Shown: positions 1-64,000 of the stretch, piece after piece
How positions within the stretch are numbered: the first letter of the stretch is position 1
How the letters are laid out: every line of letters starts with the position of its first letter
Assembly: GCA_965228735.1 (NCBI GenBank)
Contig: OZ245838.1
Span: 6,880,001-6,944,000, forward strand
Direction of reading: 5' to 3'
DNA from: Planctomycetota bacterium
GTDB lineage: Bacteria > Planctomycetota > UBA1135 > UBA2386
DNA: 64,000 nucleotides
Position numbers and translations under genes: made by a program
The notes under the pieces: model-generated
Told to the model about the DNA's origin: nothing
Seen by the model: the letters and a program-made list of their open reading frames with translations, nothing else
Databases searched by the model: none

Positions 1-923
1 TTCGGCCGCGTCAGCAGCAGTTCCGCGTTGCCGACGATCGTCGACAGGAGGTTGTTGAAGTCGTGTGCGATGCCGCCCGCGAGCAGGCCGAGTGCTTCGA
101 TCTTCTCCGTGCGTAGAACGCGTTGTTGCAGCAGGTCGCGTTCCACTGCGAGCCCGACCATCCTGGCGGCGATCTCGAGCCCGTCCATCTGTTGGCGCCG
201 GGGCTCGGCCGGAACTCGGCTGTACAGTGCCATCGCGCCGAGCACCCTGCCATCCGAGTCTGCGACCGGGTGTGACCAACAAGCGGATACCCCAGCGATC
301 GATGCGGCTGCGCGCAGCTCGGTCCACAGCGGGTCGTTCTGGATGTCCGCGACCACGACGGGCTCGTTCCAGAAGGCCGCCGTGCCGCAGGATCCGACCA
401 TTGGGCCGATCCTCAGACCCTCGACCGCGCGATTGTACTCGGCTGGCAAGCTCGGGCCGGCGCCGACGGTGATCCGCTCGCCGGTCTCGTCGACGAGAAC
501 GATCGAACAGAGCATCCCGGGGTTCTTGGATTCGACGATCTGCGCCATTGCAGCGAGCGTCTCGGCGATGCCCGAATTCGCCGTCTCGGCCGGGATCCGC
601 GGACTCGGCTCCATCAAGGGGGCCGACAGGCTCGGCCTGGTCCCGAGGATCACTCCGTGGCCCTCGTGTTGGCGGATCCGCCACTGCAGGCTGACCCACG
701 TGCCGTCGGCTGCGCGGTGACGAGCGATCGTAGGCGCTTCGTCGCGCCGCTCGATCGCGTCCTCCAGCTGCTGCCAGTCGTCGGGGTGGATCCACTCCAC
801 GAGTGGATTCAGCGCGAGTTCGCCGTCGGAGTAACCCGTCAGCTGGGCGAACGGGCCGTTGCAACGCACGGTGCCCACTCCGTCGAGTCGGCGCAGCACC
901 ATCGGGGCGTAGCAGCTATCCAT
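1..923 (-). CDS. PAS-GAF sensor histidine kinase, N-terminal part (runs off the window's left edge)
   Basis: Not in the ORF track (no stop in the window). Manual translation from ATG 923 gives PAS-like NGPFAQLTGYS...WIHPDD, GAF GSCGTAAF...ACWSHP and H-box GLLAGGIAHDFNNLL. Confidence 0.85.
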   Translation of the reverse strand, partial: MDSCYAPMVLRRLDGVGTVRCNGPFAQLTGYSDGELALNPLVEWIHPDDWQQLEDAIERRDEAPTIARHRAADGTWVSLQWRIRQHEGHGVILGTRPSLSAPLMEPSPRIPAETANSGIAETLAAMAQIVESKNPGMLCSIVLVDETGERITVGAGPSLPAEYNRAVEGLRIGPMVGSCGTAAFWNEPVVVADIQNDPLWTELRAAASIAGVSACWSHPVADSDGRVLGAMALYSRVPAEPRRQQMDGLEIAARMVGLAVERDLLQQRVLRTEKIEALGLLAGGIAHDFNNLLSTIVGNAELLLTRP

Positions 924-1164
924 GGCAGAGGTGAGATGAGCGAGTTCCCCAAGTGTCGAGAATGGGAGAACCGAGCGCAAGCGGGTGCCCTCCGCGATGG
1001 GCCCGTGCGGGCGGCGAGCGGGGCGCAGGACGAGTCAGCGCGCAACGCAGGGACTGGGTCGCGTTCCTCGGCATCTCGGGTCGCATTGCTTGGCAGTGCA
1101 AAGCAATGGCAGCCGGATTGCCCACCAAACATGTCGTGCTACACGACTGCGCCGCTCGCGGCGG

Positions 1165-1227
1165 ACCTGCCGAGGCACCACTGCCGCGCACGTCGACCTT
1201 CACGAGCACGTAGCCGTTGGCAAGAAC
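1165..1227 (-). pseudogene. Remnant of a CocE/NonD (S15)-like hydrolase gene
   Basis: Isolated motif VLANGYVLVKVDVRGSGASAG in an intergenic gap, with no coherent ORF around it. Confidence 0.4.
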
Positions 1228-1292
1228 AGATCGACGCGTCGAACGTGCCCATGCTCGTGTTCGCGAGTTGGTTGAACGCGGGCGCTGACACC

Positions 1293-4200
1293 CTACTTCC
1301 CCTTCCACGCGTCGCGCAGCTTCGCCGCGGCTTCGGTTCGGCCGGCGGCTTCGTGAACCCGGATCTCCTCCCAGTTGGCGACGTGAAGCCACGCTCCGCC
1401 CTCGCGGATCTGCGCGGCAGCAGCGCGGATCTCCTCGAGGACGGCGGTCGCGGTGTCGTACTCGGTGGCGTCGATGTGGGCGTGGGCGGCCTCGACCTTG
1501 TGGACCAGTGCGAGGTTGGTGCTGCGCGACGCGGTCGACGCGGTCGGGATCTCGGTCTCGAGAACGTTGCGAGCATCGGTGAACCGGCCGAGCCGCACGT
1601 AGACCAGCGCGACGCGGATCGCGGCGGACAGTCGCCACGCTTCGCCGTGCGGCTTCGTGCGCTGTCGGATGCGCAGCGTGGCCTCGGCGTCGGGGAGGAC
1701 TCTGGCCAGGGGGTGGTGCATGGTGTCGCGCATCAAGGCCCGCATCTCGTACGCCCACGCGGCCATCGCGTGGCCGTCGGGGCGCAATCGTTCGTAGATC
1801 GCGAGCGAGTTCGTGGCGGCCTTCTCCGCGGCCTCCAGTTCGCTCAGCGCGTAGTGGGCCCAGCTCACGTGGTAGAACGCGCGCCCGATGTACTCGTGGA
1901 ACGGCTGCACCGTCTCGAGCATCTCGATCGCGGCCTTCGCCTGCTCGAGGGCGAGTTTCGGCTGTCTCTGAAAGTTGCGCAGCACCGCGAACCACAGCAG
2001 GGACGTGCCGTGTTCGAACGTGGCGGCGGGGTTCGCCTCGACGAGCTTCTGCGCCGCGAGCAGGCGTTGTTCGGCGCTGCCGGTGTTGCCGGCCTGCATC
2101 TCGAACCACGCCAGAGCCTGGAGGCGGCGCGCTTGAAAGCTCCGTTCTTTCCAGTTCTCGAGCGGTGCGTCGGTCGTGGCTTCGATGAGCAGCTCCTGTG
2201 CCGCCGCGCTGTCACCGAGTCGGCCGACGCAATCGCCGAGGTTGCCCAGGACGATGCGGGTGTACGTGTGATCCGCGGGCAGCCGCCGTCGGAAGATGCG
2301 CAGCGCTTCGCGAAAGTGCGACTCGGCCGCGCGGAGTTCGCCCGTCTGGAGCAGGGTCAACGCGAGATCGTTCGCCGTCCAGCCGACCTGCATGTGGTCG
2401 GGGCCCACGCGTTGCTTGAACGCGTCGAGCGCCAGTTCGAGTTGCTCGCGGGCGGCGTCGATCTCGCCCGCGAAGTTCAGTGTGCTCGCGTACGTGCGCC
2501 TGGCCTGCGACGTCAACGGGTGGTCCCGCGACAGCAGGCGGGTGGCCTCGTCCACGGCACTTGCCGCCATCGCGACCGCGTCATCGCGTCGATGCGCGCC
2601 GCGCAACGCCTCGGCGAGGTTCGACCGGGCGACGACGATCTTCGGGTGGCCCTCGGGGAACGACGAAGCGAGCCCTTCGAGCTGTTCGCGGAACGCGGCT
2701 TCGGCCGCGGCGCCCTCGCCCTGACTCGTCAGCGTGCTGCCGAGCGAGGCCAGGGCATTGTGCACGATCCTGACCGAGGCGGAGTCGCTGCGCGGCCTGG
2801 CGACTTCGAGTACCTGCTCGAGGATGGCGCGCGCCTCGTCGTGCCGTTCGACCGAGTTCAGCGCGTTGGCGCGTTCGAGCTGGCAGTTGAGGATCACGGT
2901 GTGGTCCGGCGGAAACCGTCGACGCGCGCGTTCGAGCGCGTCGTCGGCGGCGGCGATCGCCTCGCCGTAGCGGGTCTGCGCGAGCAGAGCACCGGAGTAG
3001 CTGCCGCGGATCGTGATCGATCGCGCATCGTCGGGCAGCGAGTCGAGGATCCCGACCGCCTCGGTCAAGAGCGCGACCGCATCCTCGTACTCGCCGAGCC
3101 AGAAGTGGACCCGGCCGAGCCGGCCGAGCATGCGCGCGCGGATCTCGGGCTGCTCGGTCAGCTCGGTGCGAATCAGCTCCCTGGCCTGCTCCAGGACGAG
3201 CGCGACCGACGCGTCCTTGTCGAGCGTCGTCTCGGGGCTCGCGTACTGCACGAGCCGCTCGAGAACCTCCGAGACCCGCAACGTGTCCTTCGCGTTGCGC
3301 TCGGCCTGGTCGCGCGCGTCGTTCGCCTCGAGCAGGAGAACGAGCGACGTCGCGCCGCCCACGATGATGGTCAACAGGATCGCGGCCGCTGCCATGACCT
3401 GGAGGCGGTAGCGGCGCACGAACTTCCGCATGCGATAGGTCGCACTCGGGGGGCTCGCCGTGACGGCTTCATCATCGAGGAATCGTTGCAGGTCGCGTGA
3501 CAGCTCGGCGGCCGATTCGTAGCGCTCATCGGGATCCTTCGCGAGCGCGCGTAGAACGATCCAGTCGAGGTCGCCGCGCAGCGCCCGCGCCAGCGGCTCG
3601 TCGCAGCGACTGCTCGGTCGCGGTGGTTCGTCCTCACGAATGATGCGCTGGATCTCCGTGAGCGACAGCTGGCGCAGTTCTTTGCTGTCGAACGGCAGCG
3701 TGCCGCTGAGCAGTTCGTAGAGCACGACGCCGAGCGAGTAGACGTCGGTGCGAGTATCGATCGCGTCGCGTCGCCCCGCGGCCTGCTCGGGTGACATGTA
3801 CTCGGGCGTGCCGACGAGCACGCCTTGCTCGGTGTAGATCGAATGGTCGACGAGCTCCTGTTCGGTGGCGCGCGCGAGGCCGAAGTCGATGATCTTGACA
3901 CGGTCGCGCGTGCCGTCGCGACTGCCGAGCAGGTTCGCCGGCTTGAGGTCGCGGTGCAGCACGCCCTTCTGATGCGCGTGCTGCACGCCGTCGCAGACCT
4001 GCTGGAAGAGTCGGATCCGTTCTTCGATCGACAGCTCGTGGGCCTCGCAGAACCGCACGAGCGGCTGCCCCGACACCAGCTCCATGGCGAAGTACGACTG
4101 CCCGGTCTCGGCGACGCCGGCGTCGAACACCCTGGCGATCGCCGGGTGGTCCATCATCGCCAGCGTCTGGCGTTCCAACGCGAAGCGCGCGAGGATCGTA

Positions 4201-4559
4201 TCGCTGTCCATGCCGCGCTTGATGAGCTTGAGCGCGACCTCGCGACGCACCGGCGTCTGCTGTTCGGCGCGGTAGACGATGCCCATACCGCCAGCGCCGA
4301 GCGTCTCGAGAATGCGGTACGGCCCGATCGTCTCCGGAGCGGGTGTCGAAGTAGCGGCGCCCAGTTCGAGCGATACCGACAGTTCGTAGGCCTTGCGCAG
4401 CTGGGTGGCGTGCTCGGGGTGCTTCGCGCATGCTGCCGCCAGAGCGTTCGGTTGCGCTTTGGCCGGCAGGTCGAGCAGGCCGTCGAGGATGTCGGCGAGC
4501 ATCTCCTCGACCGGATCCGAAGGTTCGGACGGCGCAGGCGAGTCGGACTCGGAGGCCAT
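1293..4559 (-). CDS. Hanks-type Ser/Thr protein kinase with TM helix and TPR repeats
   Basis: Motifs LGAGGMGIVY, VALKLIK, HRDLKPAN, IIDFGLA, GTPEYMSPEQ, DVYSLG; one hydrophobic helix; TPR_12-like repeats. Confidence 0.95.
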   Translation of the reverse strand: MASESDSPAPSEPSDPVEEMLADILDGLLDLPAKAQPNALAAACAKHPEHATQLRKAYELSVSLELGAATSTPAPETIGPYRILETLGAGGMGIVYRAEQQTPVRREVALKLIKRGMDSDTILARFALERQTLAMMDHPAIARVFDAGVAETGQSYFAMELVSGQPLVRFCEAHELSIEERIRLFQQVCDGVQHAHQKGVLHRDLKPANLLGSRDGTRDRVKIIDFGLARATEQELVDHSIYTEQGVLVGTPEYMSPEQAAGRRDAIDTRTDVYSLGVVLYELLSGTLPFDSKELRQLSLTEIQRIIREDEPPRPSSRCDEPLARALRGDLDWIVLRALAKDPDERYESAAELSRDLQRFLDDEAVTASPPSATYRMRKFVRRYRLQVMAAAAILLTIIVGGATSLVLLLEANDARDQAERNAKDTLRVSEVLERLVQYASPETTLDKDASVALVLEQARELIRTELTEQPEIRARMLGRLGRVHFWLGEYEDAVALLTEAVGILDSLPDDARSITIRGSYSGALLAQTRYGEAIAAADDALERARRRFPPDHTVILNCQLERANALNSVERHDEARAILEQVLEVARPRSDSASVRIVHNALASLGSTLTSQGEGAAAEAAFREQLEGLASSFPEGHPKIVVARSNLAEALRGAHRRDDAVAMAASAVDEATRLLSRDHPLTSQARRTYASTLNFAGEIDAAREQLELALDAFKQRVGPDHMQVGWTANDLALTLLQTGELRAAESHFREALRIFRRRLPADHTYTRIVLGNLGDCVGRLGDSAAAQELLIEATTDAPLENWKERSFQARRLQALAWFEMQAGNTGSAEQRLLAAQKLVEANPAATFEHGTSLLWFAVLRNFQRQPKLALEQAKAAIEMLETVQPFHEYIGRAFYHVSWAHYALSELEAAEKAATNSLAIYERLRPDGHAMAAWAYEMRALMRDTMHHPLARVLPDAEATLRIRQRTKPHGEAWRLSAAIRVALVYVRLGRFTDARNVLETEIPTASTASRSTNLALVHKVEAAHAHIDATEYDTATAVLEEIRAAAAQIREGGAWLHVANWEEIRVHEAAGRTEAAAKLRDAWKGK

Positions 4560-4623
4560 GGCCCCACGGTATCCGGAACGGTGCCGGCAAGCCCGACGAT
4601 CGCCGCCTGGGGCTCGACGCCCT

Positions 4624-5664
4624 TCAGCTTTGGCTCGACGCCTTGGTCGCCAGCGCGCTCCGCAATCGCTGCTGGAAACCCTGCGAGATGCCGTCTCGCT
4701 CCAGGTCGTCCTGGAATTGGGTCTGGTCCACGCCCTGCTCGGCGAGGACGACGTAGTCCGGGCGGTCGGCTGCCGATTCGTGGATGAACTGCGCCACGAT
4801 GTAGCCCTTCGACACGACGAACGCGCCGGGCATCTGGGCCGCGTCGCCGCGCAACCAGCCGATGCCGTGCCCTCGTTTCACGCCGGCGTCCCACCCGCGC
4901 TTCCAGACGGACCAGCCGAGGAGTTGCGCGGGGCTGCCGCGTCGCAGCGCGAACGCGCGATAGAGCACGCGGTCCGGGTCGCTGACCGCGGTGACGTCCT
5001 GCAAGCCATATTTGCCGAACATGACGCGGGCCTCGTTCTTCGACGACATGTGCACCAGCACGAGGCGCATGCCGGCGGCGCGCAGCCGGTCGTTGATCGC
5101 GGCCAGGTCGGAGAGCGCCTCCCGACAGAAGGTGCACCCGAAGTGCCGCAAGAAGACGACGAACTGCGGCTGGTCGCCCGAAGCCGTGAGCAGGTCGATG
5201 CCGTCCCGGTCCTCGTAAAGCGACAGGGCCATGTCGAGCGGCAGGACGGGGGGCGTCTGCTCGCTACGGTGGGCGCGGGCCGCGCCGCGCAGAATCAACC
5301 CGAACGGCACCCACCAGATCGGCCCGAGGGCGAGGACCAGCAGGCCGAACTCCCACGGGAGAAGCCCGCGAGCAGCAGCCCAGACGAACCCGCCCGTGAG
5401 GAGGATTTTCGCCACGAGGCCGACCAGCACGACTGGCCAGAGCCGCAGCGGGTGCCGCGCCGCGAACGCATACCCTAGGCCGTAAATAGCGAGGATCAAC
5501 CCCAGGCCCTGCTCGACCTCGGGGTAGCGCGGGACGTCCCGGCCGGCCCATGCGAACGGGGCCGACGGGGCGGCGGCGAGGAAGATGCCGCCGAGGACGT
5601 CGACGGCGGCCGCGAGCAGGAGCACGCGGGACATCCATTTTGGTGTGCGGCTGCCAGGCTGCAT
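4624..5664 (-). CDS. Membrane domain fused to an AhpC/TSA-like (peroxiredoxin-like) CxxC domain
   Basis: About 4 TM helices, then FLRHFGCTFCRE, SDPDRVLYRAF and QMPGAFV; ATG at 5664. Confidence 0.8.
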   Translation of the reverse strand: MQPGSRTPKWMSRVLLLAAAVDVLGGIFLAAAPSAPFAWAGRDVPRYPEVEQGLGLILAIYGLGYAFAARHPLRLWPVVLVGLVAKILLTGGFVWAAARGLLPWEFGLLVLALGPIWWVPFGLILRGAARAHRSEQTPPVLPLDMALSLYEDRDGIDLLTASGDQPQFVVFLRHFGCTFCREALSDLAAINDRLRAAGMRLVLVHMSSKNEARVMFGKYGLQDVTAVSDPDRVLYRAFALRRGSPAQLLGWSVWKRGWDAGVKRGHGIGWLRGDAAQMPGAFVVSKGYIVAQFIHESAADRPDYVVLAEQGVDQTQFQDDLERDGISQGFQQRLRSALATKASSQS

Positions 5665-5822
5665 GACCGCTTCTTTCGCCGCCGGGCGGCGCGCGGATGC
5701 GGCAGTTGCCGGGGAGGGGCAATGATGCTTGCCGGGATCATGCCGCCGCTGCCGGCGTCCGCGGCGCATCGCCCGTGGGCGGCCATTGCTCGGGCGCCGC
5801 ATCCGATTCCCGACCGCCGCGG

Positions 5823-6626
5823 TCAGCCCGCGATCCGGCGCAAGAACCGATCCATCGAGGCGTCCACGGCCGCGCGACCACCGCCGAGGATATCGCGACC
5901 CCAGGTGTAGCCGAACACGTCGTCGAACTCGATGTCGGCCAGGCGTTCGCGGATCGCGACGACGTCGCTCGTGAGCATCGGCACGAGGTTCGGGTAGCTG
6001 TACATGAACGACACGTGCCGGCGGTCGAGGCCGACCTGCAGAGCGTCGCCGGAGAAGAGAGCACCGCCCGGGCGCGGGCCGTCGCGCCAGTGCAGCACCG
6101 TGCTGCCGGGGAAGTGGCCGCCGCAGCGAATCAAGGTCACGTCCGCGAGCTCGAGCGTGTCACCGGACCAGAACTCGATCGCGGAGTGGGGGCGTTGCAC
6201 CCACTCGCGGTCCGCTTCGTGGAGCGTGATCGGCACGCCGCCGAACGCGTCGCTCCACTCTCCCATTGCGGAGTAGAAATGCGGATGGGAGATCGCAATG
6301 CGCTCGATCCCGCCACGCGCCCGGATGGCCTCGACCGCCTCGTCGGTGACGGCGCTCAGGCATTCCCAGAGGATGTTTCCGGTCGCAGTCGGGATCAGGA
6401 ACGCGCGCTGATCGATGGCGAACGACGGCGTCAGCCCGAGGGCCAGGATGCCGTGGTGGTCCTCGAGCCGCGCGCTGTGCTGCTCCAGCAGGGCGGCATG
6501 CGTGGTCCAACGTTGGCCGTTCCAGCCGACGTACTGGCGATCGTCCTCACAGATGGGGCAATGCGTCGGAGGCCGATCGGAGTCGGCGAACTGGGTGCCG
6601 CAGGTCTCGCACAGAAAGCGTGTCAT
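5823..6626 (-). CDS. MBL-fold metallo-hydrolase
   Basis: N-terminal CETC...CPICEDDRQY, ISHPHFY, GGHFPG, GDALQV; GGAG SD before ATG 6626. Confidence 0.9.
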   Translation of the reverse strand: MTRFLCETCGTQFADSDRPPTHCPICEDDRQYVGWNGQRWTTHAALLEQHSARLEDHHGILALGLTPSFAIDQRAFLIPTATGNILWECLSAVTDEAVEAIRARGGIERIAISHPHFYSAMGEWSDAFGGVPITLHEADREWVQRPHSAIEFWSGDTLELADVTLIRCGGHFPGSTVLHWRDGPRPGGALFSGDALQVGLDRRHVSFMYSYPNLVPMLTSDVVAIRERLADIEFDDVFGYTWGRDILGGGRAAVDASMDRFLRRIAG

Positions 6627-6685
6627 GGTATTGGTCTCCAAGTCGTCGTGGTTGATTGGTCGGTGGGTGGCTGTCGATGGCGGTG

Positions 6686-7183
6686 TCAGTTCGGATCGGG
6701 GTTCTCGAGAGTCGCGAGGAAGCGTTCGAGCAGCTTGTTCAGCCGGCGGAACTCGCTCTCGTCGAGGCCCGCGGTGAGCTTCGACTGCGTCGCGACGTGG
6801 TCCGTGACGGCGGTCTCGATCAGGTCGAATCCCGCGTTGGTCAGAGCGATCAGGAAACTGCGGCCGTCCCCTTCATTGGCGATGCGTTCGACGAGGCCGG
6901 CCTTGGCCAACTGGTCGATCCGGTTGGTCATGGTCCCGGACGTGACCATGGTGCTGGCCATCAGCGCGCCGGGCGTCATCTCGTACGGCTCGCCCGAGCG
7001 TCGCAGCGTCGCCAGGACGTCGAAGCTCGCGAGGTTGAGGCCGTGGGTGGCGAACGTCCGGTTCATCTCCTGCTGGAGGAGGTGGTGGATGCGTTTGACG
7101 CGACCGATCAGCCCCATCGGGGCGACGTCGAGGTCGGGTCGTTCGCGGTTCCATTGCTCCAGAATCCGGGCCACGTGATCCAT
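6686..7183 (-). CDS. MarR family regulator, UrtR/PecS/TamR-like
   Basis: DHVARILEQWNRERPDLD, FDVLATLRRSG, TSGTMTNRIDQL, DGRS. Confidence 0.9.
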   Translation of the reverse strand: MDHVARILEQWNRERPDLDVAPMGLIGRVKRIHHLLQQEMNRTFATHGLNLASFDVLATLRRSGEPYEMTPGALMASTMVTSGTMTNRIDQLAKAGLVERIANEGDGRSFLIALTNAGFDLIETAVTDHVATQSKLTAGLDESEFRRLNKLLERFLATLENPDPN

Positions 7184-7206
7184 GCCTGAAGGGTGGAGCA
7201 CAGGTC

Positions 7207-7240
7207 TCTTGAAGTCAAGATAAGTATCTCGAAATCAAGA
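7207..7240. promoter_or_regulatory. Tandem palindromic operator for the MarR/PecS-like regulator
   Basis: TCTTGA-AG-TCAAGA (7207-7220) and imperfect TCTCGA-AA-TCAAGA (7227-7240) in an AT-rich patch just upstream of the gene. Confidence 0.7.
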
Positions 7241-7297
7241 AATGTCGTGCTGCGCTGCGGTGCTGTGCGGCAGTCGGCCGGCGAACGGGCGGGCCAG

Positions 7298-7645
7298 TCA
7301 GTCTTCCACCGCAGACCGCAAGCGCGCGATGGCCTGGTCCCACTGCGACGACACCCGATCGAGGTAGTCGCGCGCGTCGACGATGGCCCTGGGCCGCATG
7401 GCGAAGCGGCTCTCGCGCCCGACGCGCTCGTTGTCCACGAGGCCGGCTTCGTTCAGCACCCGCAGGTGTTTCGTCACCGCCTGGCGCGTCAGGGCGAGAC
7501 CGTCGGTCAGCTCGGTGATCGAGTGCGGCTCGCCGTCGCTCAGGCGAGAGACCAGTTCGAGTCGCGTGACGTCCCCCAGGGCCGCGAAGACCGGGGCGGC
7601 CCTGGCCGGTGCGGTGCCGCGGCGTCGTGCCCTAGCTCGCGACAT
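7298..7645 (-). CDS. ArsR/SmtB family regulator
   Basis: VFAALGDVTRLEL...TRQAVTKHLRVLNEAGLV...GRE; overlaps the end of the SRPBCC gene. Confidence 0.92.
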   Translation of the reverse strand: MSRARARRRGTAPARAAPVFAALGDVTRLELVSRLSDGEPHSITELTDGLALTRQAVTKHLRVLNEAGLVDNERVGRESRFAMRPRAIVDARDYLDRVSSQWDQAIARLRSAVED

Positions 7646-8087
7646 GGGCCGCCACGTTCTCGGCCTGGATGTCCCAGCCCTGTCGGTTCGAACGCAGCAC
7701 CTCGAGCCGCTTCGACTCGGGGAACTGCAGGAAGCCGGACTCGGTGATCGTCAGGCGGGTGCCGGTCGTCGTCGGCTGCAGGCGGAACTCCACGACGACC
7801 TTCGCGTCGGCGTCGTACTCGGTATCCGGGTCGATCGCGCTCGGTGGCCACGAGAAGACGAACAGGTGCTCGTGCTCCATCCGCTCCGTGACCGACTCCC
7901 ACTGCATGTCTTCGTGGCCCGGGTAGGTGATCCTGCCGGTCGTCGTCTTGCCGACCTCGAACGGGCCGTCGAGCCGGACACGGAACCATTTCCCGAACTC
8001 CTCGTGGTCGGTCAGGGCGCGCCAGACCCGCGAGATGGGGGCTGCGAGGTCGACGGTCTTCTGAATGCGGTCCTGGTCGTTCGTCAT
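7632..8087 (-). CDS. SRPBCC (AHSA1-like) domain protein
   Basis: APISRVWRALTDHEEFGKWF, GTRLTITESGF, NRQGW. Confidence 0.92.
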   Translation of the reverse strand: MTNDQDRIQKTVDLAAPISRVWRALTDHEEFGKWFRVRLDGPFEVGKTTTGRITYPGHEDMQWESVTERMEHEHLFVFSWPPSAIDPDTEYDADAKVVVEFRLQPTTTGTRLTITESGFLQFPESKRLEVLRSNRQGWDIQAENVAAHVAS

Positions 8088-8090
8088 AGG

Positions 8091-8153
8091 GCAACCTTTT
8101 GGTTGCATGGCAGGGTATCGAGCGTTGTCCGAACATGCAACCCAGGGGTTGCA
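8091..8153. promoter_or_regulatory. Two GCAACC-N4-GGTTGC operators for the SRPBCC-ArsR operon
   Basis: Perfect palindromes at 8091-8106 and 8137-8152, directly upstream of the SRPBCC start. Confidence 0.75.
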
Positions 8154-8272
8154 AGATGCATGTGCGGACCCGTGAGGTGCGGCGCGTGCGAATTGGTCGT
8201 GCCGAGGACCGCGGGTGATGGCGGGGTCGGTCGGGTTCGCCCGGTGGCGGGAATTCTCGCAATATCCAAAAA

Positions 8273-8287
8273 CCGAATCGGATTCGG
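8273..8287. promoter_or_regulatory. Probable TetR operator
   Basis: Inverted repeat CCGAATC-G-GATTCGG immediately upstream of the TetR gene. Confidence 0.6.
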
Positions 8288-8293
8288 ATTATC

Positions 8294-9028
8294 GTGACCG
8301 CGATGGACGACACCACGGCATGGCTGCATGCCCCGAAGCAGGACCGCAGCCAGCAGACGACCGAGCGCATTCGCGCCGTGGCGCTGGCGGCGTTCGCGGA
8401 AGAACGGTTCGACACCGTGTCCGTCAGTGAGCTGGCCGAGCGGGCCGGGGTCTCGGTGGGGGGCTTCTATGCCCGCTTCAAGAACAAGGCGGCCCTGCTG
8501 CACGCGCTCGACGACTACGTGCTCGACGAGATGCTGCGCAGCGTTCGCCGGGTCATGGCCGCTGACCGGCTCGCGGGCGCGAGCCTCGCCGACGTGGTGG
8601 CGGCCTACGTGCGGATGATGGTCGGGTTCTTCGCCCGGCACCGGGGCGTGTCGCGGCAGATCGTGATCCGCGCGCGCACGAGCGACGACCCCGGGTTCCT
8701 CGAACGGATGCGGGCGTTCAACGCCGAGGCCCACGGTCTATTGGCTGCGCGACTGCGGGAGCGCAGCCGGGAGATCCGTTGTGACGACCCGGAGGCAGCG
8801 ATCCCGTTCGCGATCATGACGGTCTCCGCGACGGCCCGCGAAGCGGTTCTGTTCGGGGATCGGAAGATGAACCTCACGACGACGCGCGGGCGCGCCCTCG
8901 TCGAGTCCCTCGTCCGCGTGTTCCTGGCCTACCTCGGCGTCCGCGACGCGCTGCGTTGGACCGCGTCCGGCGCGGCGCGGCCCGCCGGCCGCAAGCCACG
9001 CTCGACGCGCCGATCCGGCCGCCGGTGA
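8294..9028 (+). CDS. TetR/AcrR family regulator
   Basis: PKQDRSQQT...VSELAERAGVSVGGFYARFKNKAALL. Confidence 0.92.
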   Translation: MTAMDDTTAWLHAPKQDRSQQTTERIRAVALAAFAEERFDTVSVSELAERAGVSVGGFYARFKNKAALLHALDDYVLDEMLRSVRRVMAADRLAGASLADVVAAYVRMMVGFFARHRGVSRQIVIRARTSDDPGFLERMRAFNAEAHGLLAARLRERSREIRCDDPEAAIPFAIMTVSATAREAVLFGDRKMNLTTTRGRALVESLVRVFLAYLGVRDALRWTASGAARPAGRKPRSTRRSGRR

Positions 9029-9049
9029 CGCGGCGCTCAGAGAACTCCC

Positions 9050-10732
9050 ATGAGTCGATACCCGATCCGTTCCAGGTTCCGCAGCGCCGTGATCGGCGCG
9101 CTCTCTGCCGTACCACTGCTGGTTGCCCCACTCCTCGTGGGGCCCGCACTCGCCGCGCAGGACCCGGGCATCGCCCGCTACGTCGCGGGCCGATTCGCCG
9201 AGGACGCGCCCGGTTGTGTGGTTGCCGTCGTCGAGGACGGCAAGATTCTCGCGACCCATGCGCGCGGCCTCGCCGAGGTCGGTCGCGATCGCGCGATCGA
9301 TGCGGATTCGGCGTTCTACCTCGCGTCGGTCAGCAAGCAATTCACCGCCGCGTGCGTCCATCTGCTGCACCGTCGGAACGAGCTGTCGCTCGATGACAGC
9401 GTTCGGAAGTTCGTGCCGGGGCTGCCGGGCTACGCCGACGGGATCACGGTGCGACACCTGATCCACCATCGCTCCGGCCTGCGCGACTGCTTCGAGCTGA
9501 TGGTGCTCGCGAAGATGGACGTTCACGGTGCCCATTCGCACGCCGACGTGCTGGAGCTCGTGTGCCGCCAGCAGGGGCTCAACTTCGAGCCGGGAACCGA
9601 GTTCCTCTACAGCAACACGGGCTATCTGCTGCTGGCGGAGATCGTCGAGGCCGTGAGCGGGCAGTCGCTGCGCGAGTTCGCCCACGAGAACCTGTTCGAG
9701 CCTCTCGGCATGGCGCGAACCGGCTTTCGGGATACGCCCGACCGGCGCTTCGACGGTCTCGTTGCCGGCCACGAGGTGGCCCGCGGCGAGGTGCGGTCGG
9801 TCGCAACGAAGTTCCACCTCGTCGGTTCGGGTGGCGTTGTCTCGACTGCCGGCGACCTCGCGAAGTGGGCCACCGAGTTGGATCGCGGCGAGCTGCTCGG
9901 AGAGGACTTGATCGCGACGCTGCAGGCGCCGATCGAGCTCGGCGCCGACGACGGTCGCGACCCGAAACTCGGGCACTATGCCGCCGGCATGTTGATCGGC
10001 GACTTCGGCGGCCAGCGGACGGTCTGGCATCCGGGCGGATCGCTGGGGTTCAGCACGTGTCTGCTTCGCATTCCTGAACGGCAGCTCTCGATCATCGTGC
10101 TGTGCAACTCCTCGTTCGGGCCGGCCCGGACGGTTGCGTTCGACCTCGCGGCGCTGCTTGTCGGATCACCCCGGTCAGCGGCGTCCGCGCCCGTTGCGGA
10201 AGGCCCGCGCGACGGCCGGCATGTGTTCCGCCATCCGCGGACCAACGAGATCGTCGTGTCGATCGTTCGCGGCGAACGGATCAAGCTCGCGACGGCTGCC
10301 TGGGACGTGCCGATGCGCGCGGTCGATGCGACGAGCATCGCCAGCGTGGACACTGCGCTCCCGATCGCGGCGACGTTCGTCTACCAGGACGACGGGCCGG
10401 CCGATCTGCGGTTGCAGATCGGCGCGCAGGCGCCGTTCGTGTGCCACGGATTGCAGCTCGAACGCGTCGCGCCCGAGAAGGTGGAGTCACTCGTCGGGAC
10501 GTGGCGCAGCGAAGAGGCCGGCGCGTCGCTCACCTTCGCGTCAGGTCGCGGCGGCGTGAGGATCGCGGACCAGCTGCAGCTCGACCCCGGGCCGCTCTAC
10601 GCGCTGCAACCGGACCTGTTCGTGGCCAACGACGGCAGCTTCACGCTCGAAACCGACCGCGACCCGGCGGGCGATGTCACGACGGTGTGGGTCAGCACGA
10701 AGGGGGCCCGCAGGCTGCGCTACACGCGGTAG
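9050..10732 (+). CDS. Secreted serine hydrolase, beta-lactamase class C-like
   Basis: Signal peptide, LASVSKQF (SxxK), YSNTGY (YxN), HPGG. Confidence 0.92.
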   Translation: MSRYPIRSRFRSAVIGALSAVPLLVAPLLVGPALAAQDPGIARYVAGRFAEDAPGCVVAVVEDGKILATHARGLAEVGRDRAIDADSAFYLASVSKQFTAACVHLLHRRNELSLDDSVRKFVPGLPGYADGITVRHLIHHRSGLRDCFELMVLAKMDVHGAHSHADVLELVCRQQGLNFEPGTEFLYSNTGYLLLAEIVEAVSGQSLREFAHENLFEPLGMARTGFRDTPDRRFDGLVAGHEVARGEVRSVATKFHLVGSGGVVSTAGDLAKWATELDRGELLGEDLIATLQAPIELGADDGRDPKLGHYAAGMLIGDFGGQRTVWHPGGSLGFSTCLLRIPERQLSIIVLCNSSFGPARTVAFDLAALLVGSPRSAASAPVAEGPRDGRHVFRHPRTNEIVVSIVRGERIKLATAAWDVPMRAVDATSIASVDTALPIAATFVYQDDGPADLRLQIGAQAPFVCHGLQLERVAPEKVESLVGTWRSEEAGASLTFASGRGGVRIADQLQLDPGPLYALQPDLFVANDGSFTLETDRDPAGDVTTVWVSTKGARRLRYTR

Positions 10733-10999
10733 GGCGGGGCCGCACCTATCCCGATCGCCCGCGCCAGTCGAGGAAGACGATGTCGAGCCATTCGCCCCAA
10801 CCTCGTGGCGAATGGTCGATGGGCAACTCGAGGACACGAAGGTCCGCCGATCGATCGCGGAGCGCACCGGCGAGCGCGCGGCCATCCGCGACCAGCCGCA
10901 CGAGCGGCATCCAGGCCGGAGTCCGGCGCGGCATGGGATGGCGGTGCGGCAAGGTCACTGCACGGTATCGCGTCGGTCCGTCAGACCCAGGGTTCCCGC

Positions 11000-11728
11000 T
11001 CAGCGCTGCGTCCGTCCGAAACCGCGCAGTGCGCGCACTGGCCGAAACCCGGTGTCCGGATCGCCGTCGGGGCTCCTCGACCATCGGCCGTCGCTGCGGA
11101 CGAGGTCGAGGCCGTACCGCCATGACCCGCCGCGCGCGACGGCGACGTCAGGCGGCTCCGGCGCGCACCATTCCATGACGTTGCCGTGCATGTCGTACAG
11201 CCCCCAGGCATTGGGGGCGTAGGACCGGACGGGCCGCGTCCGGTTGCCGGGCTGGGGTTTTCGCGGGTCACCGGCCGCGGCGTTCGCCCTGGCGTGATCG
11301 AACTCGTCCCCGAACGAGTAGGCCGTCGTCGTTCTGGCGCGGCACGCGTGCTCCCACTCGCGCTCGGTCGGCAGGCGAAAGCCCGGGCCGAGCCACTCGA
11401 TGAACGCTCGCGCTGCCGACAGGGACACCATGTCGACGGGTTGGTCGAGGCCTCCGAAGACGCTGATGTGATGGGGATCGAACCGCAGGAAGGCCGCGTT
11501 CGTGACCTCCGTCTCGCAGAGATAGAAGGGCTCGAGTTCTTCATCTCCCGGAACCAGGACGAAGCGCAGGCCGGAACGCGGTTCCTCGAACGACGGCGGC
11601 AGACCGAGCCGCTGCGCCGTCGCGCCCGGCGTCCGCGCGTCGCGGGAGTCCGGTCGGGTCGAGCAGCTCGGGTGCGCGAGGGCGAGGAGGACGAGTGCTC
11701 CGAGAGCGGTTCCGAGTCGGCTGTCCAT
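11000..11728 (-). CDS. FGE-sulfatase (SUMF1)-domain exported protein, probably non-catalytic
   Basis: ETEVTN, RLPTEREWEHACRA, NAWGLYDMHGNVMEW, RGGSW, GFR; lacks the FGE catalytic Cys pair. Confidence 0.85.
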   Translation of the reverse strand: MDSRLGTALGALVLLALAHPSCSTRPDSRDARTPGATAQRLGLPPSFEEPRSGLRFVLVPGDEELEPFYLCETEVTNAAFLRFDPHHISVFGGLDQPVDMVSLSAARAFIEWLGPGFRLPTEREWEHACRARTTTAYSFGDEFDHARANAAAGDPRKPQPGNRTRPVRSYAPNAWGLYDMHGNVMEWCAPEPPDVAVARGGSWRYGLDLVRSDGRWSRSPDGDPDTGFRPVRALRGFGRTQR

Positions 11729-12014
11729 CGAGGGTATCGTGCGGCCGTGTGTTGCCGGTCCGGTCTGGACCAACGTCGGTCTCTTGTCGCGGGGGCGAGG
11801 GAATCGCGCAACCCGTGCTCCGTCCGCTTCTCGCGCGTGGCGGTGGCTGGCCGTCGGTGGTCAGGAATCGTCAAGACGCGTGTGACCGGGTCGTCCCCGA
11901 CCGGGGCCTACCGGGTCGGCCTGGACAGGCGCTCGAGGTCGCGGCGAAGTGCCGGAGCGAACATGAGCCGTTGCCAGGCGCTACGATGCGAGGGTCTCGT
12001 GCCCTGGCCCTGAC

Positions 12015-12845
12015 ATGCCCGATTACCGCGAACACCAACCCGCCGCGCCGCTCCGCTCGTTCGTGCGGTGCATCTGGGAGCTCGTCGCTGACCCTGCGGA
12101 AGAACCGGGTGGCGCGCTCGAGCGCGTGTTGCCGGACGGTTGCATGGAGTGGGTGTTCCATCTTGGCACGCCGTTTCGGATCGAGCGCGCGCCGGGGCGA
12201 CTCGAGCGCCAGGCGCATGCGCTGATCGGCGGCGTGACGACGCGCGCGATCCTGCTCGAGCCGAGTGCCGACGCGTGGGTGTTGGGCGTGCGGTTCGAGC
12301 CGGGGCATGCGTGGGCTGCCGCCGGGATGCCGGCGCGTGAGCTCGCCGACCGCGTCGTGGCCGCGGATCACGATCCGTGGTTCGCGGAGGTGACCGGACG
12401 GCTGCACGATGCCGCACCCGCAGAACGGGTCGGGCACCTGCAGGCCGAGTTGCTCGACCGCTTCGCGAACGGGCCCCGGCCGCGTCGCGCCGCGCGCGAT
12501 CTCGGGCTCGCGATTCGGGCGCTCGTCGACGGACGTGCGACGGTCGATCAGGTCGCGCGGTCCTGCGGGCTGAGTCCGCGGCAGCTGCAGCGGCGGTTCC
12601 TGGCCGAGGTCGGCGTCGGGCCGAAGCACCTGGCGCGCATCACCCGGTTCGCGCGGGCGGTGGAGCTCGTGTCGTGGACCGATCAGCCGCTGACCTCCGT
12701 CGCGTATGCCGAAGGCTACGCCGACCAGTCGCACTTCACGCGCGAGTTCAAACAGCTGGCCGGTCTGTCGCCGCGGCAGTATCGCGCGGAGACCCACGGC
12801 ATGGCCGAGGCCTTCGCCGGGGGCGCGACGTCGCATTCGTTCTAG
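12015..12845 (+). CDS. AraC family regulator (DUF6597-like N-terminus)
   Basis: VLPDGC; LSPRQLQRRF; GYADQSHFTREFK. Confidence 0.92.
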   Translation: MPDYREHQPAAPLRSFVRCIWELVADPAEEPGGALERVLPDGCMEWVFHLGTPFRIERAPGRLERQAHALIGGVTTRAILLEPSADAWVLGVRFEPGHAWAAAGMPARELADRVVAADHDPWFAEVTGRLHDAAPAERVGHLQAELLDRFANGPRPRRAARDLGLAIRALVDGRATVDQVARSCGLSPRQLQRRFLAEVGVGPKHLARITRFARAVELVSWTDQPLTSVAYAEGYADQSHFTREFKQLAGLSPRQYRAETHGMAEAFAGGATSHSF

Positions 12846-12905
12846 TCGGCGGCCGCGGCCCGCGCCAAAGTGCCGGCGTTTGCACCCCTCCCCGGAGACC
12901 CTGTC

Positions 12906-13445
12906 ATGACCTCGAACCTCTCGTTCCGAACGCCGCTCGCCGCCGTCCTCCTGCTCGGTGCGCTCCTGGTCCTCACCGGCTCGATCGATCTCGCGTCGCC
13001 GGGCACCGACCCGCAGGACCCGCAGCCGGCCCCGCAGAAGAATGCGAAGAAGAAGCTGACCCTCGCCGACATCGCGTGGCTCTCGGGTCACTGGCGGTCC
13101 GAGAAGCCCGGCAGCATGAGCGAGGAGCTGTGGATGCCGGCGCGCGGCCGCATCATGCTCGGGCTCAACCGCAACGTGCGCGGCAAGGCGCACGGGCAGT
13201 TCGAGTACCTGCGCATCGTGCAGACCAAGATCGACACCTACTACTGGGCGAGTCCCGGCGGCGGCAAGCAGACGCCGTTCAAGATGACGAAGGCGACGGA
13301 GGATCACGTGGTCTTCGAGAACCCGGAGCACGACTTCCCCAAGCGCATCGAGTATCGCCGCAAGGGCGACACGTTGACGGCGCAGATCTTCGGCGACGAA
13401 CCGGGACCGTCGTGGTCGTGGAAGCGGATCGGCGACGTCAAGTAG
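12906..13445 (+). CDS. Exported DUF6265-like protein
   Basis: Signal peptide, WLSGHW, EELW, FEYLRI, FENPEHDFPKRIEY. Confidence 0.8.
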   Translation: MTSNLSFRTPLAAVLLLGALLVLTGSIDLASPGTDPQDPQPAPQKNAKKKLTLADIAWLSGHWRSEKPGSMSEELWMPARGRIMLGLNRNVRGKAHGQFEYLRIVQTKIDTYYWASPGGGKQTPFKMTKATEDHVVFENPEHDFPKRIEYRRKGDTLTAQIFGDEPGPSWSWKRIGDVK

Positions 13446-13490
13446 CGCGGCGAGCCAGCCCCGCTCGGGCCGTTCTGTTACCTTGGCTTT

Positions 13491-13913
13491 GTGCAGAACG
13501 GGTCGAGCACTGAGCCCGCCGCCGCCTGGTGGACCGCTTTCGGTTGGATCGGGTCGATCTGCGCCGGGCTCACGGCCGCGGTCCTGGCCTTGCTCCTCCA
13601 GGGCTCTGTCGCCGCGCTCGAGGTCTACGTGTTCGCGTGCCTCGGGGAGAGCCTCGCGGCCGCCGCAGCGCACACGGTAGTGTTGGCCGCGATCGCGTTC
13701 GCGGGCGTGTGGGCGGCCGGCGTGACGGCGCCGGTGGGGCTCGGACTCCGGCCGGCAGTCGTGGCCTGGTGCATCGTGGTCGGCTACCTCGGGTGGGCGA
13801 TGCGGGAACCGCGGTATCTCGAGCTGCTGTTCGGCGCGGTCGCCGGGCTGGCGCTGGGGCGATCCGTGCTGCGACCGAGATCGCGAAGTGTCCGCCCCGG
13901 AACGGCGCGTTGA
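13491..13913 (+). CDS. Hypothetical 4-TM membrane protein
   Basis: Hydrophobic ORF; paralogous to the next gene. Confidence 0.65.
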   Translation: MQNGSSTEPAAAWWTAFGWIGSICAGLTAAVLALLLQGSVAALEVYVFACLGESLAAAAAHTVVLAAIAFAGVWAAGVTAPVGLGLRPAVVAWCIVVGYLGWAMREPRYLELLFGAVAGLALGRSVLRPRSRSVRPGTAR

Positions 13914-14350
13914 CCACGTCGCCCGACGGTTCTGGCGGCGGACCGACCGCCACCTGGCCGCGCGTCTTCGGGTGGATCGGCTCGACGTGCGCCGGGCTCG
14001 CGGCGGCGTGGCTCGTCTGGCGCGAGGCGTGGTTCATCACGCTCATGCTCTGGAAGTTCGGGGAGGGTGGCGTCCGCGCGTGGGTGTTCGGCATCAACAC
14101 GACCGCGGCCACGTACGCATGCGTCCTGGTTGCCGGCGTGACGGCTCCGACCTCGCGCCCGATCTGGCCGGGTGTCCTCGCCTGGGCCAACCTCGTCGGC
14201 TACCGCGCTTGGGCGACGTGGGGTGCGCCCGGGCACTCGTGGTGGTTCGAGTCGCTGCTCGGGCTGGTCGTGGGGCTGGCGTTGGCGGCATGGACCCTGC
14301 ATCCGATCTCGAAGTGGCGGGCGCAGCGGGCCGCGGCGCGCGCGAAGTAG
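13910..14350 (+). CDS. Hypothetical 4-TM membrane protein (tandem paralog)
   Basis: TTG start overlaps the previous TGA; shares FGWIGSxCAGLxAA and AGVTAP with it. Confidence 0.65.
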   Translation: MTTSPDGSGGGPTATWPRVFGWIGSTCAGLAAAWLVWREAWFITLMLWKFGEGGVRAWVFGINTTAATYACVLVAGVTAPTSRPIWPGVLAWANLVGYRAWATWGAPGHSWWFESLLGLVVGLALAAWTLHPISKWRAQRAAARAK

Positions 14351-14446
14351 CCGCTGCGACGGGCAGCTCCGTGCCGCTGCATCGATGCGGGACGGCGCGT
14401 ATCGAGAGGCTCAGTTTCGGCGTTGCCCGCGGTCGAAGACTCGCCA

Positions 14447-15685
14447 ATGACCACTCTGCAGGAGTCCGTTTCGGACCGCGTTCGCGCCTGCCGTTTCCGC
14501 GCGGACGTCGCGCTGCTCGAGCGGATCACGGGCGACCAGCAGTTGCATGCCGCGATTCAGGACCCGCGCGCCCTCGAGCATCGGCGCACGGCCCGCGGGC
14601 AGCTGCTCGCCTCGGCCGTGCGGGTCGACGAACGCATCGTGCCCGGGCTCGCGCGCACGTTCGCCGAGATCGCCGAGCGCGCCGGCATCGACGTGCCGTT
14701 CGAGGCCTACGTGCACCAGGACGCAGAGATCAACGCCTACGTCGGGATGGGCGCCGGGCACCTGCTCATCTCGCTGACGAGCGGGGCGGTCGAGCTGCTC
14801 GACGAGAACGAGCTCGAGTTCGTCATCGGCCACGAGCTCGGCCACGCGCTGTTCGGGCACCTCGACTACGTGCCCGGATTCGCGCTCGAGCACGGCAACA
14901 TCCCGACGCGCGACGCGATGCTCGTGACCGCGTGGCAGCGCGCGTGTGAGATCTCCGCGGATCGCGCGGGGCTGCTGTGCTGCGGCGATCTCGACGTTGC
15001 GTCGACCGCGATCTTCAAGACGCTGTCGGGCCTGCGCACGCCGGTGCGGATCGACGCTCACACGTTCGCCGACCAATGGGAGCAGCTGCAGCAAGAACTC
15101 GTGCAGCGCGGCGATCGCGAGCACTGGAAGTTCAGTCACCCGTTCCCGCCGATGCGGCTGCAGGCGTTGATCGCGTTCGCCGGCGCGGGTGGTCTCGAGG
15201 CCCGCCCGGCCGACTGCGGCGAACGCCAGGAGGCCGACAGGACGGTGCAGAGCCTGCTGGCGTTCATGGATCCGCTCGCGCGCGAAGAAGGCGAGATCTC
15301 CGATCCCACGCTGGCCGAGTTCATGCTCTGGGGCGGCCTCTACCTGGCCATCGGCGAGGGCGCGGCGGCCGTCGAGGACCTCGCGCCCCTCGATCGGCTC
15401 GTGTCGAACGCGCGGCTCACGCAGGCGTTCGCGGCGCTGCCGAGTCGCGCGCGGTGCCTCGATGAGCTCGAGAACGCGCTCGGTTGCCGGGACCGCCGGC
15501 TGCGCAGTCTCGAGGTCTACCGCATCGTCGAGTGCTTGACGGGCACCGCGGCGCAGGGCGGCGTGCTTTCGGCAAGCGCGCGCGAATCCATGATCCACGT
15601 CGCGGGGAAGCTCGGTCTCAAAGCAGAGGCCGGCACCGCGATCATCGACCGAGTGCTGAAGGGAACGAACGGAGAAGACCAATGA
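14447..15685 (+). CDS. M48 family metallopeptidase with TerB-like helical C-terminus
   Basis: INAY, FVIGHELGH, EISADRAG, SHP. Confidence 0.85.
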   Translation: MTTLQESVSDRVRACRFRADVALLERITGDQQLHAAIQDPRALEHRRTARGQLLASAVRVDERIVPGLARTFAEIAERAGIDVPFEAYVHQDAEINAYVGMGAGHLLISLTSGAVELLDENELEFVIGHELGHALFGHLDYVPGFALEHGNIPTRDAMLVTAWQRACEISADRAGLLCCGDLDVASTAIFKTLSGLRTPVRIDAHTFADQWEQLQQELVQRGDREHWKFSHPFPPMRLQALIAFAGAGGLEARPADCGERQEADRTVQSLLAFMDPLAREEGEISDPTLAEFMLWGGLYLAIGEGAAAVEDLAPLDRLVSNARLTQAFAALPSRARCLDELENALGCRDRRLRSLEVYRIVECLTGTAAQGGVLSASARESMIHVAGKLGLKAEAGTAIIDRVLKGTNGEDQ

Positions 15686-16134
15686 ACGACACCGCAGGCA
15701 TGAAGACCGTCCTCGAGCAGGTCGAACGCATCGCCACGATGAGTGGGCTCGTCGGCGAGCAGCGCGACGAGGATTTCGCGATGCTGTTCGACCTCGGCGA
15801 CGACCGCTCACAAGCCGTCTACGTCAAGCCCACGGGCACGTTCGAGGACAGCACGATCGTGACGTTCTTCTCGCCGGCTCACATCGTGGCGAAGGGCGGC
15901 ATGTTCAAGAAGGGTCTGAGCCGCGAAGCCGCGATCGAGCTGCTCATGGCCAACGAGAACATGATGTTCGCGCGCTTCGGGCTGTGGACCTCCGACGAGG
16001 AGGACACGATCGTCTGCAGCGTGGACGCGCTCCTGGAGTCGATGGACCCGGAGGAGTTCAGCCAGTTCGCGCACCGCGTCGCGCACGCCGCCGACGACTA
16101 CGAAGCGGCGCACGGCGGCGCGGACCAGTTCTGA
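15682..16134 (+). CDS. YbjN/type III chaperone-like acidic protein
   Basis: ATGA overlap with the M48 gene; DRSQAVYV, LLMANE..FARF, VAHAADDYE pattern. Confidence 0.7.
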   Translation: MNDTAGMKTVLEQVERIATMSGLVGEQRDEDFAMLFDLGDDRSQAVYVKPTGTFEDSTIVTFFSPAHIVAKGGMFKKGLSREAAIELLMANENMMFARFGLWTSDEEDTIVCSVDALLESMDPEEFSQFAHRVAHAADDYEAAHGGADQF

Positions 16135-16249
16135 GCCCGGTAGCTCGCGCAGCGAGCAAACGGACTCAGGACCTCGCCGCGCTCCTGCGGAGCGCCGCTT
16201 CGGTTCTGATCGATCGATCGGCCAGCCCTCGGCTCGCCGAGGAGGGTCG

Positions 16250-17686
16250 TCAGTTGCCGACCCGCAGGCCGATCGCGTTCGAGGTCAGGACTTCGTACTG
16301 GAACGGCACGACCGCGCTCGGATCCGGCACGAGGAACTGCGCGAACAGATCGACCCCGACGAACGCGGGGTTGGCCGGAATACTGACGGCGAAGCGGGCT
16401 GCGCCGTTCGTCGGGAGCACGACGACGGGAGCGTCGGCCGCGACCCGCAGCGGACATAGGCTCGCCACTCCGAACGTAGCGAGCGATGTCGGTAGGGGGA
16501 TCGGGCCCGAGAACTGGTCGGACAGTCCGAGCGCGAGCACGCCGAACGCAGCGGTGCTCGGCCAGCGGGTGGCTGCGAGTTCGAGCTGGTTGCCGAGGAT
16601 CGGGCGGTCGTCGCCGACCGTGCCGAGCTCCGGTGCCGGCGTCGTGCCGAACGGCGACCGGCAGGCCGTTCCGAGGCTCGCGGTGCGGTTGCGACCCGGT
16701 CCGGCGCCACGCACGACCCAGTTGGTCCGGTTGGTGAGCGTCCGTACGAGAACCTGACCCGTGCTCCCGTCGAACGCCGCGCCGGCGTCCGGGCCGAGGT
16801 CGAATTCGCCGGAGGCGATCGGTGCGGACCAGGTCGATGCCGCCGGGTCGAACTCGAACACGTCGTTCAGCGCGTCGATCTGCAGCACGTTCGTGCCGTT
16901 GACGTTGACCAGCGTGTTCCTCGCGCCACCTGCGAGGACGAACACGTTGCGTTGCAGGTCGAACGCGAACGCTGCGCGATAACGGTCGGTCGGTGCATTG
17001 GGCGTCGAGACCTGGCTCCAGGATCCCTGGGAGTAGAGCCACGTGTCGTTCGACTGCACGGTCGGGCCCTGCGAGCCGCCGAACAGGACCGGCGGCCCGC
17101 CCGGACCGTTCGCGAACGACGCGAAGTCGCGTGCAGCAGGCGCGGTGCCCGGGCTCTGTTGCGTCCAGTTGGTGCCGTCGAAGGTCCACGTGTCGGCGAG
17201 CAAGGTCGTGTTCGGCGCGCGCCCGCCGAACAGCACGATCGACCCCGTAGCGGATTCGAACGCCAGCGCTGTTGCGATCCTGGGCGGGGGCGACGTGCTC
17301 GTTGCGACCTGCAGCCAGCCGCTCGCGTTGAACGTCCACGTCTCGTTCGAGAAGCCGCTGGCGCCGGCGCCGCCGAAGAGCACGACCGTCTGTCGCACGA
17401 GGTCGCTCGCGAGCGCGTAGTCCTGGACGGCGGCGGGGCCGGTGTCGGGCAGGCGGAGCCATTGCCGGCCGTCGAAGCTCCACGACTCCCCGCGGCTGAA
17501 GACGAACGGTTCGAACGTCGGCGACGATGTCAGTGTGCCATGGCCAGCGAAGGCCGGGCTGCCACCGTTCGCCGAGATCACGCGGGCGATCGCGATTTCG
17601 CTCTGGGCCGTGATGACGTCGCCTGGGCCGAAGATCGAGCTGGCCGTGAGGAGCGTCAGCGAGAAGCAGTGTGGAGGAAGTCGCAT
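16250..17686 (-). CDS. Secreted Kelch-repeat protein with a lineage-type C-terminal domain
   Basis: Signal peptide; repeated VLFGG...DTWxF/Y units. Confidence 0.85.
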   Translation of the reverse strand: MRLPPHCFSLTLLTASSIFGPGDVITAQSEIAIARVISANGGSPAFAGHGTLTSSPTFEPFVFSRGESWSFDGRQWLRLPDTGPAAVQDYALASDLVRQTVVLFGGAGASGFSNETWTFNASGWLQVATSTSPPPRIATALAFESATGSIVLFGGRAPNTTLLADTWTFDGTNWTQQSPGTAPAARDFASFANGPGGPPVLFGGSQGPTVQSNDTWLYSQGSWSQVSTPNAPTDRYRAAFAFDLQRNVFVLAGGARNTLVNVNGTNVLQIDALNDVFEFDPAASTWSAPIASGEFDLGPDAGAAFDGSTGQVLVRTLTNRTNWVVRGAGPGRNRTASLGTACRSPFGTTPAPELGTVGDDRPILGNQLELAATRWPSTAAFGVLALGLSDQFSGPIPLPTSLATFGVASLCPLRVAADAPVVVLPTNGAARFAVSIPANPAFVGVDLFAQFLVPDPSAVVPFQYEVLTSNAIGLRVGN

Positions 17687-17853
17687 AGCGGCGCGCGGTC
17701 GGGGATGCCGGGGATAGCCACCGTGCGAGCGGCCGTAACCCGTGAATCGCCGGTGCTGGCCGACTTGCCGAATGGTGACATCGTGACGCCTTGACGGGAG
17801 CTGCGTAGTCCGGGAGGGTGGGGGCTCGTCGCACCCGCTGCAGAAGGAGAGTC

Positions 17854-20025
17854 ATGCGCTGTCTCGCATTCACGGTAGTTCTCGGCCTCTGTTCCCAGTC
17901 GGTCCTTTCGCAGGCGGAGCCGGCGGATGCAGCCGAAGTTGCGTTCGATGCCGGCCGCGCCGAGGTGCAGGAGCTGATGGGGAAGGCGAAGTGGGCCGAC
18001 GCCAAGTCCGCGCTGCAGAAGCTGCTCAGCGCTCACGAGAGCAAGATCTACGTGCAGGCGCAGCGGGACGCGATCGTCGCGGACTTCACCGCGTGCTGCT
18101 TCTACGCGCACGCCAGGATGCCCGAGTTGCGTGACGTGCTCGACGGCAAGGTCGCGTCGTGGTCGGAGCGAACGGGCAAGGTCAAGCTGCAGTACGACAA
18201 CCTGGCGCAGGACTGGGAAGACCAGGAGGGACTGCTCGTTCATCCCGCCGTGTTCGCGGGCAGTTACTCGATCACGTTGAAGGGCAAGTCCTATCCGCAC
18301 ATGAACGAACCCCTCCGGGTGTTCTTCGACCTCGATACGAGCGGTGGGGTCCACGTCGCTGGCTTCGGGCATGGCGAACAGGACGTCGGCAATGGCGTGC
18401 AATGGCTGCCGGCATCCGTCTGGTACTACGGCCCGGCCAAGGGGGACGAGCGGCTCCTCGGGAAGGACCGGTCGAAGGCGGAGCCGGGCGAGCGCTACAC
18501 CGCGACGGTGCGCGTCAGCGGCAACCGCGTCGATCTGCTCTACAACAAGCGGTCGATGCTGCGGGTGAAGCGCGAGGACGCCGGCGGGGGGCGGGTCGGC
18601 ATCTTCACGGCGGGCTACGACTCGGTGGAACTCGAAGGCAAGCTCGAACCTGGCTGGTTCCAGAGCTGTGTCGACGAAGAGCTCGCGAAGCAGCGCGCGG
18701 AGTTCGACAAGACGTTTCGCGCGAACGAGGAGCTGCCGAAGTGGCTGTTCGAGCAGCCGCGCATCGAGCGCACGCCGGCGCGCAGTGCGTCGTGGCTGCC
18801 GGGTGTGCGCGGTCGCATCTCGCCGGGCCTCTCGAACGTGCTCGACCTGTGGCGGGATGGCAAGCTGCCTGCTGCCCGGGAAGCACTCACCGGTCTGTCC
18901 GATAACGACGCCGAGCCCGTCACGCGTAGGTTCATCGACGCCAGCCTGCTGCTCGCGCGTGGGCGCGGCGAGGAGGCCATCGTGATCAGCGAGAAGCTCG
19001 TCGCGGAGGACCCCGAGTCGAGTCAGCTGGCCGTCCTGCACGCGGACATCCTCGACTCGCTCGGGCGCGGCGACGACGCGATCACGACGTTGCGCGCGGC
19101 GCTCGGGAGCGATCCGGGTGAGCCGCGGGTCTACGACAAGCTCTGCGTCGCGCTGATGAGCGCGGGACATGCTGACGAGGCCGCGCGACTCGTGCGTTCG
19201 GGCAAGACCCGCCACGGCCTCTGGGACGATCTCGCGCAGCTCGACACGCTGCTCGCGATGGCGGCGCGGGGTCCGGCGTTCGCGCGTCGATTCAGCTACC
19301 GGACGACGCACTACGAGGTCGTCTCCGACATCGACACGAAGGTCTGCCAGCGCGCGTGCGCGATCCTCGAGGCCAGCTACGTCAACCTCATGGCGCAGTT
19401 CTCGTGGTTGCGCAGCAAGCAGAAGCAGCCGCGCTTCCGCGTCTTCTTGTTCTCGGGCGAGGACGGCTATCAGGCGTACTGCCAGGCGATCCTCGGTTCG
19501 ACGGCGCCACACACGGCAGGGCTGTACTCGCCGGTGCTGAAGCAGCTCCTGATCTGGAACCTGCCGAAGCGCGAGGACATGGAGCGCACGATCCGGCACG
19601 AGGGCTTCCACCAGTTCCTCGATCGCCTGATGAGCAACCCGCCGACGTGGCTCAACGAGGGCACCGCGGAATACTGGGAGACCGCGGAGCGCGAGCAGGG
19701 GCGGCTGACGGGCGGCCAGGTCCGGCGAGACCACATCGCGACGCTCGTGCGCAGCCGCCGGGCACTGCCGTCACCGAAGGACTTCGTCTACGGCAACCGC
19801 GCCGACTTCTACGCCAACGCGCAGCTGCGCTACGCGCAGGCCTGGGCGACCGTGCACTTCCTCCGGGAGAGCGGTCGCAAGAACGCGGCGCTGTTCGAGA
19901 AGCTCTGGGAAGAACTGCGTTCGGCCGGCAGCACGCGGAACGCCCTCGATGCCGCGTTCGCGAAGGTCGATTGGGAGGAGTTCGAGACGGCGTTCTGGGA
20001 GCACCTCGACGCGCTGAAGAACTGA
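17854..20025 (+). CDS. Exported TPR + DUF1570-like zinc metallopeptidase-fold protein
   Basis: AAGGAG SD, signal peptide, TPR-like helices, AGLYS, HEGFHQ...WLNEGTAEY, YAQAWATVHFL. Confidence 0.85.
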   Translation: MRCLAFTVVLGLCSQSVLSQAEPADAAEVAFDAGRAEVQELMGKAKWADAKSALQKLLSAHESKIYVQAQRDAIVADFTACCFYAHARMPELRDVLDGKVASWSERTGKVKLQYDNLAQDWEDQEGLLVHPAVFAGSYSITLKGKSYPHMNEPLRVFFDLDTSGGVHVAGFGHGEQDVGNGVQWLPASVWYYGPAKGDERLLGKDRSKAEPGERYTATVRVSGNRVDLLYNKRSMLRVKREDAGGGRVGIFTAGYDSVELEGKLEPGWFQSCVDEELAKQRAEFDKTFRANEELPKWLFEQPRIERTPARSASWLPGVRGRISPGLSNVLDLWRDGKLPAAREALTGLSDNDAEPVTRRFIDASLLLARGRGEEAIVISEKLVAEDPESSQLAVLHADILDSLGRGDDAITTLRAALGSDPGEPRVYDKLCVALMSAGHADEAARLVRSGKTRHGLWDDLAQLDTLLAMAARGPAFARRFSYRTTHYEVVSDIDTKVCQRACAILEASYVNLMAQFSWLRSKQKQPRFRVFLFSGEDGYQAYCQAILGSTAPHTAGLYSPVLKQLLIWNLPKREDMERTIRHEGFHQFLDRLMSNPPTWLNEGTAEYWETAEREQGRLTGGQVRRDHIATLVRSRRALPSPKDFVYGNRADFYANAQLRYAQAWATVHFLRESGRKNAALFEKLWEELRSAGSTRNALDAAFAKVDWEEFETAFWEHLDALKN

Positions 20026-20350
20026 GGCAGCGGGTGCGCGAGGCCAACGGAGCGCGCGATCCCCTCAAGGTCTTGCCGGCCCGCTATGCTGTGACATCCC
20101 ACTGCCAATACCCCGGGATTGCCATGCGCCGACGATTCGTGTTCCTGCTGCCGCTCCTGTATGCATTCCCTGCGATGGGGCAGGCGGCGACGTACACCGA
20201 AAGCCCGTTCTGATCCCGGCTGCGGCGGGCTGGCGTCGCGCCGCCGGGCGCTCGCCGAATGACCTCTCGTCCGTGGGGAACGACGTTCACGTGAACTTTC
20301 CGTGACGTCGCCGACACCAACATGTGTTCCCCCAGATCAGAGAGGCACTC

Positions 20351-23300
20351 ATGCGCTCATCCACCGTGCGGGCCGCCTGGCTCGCCGTCGTGTCCCCGTT
20401 CGCTTCCGCCCTGGCCCAGGAGGAAGTCGTCGTCTACGAGGCCGTGACGAGCAACGGGCTCGCCGTTGCGGACGTGGGCAGTCACACGCTCGTGCTGGCG
20501 TGCCGACCCGACGACAACTCGGTGTTCGTCATCGACACCGCGACCAACACCGTGCTCGAGCGCGTGCCGGTCGGGCTGACGCCGATCGCAGTGACATGGG
20601 ATCCGACGACGTCGCGCTTCTTCACCGCGAACCGCATCGGGGACTCCGTGAGCGCCGTCGAGTTGACCGAGGTCGCGGGCCAGGTGCAGAGTCGACTGAT
20701 CGCGACGAGGCAGGTCTACGACGAGCCGATGGACGTCGCGATCGGTCCGGGCGGCCGCCTGCACGTCGTGATGGGGCGCAACGCGATACTCAGTCAGCTC
20801 GATGCGACGACCCTGCAAGAGTTGAACACGTATCTCATGACCGAGCCGTTCACCGCGGTCGACATCCTCCCGACGGGCGGTCTCGACCTCGCGTTGCAAG
20901 CCGCCTCGGCGCTGCGCGCGCCGCGACGAATCGTCGTCGACGGTCAGCGTGTGCACGTGCTCGACCTCAAGGGCGACACCGGTTGGGATGTCAACAACGG
21001 TACGTTCGGCGGCTTCAAGTACGACCTCGCGACCTTCGACTGCAGCGGTGCTGCGCCGGCGAGCGGGTTCCTGACCGGCACGCTGGGTTCGACCAACGAG
21101 GCGATGGTGCTCGGCAGTGACGGCAACCTCTACGTCGTCGGCGGCATGGCGCGCAACGACGTGACGGGCAACGGCAACCTCGAGATGATGAGCAGTGGCT
21201 TCGTCGAGAGTCGACTCTACGTCCGGTCCTCGGCGCACACCGCGACCACGACGGCTGCCGAACGTGACCTCAACCTCGACGCGATCGGCGGCACGCTCGC
21301 GGCCGGCGAGTCGATCTCGCAGCCCGCGGGTGTCGCGCTCCTCGAGTCCGGCGGCAACGTGAACAAGGTGTTCGTGTCGTCGTTCGGCACCGATCGCCTG
21401 CTCGAGCTGACGGTCAACGCCGGCGCGCCGTCGACCTGGGCGAGCGCCGTCATCACCGTGCCTGCCCCGGCGCTCGCCGAGACGATGAACGGGCCGCGCG
21501 ATCTCGAGATCGTCGACACGGCCAACGGACCGCGGCTCTACGTGCTGAACGAGCTCGGCGGTTCGGTCTCGGTGTTCGATCCGACCGTCGCCGCGACGGC
21601 GTCGACGGAGCTCGCGCGGGTCGCGCTCGCGCAGGTGCTCACGGACGATCAGCAGCGCGGTCGCCGCTTTCTTTACGACGCGCGGCTGTCGGGCAACGGC
21701 AAGGTGTCGTGCGCGTCGTGTCACATCGACGGCCGCACGGACAGCTTGAGCTGGCACCTCGGCGATGCCACGAGCCCGCACGAAGCGGGCGAGACGATCC
21801 CGTACGCCGATGATCCGCTCGGTCCCAAGCCGCTGAACTGGCTCATCGACGGCGTGATCGAGCCCAACGGTGAACTCCTCGAGGACCCCAACACGACCGG
21901 CGCGTTCGCGTTTCCCAAGAACAAGGGCCGCATGGTCACGCAGTCGCTGCAGGGGCTCGTCGAGCACCCGGTCAACGACGATGCGCAGTTCATGTTCTCG
22001 ACGGGCGTGCTGCACTGGCGCGGCGATCGGATGACGCTCGACTCGTTCAACGAGGCGTTCGTCAACCTGCTCGGTGCGCCGTCGGTCATGGGCAGCCCGG
22101 CGAGCGGTCCGGATGCGAAGGGGCTGACGACGACCGAGATGGAGCTCTTTCGCCGGTACGTGTTCGACATCCGCTACGAGCCCAACGCCGATCAGCCGCG
22201 GGACCGCGTCCACTCGGGTGCGATGGACGATCTGCCGACGCTCGGCTCCGGCGGCATGCGCGGACTGCAGATGTTCTTGTCGCGGCCCAACTCGCCGTTC
22301 GGCCCCGGCGGCCAACCGTCCGCCCAGGGACTCGGCTTTGCCGGGCGCTCGTGCGTGCAGTGCCACTCGCTGCCGGGTGGGACGAACGGGCGGCTCTGCC
22401 TGCTCGGCACGATTCTGCTCGACACCGGCTTCGGCGACGACCAGGCGCAGAAGAGCGCGCAACTGCGCGGGCTGACGCATCGCGAGGGCGTCGTCGAGTT
22501 CTTGCCCGTCGAACTGCACGAGGTCGGTCCGTTGACCGGTGTGGTGCCCAACCCGCGCGGCCTGCCGCGCACCGGTGAGTCCGGCATGTCGCACGCTGGC
22601 ACGGAGATCGAGGACCTGCCGTTCAACATCAACCGCTTCGCGTCGCTGTTCTTCAACGCGTTCTACGACTTCCCCAACGACACCGAGGAACTCGCGCGGC
22701 TGACGGACCTCGTGACCTTCCTGCGCGAGCTCGACAGCGGCACGGCGCCGGTCATCGGCCTCGTCGAGACGTTCGACAACGGCGCCGGCGTGACCGCGTC
22801 CGTCGACCTCATGGAAGCGCAGGCGTTCGAGGCCAACTGCGACGTCGTCGTGCACGTCGTCGACGGCTCGCCCCCGGTGTTGCGCGGCTATTACCTCGAC
22901 GTGCTCGCGTCGAGCACGGCGCCCGTGACTCCACGTTACCGCGAGGCCACGGCGGGCGTCGGGCCGCTCGTCACGCGCGCCACGCTGCTGCAGAACGCGA
23001 CCGCGGTGTTCCAGGCCGTGCCGGTCGGCAGCGGCCGCCGCATCGCCGACCCTGCCGGCACGGGCGACTGGGCCGCGTTGACGGGGCCGGCCGCGAGCAA
23101 CGTCGTTCTCGAAGCGATGCGCCCGGCGACGCAGTGGCGTGAGGTCGCGTCGGTCTACAAGAACTGGAACCGCGGCACGGGCCCGGACGACTTCCAGTGG
23201 CTTACCGTCGCGAACCAGGGCGGCACATGGGTCAACTGGCCCAACGGCAACCCCGACCCGGCGTTCCCGCGCGCGCAGCGCCAGCTGCAGGCGGGCCTCC

Positions 23301-23764
23301 TCGACGATACCGGGACACCGCGGTTCGGCCTCACGGTCAACGCCAACGGTGAGTTCCATCACGAGCCACCGCGCCGTTTCCGCGTCAGCGGCGATGACAT
23401 CCGTCAGGGGGCCCGACTGCTGCTGCTGTTCAGCTCCGATCCCGTCCAGCCGGGCCCGAGCTCGAGCAACATCTCCTACATCGAGGCGCCGCTGTTCCCG
23501 GCCCTCGACCAGAGCACGGGCGAGCTCGTGTGGGAGACCGCGGTCGAGGCGAACGCGCTGACCACGCTGGCGCTGCTCCACGGTTCGGTCTACGTGCCGG
23601 GCGTCGAGCTCGTGACCCTCGGCGGCGTGCCAGATGGCCAGACGGCGATCGATCCCTACGCGCTCGACCCCGTGGCGCGCAACTGGTTCGCCCCGCTCGT
23701 CGTCAACGCCAACGGCGCCTGGTCGCTGCCGAGCTGGCAGCGGTTGACGATCACGGACAACTGA
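20351..23764 (+). CDS. Secreted YncE/YVTN beta-propeller + diheme cytochrome c protein
   Basis: VFVIDTATN..VPVG propeller repeats; CASCH and CVQCH heme motifs; TQSLQG, LHWRGDR. Confidence 0.85.
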   Translation: MRSSTVRAAWLAVVSPFASALAQEEVVVYEAVTSNGLAVADVGSHTLVLACRPDDNSVFVIDTATNTVLERVPVGLTPIAVTWDPTTSRFFTANRIGDSVSAVELTEVAGQVQSRLIATRQVYDEPMDVAIGPGGRLHVVMGRNAILSQLDATTLQELNTYLMTEPFTAVDILPTGGLDLALQAASALRAPRRIVVDGQRVHVLDLKGDTGWDVNNGTFGGFKYDLATFDCSGAAPASGFLTGTLGSTNEAMVLGSDGNLYVVGGMARNDVTGNGNLEMMSSGFVESRLYVRSSAHTATTTAAERDLNLDAIGGTLAAGESISQPAGVALLESGGNVNKVFVSSFGTDRLLELTVNAGAPSTWASAVITVPAPALAETMNGPRDLEIVDTANGPRLYVLNELGGSVSVFDPTVAATASTELARVALAQVLTDDQQRGRRFLYDARLSGNGKVSCASCHIDGRTDSLSWHLGDATSPHEAGETIPYADDPLGPKPLNWLIDGVIEPNGELLEDPNTTGAFAFPKNKGRMVTQSLQGLVEHPVNDDAQFMFSTGVLHWRGDRMTLDSFNEAFVNLLGAPSVMGSPASGPDAKGLTTTEMELFRRYVFDIRYEPNADQPRDRVHSGAMDDLPTLGSGGMRGLQMFLSRPNSPFGPGGQPSAQGLGFAGRSCVQCHSLPGGTNGRLCLLGTILLDTGFGDDQAQKSAQLRGLTHREGVVEFLPVELHEVGPLTGVVPNPRGLPRTGESGMSHAGTEIEDLPFNINRFASLFFNAFYDFPNDTEELARLTDLVTFLRELDSGTAPVIGLVETFDNGAGVTASVDLMEAQAFEANCDVVVHVVDGSPPVLRGYYLDVLASSTAPVTPRYREATAGVGPLVTRATLLQNATAVFQAVPVGSGRRIADPAGTGDWAALTGPAASNVVLEAMRPATQWREVASVYKNWNRGTGPDDFQWLTVANQGGTWVNWPNGNPDPAFPRAQRQLQAGLLDDTGTPRFGLTVNANGEFHHEPPRRFRVSGDDIRQGARLLLLFSSDPVQPGPSSSNISYIEAPLFPALDQSTGELVWETAVEANALTTLALLHGSVYVPGVELVTLGGVPDGQTAIDPYALDPVARNWFAPLVVNANGAWSLPSWQRLTITDN

Positions 23765-24109
23765 GGCCTCGAGCCGGCGAGTTCTGCGGAACGTCGGGTG
23801 GTCGACGCCCGTGCCATCGGGCCGACCGCTGGGGATCGACTCGCGGAAATGCGCCCTCGCGACCGATGTTGCCCAGTTGCGTCGGTTCGGGCGCCCGACG
23901 GAGGTCGAGATGAGCCAGACCGGGGCGCCGGTATGGCGCTACCACACCGACACCGAAATCCTCTCGGTCGACGTCTCGGTGGGCGGCTACGTGATCGGCA
24001 TGCGGCGACGCGAGCGGCGGAGCTGATTCCGCGAGGCCAACGGCGATTCGAATCCAGCAACGGGGCGAGCGTCAGCCGCGGCTAACATGCGGTGGCCTCA
24101 GGAACCGCC

Positions 24110-25342
24110 ATGAACCCTCGTCTCGCTGTCTCGTTCGCCGCCGCGGTCACCGTCGCGCTGGCCTCGTCCTCTCCGGCCGCAGCCCAGAAGCTGCAGGTCT
24201 ACATCCTCGCGGGGCAGTCCAACATGCAGGGTCACGCCAAGACCTCGACGCTGGACTACCTCGCCGACGATCCGGCGACGGCGCCGTTGCTCGAGCGGCT
24301 GCGGCCGAACGGCAAACCCGTCGTGCGTGACGACGTCTGGATCTCCTATCTCACGGGCGGTCGCGGCGGTGATGGCGTCGGCGCCGGTCCGCTCACGTTC
24401 GGCTACGGCGCGCGCAGTCAGGCGACCGAGCCCGGCGAGAAGATCGGGCCGGAGCTCGCGTTCGGCGTCACGGTCGGCGACGCGACGGACGACCCGGTGC
24501 TGCTCATCAAGACGGCGTGGGGCGGCAAATCGCTCAACACCGACTTCCGCCCGCCGTCGGCCGGACCGTACGTGTTCGACGCCGCGCAACGCGAGCGGCT
24601 CGAGGCTCAGGGCAAGTGGGAGTCGGCAGCGGCGAAGCGGCGCGCGGCGACCGGCGTCTACTATCGGAAGATGATCGAGCACGTGCGCGCCGTGCTCGCG
24701 GATCCGGGCAAGGTGTGTCCGAAATACGACCCCGAGGCCGGGTTCGAGATCGCGGGGTTCGTGTGGTTCCAGGGCTGGAACGACATGGTCGATCGCGGCA
24801 CGTATCCGAACCGCGGCAAGCCGGGCGGCTACGACGCCTACTCCGAGGTCATGGCGCACTTCATCCGCGACGTGCGCAAGGACCTCGGCGTCCCGGAGCT
24901 GCCGTTCGTGATCGGCGTGATGGGCGTCAACGGCAAGCTGAAGCCGGGGGAACGCTATACGCCCGTGCATGGCAGCTTTCGCGAGGCGATGGCCGCCCCG
25001 GCGCGGTTGCCCGAGTTCGCCGGGACCGTTGCCGCGGTGCGCACCGCGCCATTCTGGGATGCCAAGCTGCAGGAGATCGCCGAACTGCAGGGCAAGGTGC
25101 AGGGCATGAGCCGCAAGCTGAAGCGGCAAGCCAAGGACGGCCCGAACGCCGACGGCTCGATGACGCCAGCGCAGCAGAAGAAGTGGCTCGCCGACTACCG
25201 CAACGAGGTGGTCGGCGCGGAGCGCGAAGCGATCTGGCGGCGCGGCGCGTCCAACGCGGGCTACCACTACCTCGGCGCGGCCAAGACTTTGATGCAGATC
25301 GGTGAGGCGTTCGGCGAGGCCGCGCTGAAGCTGCGGAGATAG
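24110..25342 (+). CDS. Sialate O-acetylesterase (SASA) family carbohydrate esterase
   Basis: ILAGQSNMQG, GPELAFG, KTAWGGKSL, WFQGWND, YHY. Confidence 0.9.
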   Translation: MNPRLAVSFAAAVTVALASSSPAAAQKLQVYILAGQSNMQGHAKTSTLDYLADDPATAPLLERLRPNGKPVVRDDVWISYLTGGRGGDGVGAGPLTFGYGARSQATEPGEKIGPELAFGVTVGDATDDPVLLIKTAWGGKSLNTDFRPPSAGPYVFDAAQRERLEAQGKWESAAAKRRAATGVYYRKMIEHVRAVLADPGKVCPKYDPEAGFEIAGFVWFQGWNDMVDRGTYPNRGKPGGYDAYSEVMAHFIRDVRKDLGVPELPFVIGVMGVNGKLKPGERYTPVHGSFREAMAAPARLPEFAGTVAAVRTAPFWDAKLQEIAELQGKVQGMSRKLKRQAKDGPNADGSMTPAQQKKWLADYRNEVVGAEREAIWRRGASNAGYHYLGAAKTLMQIGEAFGEAALKLRR

Positions 25343-25405
25343 ACCCGGACCGTCACGATCGACGGATCCCGGGAACCCGTTGCGCGGATCGGCGTCCAGT
25401 CGGGC

Positions 25406-26365
25406 ATGGCCATGCTTCGAGTCGGGCGCGTTCTCGTCGTTATGATACCGGCTGGGCTGTCGGTCCTGCCGGCCCAGACGGGTGACGCGGCGGCGGCAGC
25501 TGCGACTGATCTGCGGAAGGCGCCGAGCCTCGACGACGAGGCGATCGGCTACGCCGGGATCAAGAGCGCCGCGTATCGCGCCTACGAACGCCTGCGGGAT
25601 GCGGCCACCGCGGCCGAGCTCATCGTGTGGGTAGGTGATGATTCGCCGATGCTGCGGTGCTACGCGTTTCGGGCGCTGGTCGAGAAGCACCCGGACGTTG
25701 CGCTCGGGCCGCTCCTGTTGCCGCAACTCGGCGACCGCAGCAAGGTCACGACGATGCGCGGCTGCATGCGCGCCGAGCGCTACGCCACCGACGTTCTGCT
25801 CGAGCTGGCCGCGCCCGTATTGCCCGTCGCCGACCAGCGCGCGCTCCACGCCCGGCTCGTCCGCGACGAAACGGCGCCCGCGCTCGATGCGCGCGGTCGG
25901 GCGCTGCGCTCCGAGAAGTTCGCGAAGGATCTCCTGCCGGTGATCGAACGGCTCGCGCGCGGCGGCGACGACGAAGCGCTCATCGCGCTGATGCGCTACG
26001 GCCGACCCGCGGACCTCGCGCTGCTGCGCGAACGTCTGCAGGCCGACCGTGGCCTGAAGGAGCTGCACTTCGTGCTGTGGGCCGCCGAGGTGCGGCCGGA
26101 CCCGGCGCTCATGCCGCTGCTCGCCGCGATCGCGCCGAAGGCGCATCGGCAGCTGCGGCGGGACACCGGGCACCGGATGCGCCAGTGGTTCGCGGCCGTC
26201 GCGGCCCAGCGCAGCGAAGCGGCGGCCGCGACCTTGCGGGCGTTCGTGCGCGACACGGACGCGTCCGAGTCACGCCAGCGCAGCATGCGCACCTGCCTGC
26301 GCAAAGTGCTCGAGAAGCACGCGGGGGTCGCGGTCTACGACGAGCTTCGCCGTTCGCTCGAGTGA
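25406..26365 (+). CDS. Exported helical (HEAT-like) hypothetical protein
   Basis: Signal peptide, LRCYAFRAL, helical repeats, GC3-rich codons. Confidence 0.7.
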   Translation: MAMLRVGRVLVVMIPAGLSVLPAQTGDAAAAAATDLRKAPSLDDEAIGYAGIKSAAYRAYERLRDAATAAELIVWVGDDSPMLRCYAFRALVEKHPDVALGPLLLPQLGDRSKVTTMRGCMRAERYATDVLLELAAPVLPVADQRALHARLVRDETAPALDARGRALRSEKFAKDLLPVIERLARGGDDEALIALMRYGRPADLALLRERLQADRGLKELHFVLWAAEVRPDPALMPLLAAIAPKAHRQLRRDTGHRMRQWFAAVAAQRSEAAAATLRAFVRDTDASESRQRSMRTCLRKVLEKHAGVAVYDELRRSLE

Positions 26366-26379
26366 GTCACTCGATCGCG

Positions 26380-27036
26380 TCAGTTCTTCGGGGCGGCTGG
26401 TCGCTTCGTGCCCGCGAGCGTCGTGCGGCTCAGCCACCAGTAGGCCACGAGCAGGTTCGGCACCCAGCACGACCACGACACGATGCGATAGCCGGCCTCG
26501 AACGACTGCAGGCTCATGGCGAGCGGACCGAGCTGGACGCGCAGGGTGACGGCGGCGTAGCACAGCGCGAAGCTCAGCACCATGAAGCGTCGATGGCGCG
26601 CGACGTCGCGGCGCTGGATCGCACGCACGCCGAGCGTCGTCGTCGAGAGCCACAGCACGGCGAGCACGCCGAAGCCGAGGTGAGTGGCGAGTCCGTGCAT
26701 CGAGAAGCACGCCATCGCGAGCGCCGCGAGGCCGGAGGTCGTGACGCCGAGAACGTAGATCCAGCCGAGCTTGCGATGCCATGCTCGCGCCCGGGCGAGC
26801 AGGTCGCGACGGAACCCGAACGGGCCGACCGCGAGCGCGATCCCGCCCGCGACGAAGTGCACCTCGTCGAGCCACGGCAGCCCGGGAACGGCGTTCTGCA
26901 CGTCGCGCGCGTCCTGCAGCGCGATTGCGTAGGCGCCGATCGGGATCGAGGTGATGGCGATCAGCCACCAGAGCCAGCCCGCCGAGAGCTTCTGAGGCAC
27001 GGCGGCTGCCGGGATCTCGAAGCCGTGGGCCGTCAT
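26380..27036 (-). CDS. DUF2306 membrane protein
   Basis: HRKLGWIY, HRRFM, VTLR, WVPNLL. Confidence 0.85.
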   Translation of the reverse strand: MTAHGFEIPAAAVPQKLSAGWLWWLIAITSIPIGAYAIALQDARDVQNAVPGLPWLDEVHFVAGGIALAVGPFGFRRDLLARARAWHRKLGWIYVLGVTTSGLAALAMACFSMHGLATHLGFGVLAVLWLSTTTLGVRAIQRRDVARHRRFMVLSFALCYAAVTLRVQLGPLAMSLQSFEAGYRIVSWSCWVPNLLVAYWWLSRTTLAGTKRPAAPKN

Positions 27037-27040
27037 GGCG

Positions 27041-28417
27041 TCACCGGCGCGATGGCAGTGTGACGCGGTTCACGATCTCGCCGTCGACCGCGTGGTGCCG
27101 GACCTCGGCGCGTTCGGCGTCGCAGTGCACCGAGAGGAAGCCGCCGCGGATGCGCAGGAAGCGCTGCCACTCGGGCTGCAGGTCCTTGCGCCAGCCGCCG
27201 GCGTGTCGATCCGAGGCGGGGCCGCACCCGAACTCCACGAGGCCGGTCACCTCGTCCACGGAGTGATACTGCCAGTGCCGGTCGCCGTTGATCACGACGA
27301 GGCCAGGGATGGTCGCGAGCAGCTCGCGCAGCTTCTGACCCTCGTGCGCGAAGCCGGAGTTGGCGTGGTTGTCGTTCTTGCCCTTGCGGTCCGGCCCGAC
27401 GACCGGCGTCGCGGACACGTAGAACTTGTGCGTCGCGTCGGACGCGCGCAGCGACTCCGCGAGCCAGTTCCACTGCTCCTGGCCGAGGATCGACTTGTCG
27501 GGCCCGTCGGGCATGCGGTTCGGCGAGCGGAACTCGCGGCCTTCCGGCAGCCAGATCTGCACGTGCCGGCCCCAACGGAACGTGCGGTAGGGCAGCTCGG
27601 ACTGCGGCACCTGCTCGCGCCAGATCTGCAGCCCCTGCGCCCACGTGAGATCGCCGTAGCGCTGGCCGGGCCAGCAGTCGTTCTTCAGCACGTCGTGATC
27701 GTCGTGCATCCAGTTCGACGGCACGCGCGCGTGGAACGTTCGCAAGAACGGCAGTGCATAGAGCCGGTTCCACTTGTAGCGCGCGGTGCGCTGGTCCTTC
27801 GCGAACGGCTTCGGCTTGTCGTAGTAGAGCGTGTCGCCGGTCTGCACGAAGAACGCGGGCTCGAGCGCGAGCATCGACCGGTAGATCCGGTGCCCGTTGG
27901 CCTTGTCGTCGCGGCGCGGGAAGTCCTGGCACGTCGAGATCACGAACGTGATCGCGGCGTCCGCGTCGCGTGCAGGCGCAGTCGTGAACGAGCCGTCGAA
28001 CACGGCGGTTGCGCTGCCGGTCGTGCGACCGAGCGCCTGGAACTCGTAGCGCGTCGCCGGCTGCAGGCGGTCGAACCGATGCTGGTGGCAGAAGTCGGTG
28101 CTCGCGTCGACCGCCGTCCACGGCGACGCGAAGCGCTGGTTCGGAGCGTCCGTTCGCCAGTAGACGAAGCGGACCTCGCCGGCGATGCCGGGCACCTGCC
28201 AGTGCGGGCGCGCCGGGTCCCACTCGTCGACGCGGTGCAGTGCGTCGGCGAACCGGGTGAGCCGGGTCCAGAGCACGGCGCTGGTCGCGGTGACCTCACC
28301 GATCTTGACGCCGTTGCCGTGAGCGGGCGGTGCGACCTCGGTCGTCGTGACCTCGGGCGGTCCGGCGCCCGGGTCCTGGGGCAGCAGCGTGAGAGCGAGG
28401 GCGAGGAGGGGCGCCAT
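27041..28417 (-). CDS. phoD: PhoD-like alkaline phosphatase
   Basis: GEVT..AVLWTR, TGDTLYYD, DDHD, GDRHWQY. Confidence 0.85.
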   Translation of the reverse strand: MAPLLALALTLLPQDPGAGPPEVTTTEVAPPAHGNGVKIGEVTATSAVLWTRLTRFADALHRVDEWDPARPHWQVPGIAGEVRFVYWRTDAPNQRFASPWTAVDASTDFCHQHRFDRLQPATRYEFQALGRTTGSATAVFDGSFTTAPARDADAAITFVISTCQDFPRRDDKANGHRIYRSMLALEPAFFVQTGDTLYYDKPKPFAKDQRTARYKWNRLYALPFLRTFHARVPSNWMHDDHDVLKNDCWPGQRYGDLTWAQGLQIWREQVPQSELPYRTFRWGRHVQIWLPEGREFRSPNRMPDGPDKSILGQEQWNWLAESLRASDATHKFYVSATPVVGPDRKGKNDNHANSGFAHEGQKLRELLATIPGLVVINGDRHWQYHSVDEVTGLVEFGCGPASDRHAGGWRKDLQPEWQRFLRIRGGFLSVHCDAERAEVRHHAVDGEIVNRVTLPSRR

Positions 28418-28470
28418 GGCGAGGACGATACCGGATCGTCGTGGCGGAACGGCGAACCTGCTATGACCCG

Positions 28471-29715
28471 ATGGGTCGCGTCATGCTGTTCCGGTTCAGC
28501 CTCTACGGATTCCTGAAGAACCTGCGCCTGTTCGAGGCGTTCCTCGTGCTCGCGTTGCTCGATCGCGGCCTCGACTTCTTCGCGATCGGGACGCTCGTGC
28601 TCGTGCGGGAGATGACGCTGAACGTGCTCGAGGTGCCGTCGGGCGCGCTCGCCGATGCGGTGGGGCGGCGGCGCTGCATGGTCTTCAGCATGGCGGCCTA
28701 CGTCGTCGGCTACGTCGTGCTCGGCTTCTCCGAGAACTGGTGGGCGCTGGCCGGCGGGATGGTGCTCGCCGGTGCCGGTGACGCGTTTCGCACCGGCACC
28801 CACAAGGCGCTGATCTTCGCGTGGCTGCGCCAGCAGGACCGGGTCGGCGAGAAGACCGCCGTGTACGGCTACACGCGGTCGTGGTCGAAGATCGGTTCGG
28901 CGTGCTCCGCCTTGCTCGGCGGCGCGGTCGTGTTCGCGGGGTTCGGGTTCGAGACCGTGTTCTACGCGAGCGCAGTGCCGGCTGCGGTCAACCTCGTGAA
29001 CCTCGCGACCTATCCCGCGAGCCTGGATGCCGAGATCCGATCGATCGCGGGTGAACGGCCGCGGGTGTGGGGCAACCTCGTCGCGGCTCTGCGCGAGGTT
29101 CGTGAGAGCGGGCGGCTGCGCGCGCTCGTGGGGGGCAGCGCCGGCATCCAGGGCGGCTACACGGTCGCCAAGGACTACGTGCAGCCCGTGTTGTTCAGTC
29201 TCGCCGCCCTGCTGCCCGTGTTCTCCGGCGTGAGCGTCGAGCAGCGGTCGGGGCTCGTCGTCGGCGTCGTCGCGGCGGTGCTGTTCCTGCTCGCCGGCGT
29301 TGCGTCCCGCCGGGCACATCGGTTCGAGGTCCGCGCCGGCGGCGCCGATCGCGCGGTCCGTTGGCTCACGCTCGGTTTCGTGGGGGCCTACGCGGCGCTC
29401 GCCGCCCTGTTGTTCTGCGAACTCATGTGGCCCGCTGCCGCGCTCTTCGTGCTGCTCGCCGTCGGGCAGAACCTCTGGCGCCCGATCCAGGTCGCGCGCT
29501 TCGACGCGCATGCGACGGCCGCCCGCGGCAGCACGATCCTCAGCGTCGAGTCGCAGGCGAAGTCGCTCGTCGTCGCCGCGTTCGCGCCGCTCGTCGGCTG
29601 GCTCGTCGACCTCGCGACCGCGAGGACCGTTGATGGCGACGGGATCGCGCTCTGGCCCGTGCCGCTCGTCGCCGGTGGCCTCACCGTGCTGCTCGCCCGC
29701 CGCGATCTGCGCTGA
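28471..29715 (+). CDS. MFS transporter
   Basis: EVPSGALADAVGRRR (motif A); about 12 TM helices. Confidence 0.9.
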   Translation: MGRVMLFRFSLYGFLKNLRLFEAFLVLALLDRGLDFFAIGTLVLVREMTLNVLEVPSGALADAVGRRRCMVFSMAAYVVGYVVLGFSENWWALAGGMVLAGAGDAFRTGTHKALIFAWLRQQDRVGEKTAVYGYTRSWSKIGSACSALLGGAVVFAGFGFETVFYASAVPAAVNLVNLATYPASLDAEIRSIAGERPRVWGNLVAALREVRESGRLRALVGGSAGIQGGYTVAKDYVQPVLFSLAALLPVFSGVSVEQRSGLVVGVVAAVLFLLAGVASRRAHRFEVRAGGADRAVRWLTLGFVGAYAALAALLFCELMWPAAALFVLLAVGQNLWRPIQVARFDAHATAARGSTILSVESQAKSLVVAAFAPLVGWLVDLATARTVDGDGIALWPVPLVAGGLTVLLARRDLR

Positions 29716-29718
29716 TCG

Positions 29719-30594
29719 TCAACGCAGCAGCGGCGCGAGCGCCCGGCTGTAGGGCTCTCGAAACCGCCGCCATAGGTCCTCGTGCCGGCCGCCCGGCAGG
29801 ATGAGAGTATGCGTGTCGGGGCTGCGGCTGGCGGCGATGAGCGCGCTGGTCTCGGCCATGCGCACCTTCGGGTCGGCATCGCCGGCGACGATCAGTAGCG
29901 GCGCCCGCAGGTCGGCGAGTCGATCGACGGGCCGCAGGTCCGCGACGGGCGCGCCGAGCATCGCGGCGCCGAACCACTCCACCGGCAGCAGCGCGACATC
30001 GGGCAACGGCAGCCACGGCAGCCGGTTGTGCAGCGCGTGCCGCAGGTCGTCGTAACAACTGTCGAGCACCACGAACGCGCAGCGCTCGCCGATGTCCGGC
30101 AGCGCGTAGCCGATCGCGGCGGCGCCGAGGGAATGACCGTGCGCCCCGATCCGTTCGAAGCCGCGCGCGGTCGCCCAATCGAACCACGCGATGACGTCGA
30201 GTCGCTCGCCGTAGCCGAGCAGGATGCGGTCGCCGTCGCTCGCGCCCGTGCCGCGCAGATCGGGCATGAGCACGGCCCAGTTCCGTTCCGCGTAGTGCTC
30301 GGCGAGTGCGGTCATGGACATGCGGTTGCCGCGGATCCCGGCGAGCAACACGACGACCCGACGCGATGAGGCCTTGACGAGCCAACCGCGGACCGTGAGG
30401 CCGTCCGCGGTCGCCGCTTCGACCGACTCGACGGGGTGGCCGGCCAGCTCGGTGCGCGGCGGTATCGTTCCTGGTCGCGGCGCGGTCGCGACGGCGACCG
30501 TCAACCAGCCGAGGAAGATCCAGATCACGAACGCGAGCGTGGCCACGATTGCGCCAACGATCAGGGCGCGGCGTCGGCGGCGCGGTTTGGCCAT
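29719..30594 (-). CDS. Membrane-anchored alpha/beta hydrolase
   Basis: DLRGTGASDG, GHSLG nucleophile elbow, GDAD, H. Confidence 0.9.
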   Translation of the reverse strand: MAKPRRRRRALIVGAIVATLAFVIWIFLGWLTVAVATAPRPGTIPPRTELAGHPVESVEAATADGLTVRGWLVKASSRRVVVLLAGIRGNRMSMTALAEHYAERNWAVLMPDLRGTGASDGDRILLGYGERLDVIAWFDWATARGFERIGAHGHSLGAAAIGYALPDIGERCAFVVLDSCYDDLRHALHNRLPWLPLPDVALLPVEWFGAAMLGAPVADLRPVDRLADLRAPLLIVAGDADPKVRMAETSALIAASRSPDTHTLILPGGRHEDLWRRFREPYSRALAPLLR

Positions 30595-30650
30595 GGTCGC
30601 GACCTTACCGCGAGCACCTTGTGACCGTCGCTAAAGTCGTCCGGCGACCC

Positions 30651-31280
30651 TCAGCTGCTCCAACGATGAACGAGCACGAGGGCGTCGCGGCTCGGCGCCC
30701 GGTGATGGTCGAGCAGGTCGCGCGCGATCTCGAACGGCGACCCCGTCGCCGACAGGTCGCCCGAGCACGGCCACGGCGGTGAAGCGAGGCCGGAGCTCGT
30801 GAGGATCGCGGTGTTGGCGAGGTGGCTTCGGTTCTCGACCCTGGCGCTCTGGACGCTCATGCCGTTGTCGCCTTGCAGGGTGAGCAGGGGCTGCCCGAGT
30901 TCGGTGTGGGCCGCGCACATCGCGTTGCCGACCGTGGCGAACACGCTGTGGTCGACCCCGAATCGCGCGAGCGCGACGCCGCTCGGCTTCGCGCCCGACG
31001 GGGCGACGAGTTCGGCGTCGAGCACCTGCGCGAGCAACTCGGCGGGGTCGGTGCAGACCCTCGAGTCGAGGAAGCGCAGGACCGCGTCGGTGGCGTTCGG
31101 ATCGTCGCCGGCCGTGATCACCGCCGCGACGTGGCTGTCGCGGCCGATCTCGGTGTGGGTGCAGCGATGCGGAACCGATGCGCCGGGAACGGCCGGAGCC
31201 GTCAGGCACCCGGCCTCGTAGTCCGACCCGGCGCCTGCCGCGGCGGCGGGACGTTCCGCGCTCGTTACGATCGCTGTCAT
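30651..31280 (-). CDS. Degenerate RsbX/SpoIIE-like PP2C-fold protein
   Basis: GVALARF, FATVGN, ILTSSGL, RDALVLV resemble RsbX-type motifs but lack the metal-binding Asp residues. Confidence 0.5.
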   Translation of the reverse strand: MTAIVTSAERPAAAAGAGSDYEAGCLTAPAVPGASVPHRCTHTEIGRDSHVAAVITAGDDPNATDAVLRFLDSRVCTDPAELLAQVLDAELVAPSGAKPSGVALARFGVDHSVFATVGNAMCAAHTELGQPLLTLQGDNGMSVQSARVENRSHLANTAILTSSGLASPPWPCSGDLSATGSPFEIARDLLDHHRAPSRDALVLVHRWSS

Positions 31281-31394
31281 GGGGCGGCGCAGGGCCCGGT
31301 CGGGCGCCGTGCTCCTCCGGATGTCACGATCGACGTTCCGCGACGCGGCCTTGAGCCGCGATGCCAGAACCGATGGCACTGGCAGAACGGCCGG

Positions 31395-32693
31395 TCAGCG
31401 CCAGCGCACGGGCCGGGCGCGCGGCGCGAGCACCGCGCGCACGCCGAGCTGCCCTGCCGCCCCGGCACCGACGACCAGGGCCTGCACCGGGCTGTCGAGG
31501 CGCGGGTCACGTTGCGCAGATACTCGCGTGTAGGCGCCCGGCGTGTCCGACCGGGCGATCACCTGCGCCGTCGTCATCGGTCGCCCGCCGTCGAGGATGC
31601 GGCGGTAGAGCACGCGATTGCTCTCGCTCTCCTTGCTGTAGATCGCGATCGCCTGGCGACCCGGGCCCTGTGCGAGCGCGAAGTGCTCGTGGGCGATGTT
31701 GCCGGCGACGAGTTCCGGGTCCTCCGCGAGCACGCCGTTCTGCCACACCTTGCCGTCGGTCGAGTGCGCGAACATCAAGGCGCCCTTGCCGGTTCGGCCC
31801 TGCGCCGCTGCCGGATAGACGACGGTGATCGCGCCGAACGGGTCGACGAGCATCGAGCTCGCGTTCGAGACGTAACGCCCGCTCGCCGGCTTGACGCTGA
31901 CCTCGACGTGCTGCTTCTGATCGAACGTGCGGTCGGCGAGGCGGAAGCTGCGATAGCCGATCAGCGAATGACTCGGTGACGTGCGGTAGCTCGTGTGAGC
32001 CCGGCCGTCGAACAGCTGCAGGTTGGAGTAGACCGCGAAGTTGGAGCTGTTGATCGGGAACGGACCGCGCCAGGGCTCATCGGCTGCGTTCGGATCATGG
32101 ATGAACAACCCCGTGCTCCAGCCGCTCGGCCACGGCGGCTGTCGTGGACGCCGGTGGGTCGTGACGAGGATGTTGACGCGGCTGGCCGCGTCGATGCCGA
32201 GATCGGAGACCCCGAACTGGTCCTCGGCGCCGCGGCCGCGCTGCAGAATCGTCGGCTCGCCGAGCCAGCGATCCTGCCCGGTATCGAAGCGCTGGTGGAC
32301 GGCGCTATGAACGTCGTCGTTGTCGACCTTGGCGGCCCAGGCGACGTGCAGAACGGCGGAGTCAGGACTGCCCGCGGCCGCGCCCCAGACGGACTCGCGC
32401 AGCGGCGTCCGGCCGATGCGACGCCACGTCTGCCCGCGGTCGGTGGAGCGATGGATCGTCAGCCGCCGGGTCGTCTGGTCGTCACCCCGACGTTCGTGGA
32501 CCAGCGCATACAGCCGGCCCTGGCCGTCGGCCGTCACCCCGTCGGAGAACGATCGCATCGGCGAGGCGTGCCAGCCGGGCTCGGGACGCACGACGATCGG
32601 CAGGCCGTCAGGGCTGGTTGCGGTGTCCGATTGGGCGACGACGAGGGTTGCCAGGGAGAGGCCGCTCGCGAGCAGTTGGAGGACGCTTGGCAT
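31395..32693 (-). CDS. Exported BNR/Asp-box beta-propeller protein
   Basis: Signal peptide; Asp-boxes STDRGQTW and STDGKVW. Confidence 0.7.
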   Translation of the reverse strand: MPSVLQLLASGLSLATLVVAQSDTATSPDGLPIVVRPEPGWHASPMRSFSDGVTADGQGRLYALVHERRGDDQTTRRLTIHRSTDRGQTWRRIGRTPLRESVWGAAAGSPDSAVLHVAWAAKVDNDDVHSAVHQRFDTGQDRWLGEPTILQRGRGAEDQFGVSDLGIDAASRVNILVTTHRRPRQPPWPSGWSTGLFIHDPNAADEPWRGPFPINSSNFAVYSNLQLFDGRAHTSYRTSPSHSLIGYRSFRLADRTFDQKQHVEVSVKPASGRYVSNASSMLVDPFGAITVVYPAAAQGRTGKGALMFAHSTDGKVWQNGVLAEDPELVAGNIAHEHFALAQGPGRQAIAIYSKESESNRVLYRRILDGGRPMTTAQVIARSDTPGAYTRVSAQRDPRLDSPVQALVVGAGAAGQLGVRAVLAPRARPVRWR

Positions 32694-32797
32694 GGTGGAG
32701 GTCCGCTGCAGGTGAGAGTCGCGTTGCGACCGCGATGTCAGGCGGAAAGCCGGCACGGTTTCCACGACGCAGCATCCTCCGTAAGCTCCCGAACTTC

Positions 32798-33604
32798 ATG
32801 TCTCGGCCCGTTTTCGTCGTCTGCGGTCCCCGTTCGGGGTCGACCTTCGTCGTCGCGCTGCTCGGCGGCCACGGTCGCATCCAGATGACGAACGAGGCGG
32901 CGTGGGTGACCTACCTGCGCAAGACGTTCCTGCTCGCGAGCACGCCTTCGAGCCAGCAGATCGAGGACGGCGAGGGCTTCGCGACGCCCGGCATCCTGCC
33001 CGAGAAGTACACGGAGGCGATCGCGCGCTCGCACCTGTCCGTGATGCGTCTGTTCGTGACCCGGTTCTATCGGCGCGCGGGATCGCCGATCGATGGCGAC
33101 GACTGTGCGTTCTACGGCGACAAGGTGATGTCGGTGAACGATCTGCGCTTCGCGGCGGAGTGGTTCGACGAGGCGGTGTTCGTGCACCTCGTGCGTGATC
33201 CGCGCGACGTGATCGCGTCGACGTTCGCGTTCTCGCAGAAACACAAGATGCTCTGGGACAGCGCCACGTTCGACACGCGCGTGTCGCACATGGCGGAGTT
33301 CCTCGGCAAGACCGGCGACATCCTGCGGGATCGGCGGAGCCTGCTGTTGCGCTACGAGGACCTGCTGGAGGATCCGGAGCGCCGGGTCGCGGAGCTGTTC
33401 GCGTTCCTCGAGCTCGACGTCGACGGCGGCGTGCGCGAGTTCCTCGACGGCGAGTCGCAGCGGCTCTTCGCCAATCACGGCACGAGCGCAAGCCCGACGG
33501 CGAGCATCGGGCGCTGGCGCCGCGACCTGTCGGCCGAGCAACAGACGCAGGCGACGGCCGGGCTCGCGGCCGAACTCGCGCGCTACGGCTACGAGTCGGC
33601 CTGA
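32798..33604 (+). CDS. Sulfotransferase family protein
   Basis: GPRSGST (5'-PSB), YGDK, VRDPRDVIAS (3'-PB), RYEDL, IGRWR. Confidence 0.9.
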   Translation: MSRPVFVVCGPRSGSTFVVALLGGHGRIQMTNEAAWVTYLRKTFLLASTPSSQQIEDGEGFATPGILPEKYTEAIARSHLSVMRLFVTRFYRRAGSPIDGDDCAFYGDKVMSVNDLRFAAEWFDEAVFVHLVRDPRDVIASTFAFSQKHKMLWDSATFDTRVSHMAEFLGKTGDILRDRRSLLLRYEDLLEDPERRVAELFAFLELDVDGGVREFLDGESQRLFANHGTSASPTASIGRWRRDLSAEQQTQATAGLAAELARYGYESA

Positions 33605-33617
33605 CGGCGCGTCGAAC

Positions 33618-36600
33618 TCAGGTGCCGATGAGGAGCTGGACGCCGTTCGAGGTCACCAGCCCGAGCGCGTTGAGCGACGGCGCGAGCGCGGCCGACTGCG
33701 CGTTGAAGCGCACGCCCATGAGGTTGGTGTCGTTCGGGATCGGGCCCGTGTAGATGCCCTGACCGCCGCTCGGCACGAGGATGACCGTCGCGTTGTTGCT
33801 GACGAACTGGTGGCAGCCCGGCATGCCGAACGACGACAGCTCGATCCCCGGACTGAACTGCTGGAAGCCGAGCAGCTGGAACCCGAGGCCGGAGCCCTGC
33901 GGGAACTCGGTCGTCGTCATCACCGAGCTGCCGCCGAGAACCGGCGGCGTCGCGGTGAGCGTCAGACCGAGCTTGTTCTGCGCGGCGGTCGAGAACCCGG
34001 CGCCCGCGAGCTCGGCCGTGAGGTCGAGGTTGCCGGCGTCGAAGTTGGGCGCCACGTGCGAGTAGCCGACGAGCACCGAGGTGCCCACGCCCGACATCGT
34101 CTGCCACGCGTAGGTGACGGTGCCGCTCTGCGGGTCGAACTGCAGCTGGAACGTGCGCGGCGTCGTCGTGCCAGCGGAGTAGACCCCGTCCCACGTGATG
34201 TGGGCGATGCCGCCGATCTCCTCGAACAGCACCGAACCGCCGCCGGAGGCCGACGGATCGAAGTCGTGCCAGCAACCCCAGCGCGCGACCGTGCCGTTGA
34301 GCCAGTCGGTGGGCGAGATCAGCGGCGAGGTGCCGTTGCCGGCCGCGACCGAGACGAAGCCGTTCGAGCAGACCTCGAGCGTCGACGTCGTGCCGCCCGG
34401 GTAGTTGAACGGCGTCGTCAGGTTGACCGTGACCGCGTCGTCGTCCTGCAGAGCCAGCGTCGTCGCGCTGGCCGTCGGGGCCACGAACGAACCGCCCGTC
34501 AGGCCGAAGTAGGCGTTGCCGAGGCTGATGAGCTGGAACGCCTGGTTGTCGAGGTCGAAGTTCGAGGTGCTGTTGAAGAACTCGTAGAACGCCTTGCTCT
34601 GGCGGTAGCAGCCGTCGCCGAACACGATCGCCCCGGCCGGGTTGCCGCTCGGCCCCTCGATGTCGAGGTTGAAGCCGCCCGGCGCGCCGTTGCTGCCGAC
34701 GCGGATGTAGTAGGTGCCGGGCGAGACCGGGATCGAGAGCGACGACTGCGTGCCGCAGGCGTCGTCATTGCAGCCGACGCTCGTGAGGTTGCCGCAGCTG
34801 CCCGAGAACACCTCGATCACCGTGTCGAACGCCGCGAGGAAGCACGTGTCGACGTCGAGCGTGCCGAAGTTGGTCACGTTGTAGGAGAACCACACGTCGT
34901 TGGCACCGTTGCCGCACGGCCAGGCCGGCGCCGAGGTCGACGCGCCCTGACAGGTGAACGGGCCGTGGACGCCGTTGAGCAGCGGGATCGCCGTCGCGCA
35001 GGAGTCGTTCGTGACGGCCAGCCCCGTGTTCGGGTAGGGGATCGAGTGCCGCAGCGCGGCATAGGTGAGCTCGTTGCTGTGCGGGGTGCCGTTCAGCAGG
35101 TTGGCGTCGTTGTCGTCCGCGAGGAAGATCTCGAGGACCGCGCTCGGCTGATCCTGCGCGTTCGCCGCGATGCTGCCGAGCACGATCCGGTTCGTGATCT
35201 GGATCGCCTGCGACCGGCTCGACAGCGTCTGCGCGAGGCGGTCGCGAAGCTTCCACGCGAAGCCCATGAACGACTCGCCCTGGCTGTGCACGCCGCTGCC
35301 GTTCGGGTACTGCCGCGTGTTGGTGCCCGCCCGGAGGTAGCCGCCGGCCGAGAGGAAGTCCTGGCCGATGATCGCGTCGTCGAGCAGGTACATCCCGCAG
35401 ATGTCGGCCCAGCCCTCGCTCAGACCGTTGGTCTGCGAGATGCCGCCGTAGCGGTCATCGAGTCCGTGACCCCACTCGTGGGCCACGACCGACGAATAGG
35501 CCGAGTTCCGGCAGCCGCCGCCGGCCTGGTAGAAGTTCATCGTGTTGTTGAGGTAGTACGCGTTGCACGTGAAGTTGAGATTCACGCGCGACTGGATCCC
35601 GTCGAGGGACGCGAGCTGGCTCGTGTTGCCGAGCGTCGCGCGGGCCCATTCGTTGACCTCGTTGGTGAAGTAGTAGACGTTGGTGTGCGCCGCGAAGTCC
35701 GGCGTCGCGGTCTGCCACAGGATCTGGAACGTCGTCGTGAGGCCCGGGACGAGCGGGTTCTGCGCCGTCGGCGCGTTGGGGCCCTGGATCAGCTGGCAGT
35801 GGACGCCGTCGAGGTCGACGGTCACGTTGACGTTGTTCTGGATGTTGACGGTGAACATCCCCTGGTTGTCGGTGACCACGGTGCCGACGCCGGGGACGTC
35901 GACCTCGACGTTCGGCAGCGGGACGTTGATGAGCGGGTCGAGCGCGCCCTTCCCGAGCCGGACCCACGCCCGCACGATGCCCGTCGCGATCGGCATCGAC
36001 GCGTTCGCCGTTGCCGCCGCGCTCGGCTGGTCGTCGTCGCCGCCGCTCGCGATCGGGGCCGCGATCGGTGCAACAACGGGGGCCTTGTCAGCGCCCGGGC
36101 GCCGCAGCATGCCGGCCATGCCGAGGCGCGTCGCCGCCGCATCGGTGTCGACCTCACGGTTCGAGCAGCCGAAGCCGCACTCGTGCTTGTCGTTGCGGAA
36201 GTGCAGGACGTCGCCGTTCACCGCCGAGACGTAGTAGCGGCCGGCCTTGCCCTGACCGGTGGCGTCGATCGCGCTGACCGGGATCTCCCACGCGAGGTGC
36301 GGCGTCGCGAGCTTCGGTGCGTGCATGTCCGCCCAGATCACGAGGCGCGGTGCGCGCGGCTTGCCGGGCTGTTCCGCCGTCGGGATCGTCTCGATCTGCG
36401 ACCACGCGATGCGCTTCGCTTCGAGCTCGGCGATCGCCGGCACGGTCGGCAGATCGGCCGGGATCTGGATCGCCAGGCTGCCGAACATCGACACCTGACC
36501 GACGCGGTGCACGCGCACGTCGGCGCGACCGTTCAGGACCGGCAGGCCGCGGTAGTACTGATCGAAGACGAAGCTGTAGTTGTTGCCGATCGGTTGGGCG

Positions 36601-37028
36601 ATCGCTTCGCGAAACTCACAGAGCCCGAGGCCGAGCAGTTCCGACTGCCGCTCGAGCAGGAGCAGCGCGTGTCGCCGGGCTTCGCTCATCGAGTCCTCGA
36701 GCCACGTGTCGACCGTGAGGCCCGGACCGTAGATGTGTTGCGGGGTGCCGGTCGCGGTGCTCCAGCGGGTCTGCCAGTTGCCCGGGTGCTGCACCAGGAA
36801 GCGCTGGAACGCCGCGCTCTCGGCCTCGTACTTCGCCGCGAACTGCCGGGCCGGGTCGGCGATGGCGTTCTGATACTCGTTCTGCGAACGGCCGGGTTGC
36901 TCGGATCCCGCTTGCGCGCGGATCTCGGAGATCCCGATCCCGGAGATCGCGAGGGTCAGGGTCAGCGAGGAGGTGACGATGGCCCGCGAGAGGGCGGCCC
37001 CGGACGGGGCGGAGGGAAGGGTTCTCAT
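33618..37028 (-). CDS. Large secreted M4/M36-like zinc metallopeptidase, multidomain
   Basis: FTP/PepSY-like propeptide, NAYY, VAHEWGH...LSEGWAD, accessory beta domains, conserved C-terminal domain. Confidence 0.85.
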   Translation of the reverse strand: MRTLPSAPSGAALSRAIVTSSLTLTLAISGIGISEIRAQAGSEQPGRSQNEYQNAIADPARQFAAKYEAESAAFQRFLVQHPGNWQTRWSTATGTPQHIYGPGLTVDTWLEDSMSEARRHALLLLERQSELLGLGLCEFREAIAQPIGNNYSFVFDQYYRGLPVLNGRADVRVHRVGQVSMFGSLAIQIPADLPTVPAIAELEAKRIAWSQIETIPTAEQPGKPRAPRLVIWADMHAPKLATPHLAWEIPVSAIDATGQGKAGRYYVSAVNGDVLHFRNDKHECGFGCSNREVDTDAAATRLGMAGMLRRPGADKAPVVAPIAAPIASGGDDDQPSAAATANASMPIATGIVRAWVRLGKGALDPLINVPLPNVEVDVPGVGTVVTDNQGMFTVNIQNNVNVTVDLDGVHCQLIQGPNAPTAQNPLVPGLTTTFQILWQTATPDFAAHTNVYYFTNEVNEWARATLGNTSQLASLDGIQSRVNLNFTCNAYYLNNTMNFYQAGGGCRNSAYSSVVAHEWGHGLDDRYGGISQTNGLSEGWADICGMYLLDDAIIGQDFLSAGGYLRAGTNTRQYPNGSGVHSQGESFMGFAWKLRDRLAQTLSSRSQAIQITNRIVLGSIAANAQDQPSAVLEIFLADDNDANLLNGTPHSNELTYAALRHSIPYPNTGLAVTNDSCATAIPLLNGVHGPFTCQGASTSAPAWPCGNGANDVWFSYNVTNFGTLDVDTCFLAAFDTVIEVFSGSCGNLTSVGCNDDACGTQSSLSIPVSPGTYYIRVGSNGAPGGFNLDIEGPSGNPAGAIVFGDGCYRQSKAFYEFFNSTSNFDLDNQAFQLISLGNAYFGLTGGSFVAPTASATTLALQDDDAVTVNLTTPFNYPGGTTSTLEVCSNGFVSVAAGNGTSPLISPTDWLNGTVARWGCWHDFDPSASGGGSVLFEEIGGIAHITWDGVYSAGTTTPRTFQLQFDPQSGTVTYAWQTMSGVGTSVLVGYSHVAPNFDAGNLDLTAELAGAGFSTAAQNKLGLTLTATPPVLGGSSVMTTTEFPQGSGLGFQLLGFQQFSPGIELSSFGMPGCHQFVSNNATVILVPSGGQGIYTGPIPNDTNLMGVRFNAQSAALAPSLNALGLVTSNGVQLLIGT

Positions 37029-37378
37029 GGCAGTGCTGGGGCGGCAGAAAACGCGGGGTAGAACGGTTTTCTTCCGGAATCGGCGATCGTCGCGTGCGGG
37101 CTGCGGACCGTCAAGGCGGGCGACGGCCCGCCGCACGGGCTCCGGGGCCCCCGATCGGCTCGCAACGCGGGTCGGCGTGCTGCTGCTAGGAGTGTAGCTG
37201 CAAGGGGTTGGCGAGGTCACCGGGAAGGGAAACAGGCCCTGCGGGTTGACCCGAATCCCGATCCCGGACGAGATCACAGAGTCGCCGGCGCCACCGGGGG
37301 GAGCGCCCGACTCGCCCGGATCTGCCCGGGCGGTCGCGGTCGGTCGGCGGACCGTCGTTTCGATACCTTGCGAAGGTC

Positions 37379-39574
37379 ATGGCCTCGCAGGACGACAACA
37401 CCATCGGGCGCCGCGGTGGCGGGCTGCGGTCCGTCGCACTCGCGGGTGGGATCGGCGTTCTCACCGCGTGTTCGGGATCGGGCCCCGCGACCGACTACGG
37501 GATCGCGCAGCGCACGGAGGTCGCGCCGCTGCCGTTCCCCACCGGCCTGCCGTCGCCGATCCCGGTCGACTTCGACGTGGCGTTCCCCGGCCTGCTCTTC
37601 GACGCGCCCGTCGCGCTCACCGCGCCACCCGATGGCACCGACCGCATCGCGGTGGTGGAGCAGCGCGGCCGCATCCGCGTCTTCGCCAACGACCCGAACG
37701 TCACGGCAGCGGCCATGTCGGACTACCTCGACATCCAGTCGCAGGTGCGCTACGGCGGCGAGGAGGGGTTGCTCGGGTTCACGTTCCACCCCGACTACGC
37801 GACGAACGGGTGGTTCTACGTCTACTACACCGCGGACGCGCCGCGCCGTTCCGTCCTGTCGCGCTTCACCGTGAGCAGCGGCGACCCCAACGCGGCCGAC
37901 CCGGGCAGCGAGGTCGTGTTGCTCGAGGTGGCGCAGCCGTTCGGCAACCACAACTCGGGTGCGCTCGCGTTCGGCCCCGACGGCAAGCTCTACGTCGCGT
38001 GCGGTGACGGCGGGGCGGGTGACGACCCGCACGACAACGGGCAGAACCTCACGACGCTGCTCGGCAACATCCTGCGGTTGAACGACGACGGCAGCGTGCC
38101 CGCGGACAATCCGTTCGTCGGCGGGACCAACGGCGAACGCCCGGAGATCTGGGCCTACGGCCTGCGCAACCCGTGGCGCATGAGCTTCGACCGCGACTCC
38201 GGGCGGCTCTGGGTCGGCGACGTCGGGCAGGGCGCGCGCGAGGAGATCGACGTCATCGTGCGCGGCGGCAACTACGGCTGGCGCGTGTTCGAGGGGCGGC
38301 GCGAGAACATCAACCCCGACAACCTCAGCGCTGCGTCGTTCATCGACCCGGTGCACGACTACGGCCGCGAGTCGGGTTCGAGCGTCACGGGCGGCTACGT
38401 CTATCGCGGCACCGCCGTGCCGACGCTGGCCGGAGCCTACGTGTATGCCGACTTCGGCAGCGGGCGCGTGTGGGCGCTCGTCTACGACGGCACGCAGGCG
38501 GTCAGCAACGTTCACATCGCGACGGTGACGCAGCCGAGCTCGTTCGGCGAGGACGAGGCCGGTGAGCTCTACGTCTGCTGCTTCGACGGTCGCATCCGCA
38601 AGTTGCAGGCGGACGCGACGACACCGACCGTCACCGAGATCCCGACGACGTTGTCCGCGACCGGACTGTTCGACGACGTCGCGGCGCTCGCCCCCGCGCC
38701 GGGTGTGCTCGAGTACGACGTCAACGCGCCGTTCTGGTCGGACGGCGCCGAGAAGCGCCGCTGGCTCGCGCTGCCCGGCAGTGCGCGGATGGCGTTCGAT
38801 GCGACGGGGTCGTGGCAGTTCCCGGTCGGCACGGTGCTCGTCAAACACTTCGAGATCGCGCCCACGCCGCTGCCCGTGTCGCGCCTGCGGCTCGAGACCC
38901 GGGTGTTACTGCACCAGGAGAGCGGGTGGGTCGGCTACACGTATCGCTGGAACGCGGCCGGGACCGACGCCGATCTCGTCGCGGACGCCGGCGACTCGAT
39001 GACGTTCACCGTGACCGACGCCGGCGGGGCGACGCGGCAGCAGACGTGGCAGTTCCCGAGCCGCGCGAGCTGTCTGTCGTGCCACACCGCCGCGGCCGGG
39101 CACGTGCTCGGTGTGCGCACGCGGCAGATCAACCGCGACTTCGCGTTCCCGTTGCGCACCGACAACCAGCTGCGAACGTGGAACCACCTCGGGCTGTTCA
39201 CGACCCCCCTTCTGTCGGCCGCGAGTTACCCGGCGTTCGTCGATCCGCACGACAGCGCGGCAGCACTCGACGATCGCGCGCGCGCGTGGCTCGACGTCAA
39301 CTGCGCGCAGTGTCACCGCCCTGGCGGTCCGACGCCCGTCGATCTCGATCTGACGATCGATGTCGCCGAGGGCGCCATGAACCTGTTCGGTGTCGGCGCG
39401 ACCGTGCCCGTGCCGGGCGGCGCGGGCGTGCGCGCCGTCGCCGGGTCGGCGGCGACGAGCGATCTGTGGCTGCGGATCATGCGCCGCGACGGCTACGGGA
39501 TGCCGCCGCTCGGCAGCTCGGAGATCGATCAGGCCGGCGTCGAGCTGCTGCGCGCGTTCCTCGACTCGCGCTGA
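37379..39574 (+). CDS. PQQ-dependent glucose/sorbosone dehydrogenase domain + diheme cytochrome c lipoprotein
   Basis: Lipobox LTAC, EEGLLG, NHNSG, GLRNPWR, FWSDGAEKRR, CLSCH and CAQCH, MPPLG. Confidence 0.9.
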   Translation: MASQDDNTIGRRGGGLRSVALAGGIGVLTACSGSGPATDYGIAQRTEVAPLPFPTGLPSPIPVDFDVAFPGLLFDAPVALTAPPDGTDRIAVVEQRGRIRVFANDPNVTAAAMSDYLDIQSQVRYGGEEGLLGFTFHPDYATNGWFYVYYTADAPRRSVLSRFTVSSGDPNAADPGSEVVLLEVAQPFGNHNSGALAFGPDGKLYVACGDGGAGDDPHDNGQNLTTLLGNILRLNDDGSVPADNPFVGGTNGERPEIWAYGLRNPWRMSFDRDSGRLWVGDVGQGAREEIDVIVRGGNYGWRVFEGRRENINPDNLSAASFIDPVHDYGRESGSSVTGGYVYRGTAVPTLAGAYVYADFGSGRVWALVYDGTQAVSNVHIATVTQPSSFGEDEAGELYVCCFDGRIRKLQADATTPTVTEIPTTLSATGLFDDVAALAPAPGVLEYDVNAPFWSDGAEKRRWLALPGSARMAFDATGSWQFPVGTVLVKHFEIAPTPLPVSRLRLETRVLLHQESGWVGYTYRWNAAGTDADLVADAGDSMTFTVTDAGGATRQQTWQFPSRASCLSCHTAAAGHVLGVRTRQINRDFAFPLRTDNQLRTWNHLGLFTTPLLSAASYPAFVDPHDSAAALDDRARAWLDVNCAQCHRPGGPTPVDLDLTIDVAEGAMNLFGVGATVPVPGGAGVRAVAGSAATSDLWLRIMRRDGYGMPPLGSSEIDQAGVELLRAFLDSR

Positions 39575-39586
39575 ACGCGGCGCCGC

Positions 39587-41041
39587 TCAGCGCAGGAGCG
39601 GCATGAGGATCGGCGCGGGCTTCACTTCGCCGAGGTCCTGGGACGTCGGGTTGCCGAAGTCATCGACCGGAACGCCGTTCGTGTCGCGGAAGCCGCGCCA
39701 GCCGAGCGCCCGGGTCTTCTGGGCGCCCGTGAGCGGGACACCCAGGCGCAGGATGCGAATGCCGTCGTCGAGCACCGTGTTGGTGTTGTCGAGGTTGCCG
39801 CCTGGTGGGGTGGCGAGCTGGATCACACCGTTGCCGCCCAGGCCACCGAGCGGCGCGGAGTCGTAGTTCGCGCCGAACGTCGGGCCGATCGCCACGCCGT
39901 TCGCGGGATACTTGCCGGTCACGATCGGCGAGCTGAACAGTCCGGTCTGGCTGATGCCGCCGTCCGCCGAGAGCGCGAACTGGTAGTCGTCGTTCGAGAA
40001 CAGGTCGCCTTGCGCGTGGAGATCGATGCGGGTCTCCGACGCCAGCACGATCATGCCGCCGGAGCCGCCGCCGCCGCCACCGCCGTTGCTGCTCGAGCCG
40101 GCGATCTCACCGCCGCCCCCGTTGCCGCCGTTGGCCTGGATCGCGCCGCTGACGACGATCTCGCCGAGCGCGTAGACCACGACGCAGCCACCGCCACCGC
40201 CGCCGCCGCCGCCGCGAGCGTCGTTCACGAACGTGCCGGAGCCGAGTGGCGATGCCGCCTCATCACCACCGCCACCGCCGCCACTCCCCCCGGTCGGAAG
40301 CGGGAGCTCACCACGAATCAAGCGCGCGCGGTTCACGTCGTAGGCGGTGCCGAAGAAGTCGTTGTCCGGGTCGCCATCGCTGAACGGGCTGCCGCCGGGG
40401 CCGCCGCCGACGAGGGCGCGGGTTGCCGAGCCGCTCACGCCGAGGCCGCCGAAGCCGCCGAGCCCGAGCTGCTGCACGAATGCCGTGCCACCGATCCACG
40501 ACGCCGGGTAATCCGGGTCGCCCTGGGTCGCGAACGCGCCGCCGGCACCACCGGAGCCGCGGCGGGTTGGCAGGAGCGCAATGATCCCGCCGGAGCCGCC
40601 GGCACCGGGCAGGTTGCGCGGTCCGTTGCCGCTCTGACCGGCGTACGATCGACCGGTCGTCCGGGGGCTGCCCGTGCCGCCGCGACCGCCGTTCGGCCCG
40701 CCAACGCCGCCTTCGGTCGAGAAGTTCGCAGCCTGCAGCGTCGTGACTCGCTCACCGTCACCACCCGAGACGTCGAGCACGCCGTGCACCGTCATCCTCC
40801 CCGTGACGAGAAACACCAGTGGTTTGCTGCCCGTCCCGCGCACGGTGATCCCCTGCGCTATGTTCACGTCGCGAAACACGAACACGCCGCCCGTCACGGG
40901 GTAGGGCGCGCCGAACGCCGGCGTCACGATCGTGAAGTCGGTGTCGAGGACGACGTTCGCCGTCGGATCGAAGCTCGGTTGCGCGACCAGCAGATCGCAG
41001 AGGACGGCCACGGTTGTGACCCCGGACAGGAGGCGGACCAT
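39587..41041 (-). CDS. Secreted glycine-rich hypothetical protein
   Basis: Signal peptide; repeated GGGGGGG / GGNGG tracts. Confidence 0.75.
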   Translation of the reverse strand: MVRLLSGVTTVAVLCDLLVAQPSFDPTANVVLDTDFTIVTPAFGAPYPVTGGVFVFRDVNIAQGITVRGTGSKPLVFLVTGRMTVHGVLDVSGGDGERVTTLQAANFSTEGGVGGPNGGRGGTGSPRTTGRSYAGQSGNGPRNLPGAGGSGGIIALLPTRRGSGGAGGAFATQGDPDYPASWIGGTAFVQQLGLGGFGGLGVSGSATRALVGGGPGGSPFSDGDPDNDFFGTAYDVNRARLIRGELPLPTGGSGGGGGGDEAASPLGSGTFVNDARGGGGGGGGGCVVVYALGEIVVSGAIQANGGNGGGGEIAGSSSNGGGGGGGSGGMIVLASETRIDLHAQGDLFSNDDYQFALSADGGISQTGLFSSPIVTGKYPANGVAIGPTFGANYDSAPLGGLGGNGVIQLATPPGGNLDNTNTVLDDGIRILRLGVPLTGAQKTRALGWRGFRDTNGVPVDDFGNPTSQDLGEVKPAPILMPLLR

Positions 41042-41163
41042 GTCAGGCCGATAGCCCGCCATCACGTCGGCGTAACGTCACGACCATGGGATTGGGGCTT
41101 CCCAAGCGGTGCACGTTTGCCGATCCTCGCACGGGCCCGGTCGTTCGGGCGTCGGAGGTCAGC

Positions 41164-42888
41164 ATGCATCGCATCCGTTTCGTCGTCGCCGCGAGCCTCG
41201 TCGGTCTGGCCACCGGCACTCACCGGTTGCCGGCCCAGGAGCCTGCGGCGCAGTCCGGGCCCTACCGGTCGCTCGTGCCGTACGGCGCGTTCGTCGATCT
41301 CGACAGCGGCGTGATCCTGCCGCGCGCGCGTGTCGGTGACCTGGTCGCGGACCTGCGCTGCGGTCGTGATGGCGGCGGGTTGTTCGTCGAAGGGTTGCGC
41401 CGCGGATTGCAGCTCGCCGAGTTCGGCCTCGTTTCGCCGAAAGCCGATGGCTGGCAGCAGGAACGGTTTCGGATCCGCCGCCAGGCGAAGCTCGAGCCCT
41501 TCTTCGCCGTGACGGACCGCGGCGTCGCTCGGGTGAACGTCACCGTCCTCGATCACTACAGCGCCGCGCCGCTGGCCTTGGACTGGGTCATCGCTCCGGC
41601 CGCGGTGGCCCACTTCGCTCCCGCCCCGGTCGACCTCACGCGGCGGCTCGACGGCGACGAGCTCACGTTGGCGTGGTCCGACGCCGCGACGAGCTGGATC
41701 GTCGACGTGCACGGCAAGGACTCCGAGACCGGCGCGCCCACCGTTGCGCGACATGTGGTGGCCGAGCCGAAGTTCGCGCTGCCCGGCCTCGGACCCGAGC
41801 AGTCGCGGCGCGTGCTCGTGCGTGGCATCACCGGTTTCGGCGAGTCGGGCGATGGACCGACGGCGCCCGCGACCTCACTGCCCGCCGAGTTCATCGTTCA
41901 CGGCGCGCCGCGTCCGGCCCGACGGGCGGTGACCGAGTTCCACTCGGGGTTCTACGACCGGATCGGCGGCCTCCGGCTGACGGGCGAACGGCCGGAACCC
42001 GCGACGGCTGCCGAGGTGGTGTTCTTCCTCTACGGCGTCCACGTGCCGGGCGGCGGCGTTGCGAGGATCGGTGCTGGCGAGCATGACTATCGGCGGATCA
42101 GCAAGCTGCCCGAGCTGCCGATGCCGCCGGTCTACGATCGGCTCGACGCGAACACCGTGCTGGCCGTCGAACTCGCGGATGGACGCTGCGCCAAGCTCTG
42201 GCTCGAGCCGATCGCGGATGACGATCTGCGCGCGGGGATGCGGGTGCACAGCACGTTCCTCGCGGACGGCCGTCGGGCGATGCAGGCGCCGCCACGGCAG
42301 GTCACGGCCGAGATGGAGGACGGGGTCATCACGGTGTCGTGGCAGCCGGCGCCCGGGGCGGTCGAATATCGCGCGGAGGCGAGCGGGATGAACCCGGTGA
42401 ACGTGAGGACGACGTCGGCGCGCTGGCCGGCGCTCGCCGATCGGCTCATCGACGTCCGCGTCGTCGCGCGATCCGCGATCGGTGAGGTCTCCGAACCGGC
42501 GACCACGCGGGTTCACACGTTCGGCGACGGGGTTCAGCTGCGGCGGGCGACGCTGACCGTCGGTACCGGCATCGCCTTCGCGACCGGGCTGGCGCTCGGT
42601 CGCGGGCGCGGCGCCGATCTGACGTTGATCGGGGGAGCTGGCGGATCGCAGGTCCTGAACTTCCGCTCGACGGGCAGCATCCACGACGCCGACGATCGCG
42701 CGTTCGACGACCTGTCGGTGCTCGGCGAACCGGAGGGCGGCCAGCGGTGGTCCAGCGATGCCAGAAGGCGGGGCGCGGACCGCTTCTACGTGCACACCGA
42801 GAACGGCGGCTGCGCGAGCGTGCGCATCGTCGAGCGCGGTTGGCCGAAGACGATCATCGAATACCTCTACCGACCGAAGCCCGAGTAG
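41164..42888 (+). CDS. Secreted hypothetical protein with FN3-like domains
   Basis: Signal peptide; PVDL..LAW and PRQVTA..VSWQP..Y patterns. Confidence 0.7.
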   Translation: MHRIRFVVAASLVGLATGTHRLPAQEPAAQSGPYRSLVPYGAFVDLDSGVILPRARVGDLVADLRCGRDGGGLFVEGLRRGLQLAEFGLVSPKADGWQQERFRIRRQAKLEPFFAVTDRGVARVNVTVLDHYSAAPLALDWVIAPAAVAHFAPAPVDLTRRLDGDELTLAWSDAATSWIVDVHGKDSETGAPTVARHVVAEPKFALPGLGPEQSRRVLVRGITGFGESGDGPTAPATSLPAEFIVHGAPRPARRAVTEFHSGFYDRIGGLRLTGERPEPATAAEVVFFLYGVHVPGGGVARIGAGEHDYRRISKLPELPMPPVYDRLDANTVLAVELADGRCAKLWLEPIADDDLRAGMRVHSTFLADGRRAMQAPPRQVTAEMEDGVITVSWQPAPGAVEYRAEASGMNPVNVRTTSARWPALADRLIDVRVVARSAIGEVSEPATTRVHTFGDGVQLRRATLTVGTGIAFATGLALGRGRGADLTLIGGAGGSQVLNFRSTGSIHDADDRAFDDLSVLGEPEGGQRWSSDARRRGADRFYVHTENGGCASVRIVERGWPKTIIEYLYRPKPE

Positions 42889-42894
42889 CGCGCC

Positions 42895-43713
42895 TCAGCC
42901 GCGCCAGATCGAGTCCAGCAGGAATCGCATCGCGGCGAACGCGCGATCGTTGCTGCGCTGATGGAAGCGCGCGCCCTCGCTCGCGGCCGCTGGATCGGTG
43001 AAGCTGTGCACCGTGCCGCCGAACTGCAGCAGCTGCCAGTCGACGCGCGTCTTGGCGTAGACCTTGATCCACTGCTCGACGTCCTGCTGCGGCACGTACG
43101 GATCGTCGGCGCCGTGGCACACCAGGACCCGGGCCTTCGTCTTGCCCGCGTCGTTCGCGAGCGTCGGTGACATCAGATCGCCGTGGAACGAGACGATCGC
43201 CGCGAGGTCCGCACCGCTGCGGCCGAGTTCGAGGACCGTGCCGCCGCCGAAGCAGAAGCCGATGGCCGCGACCCGGCCCGGGTCGAGCCCGAGCTCGGCG
43301 CCAGCCTCGCGGAACATGCTCAGCGCCTTGCTGGCGCGGGCGCGCATCATCGCCCGATCGCCGCGCACCGCGCCGGCCGCGGCGCTGGCTTCGCCCGCGT
43401 TGGTCGGCCGCACGTCCGTGCCGTACATGTCGACCATCATCACGACGTAGCCGTTCGCCGCCACGGCCTTGGCCTTCTCGAGCGATGCCGCGGTCGGGCC
43501 GAGCCAGTTCGGCACCATGAGAATGCCGGGCCGCGGCGGCATGTGATCGCCGTGGTGCACGATCGTGCTCTCGAATCGGGTCTCTCCGATCGAGTACTCC
43601 ACGACCTGGGTCGGCAACGAGGTCGGGTCGGCAGGGTCCATGGCGTGATCGTCGGTCAGCGCGCAGGCGCCGAGACCGAGCAGCAGGGAGACCACGAGGG
43701 TGCGGGCGATCAT
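42895..43713 (-). CDS. Dienelactone hydrolase family lipoprotein
   Basis: GFCFGG, HGADDP, HSFT; lipobox LGAC. Confidence 0.92.
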   Translation of the reverse strand: MIARTLVVSLLLGLGACALTDDHAMDPADPTSLPTQVVEYSIGETRFESTIVHHGDHMPPRPGILMVPNWLGPTAASLEKAKAVAANGYVVMMVDMYGTDVRPTNAGEASAAAGAVRGDRAMMRARASKALSMFREAGAELGLDPGRVAAIGFCFGGGTVLELGRSGADLAAIVSFHGDLMSPTLANDAGKTKARVLVCHGADDPYVPQQDVEQWIKVYAKTRVDWQLLQFGGTVHSFTDPAAASEGARFHQRSNDRAFAAMRFLLDSIWRG

Positions 43714-43761
43714 GGCCCGACCATAGATCATCGGCTCTGCCGGGCAACGGTTGCGGGCAGG

Positions 43762-45966
43762 CTACCGCAACGCCTGCAGCGCGAGCATCGCGGAAGCCGT
43801 CGTGTAGACCTCCATCCCGGGGTGGGCCCAGGCGTCGATCGCGGGCCAGTGCGCGGCGCCATCGGCCGTGATGCGGTTCGGCACGAGCGCTTCGTGCAGC
43901 GCGTTGCGCCAGCGTTCGAGCGTGACCGGTTCGATCTGCGGCGTTTCGGCCGCCGCGGCGAGCGCGATGGCCTCGGCACCGAAGTGCCAGTAGGCGAGGT
44001 CGATCGAGCCCTTGTCGGTGTGCCATTCGGGCGGCAACGCGGCCACGAGTTCGAGGCCACGCAAGTTGGTGTCCTTCTCGAGTGCGCTCTGGTCGTGAGC
44101 CGCCCGCGCCAGGAGCGTGAGGGCCGTCGGTTCCTCCGACAGCTCGCCCGGGAAGTCGGCCTTCTTGGCCACGAAGCGCGACATCGGACCGCCGCGCCTC
44201 ACGAAGCCGACCCGCCCGTTCTGCGGGTTGGTGAGCTCGTCGAGCAGCAGCATCGCGACCGTGATGCTGCGCTCTTTCGGCTCGATACCGCACTTGCTGG
44301 CGTCGCCGAGCGCGAGCAGCATCATCGACGTGATCTTGCTGTCGTTGTCGTTGTCGCGCACGCCGTAGCGCCACCCGGAGTACGGGTTCTGCGCGAAGTA
44401 GCAGTAGTCCGTCGCGAGTTCGATGCGGCTGCGGCGTTCCTCCGTCGGCCACTCCAGCTGCACCGCGGCGAGCGCGCGCAACGCGAACGCGTGGGCGTAG
44501 TGCGCGGCCATCGGGTCGTTCGGACCGATGCGGCCATTGGCCTGTTGCTGCGTCTCGAGGAACGCGGCTGCGCGCTGCACGGCTTTGGCGATCGGGAGCG
44601 GTTCCGTGCGCAGGCCGGGCAGCAGCGCGAGGATCGCCATCGCGGTAACGCAAGTCGAGTTGTGATCGCGGACGTTCTTGCCCGCCGGATCCGGGCCGAC
44701 GACCCAGCCGCCGTCTGCCTGTTGGTTCTGCAGCAGCCAGCGTGTGCCCTCCGTCAACGCCGTGCCGACCGCTTGCCGTTGCCGGGACGTCGGGTTCTTC
44801 ACCACGACCGGGGCGTCGGCTGCCGGTGCCGTGGCGGCCGCGCCGGGCCGCGGGGGGGCTTCGGATTGGGCGAGGGTGACGGTCCCGAGCAGGGTCAGGA
44901 GGAGCAGCGGTGCCGCTGCGGCGGTCAGGCGGGGCCGCGCGCGGAAGCGCGGGTCGAGAATGCGGAGCAGGCGGGTCTTCATGAACGTTCTCTCGGACAG
45001 GAGGTACGCGTGGGACAGCGCCGGCGTAGGGGTGTTGCAGGCGCGTTCGATCAGGGTGAGCAGGGAATCGGCGAGGGCGCCGCGGTCGACGTTGCTGCGC
45101 GCGAGCGCGGCCTCGTCGCAGGCGTATTCGCGCCAGCGCGCATGCAGCGCGGCGGCGAGCCAGAAGCCGGGGAAGAACCAGAAGGCGCAGCGCAGCCCCT
45201 CGATGAACGCGCCGATCGCGACGTCGTGGCGCGCCACGTGTGCGAGTTCGTGGCGCAACACGAAGTGCAGTTCGGTCCCCGCCATCGTTCTGGTGGCGTC
45301 GCTCGGCACCCACACGATCGGGCGGCGCACGCCGCTCGTGAGCGGCGACTCGAGCCCGTCGACGAAGCGTAGGTTCACGGGTCGTCGGATGCCGCTCTCG
45401 CGGACGAAGAGGCGGAACCGTGCCGCGAGCTCCGCGTCGGGTTCGCGGCTCCGGCGTTCGAGGCCGGCGATCGCCGCGCGCTGGCGGTAGATCAGGCGGA
45501 CCAACAGGCCGGACAGAGCGGCGAGCCAGATCGCCGCGAGGAGCGTGCGCCACGGCACTACGACCGGCTCGGTGCGCAGGCGTGCCGTGTCGTTCGGCTC
45601 CGGGGCACCGCCCGTCGGAGTGTCCGACTCGCCGAACGTCGGGTTGCTCGCGGTCGTGGACTCCGGCAGAGCGGGCGCCTGCGCGACGGACTCTGGTTCC
45701 GCTGCGACCCAGCTCGCGAACGGTAGCTGCAGCGTCGCCGGCGCGGGCAGCAGTCGGTCGATCGGCAGGACGAGCAGAACGAGCGGCAACAGCAGCAGGC
45801 AACTCGGCAGGTGGGCCGAACCGTGGCTGCGTCCGCGGCGGCTCGCTCGCAGGAGGCCGAGAACGAGCACGACGACGGTGAGCGCGAGCGCGCTGACGAC
45901 CATGCGCGCCGTGATCCAGTCCAGCCAGGCGTGCCCCAGCAGGTCCGCGTTCGAGGTGCCGATCAC
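43762..45966 (-). CDS. BlaR1-like M56 peptidase fused to a prenyltransferase/squalene-cyclase-repeat domain
   Basis: SPLTSG, HELAHVARHD, REYACD; C-terminal QQADGGW, QQANG and SGWRY repeats. Confidence 0.88.
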   Translation of the reverse strand: MIGTSNADLLGHAWLDWITARMVVSALALTVVVLVLGLLRASRRGRSHGSAHLPSCLLLLPLVLLVLPIDRLLPAPATLQLPFASWVAAEPESVAQAPALPESTTASNPTFGESDTPTGGAPEPNDTARLRTEPVVVPWRTLLAAIWLAALSGLLVRLIYRQRAAIAGLERRSREPDAELAARFRLFVRESGIRRPVNLRFVDGLESPLTSGVRRPIVWVPSDATRTMAGTELHFVLRHELAHVARHDVAIGAFIEGLRCAFWFFPGFWLAAALHARWREYACDEAALARSNVDRGALADSLLTLIERACNTPTPALSHAYLLSERTFMKTRLLRILDPRFRARPRLTAAAAPLLLLTLLGTVTLAQSEAPPRPGAAATAPAADAPVVVKNPTSRQRQAVGTALTEGTRWLLQNQQADGGWVVGPDPAGKNVRDHNSTCVTAMAILALLPGLRTEPLPIAKAVQRAAAFLETQQQANGRIGPNDPMAAHYAHAFALRALAAVQLEWPTEERRSRIELATDYCYFAQNPYSGWRYGVRDNDNDSKITSMMLLALGDASKCGIEPKERSITVAMLLLDELTNPQNGRVGFVRRGGPMSRFVAKKADFPGELSEEPTALTLLARAAHDQSALEKDTNLRGLELVAALPPEWHTDKGSIDLAYWHFGAEAIALAAAAETPQIEPVTLERWRNALHEALVPNRITADGAAHWPAIDAWAHPGMEVYTTASAMLALQALR

Positions 45967-46355
45967 GACTCGTCCTCCGAACGGCGGCGTTGGTCGATGA
46001 GGTCCCGCAGGGCGTCGAGGTCCTGTGGGCTGAGCTTGCTGCGCTTGACCATGTACTGCAGGAGCGGGCCGACGGTGCCCTCGACCGCGCGGTCCATGAG
46101 CTGGTCCGCGGACTCACGCAGCGCCTTGTGAATCGATCGGTTGGGGCGGTAGAGCAGCGAGTTGCCGACCGCGCGGGTCTTGAGCAGGCCCTTGTCGACG
46201 AGCCGCCGGAGCAGCGTCTTGATCGTGCTGTCGGACCAGCCGTGCCGGGCGCTCGCATCGGCGATCACGTCGCGCGCCGCGCAGCTTCGGTGCGCGAACA
46301 CGATCTTCAGGATCTTCCATTCCGCCTCGGTGGGCTGATTCGCTTCGGGTGCCAT
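45963..46355 (-). CDS. BlaI/MecI/CopY family repressor
   Basis: TEAEWKIL, WSDSTIKTLLRRLVDKG; 4-bp overlap with the M56 gene. Confidence 0.92.
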   Translation of the reverse strand: MAPEANQPTEAEWKILKIVFAHRSCAARDVIADASARHGWSDSTIKTLLRRLVDKGLLKTRAVGNSLLYRPNRSIHKALRESADQLMDRAVEGTVGPLLQYMVKRSKLSPQDLDALRDLIDQRRRSEDES

Positions 46356-46361
46356 CGTTCG

Positions 46362-46375
46362 TCTACAGATGTAGA
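46362..46375. promoter_or_regulatory. BlaI-type operator
   Basis: TCTACA-GA-TGTAGA contains the canonical TACA-N2-TGTA, 6 bp upstream of the repressor ATG. Confidence 0.85.
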
Positions 46376-46431
46376 TGGTGGATGACGCCTGTGAACGGCG
46401 GTCCAGCGGCGGGGTTCAGCGTCCGCCCGGA

Positions 46432-49137
46432 TTATTCGCGCGCCCCGCCAGGCGAACCCGGGGCCGGGCTCGCCGGGCGGGGCGCTGCGTCCGATCGCGG
46501 TTCGGTCGCGTCACCGGCGCGGGCCAACAGGCTGTCGACGAGCTCGACCAACTCGGTGCCGGCAAACGGTTTGGGCAGGATCGCGTCGACCTCGACGGCG
46601 CCGAGTCCCGCGCGGATCGTGTCCTCGTCGTGGCCGCTCATGATCACGACCTTGAGGTCCGGCAACTGCTCGCGGAGCCGGCAAGTCAGTTGGCCGCCGT
46701 CCTGATCCGGCAGCGTCATGTCGATGACGGCGAGCACCGGCTTCGGTTCGGCCTCCTCCGATCCGCGCAGCGCTTCGCTGCCGCGGCTCGCCTCGATCAC
46801 CTCATAGCCCCGTTGCGTGAGTGACAGCCGCGTGAACGCGAGCAGCCAGTCCTGGTCGTCGACCACGAGGATCGGGCCCGATCGCCGGGCGATCGGGGGA
46901 CGCGGCATCGCCACCGGTGGCTCCGCGGCTCGATCCTGCGGCAGGTAGATCGCGAACGTGCTCTTCGTCTTGCCGTCGGCGACGAACCGGAACGCGCCGC
47001 CGAACCCCGTCGCGATCGTGCGCGCTGCGGTGAGGCCGGGGTCGGCACGGCTGGCCTCCACCCCGGTGGCGGGGTCGAAGATCCGTGGCAGGCTGGCCTC
47101 GGAGGTGCCGCCGCCGTCGTCGGTGATCTGCAGCACGGCGTACGACGGCGCCCGGCGCGGCGTGCCGAACCACGTCGCGCCCGGTCCGGTACCCGGCAGG
47201 GTTGCGACCTCGGCCAGCTCGATCACGATGCGGCGGCCGCCGGGGGGGGCGCCTCGAACGAGCCGCGCGACTTCCACGAGCAAGCGGCGGATCGCGCCGG
47301 TGTCGACGGTGGCGCGGATCGGTCGCGGCGGCAGTTCGATGCGCACGGCGACCGTCTGGTCGACCGAAGTGAGCAGCTCCTCGTGGGCCGCCGTCACGAC
47401 GTCGCGCAGGTCGACATCGTGTTCGATCGACCGGCTGCCGCAATCGCGCACGTTGGAGTAGTCGAACATGCGGGTGCACAGTTCGGCGGACTCTTCGGTC
47501 GTGGTGCGGATGCGCTCGAGGCGTTGGCGGTGGGGGTCGCCCGCCGGGATCTCATCGAGCAGCAGGTCGACCTGCGCCCGGACGGCGGCGAGTGTAGTCC
47601 CGAACTGTCGGGCCCAGCTCGCGGCCAGCGCGCGCACGCCCAGCAGGCGCTCGCGTCCCGTGTCGCCGCCGGCCTGACCGCCACTCGCACGCGACGGTTT
47701 CGTCGCTGCGGCACCTGTCGCTGCGGCCCGCACCGGTCCGTCGGCCCGGGACGAACCGGGATCGGTTGACCGTTCGACCGCCTCGGCAGGGCGTTCACGA
47801 CGCTCGCCGCGGCGGCGCCCGAAGCGGTAGGCGGCGACCGCCAAGCCGATCGCGGTCACGGTCGCGAGGCCGAGCAGGTCGCGGATCGTCCGGTTCGTCT
47901 CGTTCTTCGTGGCTGCCGTGCTCGCCGCCACGGCGTCGTCGATGAGCTGCGCGATGCGGTCGTTGCGGGTCGCGGTGCGAGCATCCCGCAGCCGACTCAG
48001 CGTTCGTCGGGCGGCATCGCGGTCGGCGTTTCGGCGGGGTGGCTCGAGCTCGGCGAGTCGGTTCGCGTGGTGCATCAGACCGGCGTCCAGTTCGCGCTGG
48101 CGGTCGAACTCGATGAGCGACCGCAACACGAGCCTCTCCAACTCGGGGCGGGCGAGCCGTTCGGCGAGGGCCATGGCTTCCTCGAGTGCCGGCTCTGCGC
48201 CGTCGGGATCGTCGAGCAGCAGATGCGTGCTCGCAGCCGCGTTCAGTGCCCGCGCCAACCGGGCGGGGCTGCCGAGCGCGCGGGCAACGTCGACGCGGCG
48301 TTCCGCGACGGCCAGGGCGCGGTCGGTATCACCCACCGCCAGCGCTGCCTCGAATCGACGGGCCAGGCAGTCGAGTACCGCCTGGCGATCGCCGAGTTCC
48401 TCGGCGGCACGCAGCACGTCGTGTCGGGCTGCCTCGGCATCGGCGTCGCGGCCCTGCCACTGCCACGCGTCGGCCTGGCGCAGTCGTGTTCGGAGCTGTC
48501 CGCGCACGTTCTGCGCAGCCGCGAAGAGTTGCGCCGCCGTGCGCAGGATCGCGTTGGGCTCGAGTCCCATCGATGTCGCTCGCAGCTGATCGTGCAGTGA
48601 CAACAGGCAGTCGCCGAGGACAGCGTCCGCGCCGGCGTCCGTTGCGAGGTCGGTCGCGCGCTCGAGGTTGAGCGCGGCGTTGCTGAGGTCGTGGTCGACG
48701 AAGCAGATCGTCGATTCGATCAAGAGCACGACCGCCCGCGTGACCACCGATGCGTCGGCTGGCAGTTCGGCCCGCGCCTGCTCCATCAGCCGTCGCCCGC
48801 GCGCCGTGCTCCCCAACTCGCAAGTCGCGGCGGCGGCCGTCGCGAGCGCGATCGCGGTCTCGCTGGCGCGACCGAGGCGTTTGGCTGCGGCCGCTGCGCG
48901 TTGTGCCGCGACGCGGGCCTTGGGCAGGTCATACGCGAGCAAGGCGCGGGCCCGCTGCAGCATCAGCTCGAGGCGCGCGTCGTCGGCCAGCGTCGGGTCG
49001 CCGAGTCGCTGTTCCGCGGCTTCGGCCACGCTGCGTTGGGCAGCGAGTGCGGTCGCGAACGTGAACGCGAGGGCCATCGCGCCCGACGCGCGGCCGCGCG
49101 CGAGCCGAACCGCGAACGGGAGGAGACGTGAGGGCAT
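46432..49137 (-). CDS. TPR-sensor hybrid histidine kinase-like protein with degenerate kinase core and intact receiver
   Basis: Signal peptide, TPR-like region, TM helix, degenerate HisKA/HATPase, REC domain (VVDD, IDMTLP, SG, KPF). Confidence 0.8.
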   Translation of the reverse strand: MPSRLLPFAVRLARGRASGAMALAFTFATALAAQRSVAEAAEQRLGDPTLADDARLELMLQRARALLAYDLPKARVAAQRAAAAAKRLGRASETAIALATAAAATCELGSTARGRRLMEQARAELPADASVVTRAVVLLIESTICFVDHDLSNAALNLERATDLATDAGADAVLGDCLLSLHDQLRATSMGLEPNAILRTAAQLFAAAQNVRGQLRTRLRQADAWQWQGRDADAEAARHDVLRAAEELGDRQAVLDCLARRFEAALAVGDTDRALAVAERRVDVARALGSPARLARALNAAASTHLLLDDPDGAEPALEEAMALAERLARPELERLVLRSLIEFDRQRELDAGLMHHANRLAELEPPRRNADRDAARRTLSRLRDARTATRNDRIAQLIDDAVAASTAATKNETNRTIRDLLGLATVTAIGLAVAAYRFGRRRGERRERPAEAVERSTDPGSSRADGPVRAAATGAAATKPSRASGGQAGGDTGRERLLGVRALAASWARQFGTTLAAVRAQVDLLLDEIPAGDPHRQRLERIRTTTEESAELCTRMFDYSNVRDCGSRSIEHDVDLRDVVTAAHEELLTSVDQTVAVRIELPPRPIRATVDTGAIRRLLVEVARLVRGAPPGGRRIVIELAEVATLPGTGPGATWFGTPRRAPSYAVLQITDDGGGTSEASLPRIFDPATGVEASRADPGLTAARTIATGFGGAFRFVADGKTKSTFAIYLPQDRAAEPPVAMPRPPIARRSGPILVVDDQDWLLAFTRLSLTQRGYEVIEASRGSEALRGSEEAEPKPVLAVIDMTLPDQDGGQLTCRLREQLPDLKVVIMSGHDEDTIRAGLGAVEVDAILPKPFAGTELVELVDSLLARAGDATEPRSDAAPRPASPAPGSPGGARE

Positions 49138-49272
49138 CCGTCGGGGCTAGGTGCCGGCGGGCTCGCACACGGCGAACACCGCGGGCGTGCATCCTACGGT
49201 CGTACCGGTCATCGCGCCCGCCACTTTAGCGAGCAACTGCGACCGGCAGTGGCCGTGGCTATATTTCGCCAG

Positions 49273-50526
49273 ATGTTGCTCGCCTCCGTCGTTCTCGCCT
49301 GCCCGCCGCAAGGACCCGGTCCATCGCTGATGCAGAGCTTCCAGCGCGGCGACTTCGGTCGCCAGCTCCGGGCGATCGTGCCCGCCGCAGATGACCGCGC
49401 GTGGCAGGCCGTGCCGTGGGGCTCCGAGTTTCGCCGCGCTCTCGTCGCCGGAGCCGAGCAGGACAAACCCGTGTTGCTCTGGGCGATGAACGGGCACCCG
49501 CTCGGCCAGACTTGAAACAACGGCGTGCGGGCCAGGCGGTCGGTCTGGACGGATCCGCACGTGCAGGAGTTGACGGCGAGGTTCGTGACGGTCGCCGACG
49601 AAGTCGGGCGACTGCAGCGTGGCAAGGACGCGGAGAGCGCGATGTTTCGCTCGTTCTGCGAAGAAGGTCATTACGGCGGTCGCTCGCGTCCGACGGGCAC
49701 GCGGCAGGGGATCTACGCCGTTGCGCCGTCGGGCCGCTTCCTGGCGTCGATCAACACGACGCAGCCGCAGCGGATGGTGAAGATGCTCGAGACGGCGCTC
49801 GCGCGTTGGGCGGAGCTCGCTCCGACAGAGCGTGCGCTCCCGCCCGACATGCGGGAGCGGCTGCTCGGCGCCGAACGATTCGAAGACCGCTACCCCGACG
49901 ACGGGCTCGTTCTCGCCGAGTACTGCCGCGACCTCGAGCCGGCCGGTGCCGAGATCCCGCAGTGGCAGGCCGGCGCATGGAACGAGGATCAGGCCTGGTT
50001 CACGGCCGCCGAAGCCAGCCGCTTCGTGCCCGAGGAACTCGCGGTCGGCGCGAGCCGCGACGTCCCGGCGCGACTCGCGAGCAGGCTCGCGCGCCTGCAC
50101 CTCCTCGACGTCGTGCGTGGGCAGACGGCCGCGTTCCGCAAGAACCACGTCGAACGCGCCGAACTTCGCAGTGTGATCACCGGCGTCACCGACGGGCGCG
50201 TCGAGTTGCGCTTGACCGGCCACACCGCGACGCGGCACCGCGGCAGATGGCGCGTGCGCGACGGCCGTTCGTACACCGAGCCGGTCGAACACGAGCGCGG
50301 CGTGCGCACGGAGCTGCGCGGCCGCGCGACGTGGGATCCGGCGGAGCGGCGCTTCACCGCGTTCGAGCTGGTCGCGCTCGGGGAACGCTGGGGCGCGACG
50401 CAGTACAACGGCCGCCCGAACGACCTCGAGCCGACCCCGATCGGGTTCGCGTTCGTGCTCGCGCCGCCAGACCACCCACGCGTCGCTCCGGCGTTCTATT
50501 GGCACTACACGCTGCGCAGCGAATAG
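49273..50526 (+). CDS. Probable selenoprotein, SelN-like thioredoxin fold (UGA at 49513-49515 read as Sec)
   Basis: ORFs 49249-49515 and 49525-50526 are in the same frame, separated by one TGA in KPVLLWAMNGHPLGQT-U-NNG; SECIS-like hairpin follows. Alternative start 49249. Confidence 0.8.
49523..49562 (+). promoter_or_regulatory. Candidate bacterial SECIS element
   Basis: Lower stem GCGUGCGG/CCGCACGU, upper stem CCAGGC/GUCUGG, apical loop GGUCG starting 22 nt after the UGA. Confidence 0.7.
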
Positions 50527-50562
50527 GTGTTCGGTACGGTGCCTGGCACCGACAACGGAGTG

Positions 50563-53500
50563 TCAGTCGTCGCCGCCGGTCAGTCCGGCGAGCATCTGTT
50601 GGGCGGCGTTCAGCATGCCGTGGCCGGGATGGGTGCGGCCCATGCGTTCGACCAGGCTCTCCAACAGTTCGATCGCGGCCTTCTTGTTCTCGCCGTCTGG
50701 GGTCATCGCGAGCGCGCGCGCGAGCCAGAACTCCGCATGGTAGGTCTGGAGGTTCTCCGGGCCGAGCGCGGTGTGGTTGAGCGTCGCGCCGCCCCGCAGG
50801 TGGGGGATCGCGTCGTCCGGGCGCTGCAGTCGCACGAACGTGATCCCGAGGCCGATGCGGGGCCGCGCCTGGGTCGGATGGTCCGCCGGCAGCGTGCGAC
50901 CGAACATCGCGATCGACTCCTCGAACAACGGGATCGCCTCGTCGTAGCGCCGCTGGCGTGAGATCGCGGTCGCGAGGCTCAACAGGCTGCCGGCGGTCTG
51001 GGAGTGTTCGCCGAGCTTCGCGCGCCTGGCGTCGAGCACCGCGCGAAACTCGTTCTCGGCGGCGGCGTGATTGCCGCGATCGAGTTCGCCGACGGCGACC
51101 GAGTTGCGCGCCGTCAAGACCACCGGGTGCAGCGCGTCGTAGACCGCGCTGCGGATCGCGAGCGACTCGCGATACATCGCGACGGCCTCGTCGATCCTGC
51201 CGGTCCGCCTGAGCAGGTTGGCGAAGTTGGACAGCGTCGTCGCGAGCTCGGGGTGGGCGGCGGGCAGAGCCGCGCGCTGAATCGCGAGGGCGTCGCGGAA
51301 CAGCGTTTCGGCTTCTTCGAGCTCGTCGAGCCGTCCGAGGCACGCGGCGAGCTGGCCCATCGTCAGTGCCGGATACGGGTGGTCGTCGTCGAACCGTGCG
51401 CGGTCGTGCGCGAGGATCTCGCGCAACAGCTCGATCGCGCGGTCGTCGTTGCCGTAGTCGATCTCGAGCATCGCGAGTTCGAACAGCATCGTGTCGACGT
51501 CCGGGTGATCGGGGCCGGTGAACTCGCGCGTCAGCTCGAGGGTCCGTTCGAACGCCGTGCGAGCCGACTCGAGATCCTCGAGCTCCTTGTAGGCCCGGCC
51601 GCGCTCCGTGTGCAGCATCAGGAACCGCGGGTCGTCGACCGCCGAGGCGTCCGGGGCGTCGCCGACGGCTTCTCGCTGGGTCGCTTCGAGCAACTCCGCG
51701 GCCTGCTCGGGACGGCCCCGTTCGCGCAGCACCTGCGCGCGCGTGACCGCGACGCCGAACGTCCGGTCCGTGACGTCGTTCTCCGCGGCGAGCCGCGCGG
51801 CCCGGTCGAGGAGCTGCTCGGCTTCGTCATAGCGGCCGGGCTCACGCAGCCAGGAGGCGAGCGTCGTGAGCCGGAGAACGCGCTCGAGCACCGGCGCCGG
51901 ACCGCCGCGTGCCGGAGGTTCGATCGACGCGCGGATGAGCCGTTCGCCGGCCGCGTCGTCGCCGTCGTGGAACGCCTGCACGCCGGCCCAGTACTGGGCG
52001 CGACGATGGGCCGAACCGTCGCCGGCATGCTCGCGCAGCACGCGTTCGGCTTCGGCCATGAGCGGGCGCGACGCGTCGTAGAGTCCGAGTCCGATGTAGG
52101 CCCGCGCCATCGTCATCTGCAGCTGCGCGCGCTGTGCGGGCGCCACGGTGAGGTCACGATCGATGCGGCGCGCGCCGCGGTCGAGCAGCTGGCGCGCACG
52201 CAGAGTCTCGGCGCGTTCGGGATCGGGCGACGCCATGTCGAACAGGTCGACGAGGAAGCCCGTCATCTCGTCCGCCAGGCGACGTTGCGTGATCGCGTTG
52301 TCTCGCTCCTGCGCGATCCGCTGGTTCTGTAGGAACGTCGTGATCGCGAACGCGACGACGAGGCCGAGCACGACGACCGCCGCGCCGAGCGCGATGCGAT
52401 GGCGCGCGACGAACTTCCGCGCGCGATAGCCGATGGTGTCCCCCTGGGCCGTGACCGGCAGCCCGTCGAGATAGTTGCCGAGGTCGGCGGCGAGCGCCGC
52501 GGCCGACTCGTACCGCCGTTCGGGCTCCTTGCGCATCGCGCACGCGACGATCGTGTCGAGGTCGCCGCGCAGCAGACGCGTCGAGTGCGGCGCGCTCGGG
52601 CCGCGCGTGTTCGCGATGGCGCTCGGGGGTGGGGGCGTGCGCTCGCACACGACTTCGATGAGCTGGGTCAGCGACCGGTTCTCGAGCGGCTGCGCGCGCT
52701 CTCCGGACAGCAGTTCGTAGAGCAGAGCGCCGAGCGCGTAGACGTCGGTCGCCGTCGTGATCGGTTCGCCGCGCACTTGTTCGGGGCTGCTGTACTCCGG
52801 CGTGAGCAGCATGTTGCCGGTGCGGGTGAGGGCGAGCGAGGCCTCGCCGTGCTCCTCCGGCAGCAGCAGCTTGGCGATGCCGAAGTCGAGCAACTTCGGT
52901 TCGCCGTCCGTCGACACGAGGATGTTGCTCGGCTTGAGATCGCGGTGCACGACGAGCGCGCGGTGCGCGTGCGCGACGCCGCGGCAGACCTTGATGAACA
53001 GGCGCAGCCGGTCGTGCAGCGAGAGCCGAGCTTCGCGGCAGAACGTGAGCAGGTCGGGCCCGTCGACGTACTCCATGACGACGTAGGGCTGACCGGTGTC
53101 CGTCGTGCCGCCGTCGAACAGTGCCGCGATGTTGGGATGCTGGAGGCCGGCGAGGATGCGGCGCTCGGTGCGGAAGCGGCGCTGCATCTCGCTGTCGTCG
53201 AGCGGCGCGCGCAGCAGCTTGATCGCGACGCGGTTCTTGAAGTCGCTGTCCTGCCGCTCGCAAAGGTAGACGACACCCATGCCGCCGCGGCCGAGCTCGC
53301 GCGTGACGCGGTAGCTGCCGATCTGCTCGGGCGGCGGCCCGGCGGCCTCGTTCTCGGCGTCCTGCATCGCGCCCGCGACCTCGGCCTCGCCGAACGCCTG
53401 CGCCGGCGAACCGAGCTCTTCGGGGTCGTCGTTGTGCTGCGCGAACAGCCGCCGCAGCTCCGTCGCGAGCGTCGGCGTCTCGGCCGCCAACCGCTCCAGC

Positions 53501-53619
53501 GCGGCGGCGCGGGCCGTTTCGGAGAGCGCCCGCAGCGCCTCGAACTCCGTCGCGATGCGACCGAAGTCGAGTTCCCCGCTATGCTTCGTGGGGCGTCCGG
53601 GCGTGGCGTCGTCGTTCAT
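50563..53619 (-). CDS. Hanks-type Ser/Thr kinase with TM and TPR repeats (ECF-associated)
   Basis: LGRGGMGVVY, VAIK, HRDLKPSN, LLDFGIAK, TPEYSSPEQ. Confidence 0.95.
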   Translation of the reverse strand: MNDDATPGRPTKHSGELDFGRIATEFEALRALSETARAAALERLAAETPTLATELRRLFAQHNDDPEELGSPAQAFGEAEVAGAMQDAENEAAGPPPEQIGSYRVTRELGRGGMGVVYLCERQDSDFKNRVAIKLLRAPLDDSEMQRRFRTERRILAGLQHPNIAALFDGGTTDTGQPYVVMEYVDGPDLLTFCREARLSLHDRLRLFIKVCRGVAHAHRALVVHRDLKPSNILVSTDGEPKLLDFGIAKLLLPEEHGEASLALTRTGNMLLTPEYSSPEQVRGEPITTATDVYALGALLYELLSGERAQPLENRSLTQLIEVVCERTPPPPSAIANTRGPSAPHSTRLLRGDLDTIVACAMRKEPERRYESAAALAADLGNYLDGLPVTAQGDTIGYRARKFVARHRIALGAAVVVLGLVVAFAITTFLQNQRIAQERDNAITQRRLADEMTGFLVDLFDMASPDPERAETLRARQLLDRGARRIDRDLTVAPAQRAQLQMTMARAYIGLGLYDASRPLMAEAERVLREHAGDGSAHRRAQYWAGVQAFHDGDDAAGERLIRASIEPPARGGPAPVLERVLRLTTLASWLREPGRYDEAEQLLDRAARLAAENDVTDRTFGVAVTRAQVLRERGRPEQAAELLEATQREAVGDAPDASAVDDPRFLMLHTERGRAYKELEDLESARTAFERTLELTREFTGPDHPDVDTMLFELAMLEIDYGNDDRAIELLREILAHDRARFDDDHPYPALTMGQLAACLGRLDELEEAETLFRDALAIQRAALPAAHPELATTLSNFANLLRRTGRIDEAVAMYRESLAIRSAVYDALHPVVLTARNSVAVGELDRGNHAAAENEFRAVLDARRAKLGEHSQTAGSLLSLATAISRQRRYDEAIPLFEESIAMFGRTLPADHPTQARPRIGLGITFVRLQRPDDAIPHLRGGATLNHTALGPENLQTYHAEFWLARALAMTPDGENKKAAIELLESLVERMGRTHPGHGMLNAAQQMLAGLTGGDD

Positions 53620-54190
53620 GTCAAGCGATCGCGAGTCGTTCACCGAGATGCTGCAGCGCCACCGCGGCGGCGAGGACGTCGCCCTCGGCGCGTTCCTGCC
53701 CGCGGTCTACGACGAACTGCGCGGCCTCGCCCGGCAGCAGCTGCAGCGCGAGGCCAAGGCGGCGCTCGAGCCGACTGCGCTCGTGCACGAAGTCTACCTC
53801 CGGCTCGTGGATCAGCGGCTCGCAGGGGTGGCGGATCGAACGCATTTTCGGCGGCTCTGTGCGCGGGTCATGCGGCAGGTCCTCGTGGACCAGGCCCGCA
53901 AACGCGATGCGCAGAAACGCGGTGGCGACCGCGAAGAAACCCTCAAAACCTGGCTCGAACCCGCGGCCCCCGATGCCGCGGGCGGCGGCCTGCCCGTGCT
54001 CGCGCTCGACGAGGCCCTCGAACGCCTCACCGCGCTCGATGAACGCAAGGCCCAGGTCGTCGAGCTGCGCTGCTTCGGCGGCCTGTCGATGGCCGAGGTC
54101 GCGGCCGCGCTCGAGGTGTCGCTGCGCACGATCGAGGCGGATTGGTACTTCGCCCGCGCCTGGCTCAAGGCCGAGCTCGCGCCGGAGTAG
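53618..54190 (+). CDS. ECF sigma factor, TIGR02999-type (kinase-associated)
   Basis: VYDELRGLA, LEPTALVHEVYLRL, MRQVLVDQAR..KRGG, VELRCFGGL, DWYFARAWL. Confidence 0.93.
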   Translation: MSSDRESFTEMLQRHRGGEDVALGAFLPAVYDELRGLARQQLQREAKAALEPTALVHEVYLRLVDQRLAGVADRTHFRRLCARVMRQVLVDQARKRDAQKRGGDREETLKTWLEPAAPDAAGGGLPVLALDEALERLTALDERKAQVVELRCFGGLSMAEVAAALEVSLRTIEADWYFARAWLKAELAPE

Positions 54191-54256
54191 CCGCGAGAGT
54201 CGCTGGGGGAGCGGCGCTGGACTTCGCAGTCGGTGCGGCTATCGTCCCGTGCGAGT

Positions 54257-54332
54257 TACCCCGTGGTGTAATTGGTAGCACATCTGGTTTTGGTCCAGTC
54301 GGTTCCTGGTTCGAGTCCAGGCGGGGTAACCA
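54257..54332 (+). tRNA. tRNA-Gln (anticodon TTG)
   Basis: Acceptor stem TACCCCG/CGGGGTA, D arm GTGT/GCAC, anticodon loop TTTTGGT, T arm CCTGG-TTCGAGT-CCAGG, encoded CCA. Confidence 0.97.
54288..54332 (+). repeat. attL core (3' part of tRNA-Gln)
   Basis: TTTTGGTCCAGTCGGTTCCTGGTTCGAGTCCAGGCGGGGTAACCA, identical to 62568-62612. Confidence 0.95.
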
Positions 54333-54411
54333 CTCTCAAGAACTGCTGAGCGTCGCACTTGCGACGAACCGGCTTCGGGCCGTGCGGCACCTGGATTCGC
54401 CCTTCGGGTCA

Positions 54412-54436
54412 GTGTCCAGCCATTTGTGTCCAGCCA
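54412..54436 (+). repeat. Candidate integrase arm-type sites (2 x GTGTCCAGCCA)
   Basis: Exact 11-bp direct repeats at 54412 and 54426; the reverse complement occurs at 60534-60544 and 62403-62413. Confidence 0.7.
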
Positions 54437-54455
54437 GAGCACCGGAGGCTTCCCG

Positions 54456-55877
54456 ATGCCGTCCAGCAGTCGCCGCACCAAGCGGTCCAAGTTCCATCCC
54501 CGCACGCCGCAGTTGCGCCGCCACAGTCGCGGCCGCGCGATCGTCACCTTGTCCGGTGAGACCCACTTCCTCGGCGCGTGGCCACCTGACGCGGCGGCCC
54601 ACCGCGCGTACGCGGAGCTCCTCGAGCAGTGGGAGGCGAACGGCCGGCAGCCCATCAAGTCCGTCGTGGAGACGTGCGCGAGTGCTCAGCGCGACGCGGA
54701 ACGGCTCGCCGAGCGGTTGGGCGTGACCGTTGACCAGGCGGAGCGGGTGCGCGTGCTGGCGATCGAGATGAGCCTGAGCCACGCCGAGGCGCTGGCGCTC
54801 GCGCGCGTGCGGCACGTCGACCTGTTCGAGCCGCAGGAGCCGGTCGCCTCGGTGCGGGACGCGCTCGCGGACTACGAGGCGCACATCGACGGCATCGGCA
54901 AGTACACCAAGGGCGGCGCGCGGACGACGGAGCGGTCACTTATCGACCGAGTCGTCCGCGAGTTCGTCGAGCAGTACGGCGACGTGCCCGTGAGCGAGCT
55001 CGGCAAGCGCCACCTGGTCGGCTACCGCCGCTGGCTCGAGGTGGACAACCCGCACTTGACGGTGAGCGGCATCCGCAGGAAGACCGCGACCATCAAGCGC
55101 GCCCTGGCGTGGCTCTACGAGGGCGAGGTGCTGACGCCCGAGCAGTGGCTCGCCGTCGACTCCGTGCGGCAGCTTCGGCGCAGCGACCTCCCCGAGCGCG
55201 ACGTGCGCAAGCCGAAGCGCGAGGTGACGCTCGAGGAGGCCGAGGCCGTCGCCGAGAATGCCGGGCGGGTCATCGGGGCGATGGTGCTCACGCAAGCGTT
55301 GACGGCGTGCCGGCCTGGCGAGGTGGTCGCGATGAAGCACGGCGACATCGACCGCACGCCGGTCGTCGGCCCTGACGGCGTGAGCTACTGGACGTGGCAC
55401 CTGCGCACGCACAAGACCTCGCACCACGACCCCGAGGCTCGGACCATTCCGCTCGGACCGCGGGCGCAGCAGATTCTCGGCCAGTTCCGCGGCTTCGGCG
55501 CCGCGTTCGTGTTCCAGCCGCGCGACATGGTCGCCGACCGTCGCCGTGAGCAGCGCGAGCGCCGGAAGACTCCCGTGCAGCCGAGCCAGCAGGCACGCGA
55601 CAGAAGGCCGAAGCGCCCCGTTGCCGCGCAGTTCGACACCGACCTCTACAACCGATGCGTGCTGCGAGCCATCGCGCGCACGAAGGGCGTGGCGAGGTTC
55701 ACGGTCCACCAGCTTCGGCACGGCGCGTTGTCGCGCATCGCACGGACCGAGGGTCCGCTCGCGGCGCAGGCCATCGCAGGGCACAAGCACCTGACGACGA
55801 CGCAGGGCTACGTGCACCACGCACGCGACGACGCATTGCGTGCGGCGGCGTGCCTGGACGGCGCGCAGGTCGGCTAG
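54456..55877 (+). CDS. int: Tyrosine recombinase/integrase
   Basis: GGAGG SD; catalytic set ACRPGE (R), HKT (K), HQLRH, GHKH, QGYVH (Y); N-terminal arm-binding-like segment. Confidence 0.95.
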   Translation: MPSSSRRTKRSKFHPRTPQLRRHSRGRAIVTLSGETHFLGAWPPDAAAHRAYAELLEQWEANGRQPIKSVVETCASAQRDAERLAERLGVTVDQAERVRVLAIEMSLSHAEALALARVRHVDLFEPQEPVASVRDALADYEAHIDGIGKYTKGGARTTERSLIDRVVREFVEQYGDVPVSELGKRHLVGYRRWLEVDNPHLTVSGIRRKTATIKRALAWLYEGEVLTPEQWLAVDSVRQLRRSDLPERDVRKPKREVTLEEAEAVAENAGRVIGAMVLTQALTACRPGEVVAMKHGDIDRTPVVGPDGVSYWTWHLRTHKTSHHDPEARTIPLGPRAQQILGQFRGFGAAFVFQPRDMVADRRREQRERRKTPVQPSQQARDRRPKRPVAAQFDTDLYNRCVLRAIARTKGVARFTVHQLRHGALSRIARTEGPLAAQAIAGHKHLTTTQGYVHHARDDALRAAACLDGAQVG

Positions 55878-55980
55878 CATTCACCGCGAGGGGCAACGGT
55901 CCGGGTCGCTCTCGGTCCGTAGGCGGTGGAGCCTCACCGCCGCGCCCCTCGCATTTCAACGAGGCTGCACGGAGGTTCCC

Positions 55981-56610
55981 GTGGCGATTGACTGGACCGC
56001 AGTGATTCACGCCGTCGACGACGACGACGGCATTCGACGATTGCACAAGCGGTGGGCGCACCGCCTCGGAGTCGCCGCAGAGGGCGAGTTCGGGCGGCAG
56101 CTGTTCGACGTGTTGGACGAAGCCGACGACGACCTGCTCGATTCGCAGGCTGAGTTGCGCGTGCGCGTCGATGGCTTCGCGGAACTCGTCTCGCAGGGCG
56201 ACCACGCAGCGCGGTACGACGAGTGTGCGGACTCCACGCTGTTCCTCTCGTTGTTCGTGTCGGCGTCCCCCTCGACGGGTGTGACGGTTGCGGACGTGCT
56301 CGCGCAGGGGCGGAAGATGCTCGCGGAGGTGGGCAAGTGGGTCGCGCGTGCCGAGAACCTAGGGCGGCGATCGGCGACCACGATGACCGCGGCGGAGGAC
56401 CGGCAGATCCAGCGCCGGAATGCTCTGCTGCGATGCGTGCCTGCGCGGTGCGCTGAGGAAGGTCGGCCACCTAGGACCATGACCGAGGTAGTGGGGTGGT
56501 TGAGCGCCGACGAGGGTCTCAACGCCAGCGATAAGACGGTGAAACTCGACCTGCTGGCCTTGCGCGATGACGGCCGCCTGACGCCGGACCAACTACCGCC
56601 GCTCGGCTGA
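55981..56610 (+). CDS. Hypothetical protein with C-terminal wHTH (putative element regulator)
   Basis: GGAGG SD before GTG; TMTEVVGWL..EGLNASDKTVKLDLLALRDDG is HTH-like. Confidence 0.7.
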   Translation: MAIDWTAVIHAVDDDDGIRRLHKRWAHRLGVAAEGEFGRQLFDVLDEADDDLLDSQAELRVRVDGFAELVSQGDHAARYDECADSTLFLSLFVSASPSTGVTVADVLAQGRKMLAEVGKWVARAENLGRRSATTMTAAEDRQIQRRNALLRCVPARCAEEGRPPRTMTEVVGWLSADEGLNASDKTVKLDLLALRDDGRLTPDQLPPLG

Positions 56611-56612
56611 GG

Positions 56613-56639
56613 CTCGGAGTTCTCGGAGTGCTCGGAGTT
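56613..56639 (+). repeat. 3 x 9-bp tandem repeat CTCGGAGT(T/G), putative operator
   Basis: ctcggagtt-ctcggagtg-ctcggagtt in the gap before the Xis-like gene. Confidence 0.65.
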
Positions 56640-56687
56640 GCACCGGGGTAGCCGGCGAGCATCGATATGGGAGGGGGCACTCAGCCA

Positions 56688-56996
56688 ATGAGCACCCCGA
56701 CCAAACACCGTGGCGCGACCGGCGCCCTCTCGACTCTCGAGTCGCCCTGGTGGGTAGACGACGGCGAGCCTCTCACGCTCGCGGCGGCTACCCGCCTGTT
56801 CCCGAGGCGCGCCGATGGGAAGCGCATCAGCCTTTGGACGCTGCATCGGTATCGCGAGCAGGGCGTCGCGTTGGGGCGCGGCCGTCGCCTCCGCCTGCGC
56901 TGCTTTCGCGGGGACGCGAGTTCGTGGGCGACGACGACCGGCGAGATCGGGCGATTCCAACTCGCGCTGACGGAGGCGCGCGGGGGCGACGCCTGA
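56688..56996 (+). CDS. DUF1580-like HTH protein (excisionase/AlpA-like)
   Basis: LTLAAATRLFP...ISLWTLHRY..QG..LRLRC...WATT..I.RF pattern; position upstream of the rep-like gene. Confidence 0.75.
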   Translation: MSTPTKHRGATGALSTLESPWWVDDGEPLTLAAATRLFPRRADGKRISLWTLHRYREQGVALGRGRRLRLRCFRGDASSWATTTGEIGRFQLALTEARGGDA

Positions 56997-56997
56997 G

Positions 56998-58500
56998 ATG
57001 CCCCAGTTCCGCGACTTGCTGGTCGGCCACAGCCCGGGCGCGTCCCCCGAGGCGACGCTCGTGCTCTCCGCGCGCGCGGCGTTCGCCGGCTTGCTGGCCG
57101 CCGGCCGGGCGATGCCGAACCGTTCTCCGCGGGTGCCGACGATAGTCGAGGTCGCGGCCGAGCTCGGCCTCTCTCGTGACGCTGTCCGACGCGGTGACCG
57201 CGAACTGCTCGAGCGCGGCGAGCTCGTGAACGGATCTGACGGGCCTGAGGTCGTTCCTGCCGCTCTGGCGCGGCGTGCCGCTGACCGTCGACGGCTCATC
57301 CGCCTCGACCGCGACGTTCGGTCCCGCGGTCTCCGGCCGAGGACGTTGCTGCTCGCCGGCCTCGTGCGTGCCCAGGCGCGCCCACGCGGCCAGTTCTGGG
57401 CCGGGGTGCCCGTGCTGTCCGACCGACTCGGGCTGCCACCTCGGACGACCGAGCGCGCCCTCGCGGCGGCCCGAAAGGCGGGCGTCGTTCGGTCTCACGT
57501 CGTTCCCGGCTCATGGCGACTCGTGCTGTCGCCAACCGGCGGAAGCAGTGCGTCGCAAAGCGGCGGAAGCAGTGACCCGCAGCCGAGCACTCCGGACGGC
57601 CACCCGGAGCCGACGTCGCGAATGGGCGGGAGCAGTGACGCCGGCCCGGTGTCGCGAAGCGGCGGTCCGAGCGTTGCGAATCGGCGGCCCCCGTGTCGTG
57701 AATCGGCGGCCGGAGTGTCGCGATCCGGCGGAAGCTCTGCGGAAGTGCGGAGTACGGACTCACCTCCGGAACGCGTGGGCGCGCGCGAGACGCCGCCACG
57801 GGCGGCGGGTGAAACCAGAGCCCTGCACGACAGCCGGCAGCAGCAGAGGCCGAACCCGACAGCGGGGCGGGTCGATGTTCGATGGGTCGCCGGCGAGTGG
57901 GCGGTCCGGATGATCGTCGGCAACGGGCGGGAGCAGCTGACCGAAGTCGACGCGGCCCACCTGGCGGCCCTGCTCGATGAGCTCGAACCGCCCGAGGCCG
58001 ACCCCTACGTGCGCGACCCGCGGGCCGTTCGCCGGGAGCGGCTGTCGTTCGCACGGAGCGTCATTCGGTGGGGGCCTTCGCCCGAGATGCTGGCCCGATG
58101 GCTGGCGGTGGCGGTGCCTGTCTACGGCGTCCGAGGGGCTGGCCAGTACCTGCGTCGCACGGTCGAGGGTGGCGGCGACCCTGGCACGCTACTCAGCCGC
58201 CACGGCGGCGGTGAGCAGGCTCTCTACCCCGAGCACGAGGCCGCTCTGCTCGGCGACAGGGCGCGCGAGGTCGCGGGACTGGTGGCGGCCACGGCGGCGG
58301 TCGTTGGTGCTGACGGCGACGCCCGCGAACAACTTGCCACCCAGCTTCGCGACGCCATCGATGCCGGCGACCTGGCGGTTGCTCGCGTGGCGGTGCTCGC
58401 GTTGCTCGACGGCCTACCCGCGCACCCGCTGCGTGTGGCCCGCATCGCAGAGCGAGTCGGCGTGGAGCCCGAACGCATCACGGAGGCGCTGGCGGCATGA
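56998..58500 (+). CDS. Putative replication initiator with tandem wHTH domains
   Basis: HTH motifs EVAAELGLSRDAVRRG..L.ERG and LSDRLGLPPRTTERAL..A..AG; low-complexity linker carrying DNA repeats; C-terminal HTH. Confidence 0.7.
   Translation: MPQFRDLLVGHSPGASPEATLVLSARAAFAGLLAAGRAMPNRSPRVPTIVEVAAELGLSRDAVRRGDRELLERGELVNGSDGPEVVPAALARRAADRRRLIRLDRDVRSRGLRPRTLLLAGLVRAQARPRGQFWAGVPVLSDRLGLPPRTTERALAAARKAGVVRSHVVPGSWRLVLSPTGGSSASQSGGSSDPQPSTPDGHPEPTSRMGGSSDAGPVSRSGGPSVANRRPPCRESAAGVSRSGGSSAEVRSTDSPPERVGARETPPRAAGETRALHDSRQQQRPNPTAGRVDVRWVAGEWAVRMIVGNGREQLTEVDAAHLAALLDELEPPEADPYVRDPRAVRRERLSFARSVIRWGPSPEMLARWLAVAVPVYGVRGAGQYLRRTVEGGGDPGTLLSRHGGGEQALYPEHEAALLGDRAREVAGLVAATAAVVGADGDAREQLATQLRDAIDAGDLAVARVAVLALLDGLPAHPLRVARIAERVGVEPERITEALAA
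57527..57731 (+). repeat. Iteron-like array (7 x ~16 bp, YGTCGCGAAN-CGGCGG), putative origin
   Basis: Copies start at 57527, 57551, 57614, 57650, 57672, 57694 and 57716; the last four have an exact 22-bp period. Confidence 0.8.
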
Positions 58501-58697
58501 TGATCACGCAGCCGAGGCCCGCGTCGTTCAAGTGCGCGAGGTGCGGGCGGCCGACGCTCGCGAAGGACGGGGTTCCCGCTGACCGGTGTTGCACGGCCTG
58601 CAGGCGGGGGAGTGCCGACGCGTCGCTGGCAGCGTGGCGGCATCGGTCTGGCGTGACGCCGACATGGCCGACGAAGCGACCCGAGGGGACGGCATGA
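58497..58697 (+). CDS. Small Zn-finger-like protein
   Basis: CARC...CTAC; ATGA overlaps at both ends. Confidence 0.6.
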   Translation: MMITQPRPASFKCARCGRPTLAKDGVPADRCCTACRRGSADASLAAWRHRSGVTPTWPTKRPEGTA

Positions 58698-59026
58698 CCG
58701 ATCAGCGAAACATGCGGCGGCTTTCGCGCGTGCTCGTGGGGCTCTACCGCGACACCGTCCCCGGCGTCGATTCGGACGGCGCTCCGACCGTCGTGGGGTG
58801 GACTCCGTCCGACCTCGAGGGCGATGCGCTGATTGCAGCCGTCGATCGGGCCGACCCGGCGCTTCGGTGGCTGTCGTGGCCGGAGCCGTTTGAGGCGGTC
58901 GTGTTCCGCGCGTGGTCGGTACTTCACCGAGAGTCCGCGCGCCGCGTGATCGACGAGGCCGAAGCGCAGGGCGCATCGCCCGAGGATGTCGCTCGGTGGC
59001 GGCGGAAGCTGGAGACGGGCGCATGA
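58694..59026 (+). CDS. Hypothetical protein
   Basis: ATGA-coupled; GAGGGG SD. Confidence 0.65.
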   Translation: MTDQRNMRRLSRVLVGLYRDTVPGVDSDGAPTVVGWTPSDLEGDALIAAVDRADPALRWLSWPEPFEAVVFRAWSVLHRESARRVIDEAEAQGASPEDVARWRRKLETGA

Positions 59027-59256
59027 CAGCCACCATCGCCGACCTGGTCCGCTCGCGGATGGTGGACCTCGGCGCCGACCGCGACGACGTTCTCGCGGCG
59101 GGTCACGCACTCGACCACGAGCGCGGACCGCATGCGCTGTCGCAACTCGTCGCGGAGGTGCGCGCGTGGACACGCACCGGATGGATGCCGCTCGACCCGC
59201 TCGCGTACTACGTCATCTCGCGGCTGCGCCAGGCCGGCGTGTGGAGGGCGACGTGA
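59023..59256 (+). CDS. Hypothetical protein
   Basis: ATGA-coupled; GGAG SD. Confidence 0.65.
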   Translation: MTATIADLVRSRMVDLGADRDDVLAAGHALDHERGPHALSQLVAEVRAWTRTGWMPLDPLAYYVISRLRQAGVWRAT

Positions 59257-59552
59257 GCGAACCTCGAGCCGTTTCGATCGACACGCTCGTCCGGGCACGG
59301 CAGCGACGGGCCGCCGCCGAACGTCAGGTCGCACAACTGAAGGCGACCGTTGCCCAGCTGCACGAAGAACTCGCCGACGCGCGGCGCGAGATCCGCCGCC
59401 TGCAACAGATCAACCAGACCAACCAGGCCGGCACCGTGCCGGTCGCAACCGAGAGAAGCGATGAAGGCGAAGACCAAGAGCACGAAACCGACCCACCCAG
59501 ACCCGAGGCCGGGCAGCAGCAACGCCGCCCAGGACCACGGTCAGCGCCGTAG
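59253..59552 (+). CDS. Hypothetical coiled-coil protein
   Basis: GTGA-coupled; GGAGG SD; heptad segment VAQLKATVAQLHEELADARREIRRL. Confidence 0.6.
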   Translation: MSEPRAVSIDTLVRARQRRAAAERQVAQLKATVAQLHEELADARREIRRLQQINQTNQAGTVPVATERSDEGEDQEHETDPPRPEAGQQQRRPGPRSAP

Positions 59553-59676
59553 CCACGAGTCCTTGAACGCCACGCCGAAGACGGCGGGCAAGGAGTGGCA
59601 ACGCGCAATCGCCGAGTCCGGCGGCTCGACGGTGCACGGCCAGTTCGACGGCCGCACCGGCAAGCGCAAGCAGTAG
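59461..59676 (+). CDS. Small basic hypothetical protein
   Basis: GC3-rich codons; overlaps the tail of the previous ORF by 92 bp. Confidence 0.5.
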   Translation: MKAKTKSTKPTHPDPRPGSSNAAQDHGQRRSHESLNATPKTAGKEWQRAIAESGGSTVHGQFDGRTGKRKQ

Positions 59677-59708
59677 ATCCACCACCAACCCGAACCAGGA
59701 GAATCCCA

Positions 59709-60206
59709 ATGACCGAAGAACACGACGACGACATCGACAACCCCGACGACCGCTCGCAGATGAGCGTCACCGAGCGACTGGCGAAGCTCGAGTCCGAGCG
59801 TGTCCTCGCGCGACTCGAGCGCGATCACCAACTCGGCGGCGAGCACGCGCAGGAAGTCCTCGACATCGTCGCGTCCAGCGGCGGAACCATCAGTGAGGGC
59901 GAGGCCGTCCGCGTAGTCGAGGAGCGGCACGCGCTCGGCTCCGTTCGACCAATGCACAGCCACGGGCAGATGCGCGCGCAGTCTCGGGGTGGTCCTCGCC
60001 CTCGGCAGAGCCCGCGAGCGGCGCAGCGGGAGCGACTGGCAGCGATCCGCGAACTTGCCCAGCGCGACAAGCGAGCAGCAGCGGCCGAGGCCAGGCTCGA
60101 GCACGGCTCCATGTTGGCCTCCGCAATGAACTGGTCGCATGGCGCGAGCGAGGGACGAGACGCGGGGACGATTCGGTCCCGCCACGGCCTCGTCGCGCAG
60201 CAGTGA
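59709..60206 (+). CDS. Hypothetical protein with acidic N-terminus, helical
   Basis: AGGAG SD before ATG 59709. Confidence 0.7.
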   Translation: MTEEHDDDIDNPDDRSQMSVTERLAKLESERVLARLERDHQLGGEHAQEVLDIVASSGGTISEGEAVRVVEERHALGSVRPMHSHGQMRAQSRGGPRPRQSPRAAQRERLAAIRELAQRDKRAAAAEARLEHGSMLASAMNWSHGASEGRDAGTIRSRHGLVAQQ

Positions 60207-60658
60207 CCGCGCAAACGGCATCCCCGGAGTCCCGGAGGGGCACCTGGTTCCATCAGGGCCGGGGGTGCTGTTCGCGATGCGCACGGCGACTCGCGGGCAA
60301 CCCCGACCTCGAGCCGGAGTCCCAGCGCGGCGGAGCTCCCCCCGGGTATGGGGGGGCGACCGCTCCGCCCTTCCCCGCGGCCGACCGGCAGGCTCGCCGC
60401 CTGGTGCCCAGGACGCACTCCTGGCAGCGGCTCCCTCGCACGAACTCGCGAGGGGCCTGCCATGGGTCGCCCAACGAGATCGGCGCTCAGAACGCCTCTG
60501 GCGCTGTGCGTCCACGGCCCCGCTTGGACACAATGGCTGGACACAGCGCCTCTCGGCGCCTGCCCGGCACCTCGACGATGACCTGACCGGCTCGCCAGCC
60601 CTGCAACCATCGGGCTTGCAGCCGACCACCTGAACCGACGACCGTCTGCTACAGAGCC

Positions 60659-61432
60659 ATGGCCATCCGCTTCCGTGAACGTGCCCGAGGCCACTGGCTC
60701 GACCGAGCCCGGCCGCAGCCTGCGCCGTCGTGGCGCGCGCCGGCCGCCTACATCTTCCCGGGCGAGACCGACAGCGCCGGCAACGTGCTGAAGCCGCTCG
60801 CTGCGCCCGCGGCGCCAACCGTCCCGGAATCTTCGGCTGATGGCGTCGGCCTTTCGGCCACAGCCGCCCCAGCCCTCACATGGCGAGCGCTGGAACGCCA
60901 TCCGGAGGGTGAACAGTCGGGCAGCAACCGCGAGCGGACAGGGGGTCGCAAGAGACCACGCGAACCGCGGTCCGGGAGCAACCGGCCACTGCGCCCGATA
61001 CCCACCGATCCGGTGCGGATCGATTGCGTTCTGCGGACGCTCCAGGGGCAGACGGTCCGCGCATCCAAGTGGCACCGGCTGCGGTCGCGGGCGTTGTTGG
61101 CGGCGTGCGTGTCGGCGAGCCCGTCGACGACGTTTGCGGCCCTAACGCGGATGACGCACCAGCAGGTCAGGAGCGAGCTTCGTGCGCCGCGCGAGGGCTG
61201 GCGCTGGATTCGCGGGTGGTTGGCCCTTCGCGCGCAGGCGCTGGGTGCGGCGGCTGAGTCGTCGCCGTGGACGTCGTTCCCGCCGCTCTCGGCCGGCAAC
61301 TATCGCAAGCTGGCCGAGGGCTTGGTGCGGCTGCTTGAGTCGTCGAAGGTGCCGGCGTGGCGCCCGTCCGCGCTGCTGCTCGCGACCTGGGGCGGGCTGA
61401 CGATCTACTCGCACTCCGAGGTCTCGCGATGA
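60659..61432 (+). CDS. Hypothetical protein
   Basis: 257-aa ORF coupled by ATGA to the next gene; the middle part is low-complexity, so the start is uncertain. Confidence 0.5.
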   Translation: MAIRFRERARGHWLDRARPQPAPSWRAPAAYIFPGETDSAGNVLKPLAAPAAPTVPESSADGVGLSATAAPALTWRALERHPEGEQSGSNRERTGGRKRPREPRSGSNRPLRPIPTDPVRIDCVLRTLQGQTVRASKWHRLRSRALLAACVSASPSTTFAALTRMTHQQVRSELRAPREGWRWIRGWLALRAQALGAAAESSPWTSFPPLSAGNYRKLAEGLVRLLESSKVPAWRPSALLLATWGGLTIYSHSEVSR

Positions 61433-61653
61433 CGGCGGCTGGCGTTCCGTATCACCGGGCCGACCCGAAGGCCGAGAAGGCCGGCCCGAGCTTCGCGCGT
61501 GAGTTGCGGGAACTCGAACTGCGATACCGCGACGAATCGGTCCGGCTGCTCGAGGAGTCCAAGCGGTTGGCGGCGGAGGCTGTGGACGCAAAGAGGTCCG
61601 CCGAATCGTGCGCCACATGGCGTCGAAGCCTGGGGACCGAGCCCGACGCTTGA
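61429..61653 (+). CDS. Small coiled-coil hypothetical protein
   Basis: ATGA-coupled; GAGG SD. Confidence 0.55.
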   Translation: MTAAGVPYHRADPKAEKAGPSFARELRELELRYRDESVRLLEESKRLAAEAVDAKRSAESCATWRRSLGTEPDA

Positions 61654-61657
61654 GGGG

Positions 61658-62386
61658 CTACACCCGCAGGACCCAGTTCAGGTTCATGGAGAAGATCCAA
61701 CCGATTCCGAGCGCTCCCAGAGCGAACATCGCCGTGGCGACATGGAGAGCCACGGGGTTGTGCCTCCCAGCGGCATCGAAGACGGCCCAGAACACGGCGT
61801 CCCAATCGACCTCCTCCGTATCCCTATCCGCGAAGTCCGCCCACTGCTCACCGTTCTTGACGAGGCCGAACTCGTGGAACTTCTCCGGCAGCTTCTCCTC
61901 GCTCGGATACGAGAACAGGTAAAGCGACTGGGACGTGCCGATGCGTCGCCCGGCGGAAAAGCCGAGGGGTCGCCCGATCTGTTCCGGACCATGTGCGATG
62001 CGTTGCGCGTAGCGCATGAGGTGCTGGGGCTGCTTCCTCGACGCCTTGAACGAGCCCACGTCCGCATGGTCCTTGATGACCTCCGGACAGCGCCAGTCGA
62101 ACAGCAAGTGCGCCAACGTGAAAGCCACCGCGGTTCCGAACAGCACCTGCCATCGGAACGGCAACTGGAGGCTCTGCACGAAGTCAGCAGCCCACTCCGG
62201 TTCGGTCACCCGTTCCCGGAGTTCCAGCACGACTCGAGCGGCGATCGGAACGGCGCCGATCCAGATCATCGAGCTGCGAACGAGTCGGTTCTGCCCCCAT
62301 GCGCGTAGGCGCTGCCATTCGAGCCACGGTCGCTTCTCGGCGAGTGTCGCGTCTGGGTTGACCGGGTGCCGAACGATCGACTTCAC
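61658..62386 (-). CDS. Cargo membrane protein (about 3 TM), function unknown
   Basis: Only antisense gene in the element; segments SSMIWIGAVPIAA, LPFRWQVLF..CPEVIK and a C-terminal TM. Start uncertain (62386-62455). Confidence 0.7.
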   Translation of the reverse strand: MKSIVRHPVNPDATLAEKRPWLEWQRLRAWGQNRLVRSSMIWIGAVPIAARVVLELRERVTEPEWAADFVQSLQLPFRWQVLFGTAVAFTLAHLLFDWRCPEVIKDHADVGSFKASRKQPQHLMRYAQRIAHGPEQIGRPLGFSAGRRIGTSQSLYLFSYPSEEKLPEKFHEFGLVKNGEQWADFADRDTEEVDWDAVFWAVFDAAGRHNPVALHVATAMFALGALGIGWIFSMNLNWVLRV

Positions 62387-62567
62387 GGCGTCACTGTAGC
62401 CATGGCTGGACACGGGGCCCAGTTGTGTCCACCGGGCATGCTCAGACATGCACACCCTTGCACGTCACCGGGCTTCTGGTAGGCTGAGAAGGTCGACCCG
62501 ACATCGCGGGTCTAGGTGCTGTTTCGAGACCGATTCCGAGGGTTTGACTCTCCGTGGCTGGCCGAGA

Positions 62568-62612
62568 TTTTGGTCCAGTCGGTTCCTGGTTCGAGTCCAG
62601 GCGGGGTAACCA
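62568..62612 (+). repeat. attR core (duplicated tRNA-Gln 3' end)
   Basis: 45/45 identity to 54288-54332; the tRNA 5' half is absent. Confidence 0.95.
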
Positions 62613-62706
62613 TTCGACGCTGACCCAGCGTTGCTGCGATCGCTGGCCGGTTGGTGTTCGGGTCGTTGTCGATCGTTCCCTCGGTGGCCATCCAATCGTC
62701 CCAGTT

Positions 62707-64000
62707 ATGCTGCCGGCGGTGGAGTCGCTCCGAAACGATGCGCTGGCGTGGCCTCGGTGGCGCGTTGTCGGGGCGATCATCGGCTGCCTCGTCGCTACGG
62801 CGGTGGTGTTCTGGCCGGCGCTGCGCGCCGAACTCGTCTACGACGACGAGTTGATCATTCGGCGCAACGCGGCGTTGCGCGACGCCGATTGGGTCGGGCT
62901 CATCACGGAACCGTTCTTCGTCGCGCAGGCCGGCTACTGGCGACCCGTGACGTCGATTGCGATGGCCGGTGCGTATGCCGCGGCTGGCGTCGTCGGCGTT
63001 CACCTGCTCGCGCTGTTGGCGCACGCGTTCACGGGGGCGGTCGTGTTCTTGCTCGGGCGACGGTGGCTCGCGTCGGAGCTCGGCGCCGGTGCGGCCGCCC
63101 TGGTGTTCTTGTGGCACCCGGTCCAGGTCGAGAGCGTTGCGTGGGCATCGGCAGTGAGTGGTTCGATCGCTGCGTCGTTCGGGCTGCTCGCCGTTCTGGC
63201 GCTCGGGCGCAGCGAAGAACGCGGCGCCGCCTGGCCGTGGCTGCCGGCCGGGCTCTGGTTGCTCGCGGTGCTCGCGAAGGAGAGCGCCGTGGCCCTGCTG
63301 CCGATCCTGTTCGCCGTTGCTCGATGGGGGCCGTCGCGCGAACGCGCCCGATCCTCACTCCGGCTGCTCGCGCTTCTCGGCGCTACGCTCGGCGTCTGGG
63401 TCGTCCTGCGTGTCGTCGTGCTCGCGCAACCGATCGGGGTCACGGGCGGCGACGGCACCGGCGCCGGCATCTGGCGCGAGGTCAGCGCGCCGGCCGAACT
63501 GCTCCTGCGGCACCTACAGTTGCTGCTCGTGCCGTGGCCGTTGACCCCGTTCCACCCCTTCTCGGCGACGATCTCCGTGAGCGGTGCGGTCGCGCTGTTG
63601 CTGGGTGCGATCGCGGTCGTCGCCGCGATCGTCGTCGGCTGGCGCGTTGGCGGTAGCCGCCTCGCGCCGCAGCGGGCGTTCGTCGTGCGCCTCGGGCTCC
63701 TCCTGGTCATCCTGCCGATCCTGCCGCACGCCGCGTCGTTTCGGGTGGTCGGCGCCTACCCGCTCGCGGAGCGCTACCTCTACGTGTCGACGGTCGGGTT
63801 CGCGCTGCTCGTCGCCGTGAGCCTGCGAGGGCGATGGCGGTGGCTGCTGTGGGGTGGTTGCGTGCTGGCTGCGGTCATGAGCAGCGCGCAGACCTGGGTC
63901 TGGCACGACCAGCGCGCGCTCGTGGAACACGGGCTGCGGCACGCTCCCGAGGATCCGCTGCTGCACGTCATGGCGGGCAACCTGGAACTCGTCGGCTGGC
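62707..64000 (+). CDS. TMTC-like GT-C membrane glycosyltransferase (partial, runs off the right edge)
   Basis: Not in the ORF track. Manual translation gives LVYDDELII.RN, YWRPV, HPVQVESVAW, LAKESA, AERYLY; many TM helices. Confidence 0.88.
   Translation, partial: MLPAVESLRNDALAWPRWRVVGAIIGCLVATAVVFWPALRAELVYDDELIIRRNAALRDADWVGLITEPFFVAQAGYWRPVTSIAMAGAYAAAGVVGVHLLALLAHAFTGAVVFLLGRRWLASELGAGAAALVFLWHPVQVESVAWASAVSGSIAASFGLLAVLALGRSEERGAAWPWLPAGLWLLAVLAKESAVALLPILFAVARWGPSRERARSSLRLLALLGATLGVWVVLRVVVLAQPIGVTGGDGTGAGIWREVSAPAELLLRHLQLLLVPWPLTPFHPFSATISVSGAVALLLGAIAVVAAIVVGWRVGGSRLAPQRAFVVRLGLLLVILPILPHAASFRVVGAYPLAERYLYVSTVGFALLVAVSLRGRWRWLLWGGCVLAAVMSSAQTWVWHDQRALVEHGLRHAPEDPLLHVMAGNLELVGW

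Follow-up and report, generated by a model that had tools for sequence, protein, structure and literature searches.

A gene of 417 codons in the window, i.e. the whole 64,000-nucleotide stretch of planctomycete DNA that was analysed, contains a UGA that is almost certainly decoded as selenocysteine (Sec). On balance, we favour reading it as one gene with Sec for a likely exported thiol-disulfide oxidoreductase, in which the thioredoxin and beta domains of SELENON (SEPN1 of animals and algae) likely stand in reversed order. The gene is a member of a real and widespread bacterial selenoprotein family that is apparently uncatalogued. The features referred to below are:

49260..49265, + strand: hexamer TATATT, 7 nt upstream of the ATG and possibly the -10 box of a leaderless transcript
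49273..50526, + strand: single gene of 417 codons, ATG to TAG, with UGA at codon 81 (translation)
49273..49308, + strand: short hydrophobic N-terminus, likely a signal peptide (relatives' N-termini, low pLDDT)
49354..49824, + strand: thioredoxin-fold domain, about residues 28-184, DsbD-gamma/DsbH/AGR-like
49513..49515, + strand: in-frame TGA, likely Sec81, at the first-Cys position of CxxC, directly before the active-site helix
49523..49562, + strand: bacterial SECIS-like hairpin, apical loop GGUCG at 49538-49542 (fold and model script)
49657..49659, + strand: Cys129, candidate substitute resolving thiol, in all 8 Q-T-U members
49906..50460, + strand: beta-rich domain, about residues 212-396, likely homologous to the pre-thioredoxin domain of SELENON

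Structure of the gene

Translation of the frame from 49273 to 50526 gave 417 residues with TGA 49513-15 (residue 81) as the sole internal stop, bearing out the original prediction that two ORFs share one frame and are separated only by TGA-AAC-AAC-GGC. The whole stretch including the TGA was letter-for-letter identical in contigs from three further sequencing runs, and a fourth run's piece covering the UGA codon was identical as well. These near-identical contigs, which may come from the same source DNA, argue solely against an assembly slip. In protein collections, the family occurs almost only as its C-terminal half, named hypothetical; databases annotate the halves apart, just as it had been foreseen that standard pipelines would split the gene into hypothetical proteins.

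The gene's own ATG has no SD sequence, which together with the TATATT hexamer 7 nt before it suggests a leaderless transcript. The pattern TAnnnT was found 5-8 nt upstream of an in-frame ATG in 30 of 94 relatives compared with 1 of 410 internal ATGs, a contrast that is inflated as several ATGs per gene were permitted. No full sigma-70 site was found upstream of the gene. The second ORF's GTG indeed lacks an SD, as had been pointed out, but this is weak evidence since the first ATG lacks one too. Judged by its sequence, the N-terminus is likely a signal peptide: in the closest relatives this segment ends in A-P-Q or A-Q, and residues 1-20 of the AF2 model have low pLDDT. From this predicted signal peptide, the proposed export of the protein is probable. 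A lipoprotein was also considered and rejected, as Cys10 is not conserved among relatives and a lipobox is unlikely.

UGA codon and selenocysteine machinery

The sequence around the UGA reads G74-H-P-L-G-Q-T-U81-N-N-G84-x-x-x-R88. Its codon was compared across 114 distinct loci whose alignments cover residues 70-90; three non-spanning alignments were dropped and the copy of one genome (G148), which has no alignable Sec region, was omitted. The set combines the 30 best matches of a search of 401 genomes of the phylum, 20 chosen regions (picked so that stop-less matches were included), paralogues, and the 80 best matches of a genome-collection scan. In this set, which leans to close relatives, the residue-81 column holds TGA at 107 loci, TGT at two, Ser codons at three, and Asp and Val codons at one each; TAA, TAG or TGG occurred at none of the 114. 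Both flanks are conserved too, so that the check originally proposed (Cys or UGA at this column, with conservation on either side) came out in favour. On both sides of the UGA, codon positions 1-2 are more conserved than position 3 across the 107 genes, i.e. conservation is of the coding type. The same genes terminate in TAG (47), TGA (42), TAA (14) or at a contig end (4), and just 45 of them retain the GTG start of the second ORF.

Full-length database proteins include two Cys forms (P0123 and P0250), while others carry Trp (P0043), Ala, Ser or Arg at the Sec column. Such non-Cys residues in some proteins and loci imply that some members work without a redox residue. Some proteins join the domain pair to a Ser/Thr kinase-Kelch protein (with Asp at the Sec column), to a SecDF-like domain or to a beta-propeller. 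Examples of fusion or non-Sec forms are P0129, P0201, P0127, L042, L047 and L053, and some genomes hold a Sec and a non-Sec paralogue side by side.

All four components sought for Sec insertion are present in the window genome: selA, selB, selD and tRNA-Sec (selC). The same genome carries three further paralogues, each with TGA at the same column in the context G-C-T-U. Within the phylum, 127 of 401 genomes have the family protein, and a strong selA match was found in 123 of these 127 carriers versus 290 of the 401 genomes overall (14 weak matches set aside; kin are not independent). Of the four carriers without strong selA, two have selB above the cut-off; the remaining two lack both genes and show a Ser codon. 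The genome-collection scan gave at least 582 related stretches, the best 80 of which are mostly from Planctomycetota, with a few from Armatimonadota, one from Verrucomicrobiota and some other or unassigned records. The original prediction had named beforehand what could refute it (a genome without selABCD; Trp, Arg, TAA or TAG at the column; halves occurring as independent genes), and on none of these points was it refuted.

SECIS-like hairpin

The predicted hairpin was confirmed to begin 7 nt after the UGA, with the GGUCG loop 22 nt downstream and the second ORF's GTG (49525) inside it. Its geometry also agrees with that of a bacterial SECIS: it passes our own script version, used in place of bSECISearch, of the model in PMC13188914 (section 5), which asks for a hairpin at a distance of 16-37 nt downstream of the UGA and for a loop that starts with G. 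By itself, the window hairpin is no more stable than shuffled sequences (z = -0.57; 53 of 200 fold as well), and support for it therefore comes from conservation in the family. The SECIS model is passed by 93 of the 107 family genes, versus 53-70 after synonymous recoding and 26-43 at other gene positions. On average 4.47 of 6 stem pairs are formed, against 2.92 ± 0.08 in controls, and rare AGA/AGG Arg codons occur in the stem of 49 of 107 genes versus 172 of 3426 Arg codons elsewhere. As judged from these sequence comparisons, the hairpin is under selection in the family through synonymous choices. A search of Rfam gave nothing near the gathering score.

Thioredoxin domain and active site

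The thioredoxin fold of the original prediction is supported by the AF2 model and by hhalign, and the UGA break falls inside this fold in the model. Foldseek gave no match at E<=0.001; the nearest folds in a wide search include atypical AGR3 and UAS domains. As hits to the thioredoxin domain took up both wide fold searches, the beta domain was barely compared with solved folds.

The family motif is C-T-U. Among UGA members, C-x-U is kept in 91 of 107 and C(-2) is missing in 16, and the Q-T-U of the window gene belongs to a clade of eight. Absence of a Cys beside the Sec had been claimed, which is true of the window gene (GQT-U) but not of the family. The suggested mono-selenol site likewise survives as a trait of one clade, with the reservation that all its members carry Cys129, a candidate resolving thiol. 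The FC[ED]xG motif containing Cys129 is also present in 15 of the 91 C-x-U members. Most members retain C-x-U, and Cys129 appears in the clade without C(-2), which suggests that a resolving thiol is required. The window protein has no second CxxC Cys (U-x-x-G), and T-R-Q-G stands where SELENON has its F-P-V loop, presumably the cis-Pro position of the thioredoxin fold. Lack of Pro at this position is unusual for a disulfide oxidoreductase.

Relation to SELENON

SELENON-type sequences were gathered from metagenome contigs by a short active-site pattern and identified by features of that family: the SCUG motif, a hydrophobic stretch at the N-terminus and, in 6 of 14 sequences, EF-hand hits. The SCUG motif is that described for SELENON in PMC12839072. 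The active site of the present family, C-T-U-N-N-G or Q-T-U-N-N-G, lacks it, and no EF-hand was hit in 47 members. For a Cys member, rank 2 in the Atlas was a 'Selenoprotein N' cluster (0.91, 194 shared features). The thioredoxin domains of the family and of SELENON align with Sec on Sec (hhalign P 88.9, E 2.4e-6; none of 60 shuffles as good), and in fold searches a SELENON-order protein and the family share their top structural neighbours. In the register of the predicted structures, P66/G74/U81/G84/R88 correspond to P236/G244/U252/G255/R259 of a SELENON-type protein. The parallel originally drawn through 'LLW' proved to be three residues out of this register, so that W70 of the family is not matched to the W of SELENON.

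A thioredoxin-domain tree was built from 62 domains, including 19 family rows chosen for spread and omitting partial rows. In this midpoint-rooted tree of a short alignment, from which events cannot be ordered, eukaryotic and bacterial SELENON-order rows form a 95/97 branch with all 19 family rows outside it. The family is more distant from SELENON than are other thioredoxin selenoproteins of planctomycetes. A reverse HMM search (E<=10) gave 124 rows, including 6 reversed controls, and many planctomycete thioredoxin selenoproteins with other tails match both the family and the SELENON profile. The protein is thus SelN-like in having a real link to SELENON through the thioredoxin domain, but it is not a SELENON orthologue, given that it has no SCUG motif, EF-hand or F-P-V loop, shows the reversed domain order and falls outside the SELENON clade.

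SELENON-order genes with UGA were found in about 11 of the 401 genomes. Full Planctomycetota genes of this order, with an S/A-C-U motif and UGA, are L218-L226 (in G004, G292, G337, G018, G350, G033, G042, G372 and G025); the two that were scanned gave no NCBIfam match. In the tree, eukaryotic SELENON-type rows nest among them. At least three more groups of UGA-bearing SELENON-like thioredoxin proteins with other C-terminal parts (L229-L247) have motifs such as LDGGL-U-SAGHSLR, LDDEFC-U-xNAR and LDKEGC-U-AAG, and again the three scanned had no NCBIfam match.

The hairpin after the UGA in animal-type SELENON transcripts is the known SRE. In L184, L194 and L206 it is placed like the SECIS of bacterial SELENON-order genes (L219, L222, L224 and L225 were compared), and some have a loop of the GGUC type near +24 to +27. 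The animal SRE may be a relic of a bacterial SECIS, or shared Gly-Pro codons could explain the loop instead.

Beta domain and domain order

The family has the thioredoxin domain first and the beta domain second, the reverse of SELENON. Against the beta domains of 13 bacterial SELENON-order proteins, the family beta domain gave E 5.5e-5 by hhalign over 129 columns (0 of 80 shuffles as good; reversed control E 0.32), and against a profile of 143 sequences E 1.4e-3 in the same register (0 of 60 shuffles). Three unrelated tail profiles gave E 0.16-0.42. The match is modest, with hhalign probabilities of 66% and 18% against the bacterial profiles. With the eukaryotic SELENON-type profile by itself it fell short of significance (E 0.29-0.31), as it did with an initial profile of mostly eukaryotic sequences (E 0.12, equalled by 2 of 60 shuffles). 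Bacterial SELENON-order beta domains match eukaryotic ones at P 99.9, and the link of the family beta domain to SELENON is thus made by transitivity through the bacterial proteins.

The AF2 model of a SELENON-order protein (pLDDT 84.3) places the beta domain first. Domain by domain, its helices and strands follow one another as in the family model, while the domains themselves stand in opposite order; for this comparison, 19 structural segments were paired by hand. We consider it quite probable that both domains are homologous to those of SELENON, i.e. that the family represents a circular permutation of the SELENON core; the probable kinship of the second domain had been overlooked in the original prediction. 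L240, which combines a SELENON-like motif with a thioredoxin-first order, was considered as an intermediate and rejected, its tail giving E 0.053 against the family beta profile and 0.57 against SELENON.

A broader picture is tentative, and we see it as somewhat short of an even chance: the SELENON thioredoxin domain would underlie a large selenoprotein superfamily of Planctomycetota, so far uncatalogued, whose two-domain core occurs in either order, the permuted one being commoner here (127 versus about 11 of 401 genomes). Eukaryotic SELENON would nest among bacterial SELENON-order proteins, and the Q-T-U clade would be a natural substrate-trapping or rewired-resolving form.

Proposed mechanism and alternative explanations

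By analogy with SELENON, the likely activity is reductase-type chemistry on protein thiols. SelB-tRNA(Sec) would bind the hairpin 22 nt after the UGA and insert Sec81, and the signal peptide would direct export. From the attacking position, the Sec81 selenolate could then attack a disulfide or an oxidised Cys in an envelope client that docks against the beta domain and so spans both domains. Release of the product would fall to Cys79 (C-T-U) in most members, as it does to the Cys beside Sec in SELENON. According to PMC7474598, Sec is the attacking residue of SELENON and a mutant with the adjacent Cys changed to Ser traps clients. The Q-T-U clade lacks Cys79, so release there might depend on Cys129 or an outside thiol, or the mixed selenenyl-sulfide may be longer-lived, resembling a natural trapping form.

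It is very improbable that the UGA is a true stop, or encodes Trp or Gly by a changed code, which would leave two coupled genes, a pseudogene or an ordinary protein. Although the window hairpin alone is not significant, P0043 has Trp at the column and databases annotate the halves apart, the internal stop is TGA in 107 of 107 genes, TGA terminates 42 of these same genes, the second ORF has no conserved start, the break lies inside the thioredoxin fold, and presence of the family tracks the Sec machinery. A genuine selenoprotein might also resemble SELENON through a shared thioredoxin fold only, with an unrelated beta domain and no permutation. This is unlikely in our view: the beta match extends over 129-134 columns in one register with two profiles and scores better than any of 140 shuffles and than the reversed control, unrelated tails stay at background level, and both predicted models have the same order of elements in this domain. 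Points in favour of an unrelated beta domain are the non-significant hhalign results against eukaryotic SELENON-type profiles (E 0.12-0.31), probabilities of just 18-66% against the bacterial SELENON-order beta profiles, the position of the family outside the SELENON clade, and the many planctomycete thioredoxin selenoproteins with other tails that match both profiles.

The main functional alternative, raised by the missing cis-position Pro and the non-redox members, retains the permuted relationship to SELENON but has Sec81 scavenge peroxides or electrophiles, or else act as a sensor of redox state or metals through which binding by the beta domain is switched. Consistent with this are the lack of both a second CxxC Cys and the cis-position Pro, the loss of C(-2) in 16 of 107 UGA members, the persistence of non-redox members (also in Sec-less genomes), the fusions to kinase/Kelch, beta-propeller and SecDF-like domains, and nearest folds that include atypical AGR3 and UAS. 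We nevertheless regard a scavenger or sensor as distinctly unlikely: C-x-U is kept in 91 of 107 members and Cys129 is present where C(-2) is lost, suggesting a resolving thiol, and SELENON itself acts on protein thiols (PMC7474598).

Comparison with known families

SELENON and the bacterial SELENON-order proteins (such as L218-L226, L175 and L163) share with the family a homologous thioredoxin domain with Sec at the same position in a common G...U-x-x-[GA]-x-x-x-R frame, a partner Cys upstream rather than downstream of Sec, probably the same beta domain, and an extracytoplasmic location (predicted here). The family differs in that the thioredoxin domain comes first, C-T-U or Q-T-U replaces S-C-U-G, the loop is one residue shorter with T-R-Q-G in place of F-P-V, the EF-hand of animal forms is absent, and its tree branch is separate. 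VPGUxxT thioredoxin-like (seleno)proteins (NCBIfam NF041382/NF041383) likewise combine a Thioredoxin-7-like fold with Sec at the first CxxC position, but have another motif, and only 1 of 47 family members reaches E 0.02-0.03; a separate VPG-U gene (VPG-U-KTC) is present elsewhere in the window genome. In contrast to folds of the DsbD-gamma/DsbH/AGR2-3/3f9u type (Pfam Thioredoxin_7, Thioredox_DsbH), the family has neither CxxC nor the cis-position Pro, and adds Sec and a beta domain of about 200 residues. The CxU or GNPxU selenoproteins Sec.1, TsoX (NF045809) and Trx7/PDZ (NF041199), listed in PMC13188914 Table 1, also are thioredoxin-like with C-x-U or G-x-P near Sec, but differ in architecture; at E<=0.1, neither their NCBIfam models nor PF13192 picked up any family member.

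No Pfam or NCBIfam model reached its cut-off for the window protein, and a sequence search of the PDB gave nothing significant. The 47 aligned members had weak matches only (best E 0.003 for Pfam and 0.013 for NCBIfam), and TsoX, Trx7/PDZ, SaoT, HUIPC and other NCBIfam selenoprotein models are absent from the 8 weak families matched at E<=0.1. No row of the 2026 prokaryotic selenoprotein catalogue (PMC13188914 Table 1, 119 families) fits the family, and that paper nowhere mentions Planctomycetes or SelN. The accessible share of the published literature yielded no paper on the family, a bacterial SELENON or a permuted form. Table S9 of PMC4807772 lists one 'hypothetical' and two 'thioredoxin-like' planctomycete candidates by IMG numbers only, and one of these could belong to this family. 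The catalogue and NCBIfam thus appear to miss a family present in about a third of the sampled genomes of the phylum, often in several copies per genome, that is annotated as two hypothetical proteins. A doctoral thesis reportedly treats a SELENON orthologue of Poribacteria.

SELENON causes human myopathy. It matched no solved structure by sequence, and Pfam has no family for its beta domain. If the bacterial family is indeed permuted, its natural Cys, Ser and Cys-less variants would delimit the smallest SELENON core and reveal the surfaces that both domains have to retain; they would also supply soluble proteins for structural work and for trapping experiments. Under the superfamily reading, soluble Cys members would be expressible models for the unsolved SELENON core.

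Genomic context

Clustering of the neighbourhoods of the 114 loci gave no operon clue and no conserved neighbour pointing to a client; neighbours were generic, among them ABC ATPases (10 loci), kinases (6) and sulfatases (6). In the window genome (G+C 69%), selA is directly followed by selD at G000:C1:121595-123694, and selD itself has an in-frame TGA. Beyond the four family copies, contig G000:C1 has another five frames for thioredoxin folds, each interrupted by an in-frame TGA that a hairpin follows, at 2546073(+), 5497226(+), 6694396(-), 3235789(+) and 4263577(-); their motifs are LDDEFC-U, IDGFA-U, VPG-U, VPGMW-U and GFN-U-GSC. At least nine UGA-bearing thioredoxin-fold candidate selenoprotein genes in one genome suggest heavy use of selenium in the planctomycete cell envelope.

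Within the window, the gene is followed at 50563-54190 by an ECF sigma factor and a Ser/Thr kinase-TPR gene, and the kinase neighbour recurs in this orientation only in the closest relative (L062). On the minus strand, 43762-46355 holds a BlaI/BlaR1 (peptidase M56) pair fused to a prenyltransferase-like domain. A tRNA-Gln at 54257-54332 precedes a gene of the phage-integrase family and phage-like ORFs (54426 onward), which are likely part of an integrated element.

Follow-up and report, generated by a model that had tools for sequence, protein, structure and literature searches.

Is the 8.28-kb island that occupies a tRNA-Gln gene in our window (the whole 64,000-nucleotide stretch analysed) a phage satellite, and how would it replicate and spread? 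The earlier note had placed perfect 45-bp repeats at its ends, starting at the first base of the anticodon loop, and this description proved exact. The tRNA-Gln(TTG) gene (54257..54332, + strand), which neighbours an ECF sigma gene, has its anticodon at position 34, and the att repeat begins at position 32, where the anticodon loop starts. The attL core (54288..54332, +) and the attR core (62568..62612, +) are identical over 45/45 bp and lie 8,280 bp apart. In a genome of the same genus that shares the upstream gene, the target site is empty, which we counted for the satellite reading; we counted against it that the depth of the element was about that of its flanks, near single copy, in the five runs listing both. 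The public k-mer contigs collapse the 45-bp core, so that attP and attB junctions are invisible there, and samples X15 and X17 contained neither the element nor the host flanks. The island is a genuine att-bounded element.

The first gene encodes a tyrosine integrase of 473 aa (54456..55877, +) with matches to PF00589 and phrog_1. Its catalytic residues are intact, as had been claimed: R286, K320, R421, H443 and Y452 are invariant in an alignment with 10 relatives, and H418 completes the HxxR motif. An insertion of ~55 aa after the arm-binding domain is missing from 9 relatives. Upstream of the gene, two direct copies of the 11-bp motif GTGTCCAGCCA (54412..54436, +) are likely arm-type sites of the integrase; the motif recurs on the attR side (62403..62413, −) and in the attL that a decayed element of this integrase lineage has left at tRNA-Arg(ACG). 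An internal inverted pair, one copy exact and one with 3 mismatches, lies 115 bp before o11 (60521..60544, −), and no att core follows it in the window sequence. ORF2 (209 aa; 55981..56610, +) is a putative regulator by position, with no family match and no significant likeness to the same-slot genes of relatives. ORF3 (102 aa; 56688..56996, +) is Xis-like and DUF1580-related: it has no Pfam match itself, DUF1580 is matched by 7 of 10 aligned members of its family (ORF3 not among them), and HTH_17 by 2 of the 10 aligned relatives at E ~0.015. ORF3 is likely the directionality factor. The proposed order of integrase, winged-helix regulator, Xis/AlpA-like protein and initiator thus stands for the integrase, the Xis-like protein and the iteron-bearing initiator, but not for the ORF2 label, which no family match supports, nor for AlpA.

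ORF4 (500 aa; 56998..58500, +) consists of an HTH-like N-terminal part, a linker encoded by iterons and a C-terminal domain. The linker contains seven 16-bp iteron-like repeats (57527..57731, +) at spacings of 24, 63, 36, 22, 22 and 22 bp, the sole cluster of at least five in the 7.19-Mb genome. Each of the 11 relatives examined likewise has phased repeats, 3–9 in number, in this linker, which bears out the claim of an iteron-bearing initiator. ORF4 is likely the replication initiator and the iterons likely the origin. Phage lambda O/ori is similar in that its iterons, too, lie within the gene of the initiator and in the part that links two domains, but the profile likeness of ORF4 is weak (phrog_270 and phrog_391, E 0.005–0.007). 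Lambda O recruits the host helicase, and placing an iteron origin inside a gene is a design of phages. Neither a P-like loader nor an AT-rich tract was identified in the element. In ORF4 an Ala replaces a Trp that 10 of 11 initiators retain, a sign of drift that we counted against the satellite reading.

The eight small co-oriented ORFs and one antisense gene described earlier were found again as o5–o12 (all +) and o13. The first of them, o5 (66 aa; 58497..58697), has a CxxC..CxxC pattern and the weakest coding signal. It is followed by o6 (110 aa; 58694..59026), o7 (77 aa; 59023..59256), the coiled-coil protein o8 (99 aa; 59253..59552), o9 (71 aa; 59461..59676), which overlaps the o8 tail, and o10 (165 aa; 59709..60206), an orphan helical protein in the slot of the scaffold- or protease-like genes of sister islands. 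Beyond a spacer lie o11 (257 aa; 60659..61432), whose family occurs in mobile islands, o12 (74 aa; 61429..61653) and the cargo gene o13 (about 250–265 aa; 61658..62455, −), which encodes a hydrophobic C-terminal segment and has two relatives in other islands. Five 4-base stop/start overlaps connect ORFs of the element, and coding scores are highest in the sense frame for all ORFs but o5 (negative) and o10 (antisense tie). In related islands the family of o7 stands ahead of genes for packaging or the virion: 7 of the 8 relatives examined adjoin TerS-like, TerL, tape-measure or tail genes, and the eighth lies at a contig end. Relatives of o6, o8, o9, o10 and o12 were not found, a point against the satellite reading, and the o8–o10/o12 module is shared by no relative.

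Several assignments were tried for these ORFs and rejected. For o10 as a scaffold, 5.8 billion proteins of similar length yielded no homologue, and there was no atlas match; 90 family genomes gave weak matches only (E 4e-4 or worse, many with internal stops), and a single-sequence model (pLDDT 71) had a best Z of 5.0 and no Foldseek match at E 0.001. A lead to phrog_15086 turned out to be a housekeeping family. As a recombinase or MpsA-like relaxase, o11 gave nothing significant (model pLDDT 45, no fold match).

The absence of primase-helicase, terminase, capsid, relaxase and T4SS genes noted earlier was upheld by Pfam, PHROGs and NCBIfam; together with PADLOC, and with part of the search on 9 ORFs, these gave no match to a primase, helicase, terminase, capsid, relaxase, T4SS or defence family. 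TerS, scaffold and a helical protein shared by the sister islands are absent in all six frames (PHROGs and comparison with sister proteins), which weighed against the satellite reading.

The earlier note had called for syntenic relatives, and the initiator led to related att-bounded islands in genomes of the host's family. Its own family occurs in 11 of 90 genomes of that host family and in 0 of 395 outside. It was not found in IMG/VR pattern scans, phage records, plasmid records or an exact-pattern genome scan, and a word-index search returned only the query itself; one homologue in public data has the label Planctomycetota. The initiator is found in four more complete att-bounded elements: L049 (17.36 kb), L041 (7.67 kb), L044 (15.0 kb) and L040 (14.8 kb). 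All four encode a small terminase (TerS), and three additionally a tape measure, S49 protease or portal; among the ORFs scanned in them, none was recognised as a capsid or large-terminase gene, those left unscanned being integrases, initiators or shorter than 200 aa. The island in the window shares with its sisters the initiator with intragenic iterons, the int-xis-initiator order and o7. The sisters' TerS is accompanied by an upstream GGGTCC motif and the shared helical protein, both absent from the element, where orphan ORFs and a 450-bp spacer occupy the TerS/cos/helical-protein slot. Its size is no sign of truncation, because L041 is a complete member of 7.7 kb.

In an initiator tree of 19 rows, L049 and L040 are closest to the element (support 99/98). 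Grouping with four serine-recombinase-type elements, a group named after inspection of the tree, was rejected (p-AU 6e-5). The 18 other loci comprise 9 small islands that carry genes for packaging or the virion (2 counted by DUF5681-protein likeness only), 3 prophage-like loci, 4 serine-recombinase elements and 2 without context. The initiator is modular, serving non-phage-type elements and prophages too, and this counted against the satellite reading, as did the long branch of ORF4 (0.72 vs 0.39 and 0.52), a sign of drift. The dN/dS against L049 (0.31–0.42) counted in its favour.

The non-coding spacer between o10 and o11 (~450 bp; 60207..60658), with a C-run/G-run hairpin at 60338–60356, is a candidate cis site. 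It has no likeness to the co-resident prophage or the other fetched islands, which counted against the satellite reading. It has no Rfam family and no excess of promoters or terminators, and its RNA fold has z = −1.58. A lambda-type cos site was rejected: the best score of the sister motif in the element is 6.0 bits, equalled at 968 genome positions, and 21 of 22 true sites score 8.6–21.4 bits, a further point against the satellite reading. The exact 18-mer of the hairpin has 0 matches in IMG/VR, and a relaxed pattern has 2, one of them between HNH and terminase genes. With a looser pattern (56 loci, of which 46 were tested and 10, largely near-duplicates, set aside; 62 candidate ORFs out of 103 went into the search), a terminase lay within 1.5 kb at 5 loci and a DnaB gene at 4, close to a rough chance estimate of 2–3. 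An HK97-type TerL occurs in 1 of 91 family genomes, and no HK97 capsid was found in the host genome.

That the initiator and o7 have their kin in islands with TerS points to a minimal satellite that lacks its own terminase and is packaged by a helper phage, a reading to which we give a probability of roughly 50%. Through crossover in the anticodon loop, Int and the DUF1580-like protein would release a circle of 8.28 kb; ORF4 would bind the iterons, recruit the host helicase as lambda O does and start replication inside its own gene. The o8–o10 genes and the 450-bp spacer would replace the sisters' late module as helper interface, and the helper terminase would package concatemers, as in PICMIs. 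A co-resident 44-kb prophage is a candidate helper only.

Because the o8–o10/o12 module is unshared and the TerS and cos-like motif of four complete sisters are missing, we give an appreciable minority chance to a stranded form: the element would descend from the TerS-bearing family, have lost its packaging module or swapped it for another, and probably still be able to excise but no longer spread, with o11–o13 as captured island cargo. The longer initiator branch, the loss of the near-invariant Trp and the decayed relic at tRNA-Arg are consistent with this history, and the extra arm-type pair at 60521–60544 could be an old attR arm. No att core follows that pair, however, the 45-bp repeats are perfect, the integrase has kept its catalytic residues, integrase and initiator are free of frameshifts, and five stop/start overlaps are coupled.

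It is unlikely that the island is instead a conjugative hitchhiker whose spacer is an oriT for a relaxase acting in trans (the iOriT type) and whose o11 resembles SGI1 MpsB, a stand-alone recombinase core-binding domain. A TrwC relaxase island is present in the genome, o11 gives weak leads to a non-catalytic tyrosine-recombinase-like domain (atlas 0.81; hhalign probability 26% with an XerD-like N-terminal part), and L175 and L185, the other two complete islands in which an o11 relative occurs, have no recognised TerS, which also counted against the satellite reading. Yet o11 scored no higher than shuffles against local integrase profiles, its family lacks an invariant Tyr or His, and the element has no MpsA-like gene; the spacer scored 25 against the region upstream of trwC, where random DNA scores 24–43, VirB4 (PF03135) was not found in the host genome, and the closest initiators sit in packaging-gene islands. 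We consider a deletion remnant of a prophage, with both ends, the immunity region and an O-like replication gene kept, very unlikely. The phage-type intragenic origin and the initiators of prophage-like loci (L042, L046, L047) speak for it; against it, no fragment of a structural, lysis or recombination gene was found in the element (PHROGs, six-frame comparison), prophage-type initiators fall outside its clade, complete sisters of similar size exist, and 50,697 phage records gave no match.

The element likely belongs to an undescribed planctomycete satellite family. The claim of an undescribed, helper-dependent satellite or integrative replicon of Planctomycetota fares well for the family, whose members with the same initiator are small islands between att sites that have an incomplete set of phage late genes, and less well for the element itself, which is without the sisters' TerS and cos-like motif. 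In the paper library searched, no study linked phage satellites with planctomycetes. If the family is what it appears to be, satellites would reach a new phylum, with a replicon type (an initiator with intragenic iterons and no primase) that primase-based satellite models would miss. As markers the family offers proteins (the initiator, o7 and the shared helical protein) and the cos-like motif; some of its islands have tape-measure, tail-tip or portal genes, rarely reported in satellites so far. Of its members the element tells us least, because it has only a candidate helper interface. More speculatively, and improbably in our judgement, one planctomycete family may harbour satellites that combine a lambda-O-like replicon with plug-in late modules: cos/TerS/protease/tape measure for long-tailed helpers, portal/scaffold for short-tailed ones and tail-tip genes in related islands. 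The element would then carry a third, wholly orphan interface, with the internal arm pair tying o11–o12 expression to excision state.

Among known systems, the element falls outside the definitions of both PICMIs and SatelliteFinder PICIs; of the likeness proposed earlier, the layout stood, and the fis site, AlpA and primase are missing. PICMIs of Vibrionaceae are defined by fis integration, AlpA and primase, and a virulent helper packages them as concatemers (PMC10803314). Like them, the element is small, follows an int-regulator-replication order and has no capsid-remodelling or terminase gene, and they offer a model for packaging without an own TerS; it differs in its tRNA-Gln target, its DUF1580-related protein in place of AlpA (PF05930/PF12728), its iteron-bearing initiator in place of a DUF3987/DUF5906 primase, and its planctomycete host. 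With PICIs as modelled in SatelliteFinder (PMC10085698), it shares the conserved order of integrase, regulation and replication modules and a size near the 9.5-kb median, and its sisters add TerS. It has at most three of the five core functions, by analogy only: the integrase is there, the unassigned ORF2 and the DUF1580-related ORF3 are candidates for the AlpA/MerR/Stl regulator, the initiator replaces the primase-replicase, no capsid-morphogenesis gene was hit, orphan o10 being a candidate at most, and no TerS came up in PHROGs, in Pfam or when sister proteins were compared in six frames; the sisters' tail genes are forbidden by that model. Islands of the I55 type, moved by jumbo phages, are likewise tDNA-integrated, with a tyrosine integrase and without transfer genes (PMC12595487); the element differs in having its own likely replicon and no detected defence system. 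No relaxase or T4SS gene links it to IMEs or ICEs. It resembles iOriT islands and SGI1 MpsA/MpsB (10.64898/2026.01.13.699239; PMC6414798) as an integrative element without relaxase, with a GC-rich spacer containing inverted repeats and a possible recombinase-like small protein, but it has no catalytic MpsA-like protein, and its spacer does not resemble, as an oriT would, the region of the single TrwC gene in the host genome, the sole helper compared. EPIPs of Mycolicibacterium, satellites of 11 kb that encode TerS, scaffold and tape measure, differ by their serine integrase and phylum, and the element has none of their late genes; it is the islands L049, L044, L037, L095 and L220 that resemble them (PMC12822802).

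The element is bounded by att repeats identical over 45 bp (54288-54332 and 62568-62612), which start where the anticodon loop of tRNA-Gln(TTG) does, at base 32, and its integrase keeps R286, K320, H418, R421, H443, and Y452; the perfect repeats and intact catalytic residues described in an earlier note on this DNA are thus both upheld. Anticodon-centred integration is common among islands, with 2,083 such sites in Islander (PMC4383910). The host genome is a single 7.19-Mb contig, placed in Planctomycetota by a public homologue with that label and by relatives of DUF1580 type. One genome of the same genus has an element-free tRNA, again with the ECF sigma gene upstream (82% identity), and the ORFs of the element found no match at 29 other tRNA-Gln loci (1.5 kb fetched per locus).

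Between its arm-binding and core-binding parts the integrase carries a helical insertion of about 55 residues (54660-54830) that is missing from nine relatives. An 11-bp motif occurs six times genome-wide and four times inside the element: twice past attL, once inverted ahead of attR, and once inverted internally (60534). The internal copy and a partial partner form an inverted pair (60521-60544) 115 bp 5' of o11, with no att core close by. We read the motif as a putative integrase arm-type site. In support, a relic attL at tRNA-Arg(ACG) in the same genome (9602-9850; no attR found) has the same motif pair, beside the truncated 5' end of a related integrase. Seven of the ten proteins aligned with the Xis-like ORF3 match DUF1580, and in many islands these proteins occupy the slot that separates the integrase gene from the replicase gene; searches gave ORF2 no family assignment.

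ORF4 matches HTH families and phage replication initiators weakly (E 0.005-0.007), and seven phased repeats lie in its linker, the sole such cluster genome-wide. Phased repeats recur in this linker in 11/11 relatives examined, in differing reading frames. From the weak matches and the linker anatomy we infer that ORF4 is a replication initiator, presumably resembling lambda O. At a cut-off of E 1e-10 its family comprises 82 clusters. Genomes with a strong match number 11 of 90 in the host family (another seven have weak short matches only), against none in 0/60 genomes from other families of the host order and 0/395 genomes of the phylum outside the host family, three candidates being scored per genome in the latter set.

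In the initiator tree (L043, L023, L202, and L207 excluded) the element clusters with two islands, L049 and L040 (support 99/98), and not with the serine-recombinase group, whose partner gene we take to be DUF2924. The 18 other loci comprise nine small islands in which genes for packaging or the virion are present, three prophage-like loci, four serine-recombinase elements, and two without context; the initiator is a modular component present in several element types.

Four further complete att-bounded elements share the initiator. L049 (17.36 kb, L049:1387-18801), at tRNA-Leu CAA of the same genome, has an initiator paralogue, a cos-like motif, TerS, an S49 head protease, and a tape measure, and stands out as this genome's clearest candidate satellite. 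L041 (7.67 kb) has TerS only, L044 (15.0 kb) TerS, protease, and tape measure, and L040 (14.8 kb, at tmRNA) TerS, portal, a scaffold-like gene, and an o13 relative. The scanned ORFs of these four, L049 included, yielded no recognised capsid or large terminase. The L040 initiator gene (L040:10498-12037) lies in two frames, split within the iteron linker.

A GGGTCC(C/T) motif with a G-run stands 5' of 22 of 23 host-family TerS loci (L098-L121; 30 loci less seven short or weak matches). The motif, which presumably resembles the lambda cos region, is a usable, if putative, packaging-site marker. A helical protein that we could not assign to a named family recurs across TerS-bearing islands. It is shared, with a 130-aa and a DUF5681 protein, by a 7.5-kb tRNA-Ala island (L078:1008-8570) and a 13.8-kb tRNA-Asp island (L080:1063-14910), both further satellite candidates. 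Besides TerS or tape measure, three small islands (L218:4045-20000, L220:7609-17165, and L039:8420-17281) encode a 700-1,190-aa protein of tail or J-like central-tail-fibre type, with no capsid recognised; these are possibly satellites that give helper tails a tip of their own.

Six-frame comparison found no TerS, shared helical protein, or scaffold relative in the element, and no cos-like motif exceeded background. Past o7 come o8-o10, a non-coding spacer, o11-o12, and o13. Packaging or tail genes follow o7 relatives in 7/8 cases examined (two weak matches in genome G083 excluded). No relatives were found for o6, o8, o9, o10, and o12. The five strong relatives of o11, which yields weak leads to a recombinase-like domain, all lie in island contexts, two of them in islands that are complete at 11-12 kb and encode an integrase, an Xis-like protein, and a helicase; TerS was recognised in neither, and one has a weak S49-like match.

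We give roughly even odds (about 0.5) to the element being a minimal phage satellite packaged by a helper terminase without its own TerS. Int and ORF3 would excise it, replication would start from an intragenic origin, and a helper terminase would package it, by analogy with PICMIs, for which packaging without an own TerS has been shown (PMC10803314). Excision and replication are well grounded in anatomy; the case for packaging is one of kinship. Possible helpers in the genome include an apparently complete 44-kb prophage at tmRNA (L087-L089, 1861728-1905923), which has capsid (PF20911), portal, TerL, TerS, a scaffold-like gene, and a 2,026-aa protein. Behind it, in tandem, lies a 16-kb island that encodes a primase-helicase, TerL, and a scaffold-like protein, and the genome has several more small integrase islands.

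That the element is a stranded satellite is a lesser but serious prospect. The public contigs do not establish the earlier note's "probably active". The stretch is present in 13 runs from six studies (contigs examined for 8 of 24 listed). In X1, X2, X4, and X5 the element assembles without any difference as a single 8,295-nt contig, and the 45-nt core flanks it as a contig of its own; such a graph is equally compatible with integration and excision. Depths of element, left, and right flank (5.8/4.5/2.6, 9.8/4.2/10.7, 22.3/18.5/19.4, and 3.8/2.2/3.3, respectively) and in X8 (5.4-6.3 vs 5.6 for the flank) reveal no clear amplification. Host flanks are likewise identical across these runs, which therefore reflect one near-clonal host rather than transfer. 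A conjugative hitchhiker is doubtful. As another possible helper the genome has a 79-kb TrwC relaxase island at tRNA-Gly (L291, 564827-643678), and it gave no VirB4 match. Significant DNA likeness of the element to the 44-kb prophage or the relaxase island was not found. Least likely is a prophage remnant.

Our literature search, which reached few subscription papers, found no paper joining phage satellites and planctomycetes, and none on DUF1580. Among known systems, PICMIs are closest in proposed way of working, although the element departs from all three of their sequence criteria (PMC10803314). It also lacks the TerS and primase of the PICI model set out in PMC10085698, whose main text makes no mention of planctomycetes. 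The sister islands resemble EPIPs (PMC12822802) in having a tape measure.

Follow-up and report, generated by a model that had tools for sequence, protein, structure and literature searches.

The window, by which we mean the whole 64-kb stretch of DNA analysed, contains an 8,280 bp island integrated at a tRNA-Gln gene and lying between 48-bp direct repeats that are 98% identical. ARAGORN places the integration target, tRNA-Gln(TTG), at 54257–54332 on the forward strand, as are all features of the window given below unless otherwise stated. The attL core (54288–54335) corresponds to the 3' end of the tRNA, and the attR core (62568–62615) lies 8,280 bp from it. A tyrosine integrase is encoded at 54426–55877, matching PF00589 above the cut-off and phrog_1 with E = 1e-25. 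This is followed by a 209-aa ORF (55981–56610), identified by its coding score and having no Pfam, PHROG or NCBIfam match, and by a 102-aa ORF (56688–56996) with no family match that abuts the initiator gene. By position alone these might be a regulator and an excisionase or AlpA-like protein respectively. The 102-aa ORF has a homologue of 34% identity located 5' of the initiator in locus L032. The putative replication initiator of 500 aa (56998–58500) was assigned from AF2 modeling, fold searches and PHROG initiator matches. Downstream are small co-oriented ORFs (66, 110–120, 77, 99, 71 and 165 aa; 58497–60206) with no reliable family, and a cargo ORF of 203–265 aa on the reverse strand (61658–62455), again with no family. 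The latter has 24% identity to an ORF near the L028 element, and is possibly an accessory or defence gene.

No helicase, loader, primase or capsid gene was recognised among the 12 island ORFs using Pfam, PHROG and NCBIfam, searches in which divergent loaders could be missed. Neither AlpA nor pri-rep families are matched on the island in Pfam or PHROG, and no ParA-type gene was recognised there. The sigma-70 promoter consensus was not found, and terminators are not in excess. To the left of the island (50563–54190) the host carries a divergent gene pair whose products, recognised by eye from the translations, are an ECF-type sigma factor and a Ser/Thr kinase of 1026 aa containing TPR-like repeats. 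In the public protein collection the initiator gene is represented solely by a C-terminal call of 196 aa (57910–58500), and a codon-based gene caller shortened the gene likewise. Since both shorten it, the initiator family is likely to be under-annotated.

Predicted fold of the putative initiator and distribution of its relatives

Using an alignment of 45 sequences, AF2 predicts that residues 1–180 form two winged helices (WH1 and WH2) with pLDDT = 93–98, followed by a disordered linker (183–288) and a helical C-terminal domain (290–500). Folding from the single sequence gave pLDDT = 43. The predicted recognition helix of WH2 comprises residues 148–160 (57439–57477). In a Foldseek search of the PDB the top match was RepE (E = 0.027 over about 220 columns), and none reached E ≤ 0.001. 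Re-alignment with RepE54 (VIA rank 1) superimposed residues 1–184 of the model with Z = 8.2 and rmsd = 4.4 over 171 aligned residues. In a wide fold search the pi-iteron complex (2nra), alone among the matches listed, spans the whole tandem (Z = 6.8, rmsd = 4.0, 170 aligned), and single-wHTH regulators (Z = 6–8) are there equal or ahead in Z; they are also level with RepE. Among viral models a phage protein annotated as 'Replication initiator protein' matches best (E = 1.8e-4). Of the 45 members, 16 match PHROG 391 ('replication initiation O-like'), the best with E = 2e-7, and seven match PHROG 270. The lambda-O-like signal is confined to these partial O-like matches and weak BFVD rows (E = 0.02). 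The Rep_3 profile (PF01051/PF21205) did not match the window protein at E ≤ 0.1, and is absent from the 25 of 28 families that were listed for the 45 members. Phage_rep_O and RepA_N (PF06970) are likewise absent from the Pfam matches of the window protein and from the families listed for the members, and RPA (PF10134) is absent from the latter. The N-terminal domain is therefore predicted to be a plasmid-type double winged helix, with RepE and pi as its best whole-domain matches at moderate scores. The initiator-like wHTH fold proposed in the initial annotation is upheld in this form, but it is not that of the N-terminal domain of lambda O, there being no Phage_rep_O match.

For the C-terminal domain, Pfam, PHROG and the PDB gave no sequence match, and the Atlas gave only unnamed clusters plus a T4 gp59-type lead at 0.87. 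The domain is exchangeable, the type found in the window being present in 22 of the 65 proteins tested. At L039:779-2323 (reverse strand), beside an integrase, the same domain is attached to an unrelated N-terminal domain, and this gene has its own weaker linker repeat with one 22-bp pair. Judged by its domain make-up, L039 is a domain exchange within the initiator module. In another homologue (L028:9153-10070, reverse strand) the frame breaks just 3' of an intact array and the C-terminal domain resumes in another frame, which is either a real break or an assembly error.

The N-terminal domain was matched in 12 of the 91 genomes of the taxonomic family including the source genome, two of them weakly. 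Its profile matched 10 of the 90 other genomes of the family, none of 248 other genomes of the class, and none of 400 other genomes sampled from the phylum; 8–10 candidates per genome were scored in the class and phylum searches. A profile search of 1.84 billion representative proteins gave 56 at E ≤ 1e-10. In word-indexed searches the full-length query gave no matches, and an alignment query returned just the shortened 196-aa call from the window itself. There were no relatives in IMG/VR scans, phage records or plasmid records (tblastn).

Within a single Planctomycetota family, the homologues occupy prophages and islands resembling satellites, and 11 of 15 loci have an integrase close by. One homologue sits before RusA, terS, terL, portal-type, major head and tail genes of a prophage, and other att-bounded elements have lengths of 7,670 bp (at tRNA-Leu, with a terS-like gene) and 15,004 bp (at tRNA-Phe). 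No helicase or P/DnaC-type loader was recognised among 109 ORFs around the homologues, where divergent loaders could again be missed. The source genome itself contains a paralogue (G000:C1:1283485) of about 50% identity to the window initiator, with Gln at residue 152. This is carried by a 17,360-bp tRNA-Leu element (L056:888-18290; G000:C1:1280388-1297748) that also has a tape-measure gene, a gene for a head maturation protease and a virion-protein-like ORF; in the 15 ORFs scanned, neither a terminase nor a major capsid gene was recognised. L027, L030, L034 and L037 also have incomplete sets of virion genes (tape measure, tail, terS, protease). All five elements may be satellites that remodel the particles of a helper, or prophages in decay.

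The intragenic repeat array and the adjacent segment

Re-scanning the window gave seven copies of a 16-bp motif within the initiator gene, beginning at 57527, 57551, 57614, 57650, 57672, 57694 and 57716, with copy-to-copy spacings of 24, 63, 36, 22, 22 and 22 bp. They comprise a distal pair 24 bp apart (57527–57566), a third iteron (57614–57629) and four phased iterons with a 22-bp period (57650–57731). These coordinates and spacings confirm the seven copies, the last four at 22 bp, described in the initial annotation. The array spans codons 177–245. Its placement in a linker following two wHTH domains also holds good, as confidence is high in the prediction of both domains and of linker disorder; at codon 177 the first copy overlaps the final WH2 strand. 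With a leave-one-out PWM, equal scores across the 64 kb are reached by the array's own copies only. Genome-wide (7.19 Mb) there are 31 sites scoring at least 16.5, and the sole cluster of at least two within 300 bp is the seven-copy array.

The DNA is 70% GC and five of the seven copies lie in one reading frame (frames 1, 1, 1, 1, 2, 0, 1), which might be expected if the repeats arose by chance or were protein-level repeats of a low-complexity linker. Yet the array has a score of 95, whereas 150 synonymous recodings of its peptide peak at 50 and 148 random windows of 270 nt at 47; none of either set reaches 95. Moreover the arrays of homologues rotate through all frames. Taking protein-only and DNA members together, 27 of 52 linkers contain motif translations in two or more frames, whereas none of the 52 N-terminal segments and none of the 44 downstream ones does so; divergent motifs are missed in this count because the patterns came from close relatives. 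Given the result of the recoding and the multi-frame translations in the linkers of homologues, the array is a feature of the DNA and is not explained by the protein sequence, and an origin in chance or in the peptide is extremely improbable. Selection of the repeat as DNA had been argued earlier from the frames of the copies. The conclusion is supported by the recoding and family data, but the original argument depends on copies 5 and 6, the other five being co-framed.

The initial annotation had pointed to linker repeats in homologues as a check, and these are present in all 15 DNA loci. In a de novo motif search the linker outscored the N-terminal control at all 15 loci, and its C-terminal counterpart at 14 of 14. 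Left out of these counts were L010 and L033 (cut before the linker), L040, L041 and L055 (weak matches) and L039 (other N-terminal domain). Runs of 22–23 bp are found in 14 of the 15 loci, and nine begin with a pair 23–24 bp apart directly after WH2. Each element has its own consensus. In each of the four genomes that have two copies of the initiator (G000, G001, G077 and G097), the copies have distinct iteron consensuses, and in three of these genomes they also differ at residue 152. In a distant homologue (L036:1845-3029, forward strand) the repeat unit contains a perfect 16-bp palindrome.

Directly 3' of the last iteron lies a 40 bp segment (57732–57771) that is the least stable 40-mer of the gene. 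It has 40% AT compared with 25% for the gene (i.e. it is 60% GC), and within the 64 kb its instability ranks no higher than about the 95th percentile. For array ends placed manually according to the homologue motif search, the 30 bp after the last iteron have a mean of −1.51 kcal/mol per step, compared with −1.62 to −1.75 at all other offsets. At 12 of 15 loci the post-array 40-mer ranks in the bottom 3% of gene windows by stability, the exceptions being L035, L036 and L070. In the window this segment contains four CGGA repeats (57740, 57748, 57755 and 57767). Four CGGA are found after the array in 11 of the 15 loci, five in one, four CCGT in two (L036 and its sister L035) and none in one. The CGGA repeats begin 7–9 bp after the array and are often mutually out of frame. 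The origins of F and RK2 are described as having four short DUE repeats that are bound by Rep as single strands (PMC4081077, PMC10602881). The conserved low-stability segment is a likely candidate for an unwinding element. The earlier view that no AT-rich unwinding element is obvious thus needs modification; a candidate exists, but it is AT-rich in relative terms only. Further downstream is a GC hairpin with a 7-bp stem (57791–57807), the strongest 24-nt hairpin among 38 blocks of the gene, followed by GGTGAAACC (57808–57816). The hairpin is among the four strongest blocks of the gene in nine of the 15 loci, and GGTGAA(A/C)C occurs in seven. In a search for DnaA boxes we found none closer than two mismatches, and none near the array.

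Most sequence-level matches of the protein are generic HTH regulators and, as noted above, single-wHTH regulators score as well as RepE and pi in fold searches. The protein might then be a repressor with tandem wHTH domains and the array no more than an operator or roadblock within the gene, the island replicating otherwise or not at all. The sequencing reads show no amplification, as such a repressor would allow. In eight public read runs covering the region the island is identical and its depth is about that of the flanks. Unitig depths for the island (flanks in parentheses) are 24.7 (23.6/18.3), 5.8 (4.5/2.6), 22.3 (18.5/19.4) and 7.5 (5.5/6.8), and in further runs 9.8 (4.2/10.7) and 3.8 (6.8 or 2.2/3.3), one run being fragmented. 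No circle or empty-site joint is listed in the eight runs, whose contigs break at the att core, and the raw-read run comprises just 49 reads. However, a segment of conserved low stability whose four short repeats start at a constant 7–9 bp from the last site is not something that a regulator needs. RepE and pi align to the entire tandem, no other replication gene was recognised on the island, and no other part of the genome, including its promoters, contains a cluster of the motif. We therefore consider a role confined to repression distinctly unlikely.

Phased repeats occur in centromeres too. Residues 437–500 of the protein align weakly with Spo0J/ParB (Z = 6.9, 57 residues), and a ParB-like gene lies 5' of one homologue. 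It is nevertheless very improbable that the array is a partition, anchoring or packaging site of the protein and not an origin. No ParA-type gene was recognised on the island, which integrates and so has no need of partition, and the C-terminal domain is swapped among homologues while the array and low-stability segment stay.

Residue 152 and the last base of the iteron

A link between residue 152 in the predicted WH2 recognition helix (Glu152 in the window; codon 57451–57453) and the last base of the iteron was first spotted by eye, and all 173 columns were then scanned. The last base could be called for 35 of the 54 core proteins, 14 from DNA and 21 from linker peptides. L070 (a tie), P0058 (outside the core) and L071 (identical to P0019) were dropped, and the register of three Arg members was set by eye. 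The pairings are Glu-G in 11, Gln-C in 13, Asp-A in four, Asp-C in one and Arg, Phe or His with C in six. In leave-one-out trials column 152 gives the correct last base 34 times out of 35 (z = 11.7); the next best column achieves 27 of 35 (z = 5.4). In a tree built without the helix, residue 152 and the last base each change nine times. Four independent pairs lie on supported branches and agree without exception (p = 0.125), and the unsupported tree has nine; the bootstrap is not fully settled. The window protein (Glu/G) nests with two Gln/C relatives with support of 100/95. The locus L070:1040-1230 has a Glu helix with a mixed array of three G-ending and three C-ending copies, and may be a specificity switch in progress.

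This covariation makes it likely that residue 152 sets which element each initiator copies. For pPS10 RepA it is described that WH2 contacts the iteron at its 3' end and mainly determines specificity (10.1101/2024.09.03.610885), to which the tracking of the last base by residue 152 is similar.

The origin could be correctly identified and the link to residue 152 still be hitchhiking, if helix and array recombine as one block with no contact between residue and base. They could move jointly by recombination because they are about 75 bp apart. The neighboring columns 137, 148, 159, 166 and 168 are also raised (z = 4.4–5.4), and in WH1 the nearest member to the window protein has Gln (61%), whereas in the wing it has Glu (53%). 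The small number of supported independent pairs and the mixed array of L070 would also fit. On the other hand column 152 stands far above its neighbors (34 versus at most 27 of 35 correct). Moreover Glu-G is found in four separate places in the tree, including a distant clade (L037) and inside Gln clades (the window and L027), with different left iteron halves. Pairing of Glu with cytosine and Arg with guanine are textbook contact preferences, and these fit a direct reading of the base. On balance hitchhiking seems rather unlikely.

A probable intragenic origin and its relation to known replicons

We conclude that the ORF is most likely the RepE-like initiator of the island and the linker DNA its origin, in an intragenic layout of the lambda O or RepA_N style. 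The reading of the initial annotation, i.e. that this is the origin of the element and the ORF a divergent initiator, is thus supported by the computable tests (linker arrays, fold, and replication position in prophages and islands). It is built on observed sequence anatomy and conservation together with a predicted fold, from which we infer binding, melting, recruitment and helper dependence. Against it are the moderate fold scores, the lack of a Rep_3 or Phage_rep_O match, an unwinding candidate of 60% GC, no nearby DnaA box, and a C-terminal domain without family.

In the mechanism we propose, the integrase would excise the island, and initiator monomers would then bind each 16-bp site. WH2 would read the 3' half of the iteron with residue 152 selecting the last base pair, such that Glu specifies G (C on the other strand), Gln, Arg, Phe and His specify C, and Asp mostly A. 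Four monomers at a 22-bp period would be aligned on one face of the helix. The adjacent 40 bp would open, and the four CGGA repeats would be held single-stranded, as RepE and TrfA hold four DUE repeats. The exchangeable C-terminal domain would recruit host replication proteins, a role suggested because no helicase or loader is recognised on the island. Binding of the initiator inside its own gene may also limit its transcription. For transfer the island likely depends on a helper phage.

RepE of F (PDB 1REP, 8AC8), pi of R6K (2NRA), RepA of pPS10 and TrfA of RK2 share with the window initiator the predicted WH1-WH2 and two-turn direct repeats, and are described as having an adjacent low-stability segment with four short repeats (PMC4081077). 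In double-WH initiators the helices of both WH1 and WH2 are reported to read the iteron (PMC10602881). Unlike these proteins, the window initiator has about 10% identity to them, no Rep_3 match and an origin inside the gene. It has an additional 105-aa linker encoded by the origin and an exchangeable C-terminal domain, and its family is found on integrated phage-type elements, with no match in plasmid records. The unwinding candidate differs too, being 60% GC with no DnaA box nearby.

In lambda O and Stx-phage origins the iterons and unwinding tract are described in the middle of the initiator gene, with additional distal iterons besides four proximal ones (PMC7466680). The window initiator gene resembles lambda O in this intragenic layout, in the prophage context of the family and in the PHROG O-like matches, but differs in the predicted tandem WH domain, the mostly non-palindromic sites and the lack of a Phage_rep_O match. 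Nor is there a recognised P/DnaC-type loader next to the initiator, or a tract that is AT-rich in absolute terms. The RepA_N-type Rep of pSK41 is described as a DNA-binding domain, an ori-encoded linker and a C-terminal domain, with four Rep boxes mid-gene (PMC5703833). That three-part layout is the same, but RepA_N proteins have a single WH and belong to low-GC Firmicute plasmids, whereas the window initiator has two predicted WH and no RepA_N match among the families listed.

PICI-type satellites are similar to the window element as small att-bounded islands at tRNA genes, carrying an integrase, small regulators and a replicon and no recognised capsid, and relatives of the window element carry terS-like genes. 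PICI origins are described as two iteron sets on either side of an AT-rich region (PMC6092414). In contrast, the window island has no pri-rep or AlpA match, its array is one-sided, and its genes are co-oriented. In planctomycete plasmids, which come from the same phylum, iterons are reported upstream, downstream or inside of rpa genes, along with three HTH_36-type initiators (10.1101/2024.01.22.576637). Our family differs in having no RPA (PF10134) match among the families listed, and no tblastn match in plasmids. By profile, then, the window initiator is not a member of Rep_3, Phage_rep_O or RepA_N, and by gene set and origin layout the island is not a PICI.

A literature search, with subscription journals mostly outside its coverage, gave no description of this initiator family, or of a double-WH fold with an intragenic origin on temperate-phage-type elements. 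Intragenic origins and double-WH initiators are each known already, and what appears to be new is their combination in elements of this type. We judge the chances to be even that this is an undescribed family of phage and satellite initiators that combines a double-WH fold and an intragenic origin with a 60%-GC CGGA opening and a one-residue specificity switch (Glu/G, Gln/C, Asp/A). If so, each gene would carry a readable protein-DNA code, and co-resident elements would stay orthogonal. There would be some 50 natural initiator-origin pairs with the binding site legible in the gene itself, and the co-evolution of Rep and iteron that is the basis of replicon incompatibility would become testable by single substitution. 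The family would also show how a 70%-GC replicon can melt without an AT-rich tract, and would provide compact and possibly orthogonal replicons for the Planctomycetota.
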